A stretch of 64,000 bases of DNA, from contig JBPRGF010000033.1 in the NCBI GenBank assembly GCA_051418015.1, positions 160,001-224,000 on the forward strand. Reading direction: 5' to 3'. The notes beneath the pieces are model-generated. The model had not been told where the DNA came from. It made no database searches and was given only the letters and a program-made list of their open reading frames with translations. This document shows, piece after piece, positions 1 to 64,000 of this stretch. Each line of letters starts with the position of its first letter. Within the stretch, counting starts at the first letter, position 1. The stretch comes from Candidatus Nitrospinota bacterium M3_3B_026 (lineage in GTDB: Bacteria; Nitrospinota_A; UBA7883; JBPRGF01). Position numbers and translations under genes: made by a program.

Positions 1-1
1 G

Positions 2-352
2 GAGAACATCCTGTCGTCGGAGTTTTTTTCCCCGATAATCCTGCGGGAGATAGCAAGCGGCGGGGCCAGCGCCCCCAAGGATATCCTGGAGCTGATGGGG
101 AAGATAATTTCCTCCGTGCGCTCCGTTCTTGCGGAGGGGGAGGCGGAGGGGCGTTTCCGCCGCGTGGATCCACTTGTTACGCATCTTATGATCGTGGGGG
201 GGCTGAACTTCCTGGCGGCGCGTTCCCACGTGTTCAGAAAGATAAAGTCCGAGGGGTTCATGGAGGGCGATCTTCCCGTGGAGCAGTCCGCCGGAGCGAT
301 CGCCCAGAGCGTCGCGGATATCATACTGGACGGCGTGAGGCGAAAAGGCTGA
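2..352 (+). CDS. TetR/AcrR-family regulator, C-terminal part (5' end lies outside the window)
   Basis: The frame is open from position 2 (ENILSSEFFSPIILREIASGG...GEAEGRFRRVDP...ILDGVRRKG), which is typical of a TetR C-terminal domain. It lies directly upstream of an MMPL transporter. Confidence 0.65.
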   Translation, partial: ENILSSEFFSPIILREIASGGASAPKDILELMGKIISSVRSVLAEGEAEGRFRRVDPLVTHLMIVGGLNFLAARSHVFRKIKSEGFMEGDLPVEQSAGAIAQSVADIILDGVRRKG

Positions 353-391
353 CCGCGGTCTTCGAGTTTCCCAAACATTGGAGTGTGGCTG

Positions 392-2842
392 ATGACCGAC
401 GTAAGAAAGAGGATAGAAAAAGGGTTCGAGTCCTTTACAAGGCTGGTGTTCCGGAACAGGTGGAAGACGGTTTTGATCATAGCTCTTTTTGTCGCCGCCA
501 TCGTCTCCAACCTGTCGAAGATCACCATAGACACCTCCACCGAGGGCTTTTTGCATGAGAGCGACCCCGCCCTGGTGGTTTACAACGAGTTCCGCGACCA
601 GTTCGGCCGGGACGAGATGGTCATAGTCGCCCTCAACCCGGAGAACGTCTTCGACATCGCTTTTTTGAAAAAGCTTCGCGATCTGCACTATGAGCTCAAG
701 GAAAAGGTCCCCCACCTGGACGACATCACCAGCATGGTCAACGCCCGGAACACGTTAGGGAAAGGGAACGAGCTTATCGTCGAGGACCTGCTGGAGAATT
801 TCCCTGAAACCGGGGAGGACCTGGCGGTTCTCAGGGAGCGTGTGCTATCCAACCCCATCTACGAGAACATGCTCATATCCGAGGATGGGACCTTCACCAC
901 CATCGCCATAAAGACGAACGCCTATTCCTCCGCCGGGGCCGTGGAGGACGCCCTCTCCGGGTTCGAGGATTTCGAGGGCGGCGCGGAGGAGGAAAAGGCC
1001 CCGGCCGAGCGGAAGTTTTTGACCGACGAGGAAAACAGCGAAGTGGTGGAGGCCGTCCGCGAGATCGTGGAGAAGTACGAGGGGCCGGACTTCCCCGCCT
1101 ACATAGCAGGCTCCCCGGTGGTGTCCAACGACCTGAAGCGCTCCATGCAAAAGGACATGCGCCGCTTCATGCTGATGGCCGTTACCACAATAGCGATCTT
1201 CCTGTACATCATGTTCCGCCGGATATCGGGCGTGGTCCTGCCGCTGGTGGTGGTGCTCCTGACGCTTTTTTCCGCCATCGGGGCGATGGGCTTCTTCGGC
1301 GTTCCCCTGAAGATGCCCACGCAGATACTTCCCTCCTTCCTCATGGCCGTGTGCGTGGGAGCGACGGTGCACGTTATGGCAATTTTCTACTACCGGCTGC
1401 ATAACGGATACAGCAAGGAGGATTCCATCGTCTACGCCATGGGCCATTCCGGCCTGCCGATCGTCATGACCAGCCTGACGACCGCGGCGGGCCTGGCCTC
1501 ATTTTCCACGGCGGAGGTGGCGCCTATCGCCGACCTGGGAAAATTCGCGAGCCTGGGAGTGCTGCTCGGGCTTGTCTACACGATTGTTCTTCTCCCGGCG
1601 CTTATCGCCTTCACCCCCTTCGTGAAAAAGGAGACGCCCGCCCACGAGGCCAAGAGGGAAAAGATGGACGGGATGTTGACGAGGGTGGCGGACTTTTCCA
1701 CGGGGCATCCTGTCTCCATAACGGCCGTGAGCGCGGTTCTCATTGTCGCGTTGCTGGCCTTCGCTTCCACGGTCCGTTTCTCCCACAATCCCCTCAAGTG
1801 GTTCCCGGAAGAGAGCCAGGTCAGGCAGACCACCACCCTTATCGATCACAAGATGAAGGGGACCGTGACGCTGGAGGTCATAACGGACACGGGAGGGGAG
1901 AACAGGCTCTACGAGCCCGAGATCCTCAAGGGCCTGGACGGGCTGGCCACGGAGATAGAAAAGATAAAGACGGATGGGCTTTTCGTGGGGAAAGCCTTCT
2001 CGGTGGCGGATATTTTAAAAGAGATTAACAGGGCGCTTAACGAGAACCGCCAGGAGTTTTACAGGATTCCCGACGACAGGCGGCTTATCGCCCAGGAGTT
2101 TTTGTTGTTCGAAAACTCCGGCTCCGACGACCTGGAGGACGTGGTGGACAGCCAGTTCTCGTTGTCGCGGTTCACCGTCAAGGCGCCGTGGCTGGACGCC
2201 ATCGAGTACGCGGAGTTCATAGACGACGTAAAATCCCGGTTCGACGAGAGGCTGGGGCAGGACGTGGAGAAGATCACCATCACCGGCATGATCCCCATAC
2301 TCTCCAAGACCCTCTTCGCCGCCATGAAAAGCGCGGCGGTAAGCTACGTCATCGCCGGCGCGGTGATAACCTTCATGATGATGATACTGATAGGAAGCGT
2401 CCGGGTGGGGCTTTTGAGCATGATCCCGAACCTTCTGCCGATAATCATGGCCATCGGCGTCATGGGAGTCTTCAACATGCCGATGGACATGTTCACCATG
2501 CTCATAGGCTCCATCGCCATCGGCCTGGCCGTGGACGACACGGTCCACTTCATGCACAACTTCCGCCGCTACTACCACGAGACCCACGATGCCCGTGAGG
2601 CGACGCGAAGGACCCTGACCACCACCGGCAGGGCCATGCTGGCCACCACCGTGGTGCTCTCGACCGGGTTTTTCATATTCATGTTCGCCACCATGAACAA
2701 CCTTTTCAACTTCGGACTGCTGACGGGGCTGGCGATCGTAACTGCGCTGCTGGCGGACTTTCTGCTCGCGCCGGCCCTGATGACGCTGATGGCCAGGAGC
2801 CGGGGGACGGTCCTGGCCTACATCGACAAGGGAGAGGATTGA
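392..2842 (+). CDS. MMPL/RND-superfamily transporter
   Basis: Two repeats of a periplasmic domain plus TM bundle, with motifs TSLTTAAGLASF and IGLAVDDTVHF. GGAG at 380-383 precedes ATG 392; the ORF track starts at GTG 383. Confidence 0.9.
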   Translation: MTDVRKRIEKGFESFTRLVFRNRWKTVLIIALFVAAIVSNLSKITIDTSTEGFLHESDPALVVYNEFRDQFGRDEMVIVALNPENVFDIAFLKKLRDLHYELKEKVPHLDDITSMVNARNTLGKGNELIVEDLLENFPETGEDLAVLRERVLSNPIYENMLISEDGTFTTIAIKTNAYSSAGAVEDALSGFEDFEGGAEEEKAPAERKFLTDEENSEVVEAVREIVEKYEGPDFPAYIAGSPVVSNDLKRSMQKDMRRFMLMAVTTIAIFLYIMFRRISGVVLPLVVVLLTLFSAIGAMGFFGVPLKMPTQILPSFLMAVCVGATVHVMAIFYYRLHNGYSKEDSIVYAMGHSGLPIVMTSLTTAAGLASFSTAEVAPIADLGKFASLGVLLGLVYTIVLLPALIAFTPFVKKETPAHEAKREKMDGMLTRVADFSTGHPVSITAVSAVLIVALLAFASTVRFSHNPLKWFPEESQVRQTTTLIDHKMKGTVTLEVITDTGGENRLYEPEILKGLDGLATEIEKIKTDGLFVGKAFSVADILKEINRALNENRQEFYRIPDDRRLIAQEFLLFENSGSDDLEDVVDSQFSLSRFTVKAPWLDAIEYAEFIDDVKSRFDERLGQDVEKITITGMIPILSKTLFAAMKSAAVSYVIAGAVITFMMMILIGSVRVGLLSMIPNLLPIIMAIGVMGVFNMPMDMFTMLIGSIAIGLAVDDTVHFMHNFRRYYHETHDAREATRRTLTTTGRAMLATTVVLSTGFFIFMFATMNNLFNFGLLTGLAIVTALLADFLLAPALMTLMARSRGTVLAYIDKGED

Positions 2843-2861
2843 GATGCGCGAGGAGGCTCTT

Positions 2862-3686
2862 ATGACGCTTGAAAAAGTTTACACGGCGGCTTTCCGGGCG
2901 GCCGCTCTCGGCGCCGTCATCCTGGCGGCGGGCGCGGGGCCCGCGATGGCGGACGACGACCCGAAAGCCAGGGCGATCATGGAAAAAGTGGATGCCCGCG
3001 ACGACGGCGACAACATGACCTCCGGGATGGAGATGATCCTCATCGACAAGAACGGAGAGACGAGGACGCGCAAGCTACGCTCCTTCATTAAAGACTTCGG
3101 GGAGGACACCTACAGGCTCCTTTTCTTCCTGGAGCCCGCCGACGTCAAGAACACGGGTTTTCTGACATACGATTACGACGACCCGGACAAGGACGACGAC
3201 CAGTGGCTATACCTGCCCGCCCTGCGCAAGACGAAAAGGATCGCCACCTCCGACAAGAGCGGCAGCTTCATGGGGTCGGATTTCACCTATTCGGACATGT
3301 CCTCGCGCGACATAGAGGACTACGACTTCAAGCTCCTGAAGGAGGACGAGGTGAAGGGGCACAAGGTGTGGCTCATCCAGTCCACGCCGCGGTCCAAGAA
3401 GGTCATCGACGAGACCGGCTATGAAAAATCCGTCGTCTTCATCCGGCAGGACAACCACGTCGTCGTCCGCGCCGTCCACTGGACGGAGGACAACAAGCTG
3501 AAGTATTTCGACGTCAAGGAGCTTGAGTTGATCGACGGCATATGGGTGGCGATGGAGATGACCATGACCACGAAGATGGGGAAAACAACCATCCATAAGA
3601 CCATCCTCAGAAACAATGACGTGAAGTTCAACCAGAGCCTGGACGAGGACATCTTCACCATCCGCAGGCTGGAGAAAGGGCTGTAA
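2862..3686 (+). CDS. LolA-like outer-membrane lipoprotein-sorting family protein
   Basis: Signal peptide and motif DDQWLYLPALRKTKRI...SFMGSDFTYSD. AGGAGG at 2851-2856 precedes ATG 2862. Confidence 0.85.
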   Translation: MTLEKVYTAAFRAAALGAVILAAGAGPAMADDDPKARAIMEKVDARDDGDNMTSGMEMILIDKNGETRTRKLRSFIKDFGEDTYRLLFFLEPADVKNTGFLTYDYDDPDKDDDQWLYLPALRKTKRIATSDKSGSFMGSDFTYSDMSSRDIEDYDFKLLKEDEVKGHKVWLIQSTPRSKKVIDETGYEKSVVFIRQDNHVVVRAVHWTEDNKLKYFDVKELELIDGIWVAMEMTMTTKMGKTTIHKTILRNNDVKFNQSLDEDIFTIRRLEKGL

Positions 3687-3767
3687 AGGGGTGTTGGAGC
3701 CATCCAGGCGCCTTTCGCCGCGGAAGGGTTTTTCGAGGGGCCGAAGAACCCCGTTACGGGCCAGCGA

Positions 3768-3852
3768 TGTCATGCTGAGCCGAAGGCGAAGTATCCCGTT
3801 CGTCCATGCCAAGGCCGTGCGGGATTCTTCGGCCTTTGGCCTCAGAATGACA
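3768..3852 (-). repeat. TGTC-tagged palindromic REP-like repeat, family 1, copy 1
   Basis: TGTCATGCTGAG...CTCAGAATGACA with terminal inverted repeats. Its reverse complement aligns by eye with the copies at 34066 and 59224. Confidence 0.8.
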
Positions 3853-5355
3853 ACGGATGACGGCCGCGGGATTCTCCGCGGCTTCCCAAAAGCGCTGCCC
3901 GCGGCGTTCGCCGCGCTTATCCTGATCGCCGCGCCCGGGGCCATGGCGCAGAACGAAAAGAGTCTGGACGCCGTCCTGGAGGGTTTTGAAGAAGACAAAC
4001 CCGAGCCGTCCGAAAAGACTCCGCCCGGGTTGGAGGACGTTCTTGGCGGGTTCGACGAGGGCGCGCTGGCCCCGGAGACGGCCGGGGAGGCTGAAGAGGC
4101 AGCGGCCAGGTCAGCCTTTGACCTTGGCGGCGCCATGACCTTCTCGTCGTCTTATAACTACTCCCACGGCGCGCCATCGGAAGGGGAGACGGACTGGCGG
4201 GGGCTGTCCCGCCTGCGCTCCGAGATACAGCTCGACCTGGACGTGGACATCGCTCCGGAGTGGCGCGCTTTTATCAGCGGCAGGGTATTCCACGACGCCG
4301 TGTATTCCCTGCGGGGAGTGGATAACTACACCGGCGATGTCCTGAGGACGTATGAGAAGGAAGGGGAGCTTCGCGACGTCTACATCCAGGGCTCGCTTAT
4401 GAAGAGCCTGGACATAAAGATCGGCAGACAGATTGTCGTCTGGGGCAGGTCCGACAACATCCGCGTCACCGACGTTCTAAACCCCATGGACAGCCGCGAG
4501 CCGGGGATGGTGGACATAGAGGACCTGCGCCTGCCGGTGAACATGACGAAGCTGGACTACTACGCCGGGCCATGGAACCTGGCGCTCATCGCCGTCCACG
4601 AGATCAGGTTCGACAAGCTCCCCGCTTACGGGTCGGATTTTTATTCCTTTCCCTTCCCCTGGCCGCCGGAGGAGACGCCCGTCGAAAGTCTCGGGAACAC
4701 CCAGTACGCCGCCGAGCTTACGGGGGTTTTTCCGGGGTGGGATGTCTCCTTCTACTGGGCGCGGTATTTCGAGGATCAGCCGACGATAGAGCGGGATGAG
4801 TCCGCCCCCCCAGGGCCCGGCCCCATGGGCCTGCCGCCGCTTATCAGGACGCACAGCCTACTCACGATGTACGGCGCCGCGGGCAACTTCGTGACGGGGC
4901 CGTGGCTTTTGAAGGCCGAGGCGGCGTTTGTCGACGGGCTGGAATTCTACAACGCGCCCGGCGAGAAAAGATCCAGGCTGGACATGCTGCTCGGCGTTGA
5001 GTACGCGGGCTTCAGCGAGACGATGCTGGGGCTGGACATCGTCAACAGGCGTCTTCTCGATTACGACCCGAAGCTCTATAAAATCCCCGACATGGTCAAG
5101 GAGGACACGTTCCAGGCCGCCTTCAGGTACCAGGGGGATTTCTGGCGGGACACTCTCCACGTCGTCGCCCTCGTCTCCATCCTCGGGAGGGAAGCTGAGG
5201 ATGGGGCGTTCGAGAGGTTTTCGGTGGAGTACGACATCCAGGACGCCCTCTCCGCCACCCTGGGGGTCATGGCCTACCACTCCGGGGAATCGCTCTTCTT
5301 CCGTAACATCGACGGCGCGGACCGCGTGTTCGCAAGCGTCAAGTACAGCTTCTAG
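3847..5355 (+). CDS. Outer-membrane beta-barrel protein (DUF1302-like); start uncertain (GTG 3691 or ATG 3847)
   Basis: Signal peptide (ALPAAFAALILIAAPGAMA), motif IKIGRQIVVWGRSD...DVLNP, C-terminal ..VKYSF barrel signature. This is the usual partner of MMPL plus LolA-like genes. Confidence 0.75.
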   Translation: MTTDDGRGILRGFPKALPAAFAALILIAAPGAMAQNEKSLDAVLEGFEEDKPEPSEKTPPGLEDVLGGFDEGALAPETAGEAEEAAARSAFDLGGAMTFSSSYNYSHGAPSEGETDWRGLSRLRSEIQLDLDVDIAPEWRAFISGRVFHDAVYSLRGVDNYTGDVLRTYEKEGELRDVYIQGSLMKSLDIKIGRQIVVWGRSDNIRVTDVLNPMDSREPGMVDIEDLRLPVNMTKLDYYAGPWNLALIAVHEIRFDKLPAYGSDFYSFPFPWPPEETPVESLGNTQYAAELTGVFPGWDVSFYWARYFEDQPTIERDESAPPGPGPMGLPPLIRTHSLLTMYGAAGNFVTGPWLLKAEAAFVDGLEFYNAPGEKRSRLDMLLGVEYAGFSETMLGLDIVNRRLLDYDPKLYKIPDMVKEDTFQAAFRYQGDFWRDTLHVVALVSILGREAEDGAFERFSVEYDIQDALSATLGVMAYHSGESLFFRNIDGADRVFASVKYSF

Positions 5356-5445
5356 CCCCGCGCCGCTACGCCGTCCGGGGATCATGGTGGAAAACAGGGG
5401 GATATCCATGCGCGCTGATGGATGTTGCGATATACTTCAAAAATC

Positions 5446-6720
5446 ATGTCATACGAATGGTTCATAAGCCTGCGGTACCTCAAGGCGAAGCGCCGGCAGA
5501 CCTTCATCTCGCTCATCACGTGGATATCCGTGGGCGGCGTGGCGGTGGGGGTGACGGCGCTGATCGTCGTGCTGGCGGTGATGACCGGCGCCCAGGAGGA
5601 CATAAGGAAAAAGATACTGGGCGCCAACTCCCACATCACCATAAGCCCCGCCGTGGATTCCGGCATCGGGCGCGCCTCCTCTCTCCTGGACAGGGTGGAG
5701 GGCGTGGAAGGCGTGGTGGCGGCGTCCCCTTTCGTGATGAACCAGGTGATGCTCACATCCCGGACGAAAGTCTCCGGCGTGGTGTTGCGGGGGGTGGACG
5801 TGAAGCGCTCGTTGAAATCGTCCGACCTCGGCGATTACATGGTGAAGGGGAAGGTCGCGCGTCTTGGCAGGGAGCACATCCGCGTCACCGTCGAGCCGGA
5901 CGACCTGGGGATAGAGGTGGAGAAACGCAGGCCGGGAATAATCCTCGGTTCGGAGCTTGCCTACAATCTGCGGGTGGACATGGACGACGTGGTCACGGTG
6001 GTGAGCCCCGCGGGCCACGTGACGCCCGTGGGGGCGGCGCCTGTGTCGAGGGAGTTTTACGTCGCGGGGATTTTCCGCTCCGGGATGTACGAGTACGACT
6101 CCGCCCTGGCTCTCATCTCCCTGGCCCAGGCGCAGTCCCTTTTCAACATGGGCGACAGGGTGAGCGGGATAGAGGTCAGGGTGGAGGACGTCTACGGAGC
6201 GCCGGAGGTGGCGGAGAAAATCCAGGAAAAGCTCGGCTACCGCTACGTAGTGAAGGACTGGAAAGAACTCAACCAGAACCTCTTTTTCGCCCTGGAGCTC
6301 GAGAAGACCGCCCTCGGCGTCATCCTGGCCCTGATAGTCTGCGTGGCGGCCTTCAACATAGTCTCCACCCTGATAATGGTGGTGATGGAGAAGAACAAGG
6401 AGATAGCCATCCTCAAGGCCATGGGCGCCCCACGATGGAGCATAATGCGCATATTCTTCCTGGAGGGGCTTATAATCGGACTGGCGGGCATAGTCATAGG
6501 CGACATCGGGGGGGTGGTTCTGTGCGAGCTTCTCGAAAGGTATCACTTTATCCGCCTGCCCCAGGACGTCTACAACCTGGAGACCCTCCCCGTCAAGATG
6601 AGGCTGGCGGACATTGTGATGGTCTCCGGCGCGGCCTTGATGATAACGATACTGGCGGCGATATACCCTTCGTGGAGCGCCTCCCGGCTGGATCCCGTGG
6701 AGGCGTTGAGATACGAATGA
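5446..6720 (+). CDS. lolE: Lipoprotein-releasing ABC transporter permease LolC/E
   Basis: MSYEWFISLRYLKAKRRQTFISLIT, VAAFNIVSTLIMVVMEK..EIAILKAMGA, and C-terminal LDPVEALRYE. Confidence 0.93.
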   Translation: MSYEWFISLRYLKAKRRQTFISLITWISVGGVAVGVTALIVVLAVMTGAQEDIRKKILGANSHITISPAVDSGIGRASSLLDRVEGVEGVVAASPFVMNQVMLTSRTKVSGVVLRGVDVKRSLKSSDLGDYMVKGKVARLGREHIRVTVEPDDLGIEVEKRRPGIILGSELAYNLRVDMDDVVTVVSPAGHVTPVGAAPVSREFYVAGIFRSGMYEYDSALALISLAQAQSLFNMGDRVSGIEVRVEDVYGAPEVAEKIQEKLGYRYVVKDWKELNQNLFFALELEKTALGVILALIVCVAAFNIVSTLIMVVMEKNKEIAILKAMGAPRWSIMRIFFLEGLIIGLAGIVIGDIGGVVLCELLERYHFIRLPQDVYNLETLPVKMRLADIVMVSGAALMITILAAIYPSWSASRLDPVEALRYE

Positions 6721-6748
6721 GCCGGCGCATGAAGACGGGAGCCGGGCC

Positions 6749-7336
6749 ATGACGCGCCCCGCCGAGGATTCGCACATACCGCGGAAGATTTTCCACGCCC
6801 TCGCGGGCTCCGTGATACCGGCTGTCTATTATATTGATGTCCTGCCCGCGCCCGTGGTGGTGTGGGGGGTCGCCGCGGTGGCGGGGGTGTGGATATCTTT
6901 CGATACGGCCAGGCTCTACAGCCCCGCGCTGAACGCCTTTTTCGGACGCCGTTTTTCGGCGTTGATGAAAAAAAAGGAGATGAGCTCTTACACCGGAGCG
7001 ACCCACATGCTCGCCGGCGCCGTTATCGCCATGATCCTGTTCAGCCAGCCGGTGGCGGTGACCGTGCTATTTTTCATCTCCCTGGGCGACCCGGCGGCGG
7101 CGATAGTGGGCCGGTCCGTGGGCAGGACCCGGATATACCGGGGCAGGACGCTGGAGGGCAGCGCCGCCATGTTCGCGGTATGCCTTCCGCTTGGATACTA
7201 TTTCGCCGGGGCCGGGTGGCCAGTGGCGTCGGTAGCGGCGCTGGTGGCGGCGCTGACGGAGCTTTACGCCGGTCCCGTGGACGACAACCTGACCGTCCCC
7301 ATCTTTTCCGGGGCGGCGTTGATGTCTTTGTCATGA
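6749..7336 (+). CDS. Dolichol/phytol/diacylglycerol kinase-like (CTP-dependent polyprenol kinase family) membrane protein
   Basis: Motifs RKIFH, LGDPAAAIVG, RTLEGS and DDNLTVP; hydrophobic throughout. Confidence 0.8.
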   Translation: MTRPAEDSHIPRKIFHALAGSVIPAVYYIDVLPAPVVVWGVAAVAGVWISFDTARLYSPALNAFFGRRFSALMKKKEMSSYTGATHMLAGAVIAMILFSQPVAVTVLFFISLGDPAAAIVGRSVGRTRIYRGRTLEGSAAMFAVCLPLGYYFAGAGWPVASVAALVAALTELYAGPVDDNLTVPIFSGAALMSLS

Positions 7337-8052
7337 GCGGGGAAATGAAAAAGGAGGCCCCGGAGCTTCTGAAGGTTGAGGGTCTCAAGCGGGAGTTTTT
7401 CATCGATCACCGCCGCATCGTGGTGCTGGACGGGATAGACCTCTCCGTTAGCCGTGGCGAGACTCTGGGCATAGTCGGCGCGTCCGGCGCGGGCAAGAGC
7501 ACATTTCTCAGCGTGGTTGGCGCCCTGGACAGGCCCACCTCCGGCAGGGTTCACCACAACGGCGTGGACATCTTCGCCATGAACGAGAGGAAGCTGGCCT
7601 CCTTCAGGGCGAAAAGGATAGGGTTCGTCTTCCAGGCGCATTACCTGATGCCGGAGTTCAACGCCGAGGAGAACGTGGCGCTGGCGGCGATGATAGCGGG
7701 CGCGAAGAGGGCCGAGGCCATGGACAGGGCCAGGTTTTTCCTGGGCAGGGTGGGGCTCTCGGAGCGGCTTTCCCACCGCCCGGGGAAGCTCTCCGGCGGG
7801 GAGCAGCAACGGGTGGCCATCGCCAGGGCGCTTGTCAACGAGCCGGACCTTATACTGGCGGACGAACCGACGGGCAACCTCGACACGAAGACCGGAGACG
7901 AGGTCTTCGACCTGTTGCTGGACCTGAACAGGGAGCGGGGGCAGACGTCGCTGATAGTGACCCACAACCCCTCCCTCGTGAAGAGGCTGTCGAGGGTTGT
8001 CAGGATCAGGGACGGCAAATTTGTTGACTCTCGCGATGATGTGCTAGAATGA
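7333..8052 (+). CDS. lolD: Lipoprotein-releasing ABC transporter ATPase LolD
   Basis: Walker A GASGAGKST, LSGGEQQRVAIARAL, ADEPTGNLD. ATGA overlap with the upstream stop. Confidence 0.9.
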   Translation: MSGEMKKEAPELLKVEGLKREFFIDHRRIVVLDGIDLSVSRGETLGIVGASGAGKSTFLSVVGALDRPTSGRVHHNGVDIFAMNERKLASFRAKRIGFVFQAHYLMPEFNAEENVALAAMIAGAKRAEAMDRARFFLGRVGLSERLSHRPGKLSGGEQQRVAIARALVNEPDLILADEPTGNLDTKTGDEVFDLLLDLNRERGQTSLIVTHNPSLVKRLSRVVRIRDGKFVDSRDDVLE

Positions 8053-8174
8053 ATTCGAAGGACGCATGGCGTTTTGTTTGCTCATCATGGCGCCCGGCGG
8101 CCTGTTTTTGAAAAGACTTATCAAGGCGCGCGTCTCGTCCGGCGCGGGCCGTGGAGGATAGAGGGAGTTGGCTC

Positions 8175-10607
8175 ATGTTTAAACGGTTTACTGAAAGAGC
8201 CAGGAAGGTAATAATCCTCGCCCGCGAGGAGGCGGAGAAAAACCAGCACGAGTATCTTGGCACGGAGCATCTGCTCCTCGGCGTGCTGAAAGACGCGGGC
8301 GGCGTGGCCATAGCCGTGCTCCAGCGCCTGGGGGTGGACCTTAAGCAGGTCCGCCTGGAGGTGGAGCGCAACCTGCCGGCAAGCTCCAACACCCTCATCA
8401 TAGGCGACATCCCCTTCACCAGCAGGGCCAAGAAGGTGCTGGAGTACTCCGTGGAGGAGGCCCGCTCCATGGGCCACAGCTACATCGGCACGGAGCACCT
8501 GCTGCTCGGCCTTGTGCGCGAGAAGGACGGCGTCGGCGCGAGGGTGCTGAACAACCTTGGGATCACCTACGCAGACATCCGCGAGCAGACGATAAATCTG
8601 TTGCGAGAGCCCGCGGCGGCCCAGGAGAAACAGCAGAGCAAGACCCCCGCCCTGGACGAATTCGGGCGCGACCTCACCGAGATGGCCATCAAGGACAAGC
8701 TCGACCCGGTGATCGGCCGCGACAAGGAGATCGAGCGGGTCATCCAGATACTGGCCCGCAGGACGAAGAACAACCCCGTGCTGATAGGCGAGCCCGGCGT
8801 GGGCAAGACCGCCATCGTTGAGGGGATGGCCCAGCGGATCGTCACCCGCGAGGTGCCCCAGCTCCTTTACGACAAGAGAGTCATCAGCCTGGACCTCGGC
8901 GCGGTGATCGCTGGGACGAAATACCGCGGCCAGTTCGAGCAGCGGATAAAGGCCATCATGAAGGAGATCACCCAGGCCTCGAACGTGATCCTTTTCATAG
9001 ACGAGATTCACACCCTCGTCGGCGCCGGGGCGGCCGAAGGGAGCGTGGACGCCTCCAACATGCTTAAGCCCGCCCTGTCCCGGGGCGAGATACAGTGCAT
9101 CGGGGCCACCACGCTGGACGAGTACCGCAAGTACATAGAGAAAAACGGAGCCCTGGAGCGCAGGTTCCAGCCGATCATAGTGCAGCCTCCGGGCGTTGAT
9201 GAGACCATCTCCATCATCCGCGGGCTGAAGCCGGAGTACGAGTCGCACCACAAGGCCATAATCACCGACGAGGCCATCCTGGCCGCCGTCCGCATGTCCG
9301 ACAGGTACATACCGGACAGGTACCTGCCCGACAAAGCGATCGACGTGATCGACGAGGCGGGCAGCCGCGTCCACCTGCGTAAGGTGACCTTCCCGCCGGA
9401 TATCCGCGAGCTTCAGCAGAAGATCGACGAGATCGTGGCGGAGAAGAAGGAGAAGATAGAGAAACAGGAGTTCGAGATGGCCGTGGAGCTTCGCGACAAG
9501 GAGGAGGCGTTGCGGCTGGAGCTGGACAGGATGCGCGACGAGTGGGAGGAGAAGCAGGACAAGGCCCGCCCAATCGTCGGCGAGGACGACATAGCCTACG
9601 TTGTCTCCTCCATCACCGGGATACCGCTGAACCGGATCGAAAAGGAGGAGTCGCAGAAGTTGCAGGCGATGGCCGGCGAGCTGAAAAAGAAAATATTCGG
9701 CCAGGACGAGGCGATCGAAGCCGTATGCAAGGCGATCCGGCGGTCGCGCATGGGGCTGAAAGAGCTGAACAGGCCGATGGGCGTCTTCCTGTTCCTCGGC
9801 CCCACCGGCGTGGGCAAGACGGAGCTTGCCAACGTCCTGGCGGAGTACCTGTTCGGCGAGCGGCAGGCGCTGATACGGCTGGACATGAGCGAGTACATGG
9901 AGAAGTTCGCCGCGTCCAAGCTCGTCGGCGCGCCTCCTGGCTACGTGGGATACGAGGAGGGCGGCCAGTTGACGGAGCGGATCAGGCGCCGCCCCTACGC
10001 CGTGGTTCTGCTCGACGAGATCGAGAAAGCCCACACGGACATTTTCCATATGCTGTTGCAGATCATGGATGACGGCAGGCTGACGGACAGCTACGGCAGG
10101 AGCGTCAGCTTCAAGAACGCCATCCTGATAATGACCTCCAACCTGTCGGCCAGGATCGTCGAGAAGGGCGCCACCATCGGCTTCCAGCCGAGCGACGAGG
10201 AACAGGCCCAGAAGAAGATGAGCGACGGCATCAAGGCCGAGTTGCGCAGGACGTTCAACCCGGAGTTCCTGAACCGGATCGACGAGACCGTCACCTTCCG
10301 CAAGCTCGACAGGGAGAACCTGTCGAAGATAGTGGACCTGCAGCTCGAGGAGCTCAAGGTGCGCCTCGCCGAGGAGGGCATCGGAATGGAGATCACTCCG
10401 GAGGCCCGGGAGCACATCATCGACGAGGGATACGACCCGGTCTACGGGGCCAGGCCGCTGAAGCGCTCGATCCAGCGGCTCATCGAGGATCCCCTGTCCG
10501 AGGAGATGCTTTTCGGCCGGTTCAAGCGCGGCTCCGTCGTTCTCGTGAAGCTGGAAGGCGGCCGGCTGGAGTTCATAGAGAAAAATTCGGTAGCCGAGAG
10601 CATCTAA
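8175..10607 (+). CDS. clpC: ATP-dependent Clp protease ATP-binding subunit ClpC
   Basis: Double Clp-N repeats ([12 protein letters not shown]), two AAA modules ([16 protein letters not shown]) and a UVR-like middle domain. Confidence 0.93.
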
Positions 10608-10626
10608 AAGGCCCGACCTCCGCTAG

Positions 10627-12906
10627 ATGAAAAAGGGTTTACGGCGCGCGGGCCTGTTGTTGCTGGCCTTGACCCTAGCTCCTGTCACCGCCCTGGCCGT
10701 TGACTTCGCCAAGCCCATAAAGAGCATAAGGATCAAGGGGACGGAGCGCGCCGACCAGAACACCATCCGCTACTACATACACAGCCGGGTGGGGGGAGAA
10801 TACGACCCCTCCGTCGCCGCCAGCGACATAAAAAGAATCTACAAGCTCGGCTTTTTCGACGATATAAAGCTGGACGTGGCCGAGGAGCCGGACGGGCTTA
10901 TCCTCACTTTCATCTTCAAGGAAAAGCCCTTCGTGCGGGACGTCATCATCACGGACGCCGAGGAGGTGGAGCAACAGCATATCAGCGTCCGGCTCAAGAC
11001 GAAGAAAGGCGCCTTCTTCCGTCAGGACCAGATACCCTGGGACCAGGAGCGGATACAGCGCCTCTACAGGAGCAAGGGGTATTACTTCACTGGCGTCAGG
11101 ACCGTGGTGAAAAAACTCGGCGGCAACCAGGTCGACGTAGAGTTCATAATAGACGAGGGGCGGAAGATCACCATCAGCAGGATAGACTTCCGCGGCGCGA
11201 AGGCTTTCCCCCCCCGAACGCTTCAGGGCGTGATCCAGACCGAGGAGGCGGACTGGATGTCCCTTTTTTCCGACGCCGGGGCGTACAAGAAGGAGGTGCT
11301 GAAGACGGACCTCCTTCGCCTGGAGTCGTTCTACCACGACCACGGTTACATAAAGGTGAAAGTCTACGACCCGGAGGTGGAGATCGACAGGGAGAAGAGA
11401 AAGATATACGTCAGCATCCCCGTCTCCGAGGGGGACCAGTACCACGTGGGGTCGATCGAGATCCAGGGGGACGACGTTTACACGAAGGAGGAGCTTTCGG
11501 AGAAGGTGGACCTCGCCCCCGGCGACGTCTTCGACAGGAGCCGTTTCCGCCGGGACATATTCGAGATAAGCGACATGTACTCGCAAAAGGGCTACGCCTT
11601 CGCCAACGTGGTTCCCGAACTGGAGGTGAACGACGAGAAGAACACCGTGGATATAAGCGTCCGGACGGAAAAGGGGCGCAAGGTCTACGTGGGGAAGATA
11701 ACCATCACCGGCAACGAGAAGACGCGGGACAGGGTCATCCGCCGCGAATTCCGCCTCCACGAAGGCGAGCTTTTCAACAGCGCGAAGCTGCGGCGGTCGC
11801 GCGAGCGGATAAACAACCTGGCCTATTTCGAGAACGTGGAGATAGAGCAGCGGAGCAGGCGCGAGCTGGACATGGTGGACCTGGAGGTCCAGGTCGTGGA
11901 GCGCAGCACCGGCCAGATATCCTTTGGCGCCGGGTACAGCTCCGTGGAGAACCTGCTGTTGCAGGGGCAGGTGAAATGGCCCAATTTCATGGGCAAGGGA
12001 CAGACGCTCTCCTTAAGCCTGGACAGCTCCGCGCGGAGGACCGATTTCAACGCGAGTTTCACCGAGCCCCGGCTGTTCGACCGGGAGCTGATGGGCGGCG
12101 TGGACGCCTATAACAAGCTTTTCATATGGGACTCCTACGACTCCCGGGACGTAGGCGGCTCGTTCCGGGTGGGGCGCAGCTTCGGCGAGTACCTGTGGGC
12201 CAGGCTGGGCTACACCTACGAGAAGAACGAGATAACCGTGAGGGACAGAGAGAGGGCCAGCTCCTACCTGCTTGAGCAGGAGGGGGTGACCACCATAGGA
12301 TCGTTTCTGCCATCTGTCACCTATGACACGCGCAACGATCCCTTCAACCCCAGCGCCGGGCAGAGGATGTACGGCTCTCTGGAGATCGCCGGGGCCGGAG
12401 GCGAGGAGAGGTTTTACAGGACGACCGGCGAATACACGGTCTACAAATCGCTGTGGCTCGATTTCGTGACCATGCTCCACGCCAAGGTAGGGTTCGCCGA
12501 CGACTATTCCGGGCAGGGTCTGCCGATCTCGAAACGGTATTTCATGGGCGGCCCGCGGAGCCTGCGGGGGTTCACCTACAGGAACGTGGGGCCGCTTGAC
12601 GTGGACGGCGAGGCGATAGGGGGTGAAGCTTTACTCCTGCTCAATGTTGAACTACAATACGGCTTCACCAGATATTTCCGGGGGTTTGTCTTCTACGACC
12701 GCGGAAACGTGTATGGATCCAACGACGCGAGAGGGAACACCACGGACCGGTATTACGACTTGGAGGACATGAGACACAGCTGGGGGGCGGGGATTCGCTT
12801 TTTCTCGCCGATCGGCCCCATCACGATAGCCTACGGTTTCAAGCTCGACCAGCGTTCGGGCGAGACTCCCAACGAATTCCACTTCACCATAGGAGGCGCT
12901 TTCTGA
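10627..12906 (+). CDS. bamA: Outer-membrane protein assembly factor BamA
   Basis: Signal peptide, POTRA repeats (ITGNEKTRDRVIRRE), SLRGF motif and C-terminal FHFTIGGAF. Confidence 0.95.
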   Translation: MKKGLRRAGLLLLALTLAPVTALAVDFAKPIKSIRIKGTERADQNTIRYYIHSRVGGEYDPSVAASDIKRIYKLGFFDDIKLDVAEEPDGLILTFIFKEKPFVRDVIITDAEEVEQQHISVRLKTKKGAFFRQDQIPWDQERIQRLYRSKGYYFTGVRTVVKKLGGNQVDVEFIIDEGRKITISRIDFRGAKAFPPRTLQGVIQTEEADWMSLFSDAGAYKKEVLKTDLLRLESFYHDHGYIKVKVYDPEVEIDREKRKIYVSIPVSEGDQYHVGSIEIQGDDVYTKEELSEKVDLAPGDVFDRSRFRRDIFEISDMYSQKGYAFANVVPELEVNDEKNTVDISVRTEKGRKVYVGKITITGNEKTRDRVIRREFRLHEGELFNSAKLRRSRERINNLAYFENVEIEQRSRRELDMVDLEVQVVERSTGQISFGAGYSSVENLLLQGQVKWPNFMGKGQTLSLSLDSSARRTDFNASFTEPRLFDRELMGGVDAYNKLFIWDSYDSRDVGGSFRVGRSFGEYLWARLGYTYEKNEITVRDRERASSYLLEQEGVTTIGSFLPSVTYDTRNDPFNPSAGQRMYGSLEIAGAGGEERFYRTTGEYTVYKSLWLDFVTMLHAKVGFADDYSGQGLPISKRYFMGGPRSLRGFTYRNVGPLDVDGEAIGGEALLLLNVELQYGFTRYFRGFVFYDRGNVYGSNDARGNTTDRYYDLEDMRHSWGAGIRFFSPIGPITIAYGFKLDQRSGETPNEFHFTIGGAF

Positions 12907-12911
12907 TCGCT

Positions 12912-13493
12912 ATGAGACGGATTACCAGGATACCGCTGACACTGGCTTTGGCCGCCATGCTCGCGCTCACGGCGTTCCCCGGCCCATCCCGGGCGGCGGA
13001 CGCGCCGAAGATTGGAGGGGTGAACCTGCAGGATATCCTCGACGGCTCCAAGGCGGGGCAGGAGGCCCTCGCCGAGCTCAAGGAGCAGGCCGAGAAGGAG
13101 AGGAAGGCCCTCCAGAACAAGCAGGAGGCCGTCCAGAAGCTGAAAAAGGAGATCGACCAGCAGCGCCTGATGCTCTCCACCGCGGCCATTATGGAAAAGG
13201 AGAGAAGGCTCCGCAGGATGCAGCGCGAGCTGGAGCTTTACAGGGACGACATCCAGGAGCTTTTGCAGACGGCGCAGGCAAGGGTCATGCGAAAGCTTCT
13301 GGACGACGTCATGACCATCATAAAAGAATATGGTGAGAAACACGGCTACACCATGATCCTGGAGAAGGGCGAGGCGGCCAACGTGATGGGCGGGTTCGTC
13401 CTGTACATGGACGAGGCCGTGGATCTTACCCCCGAGATTATCAGGATATACGACGAGAAGAAAAAATCGGGCGCGCTCAAGTCCGGCGGTTGA
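12912..13493 (+). CDS. skp: Periplasmic chaperone Skp/OmpH
   Basis: Signal peptide, KIGGVNLQDIL, long helical region and VLY...DLTPEII; sits between bamA and lpxD. Confidence 0.88.
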   Translation: MRRITRIPLTLALAAMLALTAFPGPSRAADAPKIGGVNLQDILDGSKAGQEALAELKEQAEKERKALQNKQEAVQKLKKEIDQQRLMLSTAAIMEKERRLRRMQRELELYRDDIQELLQTAQARVMRKLLDDVMTIIKEYGEKHGYTMILEKGEAANVMGGFVLYMDEAVDLTPEIIRIYDEKKKSGALKSGG

Positions 13494-13495
13494 GC

Positions 13496-14518
13496 ATGAA
13501 GCTGGGCGAGATCGCCTCGGCGCTCGGCCTCGAGGTCCACGGCGACGGGTCGGTCGAAATAGAACGCATGGCCCAGCTGGGGACCGCGGGGCCGGGAGAT
13601 ATCGTCTTTGTCCGCGACGAGGCCGCCGCCGCGGGCATGGGCGCATCCAGGGCTTCGGCGTTCATCTTGCCTCCCACGGTCAGGCCTGACAGGCCGGCCA
13701 TAGTCTCCGCCAACCCCCTGGCCGCGATGGCCGGGACTCTGGAGCTTTTGAGCCCCGAGCCCGCTCCCCCGCCCGGAGTCCATCCCACGGCCGTCATTGA
13801 AGACTCGGCGGAGATGGGACGGGACGTCCACGCGGGTCCCCACGTCTCGGTCGGCGCTGGCGCCAGGATAGGCGCCGGCGCATGCCTGCGGGCCGGGGCG
13901 AGGATAGGCGCGGGAGCCGTTGTGGGGCCGGGAAGCGTGATCTTCGAGAACGTTGTCGTCTATGACCATTGCCAGATCGGGGCCAGGTGCCGCATCCACG
14001 CGAACTCGACCATCGGCGCGGACGGCTTCGGGTACGCCCGGCTCGCGGACGGGGGGAGCGTGAAAATCCCCCAGCGCGGGATTGTCCGAATCGAGGACGA
14101 CGTGGAGGTGGGGGCCAACTCCTCCATCGACCGCGCCACCCTGGGGGAGACGGTTATAAAAAACGGAGTAAAGATAGACAACCAGGTCCAGGTAGGCCAC
14201 AACTGCGTGATAGGAGAGAACGTGGTCATCGCCGGCTGCTCCGGGGTGGCCGGATCGGTTGTCATAGGAGAGAATGTGATGATCGGCGGCATGGCCGCTA
14301 TCAGCGACCACGTCCACATAGCCCCCGGGACGCTGATCGCCGGGAAGACCGGTGTGCACGGAGACATTAAGGAGCCCGGTGTGTACGCGGGCCCCATGGC
14401 CATGAAGAACATGGAATATAAAAGGTTTCTCCTTTCGGGGAAGGCGGTGGCCAGCCTGAAAAAGAAGGTAAAACAGCTGGAGGACGAGCTGAAAACGCTG
14501 AAAGGGAAGGAAAAGTGA
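13496..14518 (+). CDS. lpxD: UDP-3-O-acyl-glucosamine N-acyltransferase LpxD
   Basis: Hexapeptide repeats, IGADGFGY and [11 protein letters not shown]. Confidence 0.93.
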
Positions 14519-14952
14519 CGATAGAACACCACGAGCTGGAAAAATACATCCCCCACAGGAGCCCCTTCCTGCTGGTGGACAGGATAATAGAGATCGAGTC
14601 CGGCGAAAGGGCGGTGGGGATAAAGAACGTCACCGGGACGGAGAACTTTTTCCCCGGTCACTTCCCCGGCCAGCCGGTGATGCCGGGTGTGCTGATAATA
14701 GAAGCCCTGGCGCAGACCGCCGCCGTCCTTGCCATGTACTCAAGCGAAAAGGATCAGGGAAAGCTCGTCTATTTCGCCGCCATAGACAACGCCAGGTTCA
14801 AAAGACTGGTCAGGCCCGGCGACACCCTGCGGCTCGAGGTGGACGTGGAGAAAGCGCGGAGCAGGATGTGGAAGGTAAAAGCCAGAGCCCTCGTGGAGGG
14901 CGAGCCTGTGTGCGAAGCGGATCTGACCGCCATGGTGACGGACAGGGGGTGA
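14515..14952 (+). CDS. fabZ: 3-hydroxyacyl-ACP dehydratase FabZ
   Basis: [13 protein letters not shown] and [23 protein letters not shown]; located between lpxD and lpxA. Confidence 0.95.
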
Positions 14953-15725
14953 TGGCCGCCGCCATGCACGAGACAGCGGCCGTGGACCCCGCCGCCGTGA
15001 TAGGGGATGGAGTGGAGATAGGCCCCTTCTGCGTCATCGGCCCGAACGTTAAGATCGGCGCGGGCGCGAGGATAGGCGCCGGGGCGCAGGTGGACTGGGC
15101 CCGGCTGGGGGCTGGCGCCAGGATAGGGGCGAACTCCATCGTGGGAGGCGATCCGCAAATCTACGGCTGGAAGAGCGTGGAGTCCTGGGTGGAGGTGGGG
15201 GAGGGCAGCCTGATAAACGAGCTTACCGCCGTGCACCGGTCTATGTACGAGGGCGGCGCCACGCGGATAGGCCCCGGCTGCTACATAATGAGCCAAAGCC
15301 ATATCGGGCATGACTGCCAGCTCGGCAAAGAGGTGACCGTGACCACGCTGGCGGGCCTGTCCGGTCACGTGGTGGTTGGCGATTACGCCGTCATCGGCGG
15401 CGCCGTGGGGGTTCACCAGTTCGTGAGGATAGGCGCGATGGCGATGGTGGGCGGCATGACAAGGCTGGTCCAGGATGTTCCGCCGTATTTTATGGTCTCC
15501 GGCGTCCCTGCCGAGGCGAGGGGGCTTAACACCTACGCTCTCAAAAAAAGAGGCGTCCGTCCGAAGGAGAGGGCCGCCCTCAAAAAGGCGTTCAACATCC
15601 TGGCCAGGCGGGGGTTGCCGTTGCCAGATGCTGTGCGGGCCTTGGAGAGTGAGGTTCCGGCGGAGGGCCCCGTGGCCTCGCTCATCGATTTTGTCAAAAG
15701 CTCCGAGAGGGGCCTTACGCTCTAG
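14952..15725 (+). CDS. lpxA: Acyl-ACP--UDP-GlcNAc acyltransferase LpxA
   Basis: Hexapeptide repeats, SHIGHDC, VHQFVRIG and QDVPPY. The start overlaps the fabZ stop. Confidence 0.92.
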   Translation: MAAAMHETAAVDPAAVIGDGVEIGPFCVIGPNVKIGAGARIGAGAQVDWARLGAGARIGANSIVGGDPQIYGWKSVESWVEVGEGSLINELTAVHRSMYEGGATRIGPGCYIMSQSHIGHDCQLGKEVTVTTLAGLSGHVVVGDYAVIGGAVGVHQFVRIGAMAMVGGMTRLVQDVPPYFMVSGVPAEARGLNTYALKKRGVRPKERAALKKAFNILARRGLPLPDAVRALESEVPAEGPVASLIDFVKSSERGLTL

Positions 15726-15883
15726 GTTTGTCCACCGCAGGACAAGGAAATGATTGATCGGACGGCGCTTTTCGTAATATCGTATTGGTCAGGGAAGGAT
15801 TGGCGCGCCCGGCCGCGGCGGGCGCTTGCGAAGAGTTTTGATATATATGCACGGTTTTGGACACCGTTGGCGAAAGGAAGAGA

Positions 15884-16861
15884 ATGGATAGTGTAGTAAA
15901 GGCAGGGGTCATAGGTGTCGGCCGCATGGGCCAGTACCACGTCGGGGTCTATTCCGAGATAGCCGGGGTGGATCTTGTGGGGGTCGTGGACGTGGACGAG
16001 GGCAAAAGCCCCATTGCGGACAAGTACAGGACAAAGTTTTACACCGATTATCGCGACCTTTTCGGCAAGGTGGACGTGGTCTCCATAGCCGTCCCAACCT
16101 CCCGGCATTTCGATGTGGCCAGGGACTGCCTGGAAGCCGGTGTCCACTGCCTGGTGGAAAAGCCCATAAGCAACGACATGGAAAAGGCCGAAGAGCTTTT
16201 CAGGATCGCCGAGGAGAAAAACCTCGCCCTGCACGTGGGCCACGTGGAAAGGTTCAACGGGGCGGTGCAGGAGCTCAGGAAAGTTGTCGTGGACCCCATT
16301 TTCATTGAGTCCCGGCGGCTGGGCCCCTACGACCCCAGGATCAAGGACGATGGCGTGGTGCTCGACCTGATGATCCACGACATAGACATAATCCTGAACC
16401 TCGTGGAGTCGCCCGTGGCGGACATGAACGTCATGGGCGCGTCCGTCTTTTCCGGCATGGAGGACCTGGTCAACGTGCAGATCAAATTCGAGAACGGCTG
16501 CATGGCCAACATCATAGCCTCCCGCGCCACACAGGAGAAGATAAGGACGCTGGCCGTGACGCAGAAGAAAGAGTATATATTCCTCGACTATACCCACCAG
16601 GACATACTCGTCCACCGCCGCGCTTCCTCCGAGCACGAATTGCGCCGCCGCGAGCTGCGCTACAGGCAGGAGTCTTTCATGGAGCGCATCTTCGTCCACC
16701 GTGAAAACCCCCTCAAGCTGGAGATACAGCATCTCCTCGACTGCGCCACCAACGGAGCCAGGCGGAAAACGGCCGTGCGGGACGAGCTGAAGTCGCTGAA
16801 GGTGGCGCTTACGGTGCTGGACAAGCTGAAGCCTTCCGGCAAGGCCGCCGCGGCGTTTTAG
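15884..16861 (+). CDS. Gfo/Idh/MocA oxidoreductase, GnnA-like
   Basis: GVIGVGRMG, LVEKPI, VGHVERFN and VVLDLMIHDID; located inside the lpx cluster. Confidence 0.85.
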   Translation: MDSVVKAGVIGVGRMGQYHVGVYSEIAGVDLVGVVDVDEGKSPIADKYRTKFYTDYRDLFGKVDVVSIAVPTSRHFDVARDCLEAGVHCLVEKPISNDMEKAEELFRIAEEKNLALHVGHVERFNGAVQELRKVVVDPIFIESRRLGPYDPRIKDDGVVLDLMIHDIDIILNLVESPVADMNVMGASVFSGMEDLVNVQIKFENGCMANIIASRATQEKIRTLAVTQKKEYIFLDYTHQDILVHRRASSEHELRRRELRYRQESFMERIFVHRENPLKLEIQHLLDCATNGARRKTAVRDELKSLKVALTVLDKLKPSGKAAAAF

Positions 16862-16864
16862 ACA

Positions 16865-17674
16865 ATGCCCTCCCCCCTGGGAGTCATCGCCGGGAAAGGA
16901 GACCTCCCCCGCCTTTTGGTCCGCGAAGCGAAGTCGGCCGGGAGAAAGGTCGCCGCCATCGCTTTCGACAAAGACTCCGGCGCTGCGCTTTTGGGGTTGG
17001 CGGATGAGACGAACGTGGTGGGCCTGGGGCAGGCGGGCAGGGCGATAGACACCCTCAAGCGCTCGGGCGCCGTGGAAGTGGTTTTCGTGGGGAAGGTGGA
17101 CAAGCGCGTCCTTTTCAAAAACCCCAGGCTGGACCTGAAAGCCGTCTCCATTATGAGAAAGCTGAAGGGGGGCGCTGACGACGACATAATGATAGGGATA
17201 GCCGGCGAGCTTGAAAGGGAGGGGTTCAAAGTCATAAGCCAGGCGGATATCCTGAAGAAGCTGATGCCCGGCCCGGGGACGCTGTCCAGGCGGGAGCCGA
17301 GGGAGAAGGAATGGGGAGACATAAGGTTCGGGATGAAAATGGCCAGGGGGATAGCCGGGCTTGATATCGGGCAGACCGTTGTCGTCCGGGATGGGGCCGT
17401 TCTGGCCGTGGAGGCGATAGAGGGGACCGACGAGGCGATCGGACGCGGCGGCGGCATAGCCGGCAAGGGCGCGGTGGTCTGCAAAGTGAGCAAACCCAGC
17501 CAGGACCCGCGTTTCGACGTCCCCACAGTGGGGGTGAAGACCATCGAGGCTATGGTGAAGGTTCGGGCTTCCGTCCTGGCCATCGAGGCTGGCGCGACGG
17601 TGGTGGCCGGCATGGAGGAGACGGTCCGGCTCTGCGCCCGGAAGGGGATAGCCTTCGTCTCCGTACAGGTTTGA
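16865..17674 (+). CDS. lpxI: UDP-2,3-diacylglucosamine pyrophosphatase LpxI
   Basis: LGVIAGKGDLP, DIGQTVVV, AVEAIEGTD and KPSQDPRFDVPTVG. Confidence 0.92.
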   Translation: MPSPLGVIAGKGDLPRLLVREAKSAGRKVAAIAFDKDSGAALLGLADETNVVGLGQAGRAIDTLKRSGAVEVVFVGKVDKRVLFKNPRLDLKAVSIMRKLKGGADDDIMIGIAGELEREGFKVISQADILKKLMPGPGTLSRREPREKEWGDIRFGMKMARGIAGLDIGQTVVVRDGAVLAVEAIEGTDEAIGRGGGIAGKGAVVCKVSKPSQDPRFDVPTVGVKTIEAMVKVRASVLAIEAGATVVAGMEETVRLCARKGIAFVSVQV

Positions 17675-17684
17675 GAAAAATCCT

Positions 17685-19205
17685 ATGATCGATGAGCGCC
17701 GCTGGGCGTACCTGAGTTTTCTGGCCGTGGTGGGGTTCGCACTCTTCCGCGCCGCCGTGATGGGGACGACTGGCCTGGGGGACTCGGAGAGCTATTACTG
17801 GGCATGGTCACAGCGTCCAGCGTTGAGCTACTATGACCACCCGCCGATGGTCGCCTGGCTCATATGGCTGTCCACGAGCCTCGGCGGCCACACGCCCTTC
17901 CTGGTACGCCTGCCGTCGGTGATCCTGTTCACGGCTATGGGGTGGCTGCTTTACAGGCTTTCATACGACCTTTTCCGGGACGCGCGAGTGGGGTTTTACT
18001 CCATCCTCACGTTCAACCTGATCCCCGTATTCGCCATAGGCGCGATCCAGATGGTGCCGGACATACCCTCGGCGGTCTGCTTTACGGCGTACATCCTCAT
18101 TCTGAACAGGCTCCTCAGAAACGGCGGTCCCGGCTGGCTGTGGTACATCCTGGGCGTTCTGCTCGGCCTGGGGACGCTTTCGAAATACTTCGCCATCATG
18201 CTCGTCCCGGGGACTGTTATCCTGGCGGCCCTCGTTCCGGAGTACAGGTTCTGGTTCAGGCGGCCGGAGCCTTACATCATGGGAGTCATAGCCCTTTTCG
18301 TCTTTTCGCCCGTGCTTATATGGAACTATCAGAACGAATGGCCCTCGTTCAGGTTTCACCTTGCCGAGCGGCACGGCGGCGCGGGTTTCAACCTCAAAAA
18401 TCTCGGGCAGCTAGCGGGGGGGCAGCTTCTGTACGTAAACCCCCTGTACCTCGCCGGTCTTTTATGGGCCGTCTTCGCCGGGACGTGGCGCGCCATCGCC
18501 GAAGGGGACAGGCGATACGCCATCCTTGCCGCCTTTTCGGGCCCGGTTCTGCTGTTTTTCTACGCCGTGTGCGCCTGGACGAACGAGTCCGAGCCCCACT
18601 GGCCCGCGTTCGGCTACATAACGGCGATAGTGATGATGAGCGCGCTGGGGATAGACGCCTGGGAGCGATGGCGGCCCGAGGCGGCCGCGAGGCTTCGGGG
18701 ATGGTACATCGCCGCCACGGCTCTGGCGGCGGCGGCGTTCGCGCTCTTTTTCATACATGTCTACCATCCTATCCTGCCAATCAAGCCCAAGTACGACATC
18801 ACCAACGAGCTGTACGGCTGGGACAGGGTGGGGTCGAGGCTGGAGGATATCTATAGGAAAATTACGGAGGAGCAGAAAGAGCCCGCCTTTGCCCTTGCGC
18901 ATCACTGGGTTCTCTGCTCGCAGATGATGTTCTCCACCGGCGGGAGGATACCCGTCCATTGCATGAACGAGCGGACGGACCAGTTCGACTTCTGGGACGA
19001 CGAGAATGAACTTGTAGGCAAGACCGCCGTCGTTGTGACCGACCTGAGGTTCGACGAGATACCCCAGGAACTCTACAGGCTCAACGACGTGGAGAAGGTG
19101 GAGGACATAAGGGTCGAGAGGGGAGGGGAGGTGGTAAGAAAGTTTACCATCTGGATCGGAAGGGATTACACGGGGCTGCTGTCGAAGCCGCCGCCCGGAG
19201 GATAG
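17685..19205 (+). CDS. ArnT/PMT-like (GT-C fold) membrane glycosyltransferase
   Basis: DSESYYWAWS...YYDHPPMVAW, LSKY, multiple TM helices and a C-terminal periplasmic domain. Confidence 0.85.
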   Translation: MIDERRWAYLSFLAVVGFALFRAAVMGTTGLGDSESYYWAWSQRPALSYYDHPPMVAWLIWLSTSLGGHTPFLVRLPSVILFTAMGWLLYRLSYDLFRDARVGFYSILTFNLIPVFAIGAIQMVPDIPSAVCFTAYILILNRLLRNGGPGWLWYILGVLLGLGTLSKYFAIMLVPGTVILAALVPEYRFWFRRPEPYIMGVIALFVFSPVLIWNYQNEWPSFRFHLAERHGGAGFNLKNLGQLAGGQLLYVNPLYLAGLLWAVFAGTWRAIAEGDRRYAILAAFSGPVLLFFYAVCAWTNESEPHWPAFGYITAIVMMSALGIDAWERWRPEAAARLRGWYIAATALAAAAFALFFIHVYHPILPIKPKYDITNELYGWDRVGSRLEDIYRKITEEQKEPAFALAHHWVLCSQMMFSTGGRIPVHCMNERTDQFDFWDDENELVGKTAVVVTDLRFDEIPQELYRLNDVEKVEDIRVERGGEVVRKFTIWIGRDYTGLLSKPPPGG

Positions 19206-19212
19206 GAGAGAC

Positions 19213-19503
19213 TCAGCCTCCTCCGTTGGTTTTTCCGGCCTTGATCTTGTATTCCGTCATTTTGCGCCGCAGGGTGTTCCTGTTCAGCCCCAGAAGGCGC
19301 GCCGCCTCCGTCTGGTTTCCCTGGGTTTCGTCCAAGGCCATTGTTATCAATGGTTTTTCGACCAGCGCCATGACCATTGGATAAAGCCCGCCGCCGTTTT
19401 CCATGTTTTTCATCCGGCCGATGAACTTCGACAGGTCGGTCCTTAGCGCTTCCTCGAAACAGGTTTTTATCTTCTTCGCCTCGCCCCGTGTCAAGTTACC
19501 CAT
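19213..19503 (-). CDS. Fis-like helix-turn-helix protein
   Basis: LYPMVMALVEKPLITMALDETQGNQTEAARLLGLNRNTLRRKM. Start placed at ATG 19503. Confidence 0.85.
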   Translation of the reverse strand: MGNLTRGEAKKIKTCFEEALRTDLSKFIGRMKNMENGGGLYPMVMALVEKPLITMALDETQGNQTEAARLLGLNRNTLRRKMTEYKIKAGKTNGGG

Positions 19504-19909
19504 GGCGCCGCATTGAAAATGGTGTGAAAAATAATTGCCCTGACCAGCCCATCGAAAGAATGCATCAGAACGCCGGATGAAGTCAATAGGCAAAAGTCCG
19601 CTTTCGAAAAAATTATTTTCACGAAGACTTGAACGGTGAATTGGTATCATAAGTGTAAAGAGTTTTTCGGGAGAATCCGCCGTAAAAAACAACGGCGAAA
19701 AGGAATGATCTTCCAAACGCGGGGTGGAAATGTTAGACTTTCCCGTACCCGGGTTCACCGGTGAGCCCGGAGCAAGGTTTTAAAGCCCTCTCGAAACCGC
19801 GAGTTTCCCATCCGAGGAGTTCGAAAAAGCAGGGGGCGCTTTTGATGACGGGGCCGGGCTTTGAGGCGCGGCTGTTTTTTCAACGATCATCGCCGGGATT
19901 TTTTGACGA

Positions 19910-20737
19910 ATGACGCTGACCGACGACACCGAGAAGCTCAAAGAGATAGCCAGGGAGCTCAGGATCGACATCCTGACCATGCTGGCCGAGGCCGGCTCCG
20001 GGCACACCGGCGGCTCCCTTTCCGCTATAGACATACTCACGGCCCTCTACTTTGGCCGAATGAAGCATAGCCCGAAGCTGGGCGGCGATGAGGACAGGGA
20101 CAGATTCGTGCTGTCCAAGGGTCACGGCGCCCCGGCCCTCTACGCCGTCCTGGCGCGGCTCGGTTATTTCGACAGGTCACACCTGCGCTCGCTGAGGAAG
20201 ATGAGCGGGATGCTCTCCGGCCACCCTTACGCCCCCTCAACGCCTGGCGTGGAAGTCTCCACCGGCTCGCTGGGCCAGGGGCTTTCCATAGCCAACGGCA
20301 TGGCCATCGCCGCCCGGCTCAATGGCTGGAATGGAAGGGTGTACTGCATGATCGGCGACGGCGAGAGCCAGGAGGGACAGATATGGGAAGCGGCGATGAC
20401 GGCCTCCCACTACGGGCTGGACAACGTGACCGCCATCCTGGACCATAACGAACTGCAGATAGACGGAGCCGTGAAGGATATCAAGAGCATAGAGCCGATC
20501 GGCGACAAGTGGAGAGCCTTCGGCTGGAACGTCACGGAGATAGACGGACACGACATGAGGTCCGTCCTCGACGCGATCGACCTGGCCGCGGCGTCCCGCG
20601 GGAAGCCCTCGTTCATCTGGGCGCACACGGTGAAGGGCAAGGGAGTTTCCTTCATGGAAGGCAAGGCCGGCTACCACGGCGTGGCGCCATCGAGCGAGGA
20701 GCTAGAGCGCGCGCTGGAGGAGCTTGCGGCGGCATGA
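19910..20737 (+). CDS. Transketolase, N-terminal (TPP-binding) subunit
   Basis: GHTGGSLS, DRFVLSKGH, STGSLGQG and GDGESQEGQIWEA. Confidence 0.93.
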   Translation: MTLTDDTEKLKEIARELRIDILTMLAEAGSGHTGGSLSAIDILTALYFGRMKHSPKLGGDEDRDRFVLSKGHGAPALYAVLARLGYFDRSHLRSLRKMSGMLSGHPYAPSTPGVEVSTGSLGQGLSIANGMAIAARLNGWNGRVYCMIGDGESQEGQIWEAAMTASHYGLDNVTAILDHNELQIDGAVKDIKSIEPIGDKWRAFGWNVTEIDGHDMRSVLDAIDLAAASRGKPSFIWAHTVKGKGVSFMEGKAGYHGVAPSSEELERALEELAAA

Positions 20738-21735
20738 AGACGAAGGAAATGCAGGCCAAAAAAGACGAAGCGGTCAAAAAATCCCTGAGGGACGCCTACG
20801 GGCAGACCCTGGCGGAGCTTGGCGGCTCCAACCCGGACATAGTCGTCCTGGACGCGGATCTTTCCAGCTCGACGAGGACGTCGATCTTTGCGAAAAAACA
20901 CCCCGGCAGGTTTTTCAACATGGGCGTATCCGAGCAGGACATGATGTCCACGGCCGCCGGCCTGGCCGTCTCCGGCAAGATACCCTTCGCCTCCACCTTC
21001 GCCATCTTTGCCAGCGGCAGGGCGTGGGACCAGGTTCGGCAGTCGATCTGCCTCTCCAACCTGAACGTCAAGATCGTAGCCTCCCACGGCGGCATAACCG
21101 TCGGCGAGGACGGCCCCACCCATCAGGCTCTGGAGGACATAGCCCTGATGCGGGTGATGCCGAACATGTCCGTCATAGTCCCCGCCGACGCCCACGAGAC
21201 CGCGGCGGTGATCCGCAAGCTGGCGGACACCCACGGCCCGTTCTACGTCCGCACCGCGCGGGAGAAGTTCCCCGTCCTGTTCGGGGAAGACAAAAAGTTC
21301 AGCATCGGCAAGGGCGACCTTCTGCGCCACGGGGCGGACGTGGCGATAATAGCCTGCGGATTGATGGTCCACCACGCCCTGGAGGCGGCCCAGCGGCTGG
21401 CCGAAAGGGGTGTCGAGGCGTCGGTGGTGAACATGTCCAGCATAAAGCCCATAGACAGGGAGCTGATAATCCAGATGGCCTCCACCGCCGGGGCCATCGT
21501 GACGGCCGAAGAGCATTCCGTCATCGGCGGGCTGGGAAGCGCCGTGGCGGAGGTCGTGTGTGAGAGCGGGCCCGCGCCGGTGGTGCGGGTCGGGATGAAG
21601 GACGGCTTCGGCAAGTCCGGCAAACCGGGCGAGCTTTTGAGCTTTTTCGGGATGAACGCGGATGCCATAGTGGAGGCCGCGGGCAAGGCGATTTCGCTCA
21701 AGGCGCCGCCGTTGCGGGACCTTGGTAGACACTGA
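20734..21735 (+). CDS. Transketolase, C-terminal subunit
   Basis: LDADLSSST, FFNMGVSEQ, GEDGPTHQ and EEHSVIGGLG. ATGA overlap with the N-terminal subunit. Confidence 0.93.
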   Translation: MKTKEMQAKKDEAVKKSLRDAYGQTLAELGGSNPDIVVLDADLSSSTRTSIFAKKHPGRFFNMGVSEQDMMSTAAGLAVSGKIPFASTFAIFASGRAWDQVRQSICLSNLNVKIVASHGGITVGEDGPTHQALEDIALMRVMPNMSVIVPADAHETAAVIRKLADTHGPFYVRTAREKFPVLFGEDKKFSIGKGDLLRHGADVAIIACGLMVHHALEAAQRLAERGVEASVVNMSSIKPIDRELIIQMASTAGAIVTAEEHSVIGGLGSAVAEVVCESGPAPVVRVGMKDGFGKSGKPGELLSFFGMNADAIVEAAGKAISLKAPPLRDLGRH

Positions 21736-21770
21736 TGATTAAAGGAGAGGAGCCTCGCTTCACATAGCCC

Positions 21771-23171
21771 ATGACTGAAAACAAAGAGACCGAAAAAACC
21801 AGCCCGGGCGCCGCCGAGGCGTCCAAAGGCGGCGCTTTCAGGATACCCGTCCGTCACGCCCTGGTGGCGTTTTTCCTCGCGTTCTTCCTCGGAATAGCCG
21901 CAGGCGCGGTGAAATCCAACACCGTCCTCGCTGTTGTGAAGACCTACGACGAGTTGGAGGTCTTCGCCGACGTACTCTCGCTGATCGAGACGAACTACGT
22001 GGAGGAGGTGGAGCCGAACAAACTGATCGAGGGGGCCATAAACGGCATGTTGCGGGCCCTTGACCCGCACTCCAGCTACATGACGCCGGAGATGTACAAG
22101 GAAATGCAGGTGGAGACCGAGGGCGAGTTCGGCGGCCTGGGTATAGAGATAACCATTCAGGACGGATGGCTGACGGTGGTCTCCCCCATGGAGGACACCC
22201 CGGCGTGGGAGGCCGGGATCGAGCCGGGCGACAAGATAATCAGGGTGGAGGGAGAGTCGACCCACGATATGACCCTTATGGAGGCCGTGCGCAAGATCAG
22301 GGGCAAGACCGGGACGGACGTCACCATCACCATCATGCGCGAAGGCTTCGAGGAGCCGAAAGATTTTACCGTGACCCGCCGGATCATCCACGTGAAAAGC
22401 GTAAGAAGCGATATGCTCGAAGACAGGTGGGGCTACGTGAGGATAAGAAACTTTTCCAAGGACACCGCCGATGAGCTCGACGAGGCCCTCGACGAGTTCA
22501 AAGAAAAGGGGATGCAGGGCCTCCTGCTCGACCTTCGCAACAATCCGGGCGGTCTTTTGAGCCAGGCCGTCGAGGTGGCGGACCAGTTCCTGGACAAGGG
22601 CGAGTTGATCGTCTACACCAAGGGCAGGCTTCCCAACCAGAACATGCGCTTCACCGCTAAGACGGAGCACGAGGAGCCCTATTACCCCGTGGTCGTCCTG
22701 GTCAACCATGGGTCGGCCTCGGCGTCGGAGATCGTCGCCGGAGCCCTGCAGGACCTGAAGAGGGCGCTTGTGGTGGGCATCGCCACCTTCGGCAAAGGCT
22801 CTGTGCAGACCATCATTCCCCTTAAGGGCGACGCCGCGCTGCGGCTCACCACGTCCAGGTACTACACCCCCTCCGGACGACAGATCCAGGAGGTGGGCAT
22901 AGAGCCGGACGTCGTGGTGGAGCAGGCTCCGCCGCCCGCTCCGTCGAGTAAACCAGAGCCGATGAAGGAGGAGGACCTTCTGAACCACCTGAGGGGGGCG
23001 CCGCCGGAGAAGAAGAAGGAGAAGGAGGCTGAGCCGGAGGCGAAAGAGCCGTCCAGCCGGAAGGTCGTTGACCTGGAGAAGGACGTCCAGCTTCGGCGCG
23101 CCCTTGCCATCCTGGAAAGCTGGAACAAAATCGACCAGATCCGCGAGCATCAGCGGGCCGTGACGAACTGA
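21771..23171 (+). CDS. ctpA: Carboxyl-terminal processing protease (S41, PDZ domain)
   Basis: LDPHSSY, GEFGGLGIEI, DLRNNPGGLL, SASASEIVAGALQD and TFGKGSVQ. Confidence 0.93.
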   Translation: MTENKETEKTSPGAAEASKGGAFRIPVRHALVAFFLAFFLGIAAGAVKSNTVLAVVKTYDELEVFADVLSLIETNYVEEVEPNKLIEGAINGMLRALDPHSSYMTPEMYKEMQVETEGEFGGLGIEITIQDGWLTVVSPMEDTPAWEAGIEPGDKIIRVEGESTHDMTLMEAVRKIRGKTGTDVTITIMREGFEEPKDFTVTRRIIHVKSVRSDMLEDRWGYVRIRNFSKDTADELDEALDEFKEKGMQGLLLDLRNNPGGLLSQAVEVADQFLDKGELIVYTKGRLPNQNMRFTAKTEHEEPYYPVVVLVNHGSASASEIVAGALQDLKRALVVGIATFGKGSVQTIIPLKGDAALRLTTSRYYTPSGRQIQEVGIEPDVVVEQAPPPAPSSKPEPMKEEDLLNHLRGAPPEKKKEKEAEPEAKEPSSRKVVDLEKDVQLRRALAILESWNKIDQIREHQRAVTN

Positions 23172-23208
23172 ACGTCCAACCCGGCGGGAATAGAAACGGG
23201 CGGCCTTT

Positions 23209-24192
23209 ATGAAAGGCTCCAGAACAGGGCGGGAAGGCGCCGGAAGGGGGCGCGGTTCCGGCCCGTTTTCCTTCCTATCGAAATACGGTTTCGAGATCAT
23301 CCTCGGCGTTGCGCTTTTCGCCCTGGCTGCCGGTGTTTGGCTGCTTCTGCCCGGCGACGAGGCGCGGCAGGAGGACCAGCACATAGAATCGGAAGTGGAC
23401 GAGGTCCGGCGGCCGGAGATGATAGTCGAGGAGAAGCTGGCCGCCATCCCGCCGGAGAAGGGCGTTGAAACGCCGCCGCTTCCCGCGTTCCCGGAGAAAC
23501 CCCGGATAGCCTTCATAATAGACGACCTCGGCGCGGAGCCGGAGGCGGCCGAACGGCTGATGGCTATCGACGCGCCTCTGGCGCTGTCCATACTGCCCGG
23601 CCAGAGGTTCTCGAAATCCATCGCCGAGAACGCCGCAAAGCGCGGCGTGGTGGTGATGGCGCATCTGCCCATGCAGCCAAAATCCAGCGAGACCGACCCC
23701 GGCCCGGGGGCGCTCACCGTCTCGCAGGACGCGGATATGATACTCAGAACGCTGAAAGCCGACATGGACGCGGTCCCCGGAGCCCTGGGCGTGAACAACC
23801 ACATGGGCTCGCTTTTCACCGAAGACAGGGAGAGGATGTCCATCGTGATGCGGGAGATAAAAAGGCGCGGGCTCTTCTTCATCGACAGCAGGACGACCGC
23901 CGGAACGGTGGCCTACGACGTCGCCGTGGAATATGGCGCCAGGGCGGCATCCCGCGACGTTTTCCTCGACAACGAAAGGGACGTGGACAAGATTTCCGGA
24001 CAGATAATAGCCCTGGCCGAGGAAGCGCTGGAAAAAGGGTCGGCCATCGGCATAGGCCACCCCTATCCGGAGACGATCGAGGCGCTGGAACGGACTATCC
24101 CCGTGGCGCGGGCCATGGGGGTGGAGATATCCCCCGTGACGGAGCTTTTGGGGCTCGGCGAACAGGCGGGGGCGGCGGTTAGCGCCCGTTGA
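23209..24192 (+). CDS. Divergent polysaccharide deacetylase (YibQ-like)
   Basis: IIDDLG, HLPMQP, NNHMGS, FFIDSRT, RDVFLDN and AIGIGHP; follows ctpA. Confidence 0.9.
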   Translation: MKGSRTGREGAGRGRGSGPFSFLSKYGFEIILGVALFALAAGVWLLLPGDEARQEDQHIESEVDEVRRPEMIVEEKLAAIPPEKGVETPPLPAFPEKPRIAFIIDDLGAEPEAAERLMAIDAPLALSILPGQRFSKSIAENAAKRGVVVMAHLPMQPKSSETDPGPGALTVSQDADMILRTLKADMDAVPGALGVNNHMGSLFTEDRERMSIVMREIKRRGLFFIDSRTTAGTVAYDVAVEYGARAASRDVFLDNERDVDKISGQIIALAEEALEKGSAIGIGHPYPETIEALERTIPVARAMGVEISPVTELLGLGEQAGAAVSAR

Positions 24193-24952
24193 CTTTCCAG
24201 TTGTAGCCCATGTAGACGACCGGGTTGTTTTCGTCCCTGACGAACGCCGCCCTGGCGGGGGAGAGGTAGCCTGCGATGAACCCTCTGACGCCGCCTCTCG
24301 ACTCAAAATCTCCGGCGAACCATTTGAAGATCGAGGACAGGCGCAAGGTCCCCGACGTTATGTCGATCCTCAATCCCTTGGCCTCGTTGGCCAGGAAAGC
24401 TTTGACCTGGTCGTCGAGCTGTTCGTCCAGCCGCGAGGGGTCGTAGGCCTTCCTCCGAAGGTCCGGGCAGGAGACGGAGGCGCAGACTATCGCCATGTGT
24501 ATCCTCGGGTCGCCGAGTTTTCTGAGGATGTCGTGTTCTATTTCATCGAGAGTGTAAACCCTGCCTCCGACGTAGCCAGCCGGCTTTCCCCACACCGGGC
24601 TGAACAAGCTTCCGATATCGCGGATGCTCTCCACGCCGGGGTGGTCTGTTATCATCTTCGCCGCGAAAATGTTGTAGACGTTTATCCAGAAGGCTTTCTG
24701 TTCATTCTGGTTTTCAAAGCGGGGCGTCCATTCCTCCAGCGCGGCGATGGTTTTCCTGAATCTTGGGTCGGCGGCGAGAGCTTTGTAATCGACAAGGCTC
24801 AGCGGCGCCCCGTCCTTCTCGCCGCGGCTGACGTGGTCTTTCAGGAGCCCGTCCCATCCGGAAAAGTTGAAAAACCCCGCGGAGGCCGGAAAGGCCGCCG
24901 ACGTGAAGAAAACCAGGGCCAGCGCCAGAGAGCGCCTCGTCATGGCGGGCAT
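24179..24952 (-). CDS. DUF547-domain exported protein
   Basis: Signal peptide, AFWINVYN, TLDEIEHDILR, DPRIHMAIVCASVSCP and SSIFKWF. Confidence 0.88.
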   Translation of the reverse strand: MPAMTRRSLALALVFFTSAAFPASAGFFNFSGWDGLLKDHVSRGEKDGAPLSLVDYKALAADPRFRKTIAALEEWTPRFENQNEQKAFWINVYNIFAAKMITDHPGVESIRDIGSLFSPVWGKPAGYVGGRVYTLDEIEHDILRKLGDPRIHMAIVCASVSCPDLRRKAYDPSRLDEQLDDQVKAFLANEAKGLRIDITSGTLRLSSIFKWFAGDFESRGGVRGFIAGYLSPARAAFVRDENNPVVYMGYNWKVNGR

Positions 24953-24971
24953 GGGGCGGCTCCTCCCCGAG

Positions 24972-25493
24972 TCAGTCGTACTTGATGAGCGAATGGATAT
25001 CGTATTCCTTCAGCTTCTCCCTGCCCTTGAGCGAGACAAGCTCCACCATGAAGGCAATCTCCTGTATCTCGCCGCCCAGCCTGCGGACAAGACCCGCCGA
25101 CGCCTCCATCGTCCCCCCGGTGGCCAGAAGGTCATCCACCAGCACCACCTTTTGACCCGGCTCGATAGCGTCCTGGTGTATTTCGATCTCGTTCGAGCCA
25201 TACTCCAGGTCATAGGATATCTTGTGCGTCTTGTGGGGGAGTTTCCCCGGTTTGCGGATTATGACGACGCCCGCGCCGAGGGCGTAGGCCAACGCGGAGG
25301 CGACTATGAACCCCCGGGCCTCGACTCCCACGAAGATGTCGGGCCTTTTGTCGATGTATCGGTGGGCCAGGAGGTCCACGGCGCGGCGGAACGACCGGGC
25401 ATCGGAGAAAAGCGTGGTTATGTCGTAAAATAATATCCCCTCTTTGGGGAAATTCGGTATCTCCCTTATGACCTTCTTGATATCCTGAGGCAT
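24972..25493 (-). CDS. apt: Adenine phosphoribosyltransferase
   Basis: FPKEGILFYDITTL, EARGF, RKPGKLP and VDDLLATGGT. Confidence 0.95.
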   Translation of the reverse strand: MPQDIKKVIREIPNFPKEGILFYDITTLFSDARSFRRAVDLLAHRYIDKRPDIFVGVEARGFIVASALAYALGAGVVIIRKPGKLPHKTHKISYDLEYGSNEIEIHQDAIEPGQKVVLVDDLLATGGTMEASAGLVRRLGGEIQEIAFMVELVSLKGREKLKEYDIHSLIKYD

Positions 25494-25589
25494 GGCTTCC
25501 TTTCTGTCGTTTGGCTGATTTAAAACACGCCGGACACCATAGATAAATACATTTCTATCCTGGTGTTGTCAACGTTCCGGCTCCCTGTC

Positions 25590-25598
25590 TGATATAAT
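25590..25598 (+). promoter_or_regulatory. Extended -10 element upstream of dsbD
   Basis: TGATATAAT about 25 nt before ATG 25623; no well-spaced -35 seen. Confidence 0.45.
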
Positions 25599-25622
25599 TT
25601 CATTTTTTCGCGATTTCTGGGT

Positions 25623-27425
25623 ATGCGACGGACATTTCTTGCGGCCCTGGGGCTTCTGGTGATTATCGCGGGCGGAGCTTCCGCCCAGCTTGTTCCCAGC
25701 GCGGACGTTGTGAGCCTCCGCGCCGTCCTCCCGCAGGACAGGTTCCACGCGGGCGAGTCTTTCCGCCTCCTTTTCGAGCTTGAGTTTAAAGAGGGGTGGC
25801 ATGGCCAGTCCCACGAGCCGACGATGGAGGGGCTTATCCCCACCGTCTTGACGCTTACGGCGGACGAGGGGATCAGCCTGGGAAGGGTCTTCTATCCTCC
25901 CGACAAGATGGAGAAGTTCGAGTTCGCCGAGAAGGAGTTGGCCGTATATGACGGGACGGTCTATATCGGGGCGACCGCCGCCATAGCTCCGCAGGTGGAG
26001 CCGGGCGACTACGCCGTAAGGGCGGACTTGCGGATCCAGGCCTGCGACGATGACTCCTGCCTCATGCCGTCGGACATGCCGCTGACGGTCACCGTGAAGG
26101 TGGCCGCGGCTGGGGAGCCCGTGAACCGCATCAACCAGGATATACATTCCGCCAACGCCTCGCTCTTCTCCGCGAAGCCGCCTCCAGGCGGGGCGGGCGC
26201 GGACGCAGGCGAGATCGGGGGCTATCTCACCAGTCACGGCCTGCTGCTTACGTACATATTCATATTCGTGGGCGGCCTGGCCTTGAATCTTACCCCCTGC
26301 GTCTACCCGCTGATCCCGATAACCGTCTCCTACTTCGGCGGCAAGAGCGAGGAGAAAAAGGGCGGGCTCATCGTCCATTCCGTCCTGTACGTCCTCGGGA
26401 TGGCGGTGATGTACTCGGCCCTCGGCGTCTTCGCGGCGCTTACGGGCGGCCTTTTCGGGGCGCTGTTGCAGCACTGGGCTGTGATACTGCTTATCGTGGC
26501 TGTGCTGGTGGGGCTGTCGCTTTCCATGTTCGGGCTCTACGAGATCCGCGTCCCCGCCTCGCTGGCGGAAATCGGGGGAAAGAACAGGGGCGGGTTTTTC
26601 GGCACATTCCTGATGGGCGTCACCGTCGGTATCATCGCCGCGCCCTGCATCGGGCCTTTCGTTCTGGGGCTGCTGACCTTCGTGGGTGAGAAGGGCGACC
26701 CCATGCTTGGTTTCACGATGTTCTTCGCCCTGGCCCTGGGGCTGGGGACACCGTTCATGATCCTGGCGATATTCTCCGGCGCCGTATCCATACTGCCGAG
26801 GTCGGGGGTGTGGATGCTGTGGGTGCGGCAGGTCTTCGGCGTGGTGCTCCTTGCCATGGCGATATATTTCCTTGAGCCGTTGATACCGGAAGGCTGGTAC
26901 CTTCCCATATTCGGATTATTCTTAGTCGGCGGGGGCGTTTTCCTGGGATGGCTCTCGGGGGTGAAAGCGCCCGGCGCGGGGTTTACGGCGGCCCGGTGGA
27001 TCGTGGGCGCGGCTTTCGTCGCGGGCGGCGCTTTCATGCTCTACCCTTCAGCGCCCGACGCCGGGCCGAAAATCGAATGGAAAAAGGCGACAGAGGAAGC
27101 CGTCGCGGAGGCGGCTTCGGCCGGCAGGCCGGTTATCATCGACTTCACGGCGGACTGGTGCCTGCCCTGCAAGGAGCTTGAGCATTACACATTCTCCGAC
27201 CCGCGGGTCATCGAGCTCTCGGAGAAGTTCGTCATGCTCGAGGCGGACGTCACAAAATCCGGCGACCCGGAGACGGAGAGGCTGAAGGAAAAATACGCCG
27301 TCGCGGGCGTCCCCACCGTCGTGCTCATAGACCCCGCGGGCCAGAGGCGCGAGGATCTGCGCTTCGTTGGGTTCGTGGACGCCGAGGCGTTCCTCAACAA
27401 GATGAGAAAAGCCTCTGGAGGCTGA
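25623..27425 (+). CDS. dsbD: Thiol:disulfide interchange protein DsbD
   Basis: N-domain QACDDDSC, TM domain LTPCVYP and AAPCIGP, thioredoxin domain ADWCLPCK. Confidence 0.92.
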   Translation: MRRTFLAALGLLVIIAGGASAQLVPSADVVSLRAVLPQDRFHAGESFRLLFELEFKEGWHGQSHEPTMEGLIPTVLTLTADEGISLGRVFYPPDKMEKFEFAEKELAVYDGTVYIGATAAIAPQVEPGDYAVRADLRIQACDDDSCLMPSDMPLTVTVKVAAAGEPVNRINQDIHSANASLFSAKPPPGGAGADAGEIGGYLTSHGLLLTYIFIFVGGLALNLTPCVYPLIPITVSYFGGKSEEKKGGLIVHSVLYVLGMAVMYSALGVFAALTGGLFGALLQHWAVILLIVAVLVGLSLSMFGLYEIRVPASLAEIGGKNRGGFFGTFLMGVTVGIIAAPCIGPFVLGLLTFVGEKGDPMLGFTMFFALALGLGTPFMILAIFSGAVSILPRSGVWMLWVRQVFGVVLLAMAIYFLEPLIPEGWYLPIFGLFLVGGGVFLGWLSGVKAPGAGFTAARWIVGAAFVAGGAFMLYPSAPDAGPKIEWKKATEEAVAEAASAGRPVIIDFTADWCLPCKELEHYTFSDPRVIELSEKFVMLEADVTKSGDPETERLKEKYAVAGVPTVVLIDPAGQRREDLRFVGFVDAEAFLNKMRKASGG

Positions 27426-27461
27426 TTTTCTTCCCGCGCTTTCGTCCTGTCCCCGGCGCGG

Positions 27462-27890
27462 CTAGTTCTTGTACACCCTCGGCGTGGCCGCGCCGTCGTG
27501 GCAGCCGGAGGACGAGCAGGCGCCGTTTGTCTGTTTTGCCACCATGCCGGTGGAGTTGCCTTTGACAGTGGCGGTATATCCGACCGAAGGGTCGCCCTCG
27601 GTTGTGTAGAAGTTGCCGCTTGCGTCCGCGGTGATCTCCAGGGTCATGCCGTTGTCCTGGTTGATCACTATGACCTCGCCGGCGGCGGCGGCGCTTGCCG
27701 TGGCGTCCGTGTAGACCGTGCCCGCGTATTTCAGGTTGTGGCATTCGATACAGTCCCGCCCGGCGTTGTGGGATGATTTGCCCGCCGAGCTTACATTCGG
27801 CCCCTCTTCTTCCCCGCAGGCCAGAAGGGACGCGCCAAGCAACAATGTCAGAAATCCACCCGCCGCCTTGTTCATAAATTTGTTGGTCAT
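27462..27890 (-). CDS. Small lipoprotein, putative c-type cytochrome (CxxCH plus CX4CH)
   Basis: Lipobox LLAC, SHNAGRDCIECH and C-terminal CSSSGCH. Confidence 0.7.
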   Translation of the reverse strand: MTNKFMNKAAGGFLTLLLGASLLACGEEEGPNVSSAGKSSHNAGRDCIECHNLKYAGTVYTDATASAAAAGEVIVINQDNGMTLEITADASGNFYTTEGDPSVGYTATVKGNSTGMVAKQTNGACSSSGCHDGAATPRVYKN

Positions 27891-28210
27891 GTACGAAGAC
27901 TCCCCTGCGCGTTTTCGTTATGTCCCAGAAATTTTCAGAAGAAACACGCATCCTCGGTAAGCAACATTTATGCCCCCGTCTCTTTCACGCCGGTTGCCCG
28001 CTCCATATCTCTTTTGGATCAGGCGGTTTCGCCCAAGCGCCGGCGGCGCCCGCCAAGCAACCGTCCGCGCCCAGTGTATTGAAACCGGACAGCACCGGGG
28101 AAACCGTGTCCTTTTTCAGGACTTTCGCCCTCCGCGCGCCCAAAGGCGTTTGTTTTTGCTACCATAGGCAAGATGGCTAAAACACGGAGCCGGGGAAACG
28201 TTTGTCTGAC

Positions 28211-29503
28211 ATGAACGGCAAGTCCAGGGGTGAGACGCTGGCGATAATCCTTGGGGGCGGCAGGGGCGCAAGGCTCTATCCGCTGACCAAGGAGCGCTGC
28301 AAGCCCGCCGTGCCCCTCGGCGGCAAGTACCGGCTCATAGACGTTCCCATCAGCAACTGCATAAACAGCGGTCTGCGCAACATATACATCCTCTCCCAGT
28401 TCATGAGCGCCTCGCTCAACCGGCATGTGTCGCGGACGTACCAGTTGGACGCCTTCAGCGGCGGGTTCGTGGGCATCCTTGCCGCCACGCAGACCCACAA
28501 GAGGGCGGAGGACTGGTTCCAGGGGACGGCGGACGCGGTGCGCAAATGCCTGGAGATGGCGCACCTGCCGAGGTACAGGCGGGTGGTCATCTTGAGCGGC
28601 GACCAGCTTTACAAGATGGATTACAGGCGCCTCCTGGCCACCCACGAGGAGAGCGGGGCGGACATAACCATAAGCGTGCTGCCGGTGGGCCGGGAAAGCG
28701 TAAGCGGGTTCGGCGTGATGCGGATCGATGGCGAGGGGCGCATCGTCGATTTCGTGGAGAAGCCGAAGGATGACGAGGTGATAGAGAAGTACAGGATAAG
28801 CGACGCCTTCGCGCGGGAGAAAGGCGTTCAGGACCGGGACAGGAGGTGGCTCGCCAGCATGGGGATATACGTCTTCGACGTTCCCGTGCTGCTGGACATC
28901 CTGAGGGACGAAAGCCAGATAGACTTCGGAAAGGACGTGATCCCCTCCTCGCTTTCACGCCACAGGACGATGGCCCACCTTTTCGAAGGATACTGGGAGG
29001 ACATCGGCACCATAAAATCCTTCTTTGACGCGAACATCGCCCTGGGGGAGCGCAAAGAGCCTCTGTTCGACTTCCACGGCCGCGAGGAGAACAAGATTTT
29101 CACCGAGCAGCGGTTCCTGATGGCCTCCCGCCTGCTGGACGCCAGCGTCTCGAAATCCGTCATAAGCGACGGGTGCTTTTTCGACGAGGGGGCCAGGATA
29201 GAAAGGTCTGTGATCGGCATCCGCTCCAGGATCGGGCGGAACGCGGACATAAGCGAGGCGGTCATCATGGGCGCGGACTACTACGAACGCCCCGCCGGGG
29301 AGGACGGCTTGCCGGAGCTTGGGATAGGCGACAACGGCGCCATACGCCGCGCCATCCTGGACAAGAACGTTGTTGTGGGGGACGGGGCGCGGATAGTCAA
29401 CGAGCGCGGGCTCCAGGAGGCCGACGGCGAGCTTTACCATATCCGCGACGGGATAGTCATCATTCCAAAGAACACCATCATCCCCCCAGGGACGGTTATA
29501 TGA
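28211..29503 (+). CDS. glgC: Glucose-1-phosphate adenylyltransferase
   Basis: ILGGGRGARLYPLT, KPAVPLGGKYRLID, WFQGTADAV, LSGDQLYKMDY and ASMGIYVF. Confidence 0.95.
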   Translation: MNGKSRGETLAIILGGGRGARLYPLTKERCKPAVPLGGKYRLIDVPISNCINSGLRNIYILSQFMSASLNRHVSRTYQLDAFSGGFVGILAATQTHKRAEDWFQGTADAVRKCLEMAHLPRYRRVVILSGDQLYKMDYRRLLATHEESGADITISVLPVGRESVSGFGVMRIDGEGRIVDFVEKPKDDEVIEKYRISDAFAREKGVQDRDRRWLASMGIYVFDVPVLLDILRDESQIDFGKDVIPSSLSRHRTMAHLFEGYWEDIGTIKSFFDANIALGERKEPLFDFHGREENKIFTEQRFLMASRLLDASVSKSVISDGCFFDEGARIERSVIGIRSRIGRNADISEAVIMGADYYERPAGEDGLPELGIGDNGAIRRAILDKNVVVGDGARIVNERGLQEADGELYHIRDGIVIIPKNTIIPPGTVI

Positions 29504-29531
29504 CCGGTTCGCGCGGAGAGCGCATCCTGCG

Positions 29532-30578
29532 ATGAAAGCCGCCTTCAGGGCCGACGCTTCCCCGGAGATCGGCGCTGGGCACGTGGCGCGGCTTCTGGCT
29601 CTGGCCGAGGAGCTTGCCAGGCGCGGCGCGAAGACTTTTCTGATTACCCACGGGATTTCCGGGGCGCTTTCTGCCATGGCGGACGAGGCCGGCGTGGAGA
29701 TCATCGGCCTCTCCGGCGATGGCCGGGACTGGGACAGGGACGCGGACGCCAGGGCGGCCCGCGGAGCCGTCGAGAGAATCGGCGGCGTGGACTGGCTCGT
29801 GGCCGACCGGCGCGGGATAGACTCCCGGTGGGAGAAGGCCCTGCGGCCCGCGGCGCGGCGGATACTCTCCATCGACGACCTGGCCGGGGACGTCCGCGAC
29901 TGCGACCTGCTGCTGAACCCGAACCACCTGCCGGGGGCGCGGGAAAAGTACCACTACCTGACGCCTAAAGAATGCGTAAGGCTCACGGGCCCCACCTTCG
30001 CCCTCATAAGGCGCGAGTTCCAGGACGCAAGAGCGGAAACGAAGGAGCGCTCCGGGCCGCCGCGGCGGATTCTTGTCTCCTTTGGAGGCAGCGCCCAGGC
30101 GGAAATGATCCTGAAAACCGCCGAGGCCGTCAGGGCTCTTGGAGGCGCCGTGGAGTCGGCCATGTTCGTCGTCAGCGAGCCGGACGCCGCCGATGAGAGA
30201 ATAGGCGGGCTCGAGGGGCTCTCGCCCATCATAAAAGTCGCGCCGCCGCGGCGGGACATGGCCAAGATCACGCTGGCGGCGGACATTGTCATCGGAGCTT
30301 ACGGCGTCTCCACCTGGGAGAGGATGCTCCTTGGCGCGCCGTCGCTTATGGCGTCCGTCACGCCGGAGCAGGCGCCGCTCGCGGCCGCGCTGGCCGATGA
30401 CGGGCTCGCCGTCTACCTGGGGGAGGCCGCGGAGATCAGCGCCGGGGATATCGCGAAGGCCGTATTCAAGCTCATCGACGATCCAGAGCGTCTGCAAAGA
30501 ATGTCGAGAAAAGGGACGGAGCTTGTCGACGGGTTGGGAGCGAAGAGAGTGGCCGACGTCATGCTCTCCACGGGATAG
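29532..30578 (+). CDS. PseG/SpsG-like UDP-sugar hydrolase (GT-B fold)
   Basis: FRADASPEIGAGHVAR, IDDLA, GPTFALIRREF and VDGLGAKRVA. Confidence 0.8.
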   Translation: MKAAFRADASPEIGAGHVARLLALAEELARRGAKTFLITHGISGALSAMADEAGVEIIGLSGDGRDWDRDADARAARGAVERIGGVDWLVADRRGIDSRWEKALRPAARRILSIDDLAGDVRDCDLLLNPNHLPGAREKYHYLTPKECVRLTGPTFALIRREFQDARAETKERSGPPRRILVSFGGSAQAEMILKTAEAVRALGGAVESAMFVVSEPDAADERIGGLEGLSPIIKVAPPRRDMAKITLAADIVIGAYGVSTWERMLLGAPSLMASVTPEQAPLAAALADDGLAVYLGEAAEISAGDIAKAVFKLIDDPERLQRMSRKGTELVDGLGAKRVADVMLSTG

Positions 30579-30619
30579 CCGGCGCGGGCGAGAGGAAAAC
30601 GAGGGGGAGCGCCGCGGCG

Positions 30620-31537
30620 TCAGTCCAAGTAGACGAACCGGCCGGAGGTGATGTATATTCCGCCGTCCGTCTCAGCGGTGACTTTCCAGGTATACGCCCT
30701 GTTGGCCGAAATGGCCCCGGTGGGGATCGACGCTTCAGGCAAGGCCGTTTTTGTCTTGTAGACCTTCTCCGCCTCGCCGCCAAGCTCCGTCAGGACGAGG
30801 CTGTATTCCTCCGCCCCCTCGACAGGCGCCCAGCGGAATGAAAGCCCCGTCAAAGATTCGTTGACCATCAGCCCCGCCGGAGCTTCGTCTATCTTGCGTC
30901 CAGAGTCGGCGAAACCGAAGGCCGGGCCGATCCGCTCCGGGCGTTCGTAGATGGAGTATACGGCGTCGGAGCCGATGTCCACCACGCCTTTCTGCCCGCC
31001 GGGCCAGAACAGCAGAAACAGGATCAGCGAGGCGGCGAATGCGTAGGCCGGGATGGGGGAGCGGACCCATCGCAGGACGGCGCCGCGCCATGAAAGAGAA
31101 GCCGCCTCCGCTGCTGACGTGGCCGCCGCCGCGTCCGGGGCCACGGCTCTTTTGAATCTCTCCGGTGTCGGGCTCATCCGCAGGACGCCTTCGGTCATCC
31201 TCACCGTGGAGCGGGTGAACCAGGCCGCCCGCTCGAAACAGGCGTCGCATTCGGCCACGTGGCTGGAGAAAGCCTCGCCGCTGGCCGCTGGCAGACGGCC
31301 GCCCAAAAAGTCGCCCATCAACTCCACGGGGACGCATCCCTCGGAGGGCTCGAAGCGTTCCACGCTCTCAGGCAACGCCCGCATGGCCGAACGCAGCGTC
31401 ATCAGCGATATGTAGGCCGAGCGGCACTTTTCGCACTGCTCCAGGTGTTCTCTTGCCCCGGCGCGCTCTTTATCTTTGAACGACGGGTCTGCGAAGGCCA
31501 GCAACTCGACCGTTTTGAGGTGTCTCATGTCCGCCAT
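30620..31537 (-). CDS. Membrane-anchored anti-sigma factor with two zf-HC2 (ZAS) motifs
   Basis: HLEQCEKC and HVAECDAC, one TM segment (AYAFAASLILFLLFW) and a beta-rich FN3-like C-terminus; follows the sigma-like ORFs. Confidence 0.75.
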   Translation of the reverse strand: MADMRHLKTVELLAFADPSFKDKERAGAREHLEQCEKCRSAYISLMTLRSAMRALPESVERFEPSEGCVPVELMGDFLGGRLPAASGEAFSSHVAECDACFERAAWFTRSTVRMTEGVLRMSPTPERFKRAVAPDAAAATSAAEAASLSWRGAVLRWVRSPIPAYAFAASLILFLLFWPGGQKGVVDIGSDAVYSIYERPERIGPAFGFADSGRKIDEAPAGLMVNESLTGLSFRWAPVEGAEEYSLVLTELGGEAEKVYKTKTALPEASIPTGAISANRAYTWKVTAETDGGIYITSGRFVYLD

Positions 31538-31559
31538 CTATGAAAATCCAACCTTTCGT

Positions 31560-32189
31560 TCATACCCCCGTCTCCTCCAGGATGGCCCGAAGCCCGGCGG
31601 GGGTGAGCTTTATATCCTCTTCACTCATATTTGAACGGACAATCTCCAGCAGATTTCGAACGTTTTTTTCGATTGCGTAGAAGACGTCCTGCTCCGTCGT
31701 TTCGTGTATTGATTTTCCACTTGAAACGGGCAGGCCCAGGTTTCTGTAAAAATTGAGGATATCCTTAGCCCTCATTTCGTCGTTGAACCAGAGGGAAAGG
31801 AGCCTGCGCCCCTCTTTTGGCATTTTTTCCACCGACTCGGCGAGGGTCTTATAGAACCTGTCGAGGGCGAGCCGCTCCTCCGCGCCGAGCCCCTTCTCGG
31901 CCGGTTCGTAAAAGGCTCCGCCCCCTCCGCCGTCGCCGCTTTCAGAATGGGCGATGGGGAAAAAGACGGGGTCTTGTACAAGGTCCAGCGCGCCCTCCTT
32001 GACGAGGGCCTCCTGGACGGAGCGGATCATCTCCCTCGCCTTGGCGACGGTGATGTCCAGCTCCCTTGCGATCCTGACCTCATCGCGCCGCATCCTCAGG
32101 AGGACGAAGACGGACTGCTCCATTTTCGGCAGTTTGCGGATCGCGGCGGGGAGGCGTTTTATGGAGCTGGGGCTCAGAAATTTTGACAT
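31560..32189 (-). CDS. C-terminal portion of a sigma70/ECF-like factor (region-4-like helices); may be the frameshifted continuation of 32198-32611
   Basis: AIRKLPKMEQSVFVL...IARELDIT and LAESVEKMPKEGRRLLSLWFNDEMRAKDI resemble sigma region 4. The frame also opens at TTG 32201, overlapping the upstream TGA. Confidence 0.6.
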   Translation of the reverse strand: MSKFLSPSSIKRLPAAIRKLPKMEQSVFVLLRMRRDEVRIARELDITVAKAREMIRSVQEALVKEGALDLVQDPVFFPIAHSESGDGGGGGAFYEPAEKGLGAEERLALDRFYKTLAESVEKMPKEGRRLLSLWFNDEMRAKDILNFYRNLGLPVSSGKSIHETTEQDVFYAIEKNVRNLLEIVRSNMSEEDIKLTPAGLRAILEETGV

Positions 32190-32197
32190 ACGCCGTC

Positions 32198-32611
32198 TCA
32201 AAAAGCCCTGCCGTATTTCCAGCGGAGCCAGTCGATATAAAGCTCCCTGGAGTTCAGTATGGTCCAGACGAAGGTGGACAGCAGGCAGTCGTTTTTGCCG
32301 GTGTATTTTCCTATCCGTTTTTTAAGCTGGCCGAATATCCATATGTAGGTGTCCAGCCCCTCGTCGCACTCGGGAAGGTCGCTTTTCGGCCTCCTACCTT
32401 CGCGCTGGAGGGAGACGGACATCAGCCCGCAGAAATAGAGCCCCGCCGGGTACCGGCAATGGTCGACGCACCATTCCTTGGCCTTGTAGAGCGCCCAGTC
32501 CGTGTAGCGCTCCACGAACTCCTCCCACGCTCTCCCGGAGCCCGAGAGAATGTCCGAGACGAGCTTTTTGTCGCTGTCGAGCTTCTCTTCTTTAACGCCT
32601 GGCTCGTTCAT
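32198..32611 (-). CDS. N-terminal (region-2-like) portion of a sigma70/ECF-like factor with a 4-Cys insert
   Basis: DKKLVSDILSGSGRAWEEFVERY...LSTFVWTI...YIDWLR is the ECF sigma2 pattern. Start placed at ATG 32611. Confidence 0.65.
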   Translation of the reverse strand: MNEPGVKEEKLDSDKKLVSDILSGSGRAWEEFVERYTDWALYKAKEWCVDHCRYPAGLYFCGLMSVSLQREGRRPKSDLPECDEGLDTYIWIFGQLKKRIGKYTGKNDCLLSTFVWTILNSRELYIDWLRWKYGRAF

Positions 32612-32757
32612 TTTCTGATTATAGGCGGCGGGAAAGAGAGCGGTCAACAAACCCCGGCTCGGGGGCGTTTTTGGCGTTGGATACTGGATCGCGAAGCGGC
32701 GGGAGAAAAAATGATATCCTTTTATGCCATGAACTTGCGTTTCGAGGATGAAAAAAG

Positions 32758-33522
32758 ATGACAAGACTTGCCATCCCGCTGGCCCTTGCGGCCCTCTTCG
32801 CCGCCTGCGCCCCCGCCCAGGACCCCGTCGAGGAGAAAAAGAGGATAGAGGCGGTAGTCCGCGAATACATCCGCTCCCACCCGGAGGAGATTGCCGACTC
32901 CCTGACAAAGCACGCCATGGCCCAGCGCGCGAGGAAGGAGAAAGAAAGGATCAAGCAGGCGCTGCGGAACAGGTTCGACGTCCCCCTGGACGGCTCGCCC
33001 GCCACGGGCCCGGAGGCAGCGGCGGTGACCATCGTGGAGTTCTCGGACTTCCAGTGTCCTTACTGCGCGCGGGCGGACAAGACCTTGCGCCGCCTTAAAG
33101 GCGAGAAGGAGGGCGACATAAGGATGGTCTTCAAACATCTGCCGCTGGATTCCGTCCATCCCCAGGCCCGGCCCGCGGCCATGGCCGCCATGGCGGCGGG
33201 GGAGCAGGGCAGGTTTTGGGAATATCGGGACATCCTCTTCGAACGGCAGAACCAATGGGCGAGCGGGGAGGCCGAAAAAAAATTCGTGGAGTACGCCGGC
33301 GAGCTTGGGCTTGACGCCGAAAAGTTCAGGGCCGACCTTTCGAAAGACGAATACCGGGAACGCATCGAAAAGGACATGGAGCTTGCCAAAAAGCTCGGCG
33401 CCCGCGCCACGCCTACCTTTTTCGTCAACGGTGTTCGCGTCGAGGGCGCGATGGACCTGGATTATTTTAACAAGTTGATAGATCTTTTGCTCTCCGAAAA
33501 GGGAGACGGAGAGACCGGTTGA
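32758..33522 (+). CDS. DsbA-family thioredoxin-fold lipoprotein
   Basis: Lipobox FAAC, EFSDFQCPYC, FKHLPL and ATPTFFVNG. Confidence 0.9.
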   Translation: MTRLAIPLALAALFAACAPAQDPVEEKKRIEAVVREYIRSHPEEIADSLTKHAMAQRARKEKERIKQALRNRFDVPLDGSPATGPEAAAVTIVEFSDFQCPYCARADKTLRRLKGEKEGDIRMVFKHLPLDSVHPQARPAAMAAMAAGEQGRFWEYRDILFERQNQWASGEAEKKFVEYAGELGLDAEKFRADLSKDEYRERIEKDMELAKKLGARATPTFFVNGVRVEGAMDLDYFNKLIDLLLSEKGDGETG

Positions 33523-33554
33523 GCGTTTTCGCGCGCGGGGGCGCAAGATCGGCC

Positions 33555-34076
33555 ATGATCGTCGATACCGCCTTCGGGCCCATGGGCGCGGGATTCACCG
33601 GCGGCGGGGTGGCCAGGGTGTGGCTGCCGGGCCTTGCCCGCCGCGGCCTTGAAAAAATCATCCAGGAGTGGGTGGGGCGAGGGGCGATGATCGAGGCTCC
33701 GGAATTTTCCGCCAAACTCCAGAGATATTTCGAAGGCGGGAGGGTCGATTTCGACGAGCCGGTCGATTTCGGGCGTCTCTCCGGCTTCACGCTCCGCGTT
33801 TTAAAAGAGCTTCGCAATGTGGGGTGGGACGAGGCGCTGACCTATGGCGAGTTGGCCGAACGCGCGGGCGCGCCCGGCGCGGCGAGGGCGGTTGGGCGCG
33901 CCATGGCGAAAAATCCCGTCCCCCTCATCGTCCCCTGCCATCGCGTCGTTCGGGCGGACGGCGGGCTGGGAGGCTTCACGACGCCCGCGGGCGTGGAGCT
34001 CAAGCGCGAGATGTTGAAGCTCGAAGGCCATGACTTCGCGCCGTCCTTACCCCTTCGCCCTACATTGTCATTCTGA
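33555..34076 (+). CDS. ogt: Methylated-DNA--protein-cysteine methyltransferase
   Basis: TYGELA, AARAVGRAMAKNPVPLIVPCHRVV. Alternative start at TTG 33519. Confidence 0.9.
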   Translation: MIVDTAFGPMGAGFTGGGVARVWLPGLARRGLEKIIQEWVGRGAMIEAPEFSAKLQRYFEGGRVDFDEPVDFGRLSGFTLRVLKELRNVGWDEALTYGELAERAGAPGAARAVGRAMAKNPVPLIVPCHRVVRADGGLGGFTTPAGVELKREMLKLEGHDFAPSLPLRPTLSF

Positions 34077-34173
34077 GGCCCCTTCGCTTTGCTCGAGGGC
34101 GGGCTCCGGCCGGAAGAATCCCGCTGAGCATGGCATGACCGCGCGGGATGCTTGGCTTGCGCTCGGCATGACA
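34066..34173 (+). repeat. TGTC-tagged palindromic repeat, family 1, copy 2
   Basis: TGTCATTCTGAGGCC...GAAGAATCCCG...CGGGATGCTT...CTCGGCATGACA. It contains the ogt stop codon. Confidence 0.8.
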
Positions 34174-34178
34174 AGGGT

Positions 34179-34262
34179 ATCCCCTCCTCACCGGCGGGAA
34201 GGGATATAGGGAAGGGGGTATTATAAATTACACCTCCAGCTTGATCCCCTTTCGAGGGGGCG
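34179..34262 (-). repeat. C/G-run palindromic repeat, family 2, copy A
   Basis: Its reverse complement (CCCCCTCGAAAGGGG...CCCTTCCCGCCGG..GAGGGGA) aligns by eye with 34925-35017 and 49433-49522. Confidence 0.7.
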
Positions 34263-34277
34263 GGTAAGGCGGGCGGA

Positions 34278-34859
34278 TCACTTGAAATAGTCCGGCTCGT
34301 TCCCGCGTTTCCATTTTATGTTGCAGCCGACGGACGGCGTCTGATCGGCCGGGATTGGGCGGGCTTCCAGAACCGCGTCGAGGGCGGCGCGCAAATCCGC
34401 GCCCGTCACCGGCTTGCCGTTACCAGGGCGGCTGTCGTCCATCTGGCCGCGATAGACGAGTTTTTTTGCGCTGTCGAAAACATAAAAATCCGGCGTGCAG
34501 GCAGCGCGGTAGGCCTTGGCCGTCTCCTGCGTCTCGTCGTAGAGGTAGGGGAAGGTGTAGCCGGTCTTTTCGGTCTCCTCTTTCATCTTCGCCGGGCTGT
34601 CGTCGGGGTAGTTCGCCGCGTCGTTCGAGTTTATACCGATCACGGCCACGCCCTTTGCCTGGTAGTCGCGGGCAAGCGCTGCCAGCTCGTGGCGGACGTG
34701 TTTTACGTATGGGCAATGGTTGCACATGAAGATGACGAGATACGACTTCGCGCCCGGAAAATCGTCCAGCGAATACGTTTTGCCTTCCGGGTCAGGCAGG
34801 TTAAAATCCGGCGCCTGCGCGCCCAGCGGCAGGCTCATCGTGGAAGGAGTAAGGACCAT
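34278..34859 (-). CDS. Thioredoxin-like AhpC/TSA (redoxin) family protein
   Basis: APDFNLPD, FMCNHCPYV, YRAACTPDF, YRGQMDD and SVGCNIKW. Confidence 0.9.
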   Translation of the reverse strand: MVLTPSTMSLPLGAQAPDFNLPDPEGKTYSLDDFPGAKSYLVIFMCNHCPYVKHVRHELAALARDYQAKGVAVIGINSNDAANYPDDSPAKMKEETEKTGYTFPYLYDETQETAKAYRAACTPDFYVFDSAKKLVYRGQMDDSRPGNGKPVTGADLRAALDAVLEARPIPADQTPSVGCNIKWKRGNEPDYFK

Positions 34860-34884
34860 AATGGTTTCTCTCTTTAATCGTGAT

Positions 34885-35820
34885 TCAAATTTCATCCTCC
34901 CCCTTAACGGGGGATTTTCTAGCCTCATCCTCCCCCTCGAAGGGGGAGGATAAAGGTGGGGGTGGTGAATTTAATAATGCCCCCTCCCCTTTGTCCCCTC
35001 TCGCCGGGGGAGGGGATTTCTCATAGTCTTGCTGCTTTTTTCGAGAATTTGTTTTTCTTGGAGCTTTTCTTTTTTTCGTTTTTAATTTCTTTTTAATTGC
35101 GCGCTTTATTTTTTTATGAGCTTCGTCAGCCTTTTCCCCTTCAATAACCTCCCTCTTTAATACTTCCTGCATGATTACATTTTTGATTTCCGGGATTTGG
35201 AGTTTCACCTCCGGGGAGACTCTTTTTAACTCACGGCGAATTACTGTTAAAACAGGGTCGCTGAGTATGATAGCCCCAAGAGAATAACGGCTCATGGCCT
35301 GTCGTTGGATAAAGTATTCCTTTAATGCTGATTTATCCCTCCCTTTCCGAGTCAGAAGATATAAACACTCTAGATCATCAGAAGATTTATGATCCAACTC
35401 AAGGAAGTCAAATTCGAGCACGAGTTCTTTATTAATGGGTTTTGAGAAAGTGACACGGAAGATTTTCCAAACTACTCCATTCGTAAGCGCGATCCACTCG
35501 ACTCCCTGATTTGCCGCGTAATTCACGGCCTGACGAGTATGGTTTTCCTTTAAATCGAGGCCAATAGCTTTAACCTCTATGAGAAGCAAAATTGAGCCAT
35601 CAATTTCAATAGCAAGATCACAGAAGGTTCCGCGGATGGTGTGTTCGGATGTTATCTCTGTATATTTGTTGTAACCAAAGACATTGGAAAGAATGTCCGT
35701 GACAATGGTTACAGTATCCGCTTCATTTACATCTCTGGATCGGGCCGATTTTAGGATTGGCTGAAATTTTTTGACGTTTTTTGATAACCTTTCAACGATT
35801 CTTTTGGGGATGTTCGCCAT
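34885..35820 (-). CDS. Type I restriction enzyme HsdR N-terminal-domain (PD-(D/E)xK) protein
   Basis: NEADT, FCDLAI...LIEVKAIG, QAVNYA and WIALTNG. GGAGG RBS. Visibly AT-rich relative to its neighbours. Confidence 0.8.
   Translation of the reverse strand: MANIPKRIVERLSKNVKKFQPILKSARSRDVNEADTVTIVTDILSNVFGYNKYTEITSEHTIRGTFCDLAIEIDGSILLLIEVKAIGLDLKENHTRQAVNYAANQGVEWIALTNGVVWKIFRVTFSKPINKELVLEFDFLELDHKSSDDLECLYLLTRKGRDKSALKEYFIQRQAMSRYSLGAIILSDPVLTVIRRELKRVSPEVKLQIPEIKNVIMQEVLKREVIEGEKADEAHKKIKRAIKKKLKTKKRKAPRKTNSRKKQQDYEKSPPPARGDKGEGALLNSPPPPLSSPFEGEDEARKSPVKGEDEI
34925..35017 (+). repeat. C/G-run palindromic repeat, family 2, copy B
   Basis: TCATCCTCCCCCTCGAAGGGGGAGGATAAAGGTGGGGGTG...CCCCTCCCCTTTGTCCCCTCTCGCCGGGGGAGGGGA, preceded by a partial duplicate at 34892-34914. 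Confidence 0.75.
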
Positions 35821-35913
35821 GTCGCCCTCCGAAGCATATTGTGCGATATTAGCGTATTAATATCATGGCTGAATTATACTTGGCAATGGCATGTGGGTGA
35901 TTTTTCTTGAACT

Positions 35914-36951
35914 CTATTCCACGAACGACGCTTCAGTGAAAATCGCCTCCACGAACTCCTTCGGGTCGAAGGGTCTTAAGTCCTCTATCTTCTCGCCCAC
36001 GCCGATCAACTTTACGGGTATCTTCAGCTTGTCCATGATGTTTATCACCACTCCCCCCTTGGCGGTGCCGTCGAGCTTGGTCAGCGCTATGCCGGTGACG
36101 CCGACGGCCTCCTGGAAAACCTTCGCCTGGCTGACGGCGTTCTGGCCCGTGGTGGCGTCGAGCACCAAAAGAACCTCGTGGGGCGCGCCGGGCATCTCGC
36201 GCCCTATGACCCTGTTGATCTTCTCAAGCTCGGCCATAAGGTTCGCCTTGTTCTGAAGCCGTCCGGCGGTGTCGGCGATCATCACGTCATGGCCGCGGGC
36301 GACGGCGGCTTTCATCGCGTCGAAGACCACGGCGGAGGGGTCGGCCCCCGGTTTGTGCTTCACAAAGTCCGCCCCGGAGCGTTTTGTCCATTCCTCCAGC
36401 TGTTCGATGGCCGCGGCCCTGAAAGTGTCCGCCGCGGCTATCAAAACTGACTTTCCCTCGCCTTTCATCTGCGCGGCGAGTTTGCCTATCGTTGTTGTTT
36501 TGCCGGAGCCGTTGACGCCGACGACGAGGATCACGCGCGGTTTGTCCCCGGACTCGGAGCCCTTGTCCTCCACGTCCTGTTCGATGATGGCGACAAGCTC
36601 TTTTTTGATATAGTCGACCACCTGGGACGTATCCTTCAAAAGCTTTCGCTTAACGTCCCGGCGCAGGTCGTCCACGATCCGCATGGCAAGCTCCACGCCG
36701 ATATCCGCCGACAGCAGCACCTCCTCCAGCTCCTCCATGAACCCGTCATCAAGCTTTGCGTGCGCGCCGATCAGCCGCTCGAACCCCTCGTTGAGGTTTT
36801 TGCGGGTCTTGGATAGGCCCCTGGCAAGACGCGAGAAGACGCCGGTCTTATCCTCCGCTCGAGGCTCGGCGGGCTGCTGGCTCTCTTCGTCGCTTTTTGC
36901 GGCCTCTTCGGCCTTATCCTTTTTCTTTTTTCCGAATAAGCTGAATACCAT
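35914..36951 (-). CDS. ftsY: Signal recognition particle receptor FtsY
   Basis: GVNGSGKTTTIGKLA, DTFRAAA, DTAGRLQ and TKLDGTAKGG. Confidence 0.96.
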   Translation of the reverse strand: MVFSLFGKKKKDKAEEAAKSDEESQQPAEPRAEDKTGVFSRLARGLSKTRKNLNEGFERLIGAHAKLDDGFMEELEEVLLSADIGVELAMRIVDDLRRDVKRKLLKDTSQVVDYIKKELVAIIEQDVEDKGSESGDKPRVILVVGVNGSGKTTTIGKLAAQMKGEGKSVLIAAADTFRAAAIEQLEEWTKRSGADFVKHKPGADPSAVVFDAMKAAVARGHDVMIADTAGRLQNKANLMAELEKINRVIGREMPGAPHEVLLVLDATTGQNAVSQAKVFQEAVGVTGIALTKLDGTAKGGVVINIMDKLKIPVKLIGVGEKIEDLRPFDPKEFVEAIFTEASFVE

Positions 36952-37067
36952 GATGGATATATTACAACGTCACGCCGTCAGACGACAGGGGGGGGCGCCA
37001 CGGGGCCCCCGGCGTCCCGCGGCGAGGGGCCTTGGCTTTCGGGAAAAATTCAAGCGAGCCGGTTTTG

Positions 37068-37097
37068 TTGACTGGATCGGCGGGTCTGGTATAAAAT
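37068..37097 (+). promoter_or_regulatory. Sigma70-type promoter
   Basis: TTGACT-N16-TATAAA with an extended TG (TGGTATAAAAT). Confidence 0.6.
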
Positions 37098-37250
37098 GCG
37101 CCTTCGATCCGGCAGATACGCGGGGGGCGCCAGAAGAGCGCCTGCCGATGGATAGGCCGTTCGACGGCATCCCGCGGACGCGTGGCGCCGTTTTTCGACT
37201 TTTAGGTCCGGCCCGGCCCTGGCGGCCTTCGGGTGGGGTTTTGGGAGATG

Positions 37251-37296
37251 AGGGTCGAGAGTCGCTCTTTTGCGGGGGCGATCTCGGCCTTTTTTT
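37251..37296 (+). terminator. Intrinsic terminator inside the leader of the icd-like gene
   Basis: Hairpin GGTCGAGA-G-TCGCTC / GGGCGA-TCTCGGCC followed by T7. Confidence 0.7.
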
Positions 37297-37408
37297 GTTT
37301 ACGTGTTTCTCGACGGACGTGAAGAAGGAAAGCTCGCGCTTTCCATGATAGGCATGAGAACAACGAGGAATATGAAACCAACTGACTAAGGAGGAAGGAG
37401 ACAGCGAC

Positions 37409-38641
37409 ATGTCTGACCAGAAAATCCCATTTGAAGGAGCGTATGACCCCACCAGCGCGCTTCTCACGCTTCTGGAGAAGGAAGGCGTCCGGGTGACAAA
37501 GGCGATCACCGGACGCGGCTCCTGGGAGCCCGTGGACCTGAGCAAAAAGCGCCCGCTGAAAATCGGCTTCGCCCCGGGCGACGGGATCGGCCCGATCGTC
37601 GCCGTGGCGTCCCAGTCGATCCTCAAGCAGCTGCTCGGCTCGGAGGTCGAGTCCGGCCAGATCGAGATCGTTGACATCCCCGACCTGACGATCGAGAAGC
37701 GCCTGGAGCTGGACGTTACCGCGCCGGAGACCTCCATCAAGGTCATCGACAGCTGCGACGTCGTTCTGAAGATGCCCCTCGAGACGCCGGACAGCTCCAA
37801 GTATCCGAACGTCTCCAGCGCGAACGTCTGGATGCGCCAGCACATGGACCTTTTCGCCTGCATGAGGCGGATCAAGAACGACGAGCACAAGCTTGACTTC
37901 ACCATCTTCCGCTGCAACCTCGGCACGCCGTACCAGGACGCCAAGTCCGCCGGTGTCATGCAGATGAACGGCAAGGACGAGTACGCGATGTGCTTCTGGC
38001 CGCAGGCGCGGGTGGACATAGAGCGGCTCACCCACCTGGCCTGCCTGCACGCCGCCGGCGCCGGTTCGAACTTCGTCGTGCTGAACTTCAAGGACAACGT
38101 AATCAAGCCCGACGCCGCGGCGCTCAACTGGGCGAAGGAGTACATCGACGCCAACTTCCCGGATATCGACTACCTGTCCGTGAAGCCCGACGATTTCTCC
38201 TACACCATCACCCAGCCGGACAAGCTGGCCTCGATGAAGGGCGAGAAGACAGGCGAGAACCGCCCCTTCACCACGATGGTCTGCAACAACATCGTGGGCG
38301 ACATGGCCGGCGACGAAGGGGGCATGTACGTCGGCGGCATCGGCGGCGTCGGCTCGGCGAACGTCTCCTTCAGCCAGGGGATGTTCGAGGCCGGCGGCGG
38401 CACCGGCACCAGGATGATGCAGGAGGGCCGGGGCAAGTACGCCAACCCCGTCTCCGTGATAAAAGCGTTGGCGGAGATGCTCGGGTTCATCGGATACCCG
38501 GATCATCAGGTCAACATTCTCAACGCCGTGGATGCGCTGAACGCCGCGGGCAAGGCGCCCGACGGCGGCAGGAACAAGGTCACCTGCGAGGAGGCGGCCG
38601 ATTTCATCATCGAGCAGCTTACCAGCAAGGCGGGCAACTAG
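37409..38641 (+). CDS. Isocitrate/isopropylmalate dehydrogenase family protein, probably a divergent isocitrate dehydrogenase
   Basis: PGDGIGP, SANVWMR (SxNxxxR), FRCNLGTPY (R..Y), KDNVIK, GDMAGD and ANP. Strong RBS. Confidence 0.8.
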   Translation: MSDQKIPFEGAYDPTSALLTLLEKEGVRVTKAITGRGSWEPVDLSKKRPLKIGFAPGDGIGPIVAVASQSILKQLLGSEVESGQIEIVDIPDLTIEKRLELDVTAPETSIKVIDSCDVVLKMPLETPDSSKYPNVSSANVWMRQHMDLFACMRRIKNDEHKLDFTIFRCNLGTPYQDAKSAGVMQMNGKDEYAMCFWPQARVDIERLTHLACLHAAGAGSNFVVLNFKDNVIKPDAAALNWAKEYIDANFPDIDYLSVKPDDFSYTITQPDKLASMKGEKTGENRPFTTMVCNNIVGDMAGDEGGMYVGGIGGVGSANVSFSQGMFEAGGGTGTRMMQEGRGKYANPVSVIKALAEMLGFIGYPDHQVNILNAVDALNAAGKAPDGGRNKVTCEEAADFIIEQLTSKAGN

Positions 38642-38655
38642 CCAGCCGTAAATCA

Positions 38656-38710
38656 CGGGGTCGGCCGGGCCTTTCAGGATGGTCCGGCCGGCCGCCGTTT
38701 TTCTCTTTTC
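38656..38710 (+). terminator. Intrinsic terminator after the icd-like gene
   Basis: Stem GGTCGGCCGGGCC / GGTCCGGCCGGCC followed by a T-rich tail. Confidence 0.7.
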
Positions 38711-38861
38711 ATGGCGCCCCGGCCTGCGCTTTGCGTACATAAAACTTGTCTCAAGCTGGATTAGAACGTAGAATTTCCATTTGCCCAGGGCGCGGGAATA
38801 ACGGGCGGAGAACGATCCTCCGCGCTCCGCCAGGGCACTGGAACAACCGGAAAACACCAGC

Positions 38862-40109
38862 ATGGAGAGTCCGTTGGCGACAGACTCGAGGATAGTGATA
38901 ACCGGCGTGGGGCTGACCGCCCCCAACGGCGACAACCTGTCCGAATACCGCCGGGCGCTGCTTGCGGGCGAATCCGGAGTGGAGATGTTCGAGACGCGGT
39001 ACATGCCGCCCGTCCCCGCCGGTGTCTGCGATTTTGACGTCACGAAACACCAGACCGGGAAGGCGGCGCGGCGGGGGACGCGCGCGGGGGCCATATCCAT
39101 CTATTGCGCCAACGAGGCCGTCGCAGACTCCGGCTTCGACCTGGACTCCGTGGAGCGCGGACGGGTGGGCGTTTTCGCCGGTATCACCGAGCACGGCAAC
39201 GTCGAGACGGAAAACGAGATATACAACATCAGCAAGTATAACTACGACATCCGGTTCTGGACGCATCATCACAACCCCCGCACCGTGGCGAACAACCCCG
39301 CGGGCGAGGTGACGCTGAACATGGGGATAACGGGCCCGCACCTCTGCCTCGGCGCGGCCTGCGCGGCGGGGAACATCGGGCTGGTGTACGGGGCGCAGAT
39401 GCTCCGGCTCGGCGAGGTGGACGTGGCCATAGCGGGAGGCGTCTCCGAGAGCATCCGCACCTTCGGCATCTTCGCCAGCTTCAAGGCGCAGAACGCCCTG
39501 GCCCATCACGAAGACCCGGCGAAGGCCAGCCGCCCCTTCGACCGGGACAGGAACGGTATAGTGGTGGCCGAGGGGGGATGCTTTTTCATACTCGAGCGGA
39601 TGGAAGACGCCCTCGCCCGCGGGGCCAGGATTTACGGCGAGCTGGCGGGCTACGCCTACAATTCCGACGCCGTGGATTTCGTCCTTCCCAGCCCGCCGCG
39701 CCAGGCGGAGTGCATGAGGCTTGCGTTGAAACGGGCCGGGATGAGCCCCGCCGATATCGACATCATCAATACCCACGGCACAGGCACCACGCAGGGGGAC
39801 CAGTACGAGAGCGCCGCCCTCCGGGAGGTCTTCGGGGGGGCGGCGGCGCATGTCAACAACACCAAGAGCCTCATAGGCCACGCCATGGGAGCGGCCGGAG
39901 CGCTGGAGCTGGCTGGGAACCTGCCCGCCTTCGAGGACGGGATGGTCCATCCCACGATAAACCTGGAGAACCCCGACCCGGAGTGTGATATCCCCAACAT
40001 GGTGACGGGCGGACCGGTGCGCAGGGAAGGGGTAAGCGCTATAATGAACAACTCCTTCGGGATGCTCGGCATAAACTCCGTGGTGGTTGTTAAAAGATTT
40101 GTAAGTTAG
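38862..40109 (+). CDS. Beta-ketoacyl-ACP synthase (FabF/FabB family)
   Basis: Cys-His-His triad: AACAAG, NTHGTGT, KSLIGHAMGAAG; also RPFDRDRNG and NSFG. Confidence 0.92.
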   Translation: MESPLATDSRIVITGVGLTAPNGDNLSEYRRALLAGESGVEMFETRYMPPVPAGVCDFDVTKHQTGKAARRGTRAGAISIYCANEAVADSGFDLDSVERGRVGVFAGITEHGNVETENEIYNISKYNYDIRFWTHHHNPRTVANNPAGEVTLNMGITGPHLCLGAACAAGNIGLVYGAQMLRLGEVDVAIAGGVSESIRTFGIFASFKAQNALAHHEDPAKASRPFDRDRNGIVVAEGGCFFILERMEDALARGARIYGELAGYAYNSDAVDFVLPSPPRQAECMRLALKRAGMSPADIDIINTHGTGTTQGDQYESAALREVFGGAAAHVNNTKSLIGHAMGAAGALELAGNLPAFEDGMVHPTINLENPDPECDIPNMVTGGPVRREGVSAIMNNSFGMLGINSVVVVKRFVS

Positions 40110-40173
40110 GCCGTCTTTGGCCATAATGGTTACGCGAAGGTGATCTCATTCGTGTTCATCAGGGAAAGGGCAA

Positions 40174-40425
40174 ATGACAGAAGAGGGAATACGTCAGGCT
40201 GTTGTTGACATAATGAGCGAGATATTGCCGGACGAGGATCTTGCGGATATAGACCCGGACAAACCCTTGCGCGAGCAGCTCGATCTCGACTCCATGGATT
40301 TTCTGGACATCGTCATGGAGCTGCGGAAAAGGTACGGCATCGAGGTGCCGGAGAGTGACTACGGGAAGCTTGTGACGATGAACAGCACCGTTGACTATCT
40401 CCTGCCGAAGATGACCGGCGCCTGA
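40174..40425 (+). CDS. Acyl carrier protein
   Basis: Acidic 83-aa protein with the phosphopantetheine motif LDLDSMDFLDIVMEL. Confidence 0.92.
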   Translation: MTEEGIRQAVVDIMSEILPDEDLADIDPDKPLREQLDLDSMDFLDIVMELRKRYGIEVPESDYGKLVTMNSTVDYLLPKMTGA

Positions 40426-40468
40426 TAGACTCTTCTCCCTCCCGACGGATTTTACACAGTCAAGGCTC

Positions 40469-41863
40469 TTGCGATACGACGCCATTATCATAGGGGCCGG
40501 TATGTCCGGCCTGGCGGCGGGCATCAGGCTGGCGCATTTCGGCCACAATACGCTGATCCTGGAGCGGCATTACAGGACAGGCGGATTGAACTCGTGGTAC
40601 AGGATGGCGGGGCGCTTTCTTGACACGGGACTGCACGCCATCACGAACTATTCTCCCCACGGCCCCAGGAACGCGCCGATGGCGCGGCTCTTCAGGCAGC
40701 TGAGGCTGCGGCCGGAGGATTTCGCCCTGGCGCCGCAGAGGATGGGCAGGATAGTCTTCCCCGGGGCCGAGCTTGAGTTCGACAACGACTTCGAACGGCT
40801 CTCGGAGAGCGTGGCGCGGGTCTTTCCCCGGGAGGCGGACAATTTCCAGAGGCTGGTCAGGACGATCAGGGAGTACGATGACCTCGACCTTGAAAAAAAG
40901 CCGGAGAGCGGCCGGGAGGCCGTCCGCTCCATCATCGGCGACCCCCTGCTGGCGGACATGATAATGATGCCGGTCATGTTCTACGGCTCCTCCCAGGAGG
41001 ACGACATGGAGCTGGGCCAGTTCGCCGTCGTGTTCAAAGGGGTCTTTCTGGAGGGGCTCGCGCGGCCCGAGGGGGGGATCAGGAGGATACTGGATGCCCT
41101 GGCGGCGCGGTACGAGGCCGCCGGGGGGCGGATGAGGCTGAGAACCGGCGTTGAGAAAATAACCGTCGAGAACGGGCGCGTGGCGGGGGTTGTCACCGAT
41201 GATGGGGAGAGGATAGAGTGCGGCGCGGTCCTTTCGTCGGCGGGCCTGATGGAGACGGCGGCGGTATGCCCCGAGGCCAGGCCGGACGTCCCCGGTCTTG
41301 CGCCTGGCAGGATATCGCTCATGGAGTCGATAAACGCCCTGGACGCCCCAGCGGCGGCGCTGGGGGCGGAGGAAAGCGTGGTATTTTATAGCAACACCCC
41401 CACGCTGCGCTACAGGAGGCCGGACGGGCCAGCGGATGTCGACAGCGGGGTCATCTGCTATCCTGAAAACTTCGATTACGGCGAGCCTTTGAAAGAGGGG
41501 ATGGTGAGGATCAGCAACCTGGCCGATTACGGGTTCTGGATGGGCGCGGAGGAGATGGAGTACAGGGAGGCCAAAAAAGAGTGGCACTCCCGCTCCCTGG
41601 CCGCCGCTACGTCGGCGGGTCCGGACATCCGGGGCAGGATAACTTTCAGCGACGTTTTCACCCCGCGCACGATCCACCGCTACACGGGCCATATCAACGG
41701 CGCGTTGTACGGCGCGCCGATGAAAATGAAGAACGGAAGGACCCCCGTCGAAAACCTCTACATCACCGGGACGGACCAGGGGTTCCTCGGGATCGTCGGC
41801 GCCATGCTCAGCGGCGTGACGGTGGCCAACATCCACATGATGTCATCGGCGCGGAGGGGTTGA
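40469..41863 (+). CDS. Phytoene-desaturase-like (CrtI-type) FAD-dependent oxidoreductase 1
   Basis: IIGAGMSGLAAG..LERHYRTGG, FTPRTIHRYTGHINGALYG, NLYITG and GIVGAMLSG. TTG start. Confidence 0.85.
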   Translation: MRYDAIIIGAGMSGLAAGIRLAHFGHNTLILERHYRTGGLNSWYRMAGRFLDTGLHAITNYSPHGPRNAPMARLFRQLRLRPEDFALAPQRMGRIVFPGAELEFDNDFERLSESVARVFPREADNFQRLVRTIREYDDLDLEKKPESGREAVRSIIGDPLLADMIMMPVMFYGSSQEDDMELGQFAVVFKGVFLEGLARPEGGIRRILDALAARYEAAGGRMRLRTGVEKITVENGRVAGVVTDDGERIECGAVLSSAGLMETAAVCPEARPDVPGLAPGRISLMESINALDAPAAALGAEESVVFYSNTPTLRYRRPDGPADVDSGVICYPENFDYGEPLKEGMVRISNLADYGFWMGAEEMEYREAKKEWHSRSLAAATSAGPDIRGRITFSDVFTPRTIHRYTGHINGALYGAPMKMKNGRTPVENLYITGTDQGFLGIVGAMLSGVTVANIHMMSSARRG

Positions 41864-41869
41864 CCCGTC

Positions 41870-43279
41870 ATGGTGGAGAGGGGGCTGAAGGGCATAAAAG
41901 ACGAATACGACTGCGTTGTCATAGGCGGCGGCCTCGGCGGGCTCACCTGCGCCAACCGGCTGGCGAGGGCGGGCCGCTCTGTCCTCCTGGTGGAGCAGCA
42001 CACGCAGCTCGGGGGGCTGGCGGCCTGGTTCAGGCGCAAAAAACACGTATTCGACGTGGCGCTCCACGGCTTCCCCTACGGTATGGTTAAAACCTGCCGC
42101 AAGTACTGGAGCCGGGAGATAGCGGATCGCATCGTCCAGCTCAAGGGAATAAGGTTCGACAACCCCCAGTTCCAGCTAGAGACCACCTACGACGAAGAGG
42201 ATTTCACGAGGATACTGGTCGAGCGGTTCGGCGTCCCCGGGGAGAACGTGGAGGGCTTTTTCGCCGCCGCGAGGGGGATGAACTTCTACGACGATGACGG
42301 GAGGAGCGTCGGGGAGTTTTTCGAGGAGTTTTTCCCCGGCCGCGACGACGTCGTCCGGCTGCTCATGGAGCCGATAACCTACGCCAACGGCTCCACGCTG
42401 GAAGACCCCGCCATAAGCTACGGGATTGTTTTCTCGAACTTCATGAGCCGGGGGGTGTATACCTTCCGCGGCGGCACGGACCTTTTCATCCGCCTTCTCG
42501 AGGGCGAGCTTGAGAAAAACGGCGTGGACGCGCGGACGAAGACGCTGGCGGAGAGGATCGTGTTTGAGCGGGGAAGGGTGGCGGGAGTCATCGCCAACGG
42601 CCGGCTGGTCAGGACGCGGGCCGTCGTCTCCAACGGCAACCTGCGCAGGACGGTCCTGGACATGGTTGACGAGGATGTCATCTCGGAAGATTTCAGGAGA
42701 AAGGCCGGCGCGGTGCGGATGAACAACAGCTCCTGCCAAGTCTATATTGGCATACGGGAGGGTGAGACTATAGACTACATAGGCGATCTCATATTTACCT
42801 CCACGGCTGAGAGGTTCGACACCGGCATGATGCTGTCTAAAGACGTGACGAGCAGGACGTTTTCTGTCTACTACCCCGAGCTTCGCCCAGGCCACGGCCG
42901 ATACACGATCGTGTCCTCATCCAACGCAAGGTACGAGGACTGGGCGGATCTGCCCGAGGAGAGTTACAAGGAGGACAAGGAAAAACTGGCCGAGGAGACC
43001 CTCGACTGTCTCGAAAGATATGTCCCGGACATACGGAGGAAAGCCGACCATGTTGAGGTGGCCACCCCCCGCACGTTCAAAAGGTATACCCTTCACGAAG
43101 GGGGCGCGTCGTTCGGGACGAAGTTCGAGGGGCTGGAGGTGAGCCAGAACCTGTCGAAGGAGGCGCCGGGGGTTTTCCACACCGGCTCCGTGGCCATCAT
43201 AATGTCCGGCTGGCTGGGCGCGGCCAACTACGGCGTGATAGTGGCCAACGAGGTGGACAAATACCTGGGGCGGCGATGA
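41870..43279 (+). CDS. Phytoene-desaturase-like FAD-dependent oxidoreductase 2
   Basis: [36 protein letters not shown] and [10 protein letters not shown]. Confidence 0.85.
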
Positions 43280-44019
43280 TGAGAGACTTCGAGGGCCAGA
43301 CGGCGGTCGTGACGGGAGGCACGAAGGGCATAGGACTGGCCGTCTGCGAGCTTTTTTTGAGGGAGGGGGCGAAGGTGGTCGCTGTCTACTCGTCCGACGA
43401 GGACGCAGCCTCGAGTTTCGCCAAAGCCCATGCCGCCAGCGGCGACGCGCTCCGGACGCGGCGCCTGAACGTGTCGGACCACGCCGCTGTGGAGGATTTC
43501 TTCAGGGAGTTCCAGGACGCCGGCGGGGCGCTGGACATCCTCGTGAATAGCGCCGGGATAAGGCGCGATTCCGTGGTGGGGCTCATGGCCGAAAAGGACT
43601 GGCGCGCCGTCATCAACGTCAACCTTACGGGAACGTTCAACATGTCCAAGCACGCCGTGCGCCTGATGTCCAGGCGGCGCTACGGCAGGATCATAAACAT
43701 AACAAGCCCCGTGGGCGAACGCGGCCTGCCGGGACAGGCCAACTACGCCGCCAGCAAGGCGGGACAGGTCGGCTTCACCAAAGCCATGGCGAAGGAGGTG
43801 GCGAGCCGGGGGGTGACGGTGAACTGCGTATCTCCGGGGTTCATCGACACAGAGTTCATCGCCGACCTGCCGGAAAAAAACCGAAAGGACTACCTGGAGC
43901 GCGTTCCGGCTGGCAGGTTCGGAACGGCCGAGGAGGTCGCCCGCCTGGTCGGCTTTCTGGCCGCCAGGGAGTCGTCGTATATCACGGGCGCCGTTTACGA
44001 GGTAACCGGCGGACTCTGA
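43276..44019 (+). CDS. fabG: 3-oxoacyl-ACP reductase (FabG-like SDR)
   Basis: [24 protein letters not shown] and VSPGFIDT. Confidence 0.85.
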
Positions 44020-44160
44020 CGGCCGTGGGCTCTTCGCGCAACCGCGCGCTTTGCCTTTCCCGATTTTTTTGTTTTGATAGGGCCATTGACCCTCCTTTGT
44101 GGTAGAATCTCCGGCTTTAAGGCGGCAAGGCTGGACTTTTTAGTAGGGGCTGGTTCTATT

Positions 44161-44586
44161 TTGGACATTTACGGCGCCATACCCCATCGTCCGCCGTTTC
44201 TTTTCGTGGACAAGGTGACGGAAGCAGGCGAAAAGAAAATCCGGGCGGAAAAGGTCTTCGGGGCGGATCTCGAATTTTTCAAGGGGCACTATCCTCATTT
44301 TCCAGTGGCGCCCGGCGCGCTGATACTGGAGAGCATTTTTCAGGCCGGGGCCATCCTCGTTTCCGGGATGGCGCCGGATCCGGGACGGGGCGTCCCCGTA
44401 GTCGCGAGAATAAAGGACGCCAAGTTCAGAAAAATGGTGAGGCCCGGAGACGTCCTCGAGATCGAGGTGGAGCTCGAAGACACCCTGGGATCGGCCTTTT
44501 ACATGAAAGGCAGGGCCCGTGTTGATGGAGAGCTTGCCGCTTCCGTGTCTTTCACTTGCGCCCTGGCGCTGGTGGGGGAGGACTGA
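44161..44586 (+). CDS. Second FabZ/FabA-like 3-hydroxyacyl-ACP dehydratase
   Basis: IPHRPPFLFVD, FFKGHYP..PVAPGALILESIFQ and KFRKMVRPGD. Probable TTG start at 44161; an extended -10 (TGGTAGAAT) lies at 44100-44108. Confidence 0.85.
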   Translation: MDIYGAIPHRPPFLFVDKVTEAGEKKIRAEKVFGADLEFFKGHYPHFPVAPGALILESIFQAGAILVSGMAPDPGRGVPVVARIKDAKFRKMVRPGDVLEIEVELEDTLGSAFYMKGRARVDGELAASVSFTCALALVGED

Positions 44587-44637
44587 AAAGCGCCGCGGCC
44601 CGGGTATTTTCCCGGAGCCGCGGAGATCGCAGAATCT

Positions 44638-45465
44638 ATGGGGGATGACAAGGCTGTGAGCTTCCTTGGGTTTGAGGGAAAAAAATATCTCGTGTTCGGG
44701 GTGGCGAACAAAAGGAGCGTCGCCAGCCACATCTCCGGCATTATCAGGGAGGAGGGCGGCGAGGTCATCCTCTCCGTGGAGAACGAGGAGAGAAAAAAGA
44801 CGGCCCAAAAGCTCTTCCCCAGCGCCCCGGTGTATGTCTGCGATGTCTCCAGGGACGAGGACATAACAAAACTCGCCGCCAGCGTGGCCGATGACCATGG
44901 CGTCATCCACGGCATAGCCCACTCCATCGCCCACGCCGATTACCCGGAAGGAATGAAACCCTTCCACGAAATAAGACGCGAGGACTTCATGAGGGCTATG
45001 GACATATCGCTCTTTTCGCTTATCGCCGTCTCCAACGCTTTCAGGGACATCATCGATAAAAAAGGCTCTGTCGTCACCGTCTCCATATCAACAACCAGGA
45101 TGGCCTCGGAAAGCTACGGCTACATGGCTCCCATCAAGGCCGCGCTGGACTCTGCCGTCGTCTTCCTGGCGAAAAGCTTCAGCCGTTTTTCCGAAGTCCG
45201 GTTCAACGCCGTAGCCCCCGGTCTGCTCAAAACCTCCGCCTCAGCGGGAATACCGGGATACGTGGACGCCTACCTCTACGCCGAACGGCTCACTCTGAGA
45301 GGCCGCGCCCTGGAGACGGATGAGGCGGCGCGGGTGGCCGCCTTTCTCCTCAGCGGCGCCTCAAGCGGGGTAAACGCTGGAAAGGTCGTGGTGGATGCCG
45401 GAATGGGCGTCAACTATTTTGACAGAGATTTGATAAACAGCATGTTGAAACGCGGGGCGGAATAA
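44638..45465 (+). CDS. fabI: Enoyl-ACP reductase (FabI-like SDR)
   Basis: VFGVANKRSVA, CDVS, HSIA, YGYMAPIKAALD and GLLKTSAS. Confidence 0.8.
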   Translation: MGDDKAVSFLGFEGKKYLVFGVANKRSVASHISGIIREEGGEVILSVENEERKKTAQKLFPSAPVYVCDVSRDEDITKLAASVADDHGVIHGIAHSIAHADYPEGMKPFHEIRREDFMRAMDISLFSLIAVSNAFRDIIDKKGSVVTVSISTTRMASESYGYMAPIKAALDSAVVFLAKSFSRFSEVRFNAVAPGLLKTSASAGIPGYVDAYLYAERLTLRGRALETDEAARVAAFLLSGASSGVNAGKVVVDAGMGVNYFDRDLINSMLKRGAE

Positions 45466-45801
45466 TGTTATTTACTACCTCAAAGGGCGAAAGAGCAGGC
45501 CCAAATGTACATAACTCATTCACTTATATCATATGATTACATTTTTCTGTTGAAGCTTTGATCCTGTTTGTGTATTATGCTCCTTCTATGTGATAAAATT
45601 AGTACAGGGTAAAATCTCCTAATGCGTTGATTATCTGGTTATATTTTGCATAACAATAAGTAGACACAGCCCGTAGACGTAAGTTAATTTTTACCTCTGA
45701 AGTAATGAATTATTACATTGCTTTCCGGGGGAGACGCCGGGAAGCCGTCGCGTCGTGTACTCATTAAGCCGCTAACTAAAAAAGTACAGATTGGAGGATT
45801 G

Positions 45802-46218
45802 ATGAAGCAGACATTCAGAGACAGGCTGAAGCTGTTGATGAAGGGCGAAAGGCCGTATACGTGGGCCAGGAAGGTCGGGATAGAGAAGGGGCTTTTCCAG
45901 TATTACTGGCAGAAGGGCAAGATCCCGACGTACGAGAATCTCATAAAAATTCAGAACTATTCCGGCTGTTCGCTGGATTGGTTGCTTACGGGCAAGGCTG
46001 TCGCCATCGACAAGATAGAGGATCTTCCGATGGTTCGCGAGCCGAACCCCGTTTACGGTGAGATGAACCTGCGCCGGGCCAGTTCCCTGGAAAAGGTCAA
46101 GAAGCTCTACTCCTCTAAGAACGAGAAGGACATCGAGCTTTTCGAGGGCGTGCTGGAGAAGATCGTGTCCGACGGGAGGGGCAGGAGAAAGAGCGGAGCC
46201 GAGAAAGCGAAAAACTGA
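45802..46218 (+). CDS. XRE/phage-repressor-like HTH protein
   Basis: FRDRLKLLM...WARKVGI...PTYENLIKI...CSLDWLLTGK. GGAGG RBS. Confidence 0.8.
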   Translation: MKQTFRDRLKLLMKGERPYTWARKVGIEKGLFQYYWQKGKIPTYENLIKIQNYSGCSLDWLLTGKAVAIDKIEDLPMVREPNPVYGEMNLRRASSLEKVKKLYSSKNEKDIELFEGVLEKIVSDGRGRRKSGAEKAKN

Positions 46219-46362
46219 GACGATCCGCCCATGGCGGAGAGCAGCGCGTCAGACATTTCAAAACTCATCCGCTGAGCGTCCGTACTGGGCGCCGGCATCA
46301 CGCCCGAGCGGCTGGCCTGAAAAAACGCCGTTGGCCCGAGATGAACCCCGTGCCGGCCCGCA

Positions 46363-46389
46363 CCCCCTCCCTTCGTTCAAGGGAGGGGG
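46363..46389. terminator. Hairpin between the convergent XRE and HU genes
   Basis: CCCCCTCCCTT-CGTTC-AAGGGAGGGGG perfect stem; no adjacent T-tract. Confidence 0.45.
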
Positions 46390-46443
46390 CCAACCCTCTG
46401 TAAGGCCCCCTCCCGGGCGGTTAATTTAAAACAGGAGCGTGTT

Positions 46444-46740
46444 TTACTTTTTCGCGCCCAGGACCGCGTCCTTGCAGGCTTTGGCCACGCGGAACTTCAC
46501 GACCTTCTTGGCCGGTATTTTTATCGTCTCTCCTGTCTGGGGGTTGCGTCCTTTGCGGGCCTTCCTCTGGACGAGCACGAGCTTGCCCAGCCCGGGCAGC
46601 GTGAACCCCGCCTTCGCCTCCTTGTAGGCCAGGTTCGCGAGGTCGTCCAGGATCTGGGCGGCCAGTTTCTTGGTTATGCCCGCTTTCGTCGCGATTGCGT
46701 CGGCGATCTGGGCTTTGGTCATGGGTTTCTTCGCGGCCAT
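46444..46740 (-). CDS. hup: DNA-binding protein HU
   Basis: MTKAQIADAIA, LPGLGKL and RKARKGRNPQTGETIKIPAKKVVKF. Confidence 0.93.
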   Translation of the reverse strand: MAAKKPMTKAQIADAIATKAGITKKLAAQILDDLANLAYKEAKAGFTLPGLGKLVLVQRKARKGRNPQTGETIKIPAKKVVKFRVAKACKDAVLGAKK

Positions 46741-46974
46741 ATGATGATCTCCTTTAACAGTGTTTCAAAAGGCTTTCCGGATAACGTTAAGGTTGAGAAT
46801 TTTTATCAAAGATTAAAAGCCAATTCAACACAAATCTCACATTCCCCGAAATGGGGAACAGCCCCTCGCCGCGCTACTATCCCGCTATCCACAATCGCCG
46901 CTGTTGCGATATAATCACCGAATTGAAAGCAAGCGCCGAGAATCTTCCAGGATAGAGCCAGGAGGGTATGCCAA

Positions 46975-49275
46975 ATGACCGAGCCCAGACACGACGATGA
47001 CAAGGCTGCTGGAGAGGCCGGAGAGGAGAGCCTCTCGAGGTCGGACATCGAAAAGTTCAAGGAGCTTCTGGACGAAGCGGCCAAGGAGCGCAAAAGCATT
47101 CAGCTTCTCGTCGAGTACCTGTCCAGGAACGAGGAGTCGATCGAGAACAAGGTCTCCCTTTTCAGGAAGATAGAGGACAAGCTCCAGAGCCTGGAGGCCC
47201 TGTCGGCGGATATCGAAAAGAAGCTCAGGGGGTTCGGAACCGTCGAAGAAGAGTTGACCCGGACAGGCTCCCGGATCGACGAGCTGATGGGCGTCCTGGA
47301 CAAAGGCCGGAAGGACATGGAGTCGGTCAATCTCCTCGTGGAGCACATAAACTCCAAGATAAAAAGCCTCTCCCTGCAGCGCGTGGTGGTGGAGCGCGCC
47401 AACGAGGAGGCCGGCAAGCTCAACGTGCTTTTCTGGGACATGGAGTCCAGAGTCAAGAGGCTGCAGGAAGAAAACAGGCTCGTAAAGAAATCCGAAAAGA
47501 ACATCATCCGGCTGGAGAACATGCTGGAGACGATATCCAGCCGGATGGAGAAGGTGGACCAGTTCAGGAGCCTGATGACCGAGGCCGACGAGCGCGTCTC
47601 CCAGATGAAGAGGGTTCTCGGCGACGTGGAGGCGAGGATGGCCTCGCTGGAGTCCCAGCGGCGGACGGTGGAGAACCTGGCCTCCGAGGCCCGGCGCGGC
47701 CGGGAGACAGTGGAGCGGATGCAGGAGTCCATCGAGGACGTGGTCAAGCAGCGCGTCGTCGTGAACGAGATCCAGGGCGAGGTGTCGGACCTGTTGAGCG
47801 GCATGAACGAGCTGCGCGTGGAGACACGGAACGCCCTCTCCAAGAGCGGCCAGGTCAGGAAAGTGGCCGACAGGCTCTCGGAGCTGGATCAGACCGCGGC
47901 GGACGTGGAGACCAGGCTGGCCCGCCTGCGCGAGGAGGGCGCCAGGGCGGAGGAGATAGAACGCAGGATAAGCGATCTCAACGCGTTCCTGGAGGAGAAG
48001 GTGGAGTCGAGGATACAGACCGCCTCCGGACAGCTGAAAGCCGTCCAGATGGCCCAGGAGAGCCTGGAGCGGTTCTATTCCTCGGCCGAGGAGATGGAAA
48101 AGAGGATCCGCGCCTTCCACGAGGACCTGAAGATCGCCGACGAGGTGGAGGCCAGCCTGGGGAGGATACGCGAGGCGGGCGAGGCCGCCTCGGCGAAGAT
48201 GGAGGAGTTGGGCCAGCGCCAGGCCATGGTGGAGCAGGTGGAGAAGAAGATAAACGACATCAACGACATGGTGCTCAACCTCGATGTCAAGATGGAGGCG
48301 CAGCTGGAGCGCCGCGGTCTCGTGGAGAAGCTCGAGAAAAAGCTCGACGGGATAGACTACCTCGTGGAGGACGCCAACCTGAAGATCGGCAAGCTCTCGA
48401 AGAAGATGGAGCTGATGGAGACGCTGGAGAAAAAGATCGAAGGGTTCCAGGGCGTCACGGAGGCCATGGAGGAACGGATACTGGACCTGGCGAAGGAGAA
48501 GGCCGCCCTGGACGCCACCGAGGAGAGGATGAAGGCGATGACCGAAAAGATGGCCGGGATGGAGGAGGATATCACGAGCCGTCTGCGAGACGTGGAGCGG
48601 AGCCACCAGCGGCTGGGGGAGATAAAGGACCTCCAGGGCAAGATGGAAAGCTCCATGGAAGCGATGAGCCAGAGGCTGGAAAAGGCCAGCGAAATCGTGG
48701 AAGCCAGCGAGAAGATGGAGTCGAAGCTCAACGCGATGGCCGCGCGCGCGGAGGACATGGAAAGCAGGATAGAAGGCGTGCGCGAGCAGGACGAGAGGGT
48801 CGTGGAGACGGAGAAGAAGCTCACGCAGCTGCAATCCATGTACGACGCCATTGACGAGCGCATATCGGCCGCCCGCGAGGAGGAGGAGATGATAAGAGCC
48901 TCCGCCGAAGAGGTGGAGGGACTGCGGGGAGCCCTGGAGGACATCCACGCCCAGCGGGAGCTTCTGGAGAAGGAGAAGGAAAGCTTCAAGGGCATCACCG
49001 ACAAGATAATAGACATAAACGAGACCATGGCCGACAAGGAGGCCAAGATCGACAGGCTCACGTCGAAACTGGCCATCGTCTCCAAGGTGGAGCGCAGGCT
49101 GGACGACCTGAACCTGATGGCCGAGGACGTCAAGGCGAAAGTGGCCGCCCTTGTAGAGGAGGAGCGCACGGTGGAGAAGGCCGGCGAGCAGATCGTGGAG
49201 CTGAAATTCCTGCTCGGCGAGATAGAAAAGAAGCTCAACGAGTACTTCAACCTCAAAAGCGGCGAGGGGGCGTAG
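46975..49275 (+). CDS. Long all-coiled-coil protein built from ~31-aa repeats, function unknown
   Basis: 766 aa, E/K/R/L/M-rich, almost no Pro, with no ATPase, signal or TM motif. AGGAGG RBS and TATAAT at 46910. Confidence 0.85.
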   Translation: MTEPRHDDDKAAGEAGEESLSRSDIEKFKELLDEAAKERKSIQLLVEYLSRNEESIENKVSLFRKIEDKLQSLEALSADIEKKLRGFGTVEEELTRTGSRIDELMGVLDKGRKDMESVNLLVEHINSKIKSLSLQRVVVERANEEAGKLNVLFWDMESRVKRLQEENRLVKKSEKNIIRLENMLETISSRMEKVDQFRSLMTEADERVSQMKRVLGDVEARMASLESQRRTVENLASEARRGRETVERMQESIEDVVKQRVVVNEIQGEVSDLLSGMNELRVETRNALSKSGQVRKVADRLSELDQTAADVETRLARLREEGARAEEIERRISDLNAFLEEKVESRIQTASGQLKAVQMAQESLERFYSSAEEMEKRIRAFHEDLKIADEVEASLGRIREAGEAASAKMEELGQRQAMVEQVEKKINDINDMVLNLDVKMEAQLERRGLVEKLEKKLDGIDYLVEDANLKIGKLSKKMELMETLEKKIEGFQGVTEAMEERILDLAKEKAALDATEERMKAMTEKMAGMEEDITSRLRDVERSHQRLGEIKDLQGKMESSMEAMSQRLEKASEIVEASEKMESKLNAMAARAEDMESRIEGVREQDERVVETEKKLTQLQSMYDAIDERISAAREEEEMIRASAEEVEGLRGALEDIHAQRELLEKEKESFKGITDKIIDINETMADKEAKIDRLTSKLAIVSKVERRLDDLNLMAEDVKAKVAALVEEERTVEKAGEQIVELKFLLGEIEKKLNEYFNLKSGEGA

Positions 49276-49340
49276 CGCGGCTTCGCGCGGCCGGTGTCCT
49301 TGCTCCCGGCGAAGTGTTTTGCGTTATCATCACACCGGGC

Positions 49341-49411
49341 TGTCTTTCCGGCCTTCGGGCCGGAATCCCGATCCATGGAAGGCGAGACTCTGAAACGGGC
49401 TCAGCACGACG
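49341..49411 (+). repeat. Degenerate TGTC-tagged palindromic repeat related to family 1
   Basis: TGTCTTTCCGGCC-TTCG-GGCCGGAATCC...CTGAAACGGGCTCAGCACGACG has the same two-hairpin layout and GTC/GAC ends. Confidence 0.5.
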
Positions 49412-49432
49412 CATGTTCGAGAAACTCAAAAA

Positions 49433-49522
49433 ATCTTCCCCATCGAAGGGGGAGGATGCAGGTGGGAATGGCATGATTAATCATGCCCTCTCCCCTTTAT
49501 CCCCTCCCGCCGGGGAAGGGGA
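49433..49522 (+). repeat. C/G-run palindromic repeat, family 2, copy C
   Basis: CTTCCCCATCGAAGGGGGAGGATGCAGGTGGG...CCCTCTCCCCTTTATCCCCTCCCGCCGGGGAAGGGGA, with a central perfect 18-bp palindrome GGCATGATTAATCATGCC. Confidence 0.75.
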
Positions 49523-49573
49523 CATCTTGATGACGCGTTACAACATATCGCTTGAAGGATTCTGACTGTTACC

Positions 49574-51130
49574 ATGATTAAGGCATTCACCGCGGCGCAG
49601 ACCCGCGAAATGGACCGGAAAGCTATCGAGGACCTTAAAATCCCCAGCCTTGTCCTGATGGAAAACGCGGGCCGCGCCGTCGTCCGCGCCATCCGCAAAA
49701 AGATTCCCGGCCTCAAAAAAGTCCGCGTCAACATCTTCGCCGGCAAGGGCAATAACGGCGGCGACGGGTTCGTCGTCGGCCGCCACCTGCTGAACATGGG
49801 GGCCGAGCCGACGGTCTTCCTCGTCGCGGAAAAGCCGGAGATAAAAGGCGACGCGAAGGTGAACATGGATGCCTACGTCAACTCCGGCGGCAGGCTGAAA
49901 GAGTTCACATCCAGAAAACATATCCAGAACTTCAAGCTGAAGTTTTTTCACACCACCGTTGTCGTCGACGCGCTGCTCGGCACCGGCATAAAGTCCGCCC
50001 CCCGCGGCTTCTACAACGAAGCGCTGGACGTCATGAACTCGCAGGGGAGGCTGAAGGTGGCCGTGGACATCCCCTCGGGGCTTTCCGCCGACAGCGGCGT
50101 GATCGCCGGAAACCATTTCAATGCCGACGTCACCGTCACCCTCGGCGCGCCCAAAGTGGGGCTTTTTACCTTCCCGGCCCGGCAGTCCGTGGGGGAGCTG
50201 ATAGTCGCGGACATATCCATACCCAGGGCCGTCATCGATGAAGCGCCCTGCGCTGCCTATGTCCCGGAGCGGGAGGACATCGCCGAGCGTCTGCCTGCAA
50301 GGACCGGCGGCGCCCATAAAGGCTTATTCGGCCACCTCGTCATCGCCTCCGGCTCCGAGGGGATGGGCGGCGCGGTGGCGCTGGCGGGGGAGGGGGCGCT
50401 GCGATCGGGCGCGGGGCTTGTCACGGCCGCAATCCCGGAGGGGATCGCGGCCGGGTTCGAGGTCGGCGTCCGCGAGATGATGACCCTGCCGTTGCCGGGG
50501 ACGCAGGAGGGGACTATCGCGGCGGACGCGGCGGGCGCTTTCCTAAAGTTCGCGAAGGACAAAACCGCCGCGCTGATAGGCCCGGGGCTGCGGACGAACC
50601 CGTCCACGCGCGAATTCGTGAAAAGGGCCGTGGCGGAGCTTTCCATCCCCCTCGTTCTCGACGCCGACGGGCTGAACAACATCGGCGAGGATTTCGAGGT
50701 TATAAAAAACCGCAAGGCGCCCACGATAGTCACGCCGCATCCGGGCGAGATGAGGAGGCTGACGGGGATGAGCGTCGCCGATATACAGGCCGACAGGACC
50801 GGCGCCGCGGCCGAGTACGCCGAGAAGACCGGCGCCGTTGTGGTGTTGAAAGGCGCGGGGACGGTCATAGCTGTCCCTGGAGGCGGCGTTTACATCAACC
50901 CCACCGGCAACACCGGCCTCGCGTCGGGAGGGACGGGCGACGTCCTCTCCGGCGTGATCGGCGGCTTCCTTGCCCAGGGGGCGGCGCCGGAGGACGCAAC
51001 GGTCATGGGCGTCTACATCCACGGCCTGCTGGCCGACGTCTATGCGGAGACGAAAGACCCCGCGGCGCTTATAGCCGGCGACCTGCCGGAGCTTTTGCCG
51101 GTGGTTTTGAAAAAGTTGAGGGGCGTCTGA
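49574..51130 (+). CDS. nnr: Bifunctional NAD(P)H-hydrate epimerase/dehydratase
   Basis: LMENAG, GKGNNGGDG, DALLGTG, DIPSG, HKG, LDADGL, TPHPGEM and GGTGDVLSG. Confidence 0.93.
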   Translation: MIKAFTAAQTREMDRKAIEDLKIPSLVLMENAGRAVVRAIRKKIPGLKKVRVNIFAGKGNNGGDGFVVGRHLLNMGAEPTVFLVAEKPEIKGDAKVNMDAYVNSGGRLKEFTSRKHIQNFKLKFFHTTVVVDALLGTGIKSAPRGFYNEALDVMNSQGRLKVAVDIPSGLSADSGVIAGNHFNADVTVTLGAPKVGLFTFPARQSVGELIVADISIPRAVIDEAPCAAYVPEREDIAERLPARTGGAHKGLFGHLVIASGSEGMGGAVALAGEGALRSGAGLVTAAIPEGIAAGFEVGVREMMTLPLPGTQEGTIAADAAGAFLKFAKDKTAALIGPGLRTNPSTREFVKRAVAELSIPLVLDADGLNNIGEDFEVIKNRKAPTIVTPHPGEMRRLTGMSVADIQADRTGAAAEYAEKTGAVVVLKGAGTVIAVPGGGVYINPTGNTGLASGGTGDVLSGVIGGFLAQGAAPEDATVMGVYIHGLLADVYAETKDPAALIAGDLPELLPVVLKKLRGV

Positions 51131-51139
51131 TCCTCGCGG

Positions 51140-51637
51140 CTACTTTCCCGCCAGCTGCCTGGCTGTGTATTCCATCAGCCCGCCCGCGTCGATAAGCTCG
51201 CGCATGAAGGGGGGGATAGGCACGGCCTTGTAGGTTTTTCCTTTCGTCTTGTTGACGATTTCGCCGGTGGCGATGTCCACCTCCAGCTCGTCGCCGGTCT
51301 CGATGTCCTCCGCCGCCTCGGCGCTCTCTAAAATCGGCAGCCCCATGTTGAAGGCGTTGCGGTAGAAAATGCGGGCGAAAAACTTCGCGATGACAAGCGA
51401 CACTCCGGCGCCCTTGATCGCGATAGGCGCGTGTTCGCGCGATGAGCCGCACCCGAAATTGTCCCCCGCGACGATGATATCGCCCTCGCCGACTTTTTTC
51501 GGAAACTCGGGGTCGGCGTCCTCCATCACGTGTTTGGCCAGCTCCTCGGGGTCTATGGTGTTCAGGTATCGCGCCGGTATGATCGCGTCGGTGTCTATGT
51601 TGTCGCCGAACTTCCAGCTCTTTCCGGTTATCTTCAT
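51140..51637 (-). CDS. leuD: 3-isopropylmalate dehydratase small subunit
   Basis: [29 protein letters not shown] and [15 protein letters not shown]. Confidence 0.92.
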
Positions 51638-51648
51638 CGTCCTCTCCT

Positions 51649-52920
51649 TCAGGCCCCCGCCACCTCGGCCGGGTCGGTGATCGTCCCCGTCACCGCCGTC
51701 GCCGCCGCCACGGCGGGAGACGCCAGAAAAACCTCCGATTTCGGATGCCCCATCCTGCCGACGAAGTTGCGGTTCGTCGTGGCCAGGCATTTTTCACCCT
51801 CGGCCAGTATCCCCATGTGCCCGCCCAGGCAGGGCCCGCAGGTCGGCGTGGAGACGACGGCCCCGGCGTCTATGAAGATGTCGAAGTAGCCCGCGTCCAT
51901 CGCCTGTTTATAGATCCTCTGCGTGGCGGGGATGATTATCATTCGAACACCCCTGGTCACCTTTTGCCCTTTCATTATCTCCGCGGCGATCTTCAGGTCG
52001 GCCAATCGGCCGTTGGTGCAGGAGCCGATCACCACCTGGTCCACCTTTATCCCGTTCGCCTCGTCTATGGGCCTTGCGTTCTCCGGCAGGTGGGGGAAGG
52101 CGACCTGGATGTCGATGTCGGCCCCGTCGAACTCGTGGACGCTGTGGTAGACCGCGTCCGGGTCGGACTCGTAAACCTTCCATTCGCGCCGCGCCTGTTT
52201 CTTTATGAAGTCTATGGTCGTCTCGTCGGCCTTCATGATCCCGTTCTTCGCGCCCGCCTCAACGGCCATGTTGGCGATCGAGAAACGGTCGTCCATGCTC
52301 GCCTGCTCGATCATCGGGCCGGAGAACTCCATCGCCCGGTACAGCGCGCCGGAGACGCCTATCTTGCCGATGGTGTAGAGGATCAGGTCCTTGCCGGATA
52401 TCCAGCGGTTCTTCTTTTTGCCTTTGAAGACGAACTTCATAGTCTCCGGGACACGGAACCATGTCTTGCCCGTTATCATCGTCGCGGCAAGGTCCGTCGA
52501 GCCTATCCCGGTGGAGAAGGCGCCCAGCGCGCCGTAAGTGCAGGTGTGGCTGTCGGCGCCGATTATCACGTCACCGGGGACGACTATGCCCTCCTCCGGC
52601 AGCAGGGCGTGCTCGATGCCCATCCGCCCGACCTCGAAGTAATTCTCTATGTTCTGCTCCGTGGCGAACTCGCGCATCAGCTTGGCCTGCTGGGCCGAGG
52701 CGATGTCCTTGTTCGGCGCGAAATGGTCCGGCACGAGCACGACTTTACCCTTGTCGTAGACCGCCTTCGCCCCCGCCTTTTTGAAGGCGCTGATGGCGAT
52801 CGGCGCTGTGATGTCGTTGCCCAGGGCGATGTCGACGCTGCAGGTGACAAGCTCCCCCGGTTTCACGGACTCCGCCCCCGCGTGGGCGGCGAGTATCTTC
52901 TCGGTTATCGTCATTCCCAT
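51649..52920 (-). CDS. leuC: 3-isopropylmalate dehydratase large subunit
   Basis: [23 protein letters not shown] and NRNFVGRMG. Confidence 0.92.
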
Positions 52921-53194
52921 GGCGAAGAGCCTCTATAGCAAACAGAAATGAAAACCTAAATGATGACCGAAGGCGACGGTGAAATCAACGGTATTTTTGG
53001 ATTTTTTGGGTACATGCGGGGGAGGGGAGAGACCGCAGGCCTGGGACTGGAGACTGGAGACTGGAGGGAGGAGTTGGAGACATCCTCCTCCAGCCTGAGG
53101 CCTGAAGTTCCAGGCTTTTTTCTACTCTCGAAGGTGTTATTCACCGTGTCCAAAGGGGGACGCCGGTGTGAAGAACACCTTGGCCATCAAAAGT

Positions 53195-53312
53195 TTCCCC
53201 TCCTTTATAAGGAGGGGTGGCGGCGAAAGCCGCCGGGGTGGTAATCCTTTTTCTTTCGGTTTACCCCCCTCGGCTCCATTGGAGCCGCTCCCCCTTATAA
53301 AAGGGGGAGAAA
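53195..53312. repeat. Paired palindromic REP-like unit (C/G-run type)
   Basis: TCCCCTCCTTT-A-TAAGGAGGGGTGGCGGC-GAAA-GCCGCCGGGGTGGTAA, followed by an inverted related half ending CTCCCCCTTATAAAAGGGGGAG. Confidence 0.65.
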
Positions 53313-53347
53313 AGGATTAAACATCCACCAGTCTCCAGCCTCCGCCT

Positions 53348-53932
53348 TTACCCTCCGAGGTTTTTCGCCACGAAGTCCCAGTTGGCGAGATTCCAGAACG
53401 CCTCCACGTATTTCGGCCGCGCGTTGCGGTAGTCGATATAATAGGCGTGCTCCCACACGTCGCAGGTTAAAAGGGGTGTCTTGCCATCGGTCATGGGGTT
53501 GCCCGCGTTGCCGGTCTGCTCTATGGAAAGCGAGCCGTCGGCGTTTTTCACAAGCCACGTCCAGCCGGAGCCGAACAGGGTGGCCGCCTTGTTCGAAAAC
53601 TCCTCTTTGAACTTGTCGAATGATCCGAAGTCCTTCGAGATCGCCTCCGCCAGCGCGCCCGAGGGCTCTCCGCCGCCCGAGGGCGAGAGGCTGTTCCAGT
53701 AGAAAGTGTGGTTCCAGACCTGCGCGGCGTTGTTGAAAAGACCCCCGGCCGGCGCCTTTTTGATTATCTCCTCCAGCGGGGCGTCCTCGTGCTCCGTCCC
53801 CTTGATGAGCCCGTTCAGGTTGTTGACATAGGCGTTGTGATGCTTGCCGTAGTGATACTCGATCGTCTCCGCCGATACGTGAGGCTCCAGGGCGTTTTTC
53901 TCGTATGGCAGGTCGGGGAGTTTGTGTTCCAT
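53348..53932 (-). CDS. sodB: Fe superoxide dismutase
   Basis: [23 protein letters not shown] and [13 protein letters not shown]. The AAQ motif indicates the Fe type. Confidence 0.93.
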
Positions 53933-53967
53933 TTTTCTTTCTCCTCTACGTGGTTTGGCCGGGAAGC

Positions 53968-56900
53968 TCAGTTTAGCCTGAGGTTCCTGGCGGACTTGTC
54001 CATCTCCTCCTCGAAGCGTTGGCGGGAAAGGCCGATGTCCCTTAAAACCTCCTCGCGCAGCCTGTCGAGCAGGGAGCGCTTCTCCTTGTCGAAGGATGTG
54101 TCCAGGTCGGCCTTCTTTTTCATTATGTCGGCGATAAGCTCCTGCCGGCGTTTGTACTCTTCGGTTTTAAGCTCCATGTCAAGCATTTCCAGCTTTTTGC
54201 TCTTTTCCAGGGCGAGTTCCCTTTCGAGGCGCTCGATCCTCGCCTCCTTCTCCTTCTCGATCTCCCTGTCCGCCTTCGCCAGAAGCTCGGCGCGTTCCTT
54301 CTCCAGGCCGGAGAATATCTCCTCGCGCATTCGCGCCGCCTCGGAGTCCAGGCCGGATTTTATCCGTTCCAGCGTCTCGGCCCTTCTGGCCTCCTCCTCG
54401 GCGCGCAGGCTCCGTTCCATCCTGCCTCTTTCCAGCGCGGCCTCCTTCTCCAGCCGCTCCCGCTCCCTTTGCGCGTGTTTGGAGAGGCTCTGCTCGTAGC
54501 GCCTTCTCCTGCTCTCCCGTTCCGCCTCGAGCTCCTCGGCCATCTTCTCCTTCAGCTCAAGCCGCAGCCTGTCCGCCTCGTACCGGATCCATTCCTCCTG
54601 GCCGCGCCACAGCCTGTGGCGGCGCTCCATGAGGGCCTCCTCCATCCCCCGCTCGGCCAGCTTTTTCTCCCTTTCGAGGGCGGCGAAGATCCTGGACCTC
54701 TCCCCGGCCAGATCCACGCTCATCTCCCTGCGCAGCTCGATCCGCTCCGCCTCAAGCTCCCGCTCGGCGGCCTTGAGCCTCCTGGCCTTCTCCTGCGCGA
54801 CGTCCTCCAAAAGCTCGCGCAGCCTCGTCTCGCGCTCGGCGATGATCTCTTCGCGGAGGGTGGCCTCGGCGGCCTTGCGCTCCGCCCTGATCTTCTCCCT
54901 CGTCTCGTTGAGAAGCTCCGCCTTTTTCTTCACAAGCTCATCCCTGGCCGTGGTGATGACGGATCGCTTGTGGTCTTCCACCGCCTCGCGGATACGCGCC
55001 GTCATGAATTTTTCCCGGGAGCGCAGTCTTCCCTCCATGAGGGAGACCCTCGCGGCATACTCCTCCTCCAGCCCGGCCTCGATAACCGCGGCGCGGCGTT
55101 TCTTTTCCTCCCGCTCCCACTGGGCGAGCCTTTCGGTATGCCGGCGGCGAAGTTGGTCCACCTCTCTTTTCAGCTTTTCGATCTGAACCGTCCTGCGCTC
55201 GTCCAGCTCGTTTTTCAGCTCCATCTCCATCCGGACGGCGCGGGGGCGGGCCTGGGCCTCGAAGTCGGCCATTATCTCCCTGCGTTCGGCTTCCAGCCGC
55301 GCGGTCATGCGCTCCCGGGCGGCCTCCTCCTCCCTGGCGATCGTTTCCGCCAGCCTGTCATGTCTTTCGATCTCTTTGTCCTTCAGGCTTTTCTCGAGAT
55401 CCTTAAGCCTTCTTTCCCTTTCTTTCTCCACCTCCCTTCCCATGGCGTCCATGGCGGCGATTCTGCGTTTGGCGAGTTCGTCCTCGATGGCCCGCGCCTG
55501 GCCTCCCATGATATCGGCCATCTCCTGGGAAAGCCCCTCCATCAGCTTCTGACGCCTGTCGTCTATCTGTTTTTCAAGCTCATTCATGCGCCGTTCGCGC
55601 TCGGCCGCAAGGGCCTCCTCCAGGGCGCGTTCCTTCCCGGCCTTCAGGGAGGCGAGAAGGCTCTCAAGCTCCTCGCGCCGCTCGCGCCCGGCCGTCTTCA
55701 GCCGCTCGTTCATCTCCGCGTGGAGCCGGGCGGAGAGCTTTTCGGCGTCTTTCTTCACGGCGTTCAGGCTGGATGTCTTGAAGTCGAGCATTTCCTTTTC
55801 AAGCTCGAACAGCCGCGCCTCGCGCTCTATCTCCACCCGCTCGTTCGTCTCTCGCTCGAGTTTTTCCAGAGTTTCCTCGATCCTTTCGCGCTTTCGTTCC
55901 GTCTCCTTTCTCAGGGCGCGGGTAAGCTCTTCCTTTCTTTCCTTTGCCAGGGAGGCGATATCCCGCTCCAGGGTCCTGAGCCTCTCCGCGCGTTCGGCGG
56001 CGATGTCCCCGGCGATCTTTTCCGTCTCTCTCTGGCGGAAGGAGGCCAGGTCGTTGTTGAGCTTGTTGAGCAGCCGCTCCCGCTCCACCTCGCTCTTGCG
56101 GCGCAGAAGCTCGATGGTCTCCTGCTCGCGGCGGGCGCTCTCCTCGTCGAAGAACGAGGAGAGGCGCATGACCTCCCGGTAGGCGTCCTCCAGCAGGTTT
56201 TTCCTGATCTGGCCCGCTTCGTTTTCCGCCTCCTCTCGCAGGGTCGTCTTGAAGTTTTCTATGTCGCTTAAGGCTATGTCCCGCTCGTTCTCGCGCAGCC
56301 TTTCGGTCTCCTCCCTGATGGAGGCGATCTTCTTGTCCCTGCTCTCCTCCAGCTCCCGCCACACCATCTCGCGGACGCTCTCCACCTCCTTGCGCACCTT
56401 GGCGTGGACCTCCTTGCGGAGGCGCTCCTCCGTGTCGGCGATCTGTTTTTCCAGCCGCTCCTTTTTCTCGGCCTCCAGCTGGACGATTTTCTCCAGGCTC
56501 TCACGGCGCAGCCTGGACATCTCCTCCTCGAGGTCCGCGAGGGCGTCCGCCTTCGCTTTTTCCATCTGCCCGGCCAGGTCGGCGAGCCTCGCCTCGCGGA
56601 GGGCCGTGATGTCCTCCTCGATCTTTTCCTCGCGCCGTTTCTCCGCCTCCCGGGCGGACTCCTCCACGCTCTCCAGGCGCTGGTCGTATAGCTCGGAAAT
56701 CTCCTTTTCCATGTGTTCGACGGCGGCGCTCCTGCGCGCGTCGAGCTCCCCGGCCAGCTCGGCGCTTTTCATGTCGAACTCTCTTTTGACGGCCTCTTCC
56801 ATCGAGGCCATCCTTTCCCCCAGGCTCTTTTCCATCTCCTCGTCGACGGCCCTCCTGCCCCTTTCCAGGTGTTCGGCCAACTCCCGCTCCATGGCGGCCA

Positions 56901-57993
56901 TCCTCGCCTCGCGCTCATTTTCGACGTATGCCTCCACGCGGTTGAGTTGGCGGCTCTTTTCGTCCTCCAGCCTTTTCCGCGCGTCCAGGAGAGCCTGCTC
57001 GTCGAGTTCGATATCCAAGCCGGGCGCGACGCTCCTCGCCAGCGCCTTGAACGCCTCCGTGACGGGGAACCCCGGCTCCAGGTACGGCGCCGGTTCGCGT
57101 TCGAGCCAGGCGTTTTTCAACACGGGGTCCCGCGGGATGATCCCCGCGCAGTTCATCTCTATCCCCACGCGCTGACGGACGCGCTCCGGCAGGTCGTGGC
57201 CGAACCCCAGGCTGGCGCTGTCCTTCGCCCTGTTGACGGCGAAAAGGAAGACGGCCTCGTTCCTTATTTTCCGTATCTTCCTTCTGCGCCGCCGGTCCCC
57301 GTCCAGCGACTCCTCGATCTCCTCGGCGAGCGGTTTTTCGCCGCCGGCCATGGGCAGGGCTTTCCTGATGGCGGGAGGGGGCTTTTTGAACGCAAGCTCC
57401 ACGGAACGGGCCAGGGCTTTCTCCATCAGCGCCTCCGCCATCTCCGCGGAGCCGCTTGCAGCCTCGAGCACGAGCAGCGGCGCGTCCGCCGACAGCAGAA
57501 GGTCGAGCCTTGCGTTGTCCGTGATGAGCCCCAGGTCGGCCACCACGAAGTCGACGTCCAGGGCGGCCAGCTTTTTGAGAAGGCTCTTTTTGGGCCTTGC
57601 CGTCTTTTCCGGCAGCAGGGGGTGGTCCTCGCCGCCGTCGATCATGAACAGGTTCTTGTACCGCGTCGGCGCGACGGCCTCCTGTATGCGTCGCGCCCGC
57701 CCGGACAGAAAGTCCTGCATCGTGACGGCGGGCTTTTCCATGCCCATCAGGTAACGCATGGGCCGCGAGCCGAAGGAAAGATCGGCCACGACAACCCTTT
57801 TTCCAGAAAGCGCGAGCGTGGCCGCGAGGCCGAGGGCCGTAACGGACTTGCCGGAGCCGCCGGCCACTCCCGTGACGCCCACGGTGACGGCTTTTTTCCG
57901 TGTCTTCTGGAAGGGGGGGTGTGACAAGCGGTTGTCGGCGTTTGAATCTTTTTTCAGCGGATCGGACGGGGAGCCGGACGGGCCTTGAGCCAT
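53968..57993 (-). CDS. MinD/FlhG-like P-loop domain fused to a ~1000-aa coiled coil
   Basis: [21 protein letters not shown] and GIIPRDP in the N-terminal ~330 aa, then E/R/K/L/A-rich repeats. Start placed at ATG 57993; the ORF is open to 58170. Confidence 0.8.
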
Positions 57994-58136
57994 TTTGAGG
58001 ACCACCTTCTGAAAAATCCCACCAGTAAGAAGAAATTCTAATCGGCTTCGGGCCGCGCTGTCAATGATTTCAAGGCCGTTCAGAGGCGCTTGCCATGGTA
58101 GAATTATATAAAAAAGATTTTGGGCGTCGTTCGCGC

Positions 58137-59183
58137 ATGAGCCACGGAGATTCTGAAGGGGGGCGCGCAAGGGCCTTGGCGCGCGACCCCGGCGTTCTCA
58201 TCGAAACGCTGCGGCGTATCCATTGTCTGCGAAAGCTTTCGCCTCCGCAGCTCGCCCGCATCGCCAGGCTCAAGACCCGCCACTGGGGCCCGGACGAGTT
58301 CATCTTCAACGAAGGCGATCGCGACCTGGACAGGATGGTGGTCCTGCTCGCGGGAAAGGTCTTTGTGCGCAAGCGGGTGCTGAAAGGGGAGGGCGAGACC
58401 TTCGAGCAGGTGGCGGAGCTCTCCGGCCCGAACATCGTGGGGGACGACTCCTTTTTCACGGGCTTCAGGCGCTCCGCCAGCGTCTACGCGCGCGAAAGGG
58501 TCGCAGGGATACAGATCGAACGGGAGGACTTCAACGGCCTGGTAAGCCTGGATCGGGCGCGTGGGGTGGAGTTCCTGAAAAAACTCGTGGAGGAGGGCGT
58601 CCAGAGGGCGGAGCGGACGCTGGCCCGTTACATCAGCACCCTGCAGATAGTCATGGGCGGCGTATCGCTGAGCGACTGCGCCTTCTACGGGACGCTGGAG
58701 TCCTTCAAACGCCGCCTGCTCAAGACCCCGCCGGGGATGGACGAGTGGAGGGACAACGTCCGCCGGATCATGCTGATGATAAGGGAGGCCAACCAGGCCC
58801 TGGAGGAGCTTTACCATTTCGCCCACAGCCCGGAGCTTATGCTGGTCTCCGTGGATCTGAAAAAGTTCCGCCTCTCCAAAAGCCATACCTTCTACCCGCT
58901 TTTCAAGTCGATCACCGAGGAGCTGGCACAGACGCAGATGCTGGTCTCGCTGGATACCATAAACCTGAAGGACGTGGTCATCTCCAACGTGATGGCCGGC
59001 AGGGAGCCCGGCGATTCAGGGGTCGACTACTTCACGGCCGTGACCCTGGCCACCGGCGTGTACAGGGAGTTCGCCGCCCGCCTGCCGGAGATGGGGTTTG
59101 CCGCCAGGATGGCCGCGCCCGCGCCGCCCGCCCGCCGGGAAAGCAAAAGGGACAACAGTCTCCTGTGGGAGGATGCGCCCTGA
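58137..59183 (+). CDS. Cyclic-nucleotide-binding domain protein with an unrecognised helical C-terminus
   Basis: IFNEGD...MVVLLAGKVFV...IVGDDSFFTGFRRSASVYA is the cNMP fold pattern; no Crp HTH recognised. Confidence 0.75.
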   Translation: MSHGDSEGGRARALARDPGVLIETLRRIHCLRKLSPPQLARIARLKTRHWGPDEFIFNEGDRDLDRMVVLLAGKVFVRKRVLKGEGETFEQVAELSGPNIVGDDSFFTGFRRSASVYARERVAGIQIEREDFNGLVSLDRARGVEFLKKLVEEGVQRAERTLARYISTLQIVMGGVSLSDCAFYGTLESFKRRLLKTPPGMDEWRDNVRRIMLMIREANQALEELYHFAHSPELMLVSVDLKKFRLSKSHTFYPLFKSITEELAQTQMLVSLDTINLKDVVISNVMAGREPGDSGVDYFTAVTLATGVYREFAARLPEMGFAARMAAPAPPARRESKRDNSLLWEDAP

Positions 59184-59223
59184 CCGCCCCGTCCGCGGCT
59201 GTTTCCACGCTGTCGCCCGCCGG

Positions 59224-59322
59224 TGTCATTCTAAGCCCCTTCGGCTTGCGCTCAGGCAGGCTCCGGCGAAGAATCTCGTCGTTTTATACGGTACGAGATG
59301 CTTCGCGTCGCTCAGCATGACA
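59224..59322 (+). repeat. TGTC-tagged palindromic repeat, family 1, copy 3
   Basis: TGTCATTCTAAGCC...GGCGAAGAATCTCG...CGAGATGCTTCGC..GCTCAGCATGACA, between convergent genes. Confidence 0.8.
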
Positions 59323-59360
59323 TTGCGGAGATCGGCGCGAGACTTTTTTCCGGCAATCCC

Positions 59361-62125
59361 TCAGGGCTCGTTTTTCTTCCTGCTCCCGGCGAGCGCCTCC
59401 CGGGCGGCCCTTGCCAGCGTTCCGGCGGTGTAAGGCTTCATCAGCAGCTTGCATATTCCGGCCGCGTGCGCCTTCTCCGGTGTTATCCTGCGGCTGAAAC
59501 CGGTGGTGAGGATTACCGGGATGCTTGGCTTTATTTGTATTATCTCACTTGCCAGCTTGTCGCCGGTCATCCCGGGCATGGTCTGGTCCGTTATCACAAG
59601 GTCAAAGCTTTCCGGATTCTCCCTGAAAGTTTCCAGGGCCACGGCGGGGCTGGTCATCGGCGTGACCTCGTACCCGTTCGCCTCCAGTATCTTCCTGTTC
59701 ATCCTGGCGATGGACTCCTCGTCGTCCACGAGCAGAATCCGCCCCGCTCCGCCGGGGTCCGAGTCCTCTCTCTCTTCCTCGTCTTCCAGGCGCGCCTGCC
59801 CCTCGCCGCCCGCCGGGATGTAGACCTCGAACGTGGAGCCCTCTCCCTTCGCGCTGCGGACGGTTATCGCGCCGCCGTGCTCCCGGACTATCCCGTGGAC
59901 CGTGGAAAGCCCCATGCCCGTGCCCTCCCCCAGCGGCTTGGTGGTGAAGAAGGGATCGAATATCCGCTCCAGGGTCTCTTCGTCCATGCCGACGCCGGTG
60001 TCGGTGACCGTCAGCTTGACGTACTCCCCGGCCCGGGTGTCCAGAGAGCGGGCCTCCTCCGCGTCAATGCTCACGGTGTCGAGGGTCACTTCCATCACGC
60101 CGCCGGCCTCGCCCATCGCATGGTATGCGTTCACGCAAAGGTTCATCACCACCTGGCTCAGCTGTGTCGGGTCGGCGAGAACCTGCGCCGTCCCGGAGAG
60201 GGCGCTGACCCTGACTTCGACGGTGGACGGGATCGAGGCACGCAGCATCTTCAGCGTCTCCTTCACGATCACCGCGGGGTCCAGAGGGCTTTTGCGAGTC
60301 TCCGCCTGGCGGGAAAAGGAGAGCATCGCCGCCACCAGCTCCTTCGCCCTTTTCCCCGCGGTCAGAACCTCCCCCAGGTCGGAGTGTGTCTCGGTCCCTT
60401 TCGGCGTGTTTTCCATGACAAGCTGCGTGTAGCCGATGACGGCGGTGAGGATATTGTTGAAGTCATGGGCGATCCCTCCCGCCAGCATCCCCATGGCCTC
60501 CAGCTTCTGCTTGCGCCGCGAGTGGCGCTCCAGCATCGCCTCGCGGGTGATGTCCTTCTTTATGGCGATGAAGCCCGTCACGGCGCCGGAGGAGTCCTGG
60601 ATCGGCGTTATGGACGCCTCGATGTCGAGAAGACCGCCGCTTTTCGTCCTGGTGACGTACTGGCCTTTCCACGACTTTCCGCTCTTCACCGTCCGCGCGA
60701 GGTATTCGTAGAAAGCCTTGTCATGGTCGCCGCTTATAAGGATATGGAAGTCGCTCCCCACGGCTTCGTGGCGCGAGTAGCCCGTCATCTTCTCGAAAGC
60801 GGCGTTCACATACTGGATCACGCCCTCGCCGTCGACGATCATGACCATGTCGTTGATCCTCTCGATCGCCGCGCCAAGACGCGCGGTCTCTTCCCGGGAG
60901 CGCTGGATGTCCACGACGCGGCCAAGCTGTTTCGCTATCGTGTCCGCCGCCGTCATCAGAAGCTCGTCCTTTTCCCTGATCCGCGTGCTGAAAAACTCCA
61001 GCACGGCGTAAACGCCCCCGGCGGTTATCACCGGGAAGGCGAAGCCGGTCCTCACCCCGATGTCGTGGTAGGCGTTGGCGCGGGGATAGTTTTTTCTGTC
61101 CTTCGTTATGTCCGTGACCCATTCCGCCTTGCCGGACTCGTACACGCGGCCGGGCAGTCCTTCACCCGGTTCAAACTTCATGTTTTCGGTCACGCTTCTG
61201 AAAATCCTGAAAAGGGAAGGGCTCCTCAGAAAGCTCCAGATGCCCGTGGAGCGGAGGTATTCTATCCCCCCCCCCCCCCCACGGGGGGCTCGGCGACGTG
61301 GATGTGGCCCACGTCAAAGCCTGTATGCTCGCATATCCTATCGATGGCCGCCCGCAACGCCGTCTCCGGGGAGGAGGCCTCGGAGGCGGCGAGCGCCACC
61401 TCCTGGGTCATTACCATCAGCTCTTCCCTTCTCTGTATCTCCCTGGCCATCGGAAGAAAAATGAAGCTCGCTATGAAAACCATCGCCGCCATCGTCAGCG
61501 CCAGGGAGATGAGTATGATGTATATGGGGACGCTCTTTCTCAGCTCGGCTTCCCGCTGGTACTGGCCGACGAGGGCGTCCAGGTCGCGCATCAGGCTGTC
61601 GCGCTCTCTTTCCATCAGGCGCATGGCCGGGTTGGCGTGGGTCAGCTCTTCCACGGGGGCCTTGGAGAACCTGCGCGCCGCTTCCGTGTATTCCGCGACC
61701 CGCTCCATCAGCCGCATCGGCTTTTCGAGAAGCATCCTCCGGACGGTCTCCGACGGATCCCCGGGCAAGTTCAGCTCCTCCGAGCCGGAGAAGAGCTTGC
61801 TCATGGAGTATTCCATGAGGTCCGCCGTTTCGATGAGCTTTTCTCTCAGGTTCGGCATCCCGCCCCTGTGTTCCTCTATCCCGGCCGCTTCGTGGATGAG
61901 GTCGTGGGCCAGCAGCCCGATACGAGTGCACAGCATCCGCTGGCGGCCGCTTATGTTCATCACCGCGGCGTTCACGTTGACGATGCCCACCACGTAAAGA
62001 ACCGAGGCGAACTCCGCCACGACGAGGACGGCTATTATGGACAGGGCGAGGATGTGACGGCTGGTTACAAAATGCCGTATACGGCCTTCAGGCGCTGCGG
62101 CGCCATGCTCTCCGCCGCGAGTCAT
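59361..62125 (-). pseudogene. Hybrid histidine kinase (TM-NarX/PilJ-type sensor-TM-GAF-PAS-HisKA-HATPase-REC), frameshifted at a G15 tract
   Basis: The 5' ORF (62125-61262) has NISGRQRML and starts a GAF domain. The 3' frame resumes right after the G run (IEYLRSTGIW...PGEGLPGRV) and contains AHDFNN, NLCVNA, DTGVGM, GTGMGL, LVDDE and TDQTMP. This may be phase variation or an assembly artefact. Confidence 0.85.
61266..61280. repeat. Homopolymer C15 (G15 on the coding strand)
   Basis: Read directly from the sequence. Confidence 0.95.
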
Positions 62126-62470
62126 TGCTCCCCTTCTCTTGCGTTGAATGGAGCGCTACCACTGTCACAAACATACACAAACGGGGTAGCTTGTTCAAGG
62201 AGAATATCTGACCGCTGGCGGGCAACCCTTTCCGCTGTTTGTCCACTTGGCGCCTCTCGATGCTACATCCCCTTGAAAAACAGAGCGTTGCATAAAGCGC
62301 TTTCGTAATTCGCAGTCCTGGGGGCAAGCGAAGAAGATCAAGATTGCGAACGCCCAGATGCCGTTGTCCGCCCGGGCCGGAACCCCGCAAGGCTCCAATA
62401 CGCTGGATCAGAATGATGTAAAAAGGCTCAGCCGAGAGGGGGAAAGGGGGGCAGGGCGGGATTTATTGTG

Positions 62471-62498
62471 TTGCAATCGGGAAGAGGTTTGATATGAT
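62471..62498 (+). promoter_or_regulatory. Sigma70-type promoter for the OmpA-family gene
   Basis: TTGCAA-N16-TATGAT with an extended TG. Confidence 0.5.
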
Positions 62499-62612
62499 AC
62501 GTCCTTGAAAAATCGGCTTATCGGCCGCGATGTTTGCCACACGGCGCGCGCGGGGCGAAACTATATACAAGGCGGGACGCGAAACACCTGTTCGAACAGG
62601 AACGGAGGCCAC

Positions 62613-63881
62613 ATGCTCAAAAGCAAGCTAGTTGCTCTTTCCTCGCTGTTCATATTGTCTCTTGCCCTTTTCCCGGCGCGGGCGGCCGCGCAGGTGGCGG
62701 TGGATGGCGGCAGCGGCCTTTTTCACGTCCAGAGGGCGAAGACCCTCGGTGACCTTGGGTTTTACGGCGGCCTTTTTTACGAGACCTCCAATTACGACAG
62801 CCCCGCCGCGATAGACGACTACGAGATGCCTGTCTCGCTCACCCTCGGCCTTAAGGACAGCTTCGAGTTTTCCGTCTCCGCTCCATGGAGGAAATACGAC
62901 CCCGAGGGAGGGGATGCCGAGTCGGGAATATCGGACGGCATAGCCCGCGCCAAGTGGAACTTTTTTTACTCCGACAGGCACAGGCTGCGCCTTTCCGCCA
63001 TCGGCATGGCGACGCTGCCTTTGGGCGATGAGGACAAGGGCCTTGGCTCCGGCAAGACAAACCTCGGCGCGGCGCTCGCCCTGGACAAGGAGTACGACAG
63101 CGTCACCTGGAGCTTCAACGTCGGCTTCATGGGCCGCCAGGAGGAGGATCTGAACGACCAGGTTCTCTACGGCGCCGGGATAGAGTGGCGGCCGATCGAG
63201 AACCTGGGCGTCATCGGCGAGGTGAGCGGTTTTTCCTTCACCTCCAACGAACGATACATGGACGACAACACCACGGTCACCGGCGGCGTCCGCTATTACC
63301 TGGGCGACTGGGGCAGCGTCTCCGCGGCTTACGGCTCCTGGGGCGGCGGCTCCGGGCCGTCGAGCCCGAACTACATGTACATGGTTGGGATAACCCTGGG
63401 GATGCCCGCCAGGGAAAAACCCGTGGAAAAAGAAGAGGCGCCCGCCCCGCCGACCCCTGCGCCGGAGCCGAAACCCGCTCCCAAGCCAGCGCCGGAGCCT
63501 GCTCCATCCCCGCCTGCTCCCGCGCCGGAGCCGGAGGTTGTCACCATCAGGCTGGACCCGATCCACTTCAAGTTTGACAGCGCCGAGCTCACCGATGAGG
63601 CGAAGGGCATCCTTCGGCGCAACGGCGGGAAGGTGAAGGAGACCCCAGGCGCGCAGCTCACTATCGAGGGGAACACCTGCTGGATCGGGCCGAAGAGGTA
63701 TAACAAGAATCTTGGGCTGAGGCGCGCCATAGCCGCCAAGAAGTTCCTGATGAGCCTTGGGATCGAAGCGGACAACATCGTGATCCTGAGCCGCGGCGAG
63801 AGCAACCCCGCGGGCGACAACAAGACGCGCGAAGGCCGCAGGATGAATCGCCGGGTGGATTTTATCATCAAAGTCTGGTAG
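62613..63881 (+). CDS. OmpA-family protein (N-terminal beta-barrel, Pro-rich linker, peptidoglycan-binding domain)
   Basis: Signal peptide, PAPEPKPAP linker, IHFKFDSAEL, LGLRRA and RRMNRRVDF. GGAGG RBS before ATG 62613. Confidence 0.9.
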   Translation: MLKSKLVALSSLFILSLALFPARAAAQVAVDGGSGLFHVQRAKTLGDLGFYGGLFYETSNYDSPAAIDDYEMPVSLTLGLKDSFEFSVSAPWRKYDPEGGDAESGISDGIARAKWNFFYSDRHRLRLSAIGMATLPLGDEDKGLGSGKTNLGAALALDKEYDSVTWSFNVGFMGRQEEDLNDQVLYGAGIEWRPIENLGVIGEVSGFSFTSNERYMDDNTTVTGGVRYYLGDWGSVSAAYGSWGGGSGPSSPNYMYMVGITLGMPAREKPVEKEEAPAPPTPAPEPKPAPKPAPEPAPSPPAPAPEPEVVTIRLDPIHFKFDSAELTDEAKGILRRNGGKVKETPGAQLTIEGNTCWIGPKRYNKNLGLRRAIAAKKFLMSLGIEADNIVILSRGESNPAGDNKTREGRRMNRRVDFIIKVW

Positions 63882-64000
63882 CCGGCGAGAGCGAGGGCGC
63901 CGGGTTTCCTTCTTTTGCGGGAGGCGGGTTCGGCGGCGCGTCTTGGAAAGCCTTTCCCCCGGGAACGCCGTCCTCGCGCTCGTATTCGGAAAGAGGGGAG

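Follow-up and report, generated by a model that had tools for sequence, protein, structure and literature searches.

Gene content of the cassette

The window analysed here is a 64,000-nucleotide stretch of a contig from Candidatus Nitrospinota bacterium M3_3B_026. An ORF check of the window identified seven co-oriented genes at 38862..45465, all on the + strand and separated by intergenic gaps of 64, 43, 6, -4, 141 and 51 nt:

38862..40109, +, ketosynthase (KS) of a distinct FabF-like subfamily (Pfam/NCBIfam)
40174..40425, +, dedicated acyl carrier protein (ACP) with a DSMD motif (Pfam/NCBIfam)
40469..41863, +, FlA, a CrtI/CrtISO-superfamily flavoprotein (PF01593) in its own clade
41870..43279, +, FlB, a CrtI/CrtISO-superfamily flavoprotein (PF01593) in its own clade, with a predicted carotenoid-desaturase fold
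43276..44019, +, FabG-like ketoreductase (KR), YxxxK intact (Pfam/NCBIfam)
44161..44586, +, FabZ-type dehydratase (DH) with a His/Glu dyad and without the Asp of FabA; start probably at the TTG at 44161
44638..45465, +, FabI-like enoyl reductase (ER), Y-x6-K intact (Pfam/NCBIfam)

The genes, order and motifs given in a preliminary description of this cluster were recovered, including its own ACP with the DSMD motif; the DH start was not, and is most likely the TTG at 44161 (giving 141 aa) rather than 44074. The KS retains all of its catalytic residues (C167/H305/H340). It is the only KS in the cassette and one of only two in the genome, so it is not paired with a chain-length factor lacking the catalytic Cys, as would be expected of a highly reducing type II PKS. 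The Pfam/NCBIfam profiles likewise bore out that neither a chain-length factor nor a radical SAM gene is present among the seven genes. Elsewhere, two loci (L023 and L024) contain two KS genes each, and both L023 copies retain the Cys.

The cassette KS is 61-78% identical to its orthologues in other cassettes and 37-38% identical to housekeeping FabF. The motifs GITEHGNVETENE, WxHHHNPRT and FGMLG stand in place of the corresponding FabF segments, which we take, from the FabF structure, to line the acyl pocket. The ACP shares 29% identity over 55 aa with the housekeeping AcpP, the ER shares 28% with the housekeeping FabI, and FlA and FlB are 27% identical to each other. In an alignment of 55 cassette sequences (consensus and 12 cassette rows inspected) the DH is FabZ-type with His/Glu, and FabA-like dehydratase/isomerase domains such as those of Pfa are absent from it.

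FlB is highly conserved (mean column identity 71% over 51 sequences). FlB sequences from several phyla are 59-76% identical and the gene order is conserved, so the cassette is not a chance assembly. Where FlB was found at a locus on its own, FlA was located elsewhere in all five genomes. The KR gene is absent from most planctomycete copies. The IDH-like gene upstream of the cassette was not found in the 90 cassette loci examined and is not counted as part of it. Promoter and terminator scans returned several weak sites, one of them upstream of the cassette at 38746-38774, which were not used.

The cassette is distinct from housekeeping fatty acid synthesis and carotenoid enzymes

The preliminary description called for a check on whether the genome has a separate housekeeping fab set. 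A full set was found: fabD-fabG-acpP-fabF on contig C23, fabI on C24, plsX-fabH on C9, and fabZ at window position 14515, the last being the real housekeeping counterpart of the second FabZ in the cassette. The cassette is therefore an accessory FASII-like set, and neither the only nor the main fab set of the genome.

The best-matching models for FlA and FlB are those of carotenoid isomerase, CrtI and CrtD; all fall far below their cut-offs (81-101 bits against 238-587). No match to phytoene/squalene synthase (PF00494) was found in the genome, which is 97% complete, so the absence of phytoene synthase noted for the cluster extends genome-wide, in agreement with the view that it is not related to carotenoids. 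Neither flavoprotein thus has the curated family score, nor the genome the carotenoid backbone gene, expected of a carotenoid desaturase or isomerase system. Annotation labels by themselves (phytoene desaturase family) would suggest an ordinary FAS kept as a spare, next to carotenoid or hopanoid desaturases that have nothing to do with it. Set against the complete housekeeping set, the missing synthase, the low model scores and a cassette gene order kept across phyla, that explanation is extremely improbable.

Comparison with the proposed ladderane loci of anammox bacteria

The cluster had also been likened to the proposed ladderane loci of anammox bacteria, and this likeness did not hold. In both, FASII genes are joined to PF01593 flavoproteins (PMC2649909 and PMC4790861), and the anammox clusters kuste3603-3608 and kuste3335-3352 likewise have a dedicated ACP and FabZ. 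However, the anammox side has a second, divergent (non-canonical) KS and probable radical SAM genes, neither of which occurs among the seven cassette genes, and its flavoproteins are only 22-27% identical to FlA and FlB. In a quick tree that includes two unrelated dihydrolipoamide-dehydrogenase-like rows, and that leaves the sister status of FlA and FlB unresolved, each forms its own clade (SH-aLRT 99) apart from eight anammox-type proteins. Among 13 multi-HAO genomes, for which HAO content was the sole criterion of being anammox-like, none has the cassette and none has FlA, OleC or PfaD individually, and the FlB profile reached E-values of 1e-17 to 1e-25 at best in all five tested. A ladderane-type lipid cluster is thus a negligible prospect, the ladderane pathway was rejected, and the cassette would drop out of the list of ladderane candidates.

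Co-occurrence with OleABCD

The genome contains a probable oleABCD operon on a different contig from the cassette (C24:82945-87573). OleA and OleC are both present, exceeding the cut-offs of their models (NF006720, 433 bits against 285; NF006754, 689 bits against 478), with the olefin beta-lactone synthetase models next best and under their equivalog cut-offs. The A-B-C-D order and the protein families fit a putative oleB (a haloalkane-dehalogenase-like hydrolase) and a putative oleD, for which the OleD models score best at 392 and 368 bits, below the cut-off of 580.

The locus survey comprised the best 80 of 594 confirmed loci. Within the stored flank (up to 8 kb), ole genes lie near 22 of the 46 loci with FlA and FlB, against only one of the 34 that lack FlA. 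The typical linked order is oleC-oleD-KS-ACP-FlA-FlB-DH-ER-oleA/oleB. Among 41 relatives, FlB and OleC occur in identical sets of 24 genomes, and FlA occurs in 23; in one family of 14, FlA, FlB and OleC are all present in four genomes and all absent from ten. The association with ole genes, like the exclusion of Pfa described below, points to a product class and was missed in the preliminary description because the evidence lies outside the window. No title or abstract opening tying the cassette to OleABCD was found in a literature search that took in a minority of subscription papers.

Mutual exclusion of the cassette and Pfa

In Shewanella oneidensis and Geobacter bemidjiensis, Pfa operates with a downstream oleABCD (PMC6463001, PMC4882568, PMC3098273), and 16:4n-3 from Pfa passes to OleA to give C31:9 (available text of PMC6463001 and PMC4882568). 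A TIGR02813 search of this genome at E 1e-40 found no multidomain PfaA (KS-MAT-tandem ACP-KR), and none of the 41 relatives has PfaA over the cut-off.

The relationship was followed in two phyla. Among 151 Planctomycetota, FlA was found in 26, OleC in 49 and PfaD in 23; FlA and OleC co-occur in 25, PfaD and OleC in 23, and FlA and PfaD in none. Of the 49 genomes with OleC, 48 thus carry one of the two (FlA in 25, PfaD in 23) and none carries both. Among 201 Desulfobacterota, the corresponding counts are 12, 21 and 15, with FlA and OleC together in ten, PfaD and OleC in nine and FlA and PfaD in none; 19 of the 21 OleC carriers have FlA or PfaD, never both. The cassette and Pfa were therefore found together in none of the 352 genomes searched for both. 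Two genomes (G041 and G042) had been selected as cassette carriers, Fisher P values for co-occurrence and exclusion overstate the case because kin are not independent, and in the large genome searches only top candidates were scored, so matches can be missed.

Three FlA genomes lack OleC; two of these have OleA over the cut-off. Among the exceptions, G204 has FlA and FlB with no OleA or OleC match, and G044 has OleA but no OleC. Three genomes (G292, G296 and G103) have OleC with neither FlA nor PfaD, and six of the 15 Desulfobacterota PfaD genomes lack OleC.

These observations suggest, with a probability of roughly 0.7, that the cassette takes the place of Pfa as a type II system and supplies OleA with a polyunsaturated, 16:4n-3-like acyl-ACP. 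Like Pfa, it occurs both linked and unlinked to ole genes and is a predicted acyl-ACP donor for OleA. The architectures differ: the type I synthase Pfa combines several domains, with tandem ACPs and DH domains of the FabA kind, and has PfaD as its ER, whereas the cassette encodes single-domain proteins, among them a FabZ-type DH, two flavoproteins of the CrtI fold and an ER resembling FabI. The cassette is likely a second oxygen-free way to polyunsaturated chains; no oxygen-dependent desaturase match over the cut-off was found. That the chains would be methylene-interrupted cis-PUFA made without oxygen we infer solely from the complementarity with PfaD.

The cassette might instead feed OleA towards a product other than methylene-interrupted 16:4 (and C31:9), be it a ketone, a conjugated polyene or a chain of another length; alternatively, the flavoproteins might act after condensation. 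In favour of this, the product is read only from PfaD complementarity and the lipids of Desulfotalea psychrophila, and some carriers (G044, G048 and G387) have oleA without oleC. However, the exclusion of PfaD among OleC carriers of two phyla is the pattern expected of interchangeable suppliers, and the flavoprotein genes lie between those for the ACP and the KR/DH and stay with these, not with ole, when the two are unlinked. We consider such a product or timing improbable.

Lipids of Desulfotalea psychrophila

D. psychrophila makes C31:8 and C31:9 without a PKS-type PUFA synthase. For its PUFA and these alkenes, Rattray et al. (2009) put forward a new anaerobic route of the FASII type, with DP1860/DP2405/DP2406 desaturating already unsaturated fatty acids (available text of PMC2649909). 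That text ties the route to anammox clusters and radical SAM genes, and mentions no ole genes. CAG37135.1 of D. psychrophila shares 59% identity with FlB; this protein probably belongs to the tandem pair DP2405/DP2406. Lacipirellula parvula and Gemmataceae produce C31:9 according to the literature; they were not counted as evidence, as their supplier may be either the cassette or Pfa. A comparison with a chlamydial arachidonate cluster was dropped after a literature search without result.

Proposed pathway and chemistry of FlA and FlB

In the proposed pathway, the cassette's own ACP would carry the chain while the KS, KR and DH elongate and dehydrate it; malonyl loading and the PPTase would come from housekeeping metabolism. 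Each time a 2E-enoyl-ACP forms, it would go one of two ways, reduction by the FabI-like ER or isomerisation. To arrive at 4Z,7Z,10Z,13Z-16:4, some enoyl groups would have to be isomerised from 2E to 3Z and others from 2E to 2Z; in Pfa, both reactions are proposed to take place in the DH domains (PMC4882568). As the cassette DH is FabZ-type, these are assigned to the flavoproteins: FlA and FlB would catalyse them by redox-neutral flavin chemistry, either dividing the two reactions between them or working as a pair, and the cis isomers would be trapped by the divergent KS. Two such chains would be condensed by OleA and converted to the alkene by OleD, OleC and OleB, so that the supply replacing Pfa would yield C31:9-type polyunsaturated alkenes.

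The closest solved fold to the predicted structure of FlB is the carotenoid desaturase 4REP (Z 32.1, rmsd 3.2, 435 aligned); the Propionibacterium acnes fatty-acid isomerase 2B9W (Z 24.0, rmsd 3.8, 392 aligned) is one of many tied flavoproteins. CrtI, CrtISO, CrtD and 2B9W share the fold and FAD-binding motif with FlB and provide a precedent for flavin-dependent double-bond isomerisation, albeit at only 14-18% identity in structural alignment and with a cassette substrate that is predicted to be ACP-bound. Fold and family scores do not separate isomerase, dehydrogenase and reductase. Trans-to-cis isomerisation is uphill, and CrtISO works in the opposite direction, which counts against an isomerase. 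Isomerisation by CrtI-fold enzymes uses reduced FAD (PMC3382138, available text), and FlA and FlB are tentatively taken, at slightly under even odds, to be double-bond isomerases of the redox-neutral flavin type.

With the supply to OleA retained, FlA and FlB could alternatively be net oxidoreductases. As quinone-linked dehydrogenases they would add double bonds to already unsaturated acyl-ACP; as reductases they would act on conjugated dienoyl-ACP and leave skipped double bonds. The proximity to 4REP, the ability of quinones to replace oxygen for CrtI (PMC3382138, available text) and the desaturation proposal of Rattray et al. are consistent with this. However, CrtI products have conjugated trans bonds rather than skipped cis bonds, the best 80 of the 594 loci have no recurring gene for an electron-transfer partner, and an elongation cycle yields one double bond per round in a cassette that already has its own ER; net redox chemistry is therefore unlikely, if less so than a different product.

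The preliminary suggestion that the flavoproteins modify ACP-bound chains towards a polyunsaturated product fits the evidence as a prediction. Somewhat better than even is the case for a third route to methylene-interrupted PUFA, beside oxygen-dependent desaturases and Pfa, in which FlA and FlB would set cis bonds on ACP-bound chains. Such a route would account for the C31:9 of planctomycetes and sulfate reducers that lack pfa, and would predict C31:9 in deep-branching Nitrospinota. The cassette is a candidate answer to a question dating from 2009, the origin of C31:8 and C31:9 in D. psychrophila and other Pfa-free bacteria. It would be a compact seven-gene synthase giving oxygen-independent PUFA chains, of use in engineering, with flavin chemistry that is not so far known on ACP. 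At least 7819 proteins among the 8000 scored fall at E-values under 1e-150, and these mis-annotated ‘phytoene dehydrogenases’ would then join lipid metabolism.

The cassette and its source genome

The preliminary description of a co-oriented FASII-like cluster was borne out: the seven ORFs at 38862-45465 are tightly spaced and all in one orientation. Family scans identified KS, ACP, two tandem PF01593 flavoproteins (FlA and FlB, 27% identical to each other), KR, a FabZ-like DH (probably starting at 44161) and a FabI-like ER, and the catalytic residues of the enzymes are all kept. The source genome (2.85 Mb, 97% complete) also holds a housekeeping FAS set apart from the cassette, as the following list gives.

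Flavoprotein genes of the cassette and the housekeeping FAS genes
40469-41863, + strand: FlA, PF01593 flavoprotein
41870-43279, + strand: FlB, PF01593 flavoprotein
Contig C23: fabD-fabG-acpP-fabF, housekeeping FAS
Contig C24: fabI, housekeeping FAS
Contig C9: plsX-fabH, housekeeping FAS
Window 14515: fabZ, housekeeping FAS

There are two KS genes in total in the genome; that of the cassette belongs to a separate subfamily (61-78% identity between cassettes, 37% to the FabF of the source genome). The lack of a phytoene synthase noted earlier extends to the whole 97%-complete genome, in which no phytoene/squalene synthase match and no fatty-acid desaturase above cut-off were found.

A search of species-representative genomes with FlB gave at least 594 confirmed loci in 599 stretches, among the matches listed. 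The best 80 of the 594 (59-76% identity) come from Planctomycetota, Nitrospinota, Dehalococcoidia, Desulfobulbaceae/Desulfocapsaceae and others, and named orthologues are also known from cultured Planctomicrobium, Rubinisphaera and Thalassoglobus; among the matches listed, FlA and FlB have their nearest named relatives for the most part in Nitrospinota MAGs, which makes Nitrospinota the probable phylum of the source genome. These best 80 loci also hold DH (52), FlA (46), ACP (38), KS (37), ER (34) and a KR match (19), counts from loci many of which are shortened by contig ends. FlA was found elsewhere in the genome for all five loci checked by whole-genome search, out of 34 with no neighbouring FlA. 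In a quick tree of 55 rows, FlA sequences and FlB sequences group in separate clades, both supported.

Co-occurrence with the olefin pathway

The second FabH-like match of the source genome is the first gene of an oleA-oleB-oleC-oleD operon (C24:82945-87573; oleB and oleD are probable assignments), predicted to encode the head-to-head olefin pathway. When the four Ole proteins of this operon were used as queries against flanks of up to 8 kb at the best 80 of 594 FlB loci, ole genes were found at 22 of the 46 loci with both FlA and FlB, versus 1 of the 34 without FlA. The linked loci typically run oleC-oleD-KS-ACP-FlA-FlB-DH-ER, with oleA or oleB next. In a set of 41 genomes (the source genome, 32 others of its phylum and 8 from outside it), the 24 with an FlB orthologue are also the 24 with OleC; FlA is in 23 of these, the single exception being a genome that is 76% complete. 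Within one family of relatives (f8), FlA, FlB and OleC are patchy in concert (4 of 14 genomes). PfaA, of the known PUFA synthase Pfa, was above cut-off in none of the 41.

In two Dehalococcoidia loci (L023 and L024), oleA-KS is duplicated ahead of FlA-FlB. OleA with no OleC match is seen in the related genome G044, a combination that would yield ketones, not alkenes.

Mutual exclusion with the Pfa synthase

Among 151 Planctomycetota genomes, FlA was found in 26, OleC in 49 and PfaD in 23; FlA and OleC coincide in 25, PfaD and OleC in 23, FlA and PfaD in none, and one genome has OleC with neither FlA nor PfaD. The corresponding counts for 201 Desulfobacterota genomes are 12, 21 and 15, with 10, 9 and 0 coincidences and two OleC genomes that have neither. 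As the genomes within a sample are related and each sample contains its own cassette-bearing centre genome, weight is put on replication in three phyla and not on P values. Three FlA genomes lack OleC: OleA is above cut-off in G048 and G387, and G204 has no match. FlB, too, was not found in the OleC genomes with neither FlA nor PfaD (G292, G296 and the planctomycete G103, which has only OleA-like genes below cut-off).

Exclusion of FlA and PfaD among OleC carriers is the pattern expected from two interchangeable suppliers of one substrate, and we consider it likely (probability about 0.7) that the cassette replaces Pfa as supplier to the Ole pathway. The C31:9 alkene of Shewanella is described as requiring Pfa; the chain condensed by OleA is predicted to be 16:4n-3, with acyl-ACP as its probable source (PMC6463001, PMC4882568). 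For some Deltaproteobacteria and a single planctomycete, Shulse and Allen proposed that type I Pfa supplies the ole pathway (PMC3098273). C31:9 is reported as common in planctomycetes (PMC6995999, PMC7397252, PMC3327967), and a Nitrospina MAG is on record as carrying oleC (PMC10176705). Rattray et al. detected C31:8 and C31:9 in D. psychrophila, did not by their account find a PKS-type PUFA synthase there, named DP1860, DP2405 and DP2406 as phytoene-dehydrogenase-like candidates, and had thus far back suggested that PUFA arise there by a new anaerobic route (PMC2649909). D. psychrophila CAG37135.1, which we infer to be DP2405 or DP2406, is 59% identical to FlB across 461 residues. The predicted product of the cassette is a 16:4n-3-like acyl-ACP, from which the Ole pathway would make a C31:9-type alkene, an assignment made via PfaD complementarity and the lipids of other organisms. 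The proposal joins known parts to a predicted known product by a candidate route; in the literature searched, no paper was found that ties the cassette to OleABCD or to Pfa exclusion.

Proposed mechanism of the flavoproteins

A 4Z,7Z,10Z,13Z-16:4 chain could result from a repeated set of three rounds, with 2E to 3Z isomerisation in the first, 2E to 2Z isomerisation in the second and full reduction in the third. Besides its reductase, the cassette has a DH of FabZ type (His/Glu) and no FabA-type isomerase; FlA and FlB would be the two additional, strictly paired components. The predicted FlB model (pLDDT 90) has a carotenoid-desaturase fold (4REP: TM 0.76, Z 32.1), and its wider fold is shared by the P. 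acnes fatty-acid isomerase 2B9W (Z 24.0). CrtI and CrtISO are described as isomerising double bonds with reduced FAD (PMC3382138). Because of these precedents, the pairing of the flavoproteins and the missing FabA-type isomerase, we tentatively favour FlA and FlB as catalysts of the two isomerase steps, at somewhat under even odds and ahead of redox alternatives. The fold does not discriminate between isomerase, dehydrogenase and reductase, and trans-to-cis isomerisation would have to be pulled by KS; net dehydrogenation or dienoyl reduction by FlA/FlB seems less likely.

Comparison with ladderane loci

The cassette had been likened to the proposed ladderane loci of anammox bacteria, a likeness that did not hold. 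Thirteen genomes of the planctomycete sample were classed as anammox-like by hydroxylamine-oxidoreductase-type multihaem genes (several in 12 of the 13); none has FlA, OleC or PfaD, and the FlB profile gave no more than distant matches in the five searched. In two regions examined, ORF starts and order indicate genes for ACP and FabZ, two KS genes, one flavoprotein gene and a probable gene for a radical SAM protein, a content corresponding to the kuste3603-3608 gene set (PMC4790861). Their flavoproteins are 22-27% identical to FlA and FlB and lie on separate branches of the quick tree. The resemblance does not go beyond the superfamily.

Two FlB-bearing loci (L064 and L065) are titled Candidatus Kuenenia stuttgartiensis, and they have neighbouring genes in common with Planctomyces-labelled MAG loci (L032, L046, L062 and L079). 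These titles appear to be mistaken and might suggest, wrongly, that anammox bacteria carry the cassette.

Neighbouring genes and other CrtI-like proteins

Beyond an AT-rich gap downstream of the cassette lies a gene for a 138-aa protein, possibly a regulator, with a helix-turn-helix-like look; copies (73-80% identity) stand directly downstream of ER in two other loci, L012 and L019, and contigs C33, C24 and C3 carry partial paralogues. The dehydrogenase-family gene upstream was not found adjoining the cassette in the other loci compared.

Genes flanking the cassette in the window
34885-35820, - strand: Type I restriction HsdR N-terminal-like gene; local GC about 50% versus 61% overall
37409-38641, + strand: divergent isocitrate/isopropylmalate dehydrogenase family, well under all NCBIfam cut-offs
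45802-46218, + strand: the 138-aa protein, no Pfam match
46975-49275, - strand: 766 aa, probably coiled-coil, no Pfam match
53968-58170, - strand: 1400 aa, probably coiled-coil; sole match N-terminal, CbiA/ParA-like

On a Streptomyces plasmid (NZ_CP109497.1; L133:2803-5668), a ketosynthase-like gene immediately precedes a flavoprotein gene, with glycosyltransferase and P450 genes around; the flavoprotein is 27% identical to FlB and falls outside the FlA and FlB clades in the quick tree. In several relatives of the same order (L124-L127) there is a third CrtI-like protein, stand-alone and about 510 aa long, which forms a separate clade in that tree.

Follow-up and report, generated by a model that had tools for sequence, protein, structure and literature searches.

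A MinD-like head lacking two catalytic residues on a 15/4-periodic helical rod of nearly constant length: a candidate molecular spacer in a bacterial phylum

A gene in the window (the whole stretch of 64,000 nucleotides that was analysed) encodes a MinD-like ATPase domain in which hallmark catalytic residues are replaced, continued by a helical tail of about 1,000 residues. This raises the question of what a fold normally associated with ATP-driven switching could be doing at the end of so long a rod. The preliminary description of this DNA took the protein for a pseudo-ATPase at the head of a giant rod and added that its author knew of no described protein of this architecture. Indeed, literature text searches found no description of a MinD-like head joined to a 15/4 rod. 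The features on which the present analysis relies are collected in Table 1.

Table 1. Features of the rod-protein gene, with positions in the window and the basis of each assignment
Feature	Position	Strand	Basis or remark
Whole gene	53968..57993	(-)	open frame, 1,341 aa + stop codon
MinD/FlhG-fold head, residues 35-335	56989..57891	(-)	Pfam CbiA, phmmer, AF2, Foldseek
Walker A GVAGGSGKS, residues 42-50	57844..57870	(-)	alignment to MinD chains; Ala44 for signature Lys, Lys49 kept
Switch I (Walker A') ADLSFG, residues 70-75	57769..57786	(-)	alignment to E. coli MinD chain 3q9l; D71 kept, Ser73 for second Asp
Walker B FVVADLG, residues 149-155	57529..57549	(-)	D153, G155 invariant in 19-sequence alignment A2
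Pentadecad (15/4) helical rod, residues 346-1341	53971..56958	(-)	spectrum, phase, rows of 15
Conserved rod island around invariant Trp545 (consensus EVEKIREMxWQxLEE)	56326..56385	(-)	W545, E549 invariant; fixed-length part begins here
Second conserved island (consensus RDVMxxSxxFDxE), residues 605-618	56140..56181	(-)	M609, D616 invariant
Conserved C-terminal module (EIKTEEYxRRQELIxEIMxKK ... WRLN-type end), residues 1255-1341	53971..54231	(-)	invariant residues, alignment

The fusion of head and rod is not an assembly chimera: 20 further genomes from the order and class of the window encode both parts within one frame of 1,265-1,382 aa. Two of these 20 genomes have one internal stop codon, and the full-length reading holds for 19 of the 20 orthologues, from independent assemblies. 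On sequence comparison, the family is real and lineage-restricted, being seen only in the order and class of the window; the relatives that carry the gene are labelled Nitrospinota. No copy of the gene was found in 2 of 17 genomes of the same order (G004, 83% complete, and G010, 1.7 Mb) or in 3 of 14 of the same class (G021, G022 and G029, 1.8-2.2 Mb), and it is therefore not essential. In two relatives, G001 and G011, the head is absent and the gene encodes the rod by itself (893 and 919 aa, respectively). These head-less forms retain the full fixed-length part, that of G001 beginning 96 residues ahead of the conserved Trp, which implies that some of the function, at least, does not require the head. 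In the window, the frame is still open upstream of the ATG as far as a TTG at 58170, with a GTG four codons upstream of the ATG, so that the placement of the start codon is uncertain by a few codons.

The tail has a very regular period. The spectrum of its hydrophobic residues (LIVMFYW) over residues 346-1341 displays a single peak at 3.745 with a power of 92, compared to 0.0 at 3.5 and 0.3 at 3.667; the highest power reached in 200 shuffles was 11.2. When measured at 3.75 in 60-residue windows, the phase is nearly constant, remaining within 17 to 127 degrees all the way from residue 331 to the C-terminus, and with the tail set out 15 residues to a row, the hydrophobic positions are 1, 5, 8 and 12. 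All 20 proteins tested have a period of 3.745-3.75 (power 36-90), the family-averaged spectrum peaking at 3.745 with a power of 127. In the whole genome, 3,765 open frames reach 250 aa or more, and among them the rod gene was the only outlier near 3.75, with a power of 48.9; the next two values belong to the shadow frame antisense to it (15.6) and to a frame unrelated to it (14.2). The first reading of the period as 15/4 rather than heptad was thus correct, and the 11-mers said to interrupt it occasionally have their counterpart in the gaps of the family alignment, which are mostly 4, 7, 11 or 15 residues long. The rod contains one Pro among its 996 residues, and its last 150 residues are modelled by AF2, as a monomer, as one continuous helix (pLDDT 91). 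These data show that the rod is, by prediction, an almost unbroken helix-former of about 66 pentadecads bearing a 15/4 hydrophobic seam. No Pfam family was found with E < 0.01 on either half of the rod or on its C-terminal 150 residues. Repeat expansion was considered as the origin of the period and rejected, Tandem Repeats Finder giving only three trivial rows of 15-22 bases; residue identity within the rod is 0.13-0.17 at lags that are multiples of 15 and 0.112 at other lags.

We know of no natural 15/4 run of about 66 repeats, and literature text searches found none of such length. According to the cited parts of two reports, 15/4 periodicity gives right-handed supercoiling (PMC8016460, PMC9858780). 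The closest systems in this respect are pentadecad segments in the stalks of the trimeric autotransporters YadA and SadA and the right-handed stalk of tetrabrachion. As these systems are presented there, however, the pentadecads of YadA/SadA are segments that switch to other periods within extracellular trimers, whereas the rod would have its repeats in succession and in the cytoplasm, and the tetrabrachion stalk is an 11-residue-based right-handed tetramer (PMC8016460, PMC9858780). The right-handed coiled coils described in the same parts are either segments or this 11-residue stalk (PMC9858780, PMC8016460). If it is true, a 15/4 rod of such length and regularity, soluble and occurring in nature, would be of interest to coiled-coil biology: some 1,000 residues with a family register could serve as a model for the construction of such bundles, for their tolerance of polar layers in the core and for the way in which they measure length.

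The length of the rod is close to constant. Over the part that begins at about residue 500 and extends to the C-terminus, 15 of 18 homologues align to the window protein without any gap of at least 3 residues, at 20-36% identity; of the three exceptions, two lack 11 residues each and the third lacks 11 plus 17. The spacing of the conserved motifs, which is independent of alignment, gives the same picture: 61 residues from the first to the second island (19/19), then 669, then 66. The spacing of 669 occurs in 16 of 19 proteins (13 scored by script; L001, L003 and L004 placed by hand), the others having 658, 658 and 641. L019 and L021 carry single 11-residue deletions in the rod, unmatched elsewhere. 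Comparison within the family thus shows a rod that hardly varies in length between Trp545 and the C-terminus, which bears out the "giant rod" of the preliminary description. The last 87 positions form a conserved module with E1278, R1283, Q1284, K1293, E1304, E1330 and N1341 invariant. As candidates for a mid-rod hinge, Gly-Gly 830-831 and Pro917 were discarded, the former not being conserved and the latter being kept only within the order.

What is the head? It scores 30.7 bits against Pfam CbiA (cut-off 25.4), and its best sequence matches are MinD chains (phmmer, E 2.4e-11 to the archaeal MinD 1g3q). Its AF2 model (pLDDT 87.5, pTM 0.89) is matched best in Foldseek by FlhG 4rz3 (E 2.4e-13, TM 0.81 on target), followed by FleN 5j1j, MinD 1g3q and 3q9l, and Soj. 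As modelled, the head has the SIMIBI-type MinD/ParA fold, and it passes directly into the rod at about residue 335-345. The protein stays far under the cut-off of all NCBIfam MinD models (41.7 bits vs 201.75). With MinD, FlhG (YlxH) and FleN the head shares, besides the fold, the P-loop GKS, the first switch-I Asp and the Walker B Asp. In contrast to these proteins, every member of the rod family is devoid of the signature Lys and of the second switch-I Asp, and the rod appears to take the place of their C-terminal amphipathic helix.

An extra helical insert (about residues 195-245) links the head only to a sister group of standalone MinD-like proteins of about 300-450 aa, which bears no curated family name. 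These proteins match the head profile from end to end (E 1e-41 to 1e-52), but they have intact KGGxGK[ST] and DxDxGxxNLH motifs, with both catalytic residues retained, and no rod. When the head profile was searched against 1.84 billion representatives, the best 150 matches listed began with 10 orthologue representatives and continued as a plateau of standalone MinD-like proteins. The signature Lys is kept in 138 of these 150 matches, the 12 without it being the 10 orthologues, P0076 and P0150. Since the Lys is nearly universal in the closest standalone proteins, its loss is derived and specific to the rod family. Two proteins, P0015 (600 aa) and P0016 (551 aa), are intermediate: they keep the signature Lys, their second Asp is already Ser, and their tails of 220-270 residues, rich in Glu, Arg and Lys, have the same period (3.735-3.745). 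The genome of the window has a sister-group paralogue of its own, 30% identical, which adjoins a DnaJ + HTH_25 gene.

When the protein is aligned by HMMER with MinD chains of archaea and of E. coli, Ala44 falls opposite the signature Lys, Lys49 opposite the P-loop Lys, and Asp71 and Ser73 opposite the first and second switch-I Asp, respectively. These alignments uphold the Walker A originally read with Ala at the signature position, and likewise the reading of switch I as DLS (Asp71-Leu72-Ser73). Both losses are general, as none of the 21 readable heads retains the signature Lys and none the second Asp. The protein does have the GK[ST] of the P-loop (G48-K49-S50) and the Walker B Asp of ParA/MinD proteins; G46, G48, D153, G155 and N254 are invariant in alignment A2, and 18 of 21 heads have the P-loop Lys, those that have lost it being L009, L017 and L024. 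With these pocket residues invariant and the P-loop Lys so widespread, nucleotide binding is probably retained in most members. The term "pseudo-ATPase" is thus no more than an inference, hydrolytic inactivity being suggested rather than established. In this connection, the chain of the MinD-ATP dimer 3q9l has an Ala at the position of the second switch-I Asp.

Taken together, these features are best accounted for by a non-cycling, nucleotide-binding head carried by a parallel, right-handed coiled coil that acts as a spacer of fixed length, 120-150 nm, a proposal that we consider to have an even chance of being right. The head would bind nucleotide without going through the ATP-driven dimer/monomer cycle of MinD and ParA, and would be either permanently "on" or a purely structural docking module. 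The rod would be a parallel, in-register, right-handed coiled coil, the number of strands being left unspecified. At the alpha-helical rise of 0.148 nm per residue, the 996 residues would extend over about 147 nm as a stiff rod, the invariant part accounting for about 118 nm. The C-terminal module could offer a second docking site. From a non-cycling head, a stiff rod and a C-terminal docking module would follow the role of a spacer or scaffold, which would keep the binder of the C-terminal module at a set distance from the binder of the head, or from another copy of the protein.

A bolder version of this proposal is possible, though we hold it only tentatively. The protein would then represent a new class of cell-architecture element: a ruler whose coiled coil, made up of about 66 pentadecads, would be the longest right-handed (15/4) one so far seen in nature, with its last 797 residues kept at an exact count across two classes of one phylum, and with a MinD-derived head frozen by the loss of Lys and Asp. 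It might set about 120-150 nm between two cellular sites, for which envelope and nucleoid, or pole and cargo, are candidate pairs in these slender bacteria, and a neighbouring 766-aa left-handed coiled-coil protein may act along with it. ParA/MinD proteins are understood as ATP-driven switches; a switch that has been disabled, fused to a rod of fixed length and discarded in some species would be a different use of the fold. The family also directs attention to a structural system, so far unstudied, in bacteria which the labels of the relatives place in Nitrospinota, a phylum that matters for marine nitrite oxidation.

The rods might instead build up a network resembling that of intermediate filaments, as is reported for Scy, FilP and crescentin, that shapes or stiffens a slender or helical cell, the head being a regulatory or anchoring add-on. 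This model, drawn by analogy and in our opinion unlikely, overlaps with the spacer and differs from it in higher-order assembly and role. A long non-heptad rod, as in Scy, and the existence of forms consisting of the tail only would suit it, as would the conserved gene for the 766-aa coiled-coil protein, which lies less than 5 kb away in 6 genomes of 5 families. Against it, no DivIVA-like or other known filament head motif was found, the tail matching no Pfam family with E < 0.01, and, to our knowledge, exact conservation of length is not a known feature of such filament formers; Pfam searches revealed no sequence relation to Scy, FilP or crescentin. Scy interacts with ParA, and the window protein would be a fused analogue of that pair. 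AglZ and FrzS of Myxococcus follow the same architectural logic, an N-terminal fold derived from a signalling enzyme and devoid of canonical chemistry preceding a very long coiled coil, but their head is a receiver domain rather than a P-loop domain, their coil is of the heptad type, and they are unrelated in sequence. Scy and FilP of Streptomyces resemble the rod protein in being bacterial, cytoplasmic, non-heptad rods, but theirs is a nearly straight rod of hendecads (11/3) behind a DivIVA-like N-terminus, whereas here a 15/4 rod follows a MinD-like one. As characterized in the cited part of PMC9858780, Scy has more than 1,000 residues and consists almost entirely of hendecads.

Gene neighbourhood gives little guidance on partners. 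Among 12 homologous loci, with 60 neighbour proteins scanned, no gene was consistently adjacent and no conserved operon partner emerged; the superoxide dismutase gene found 36 bases downstream in the window lies beside the homologue in 0 of 12 loci. Two co-occurrences had been envisaged at the outset. That with the second coiled-coil protein is real within the order, although the link is loose. That with a cNMP-binding protein is not general: the latter was found in 9 of 35 genomes, adjacent in 3, and in none of the 14 genomes of family f8, 11 of which have the rod gene or fragments of it.

The head could also be a working switch, dimerizing on ATP and hydrolysing it through substitute residues, in which case the protein would be a self-contained ParA-like positioning machine with the coiled coil as cargo or adaptor arm. 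A precedent is McdA, a ParA-like protein that, according to the cited part of PMC6582323, can form an ATP sandwich dimer although its Walker A has Ser or Thr in place of the signature Lys. However, McdA keeps the catalytic Asp, replaces the signature Lys by Lys151 from another helix, and cycles as a small ATPase whose partner, McdB, is a separate protein; mutation of the Asp in question was used to stop hydrolysis while the ATP dimer was kept (PMC6582323). The invariant P-loop glycines, Walker B Asp and N254 of the rod family, and the P-loop Lys of most heads, would suit a switch, and a conserved basic stretch ahead of Walker B (consensus K(R/K)xxxxKN) could supply a lysine. Yet signature Lys and second Asp are both gone from every readable head, three lineages have lost the P-loop Lys as well while keeping the whole protein and its period, and two have lost the head altogether. 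This makes a working switch improbable, and we retain the non-cycling head.

The presence of a P-loop head and a conserved C-terminal module about 900 helical residues apart, the two ends being the best conserved parts of the protein, recalls the logic of SMC proteins. One could thus imagine an SMC/Rad50-like hairpin, in which an intramolecular antiparallel coiled coil brings the C-terminal module onto the head. Walker A and Walker B both reside in the head, however, and the nucleotide site needs no C-terminal half; the middle of the rod has no conserved break, and the head-less forms keep their fixed-length part entire. No NCBIfam SMC or Rad50 model matches the window protein. Moreover, the deletions of L019 and L021 have no partner in what would be the other arm, and therefore a parallel rod fits better than a strictly paired hairpin, which we regard as very unlikely.

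Could the rod be no coiled coil at all, but an ER/K single alpha-helix, or an amphipathic helix bound to the surface of a membrane or droplet, like the 11-mer repeat proteins? Its composition is suggestive (22% Glu, 16% Arg and 8% Lys, together 46%), and within the C-terminal half one core position in four carries polar residues, with Glu at position 3 in 49% and Arg/Lys at position 4 in 60% of cases. There the seam is thin, about 3 of 15 positions, which leans somewhat towards single-alpha-helix character. ER/K helices, however, have few hydrophobic residues and no such seam, while the rod, despite its charge, has 24% LIVMFYW in one coherent seam over some 1,000 residues, with positions 11 and 15 of the family register hydrophobic in 88% and 81% of cases. 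Compared with the 11/3 of surface-binding repeats, a period of 3.75 also departs more from that of the relaxed helix. A solitary or surface-bound helix thus seems highly improbable, and the coiled-coil spacer is preferred.

That the gene might be an artefact, either a product of chimeric assembly or an open frame without coding function within GC-rich DNA, can be dismissed, for although many long shadow frames overlap the locus in this high-GC sequence, the same-length orthologues with conserved motifs at fixed spacing rule it out, and the predicted fold of the head is of high confidence. One contig of run X1 agrees with this DNA along its full length with zero differences, though the DNA may itself derive from that contig. 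Runs X2 and X3 provide only short pieces over the stretch, none of which spans the head-rod junction by at least 31 letters. Homologue searches with the head, the whole protein and the last 150 residues returned 0, 0 and 1 match (P0005), figures that are no measure of rarity since orthologues exist, and likely reflect crowding of the candidates by charged repeats. A protein atlas search returned just generic MinD/ParA clusters at 0.86-0.88, under the lead level of 0.9. The sole orthologue record with a source name reads "hypothetical protein", and the only Pfam family over its cut-off in the 1,341-aa protein is the generic CbiA.

Glu makes up 22% of the rod (residues 346-1341) of the protein encoded at 53968-57993, Arg 16%, Ala and Leu 11% each and Lys 8%; Pro occurs once. 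The rod's hydrophobic spectrum displays a lone sharp peak at 3.745 residues, with a power of 92 compared to a maximum of 11.2 in 200 shuffles, and essentially no power at 3.5 and 3.667. Followed in windows of 60 residues, the phase at 3.75 stays between 17 and 127 degrees, a drift of about one residue over ~1,000. Written in rows of 15, the sequence brings hydrophobic residues to positions 1, 5, 8 and 12. The peak becomes sharper in the family-averaged spectrum, where its power reaches 127 and harmonics appear at 3.0 and 5.0. Over residues 796-1290, hydrophobic residues account for 88% of register position 11 and 81% of position 15; Leu and Arg are mixed at position 7/8, and the fourth core position mostly carries Glu (49% at position 3) or Arg/Lys (60% at position 4). 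The gene carries no DNA tandem repeats and residue identity within the rod is 0.13-0.17 at lags of 15n versus 0.112 at other lags, showing that the rhythm is structural and does not stem from a recent repeat expansion. The host genome (2.85 Mb, 33 contigs) has 3,765 open frames of 250 aa or more, and this protein is the only outlier near 3.75 among them. The last 150 rod residues are predicted to form one continuous helix (pLDDT 91).

The exact start of the protein is uncertain, since the frame remains open upstream of the ATG, with a GTG four codons before it, and the first ~30 residues are not conserved across relatives. The other results are independent of this choice.

A search of 60 relatives' genomes found head and rod in a single frame of 1,265 to 1,382 aa in 20 of them. 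In two of these 20, the frame is interrupted by a single in-frame stop (see table), which could reflect a pseudogene, a sequencing error or a split gene. The rod is matched in 15 of 17 genomes of the same order and in 11 of 14 genomes of family f8, which is of the same class, two of the latter matches being contig-end fragments. The one remaining genome of the phylum gave no rod match, and 28 genomes outside the phylum gave a match to the P-loop head only, with no rod. The 3.745-3.75 peak is present in all 20 proteins read, namely the window protein and 19 full-length homologues (power 36-90). The fusion put forward in the preliminary description is thus a conserved family and not a chimera, and the gene is firmly established as real and restricted to this lineage. 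One orthologue fragment bears the NCBI name 'hypothetical protein [Nitrospinota bacterium]'. Among the open-access papers listed by full-text searches, none was found to describe a MinD-head/rod fusion or a 15/4 coil of comparable length.

Coordinates of the genes discussed (window positions unless a genome, G, contig, C, or locus, L, is named; G000 is the window's own genome, in which the window spans C33:160001-224000)
Feature	Position	Strand	Remarks
Rod gene	53968-57993	-	1,341 residues counted from ATG
Second coiled-coil protein	46975-49275	+	766 aa; single hydrophobic period 3.46, power 76
cNMP-binding-domain protein	58095-59183	+	362 aa; divergent from rod gene
Open frame without family match	59298-61997	+	899 aa
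GAF-PAS-HisKA-HATPase-receiver hybrid kinase	59361-61193	-	
Homologue with in-frame stop	G008:C102:8586-12317		TAG
Homologue with in-frame stop	G018:C16:32297-36172		TAA
Head-less rod	L025 8143-10824 (G001)		893 aa
Head-less rod	L029 1824-4583 (G011)		919 aa
MinD-like paralogue and DnaJ/HTH_25 pair	L002 1456-3071 (G000:C33)		paralogue 323 aa; ~86 kb upstream of rod gene, outside window
Same pair in G001	L025 4103-6000		
HEAT-repeat protein	L027 12592-14652 (G014)		divergent upstream neighbour of homologue

In Pfam, the head (residues 35-335) matches the generic CbiA/ParA P-loop family alone (30.7 bits, cut-off 25.4), and its matches to the NCBIfam MinD models are weak, far under the cut-offs. 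A phmmer search of PDB sequences retrieved archaeal and bacterial MinD, FlhG and FleN (best E 2.4e-11). The AlphaFold2 model of residues 29-328, built from a 20-sequence alignment, is confident (pLDDT 87.5, pTM 0.89), and its top Foldseek matches are FlhG (4rz3), FleN (5j1j, 8p53) and MinD (1g3q, 3q9l). In HMMER alignments, Lys49 falls on the P-loop Lys and Asp71 on the first switch-I Asp; Ala44 occupies the place of the signature Lys of KGGxGK[ST] and Ser73 that of the second switch-I Asp, so that the degenerate Walker A and switch I read earlier from the sequence were both correct. Walker B is intact (FVVADLG, D153). None of the 21 readable heads has the signature Lys, which is replaced by Ala, Ser, Thr, Cys or Gly, and none has the second switch-I Asp. 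The P-loop Lys is also gone in three of the 21 (L009, L017 and L024). The invariant head residues, G46, G48, D153, G155 and N254, are all nucleotide-pocket positions. The head is firmly identified as a derivative of MinD/FlhG that conserves the pocket and lacks the two residues driving canonical ATP-dependent sandwich dimerisation and hydrolysis. Judging from these substitutions, it would no longer cycle. In McdA, mutation of the Asp stops hydrolysis, and a residue from another part of the protein can stand in for the signature Lys (PMC6582323).

The head profile was searched against 1.84 billion representative proteins. It recovered ten orthologue representatives, six of 1,158 to 1,342 aa and four shorter ones (320 to 732 aa) that are probably fragments. 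Below them, the list levels off into several hundred standalone proteins, most of them 300 to 450 aa long, that align with the head over its full length; this sister group has no name among the NCBIfam models. The signature Lys is kept in 138 of the best 150 matches, the 12 without it being the ten orthologues, P0076 (Gln) and P0150 (Glu). The window's genome encodes one standalone MinD-like paralogue of the head with an intact motif, signature Lys included, whose gene overlaps the beginning of a DnaJ + HTH_25 (RodZ-like) gene; the relative G001 has this pair too. The head of the rod protein has its closest relatives in the large, uncurated MinD-like group to which this paralogue belongs. The metagenomic proteins P0015 (600 aa) and P0016 (551 aa) keep the signature Lys, have Ser for the second Asp and carry Glu/Arg/Lys-rich tails of 220-270 residues with a period of 3.735-3.745, like the rod; they may be evolutionary intermediates.

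In 15 of 18 homologues, the part that follows residue ~500 has no gap of three residues or more relative to the window protein, at 20-36% identity, and the exceptions are deletions of 11 residues (L019, L021) or of 11 plus 17 (L017). Distances between motif islands were measured without the alignment. The island of the invariant Trp545 lies 61 residues from the RDVM..S..FD island in 19 of 19 proteins, and the latter lies 669 residues from the KTEE motif in 16 of 19 (13 by scripted scoring, and L001, L003 and L004 by manual placement), the other three giving 658, 658 and 641. From KTEE to the C-terminus there are 66-68 residues in all proteins scored. Most of the variation is found between the head and residue ~500, where gaps are mostly of 4, 7, 11 or 15 residues. 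A pentadecad rod that is uniquely regular and of counted length is firmly established, as is a conserved C-terminal module. In two genomes, G001 and G011, the rod is encoded with no head at all. The G001 protein starts 96 residues before the conserved Trp and is complete from there to the end, and a methylenetetrahydrofolate reductase gene lies 214 bases upstream of its gene. Both genomes belong to family f2, a third member of which (G007) has the full fusion.

The rod would be a parallel right-handed coiled coil of ~147 nm, ~118 nm of it invariant, and the protein would work as a fixed-length spacer or scaffold. Rival readings are a filament former, a working switch, an SMC-like hairpin or a single helix.

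In the window, a superoxide dismutase gene lies 36 bases downstream of the rod gene. Sixty neighbouring proteins from 12 homologous loci revealed no consistently adjacent gene. The divergently encoded cNMP-binding protein is present in 9 of 35 genomes. Only the window, G002 and G006 have it beside the rod gene, and family f8 gave no match to it. In G014, the divergent HEAT-repeat neighbour weakly matches adenylate/guanylate cyclase; this is a second pointer to a cyclic-nucleotide theme next to the rod gene, and it is not general.

No other frame of the genome has a signal in the 3.44-3.56 band as strong as that of the 766-aa coiled-coil protein, which scores 148.8 against NCBIfam SpiroCoCo_C (cut-off 125). 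It is found, with nearly constant length, in 27 of 35 related genomes. No more than 5 kb separates its gene from the rod gene in the window and in G003, G006, G007, G008 and G009, which span five families; a YjeF-type NAD(P)HX repair gene comes next after it in the window, G006 and G007. The window's copy of the 766-aa protein, used as query, gave no match in genus g12, where the rod gene is present; G022 has the 766-aa protein and no rod gene. The 899-aa open frame of the window overlaps the hybrid kinase gene on the opposite strand and is probably a shadow frame of GC-rich DNA.
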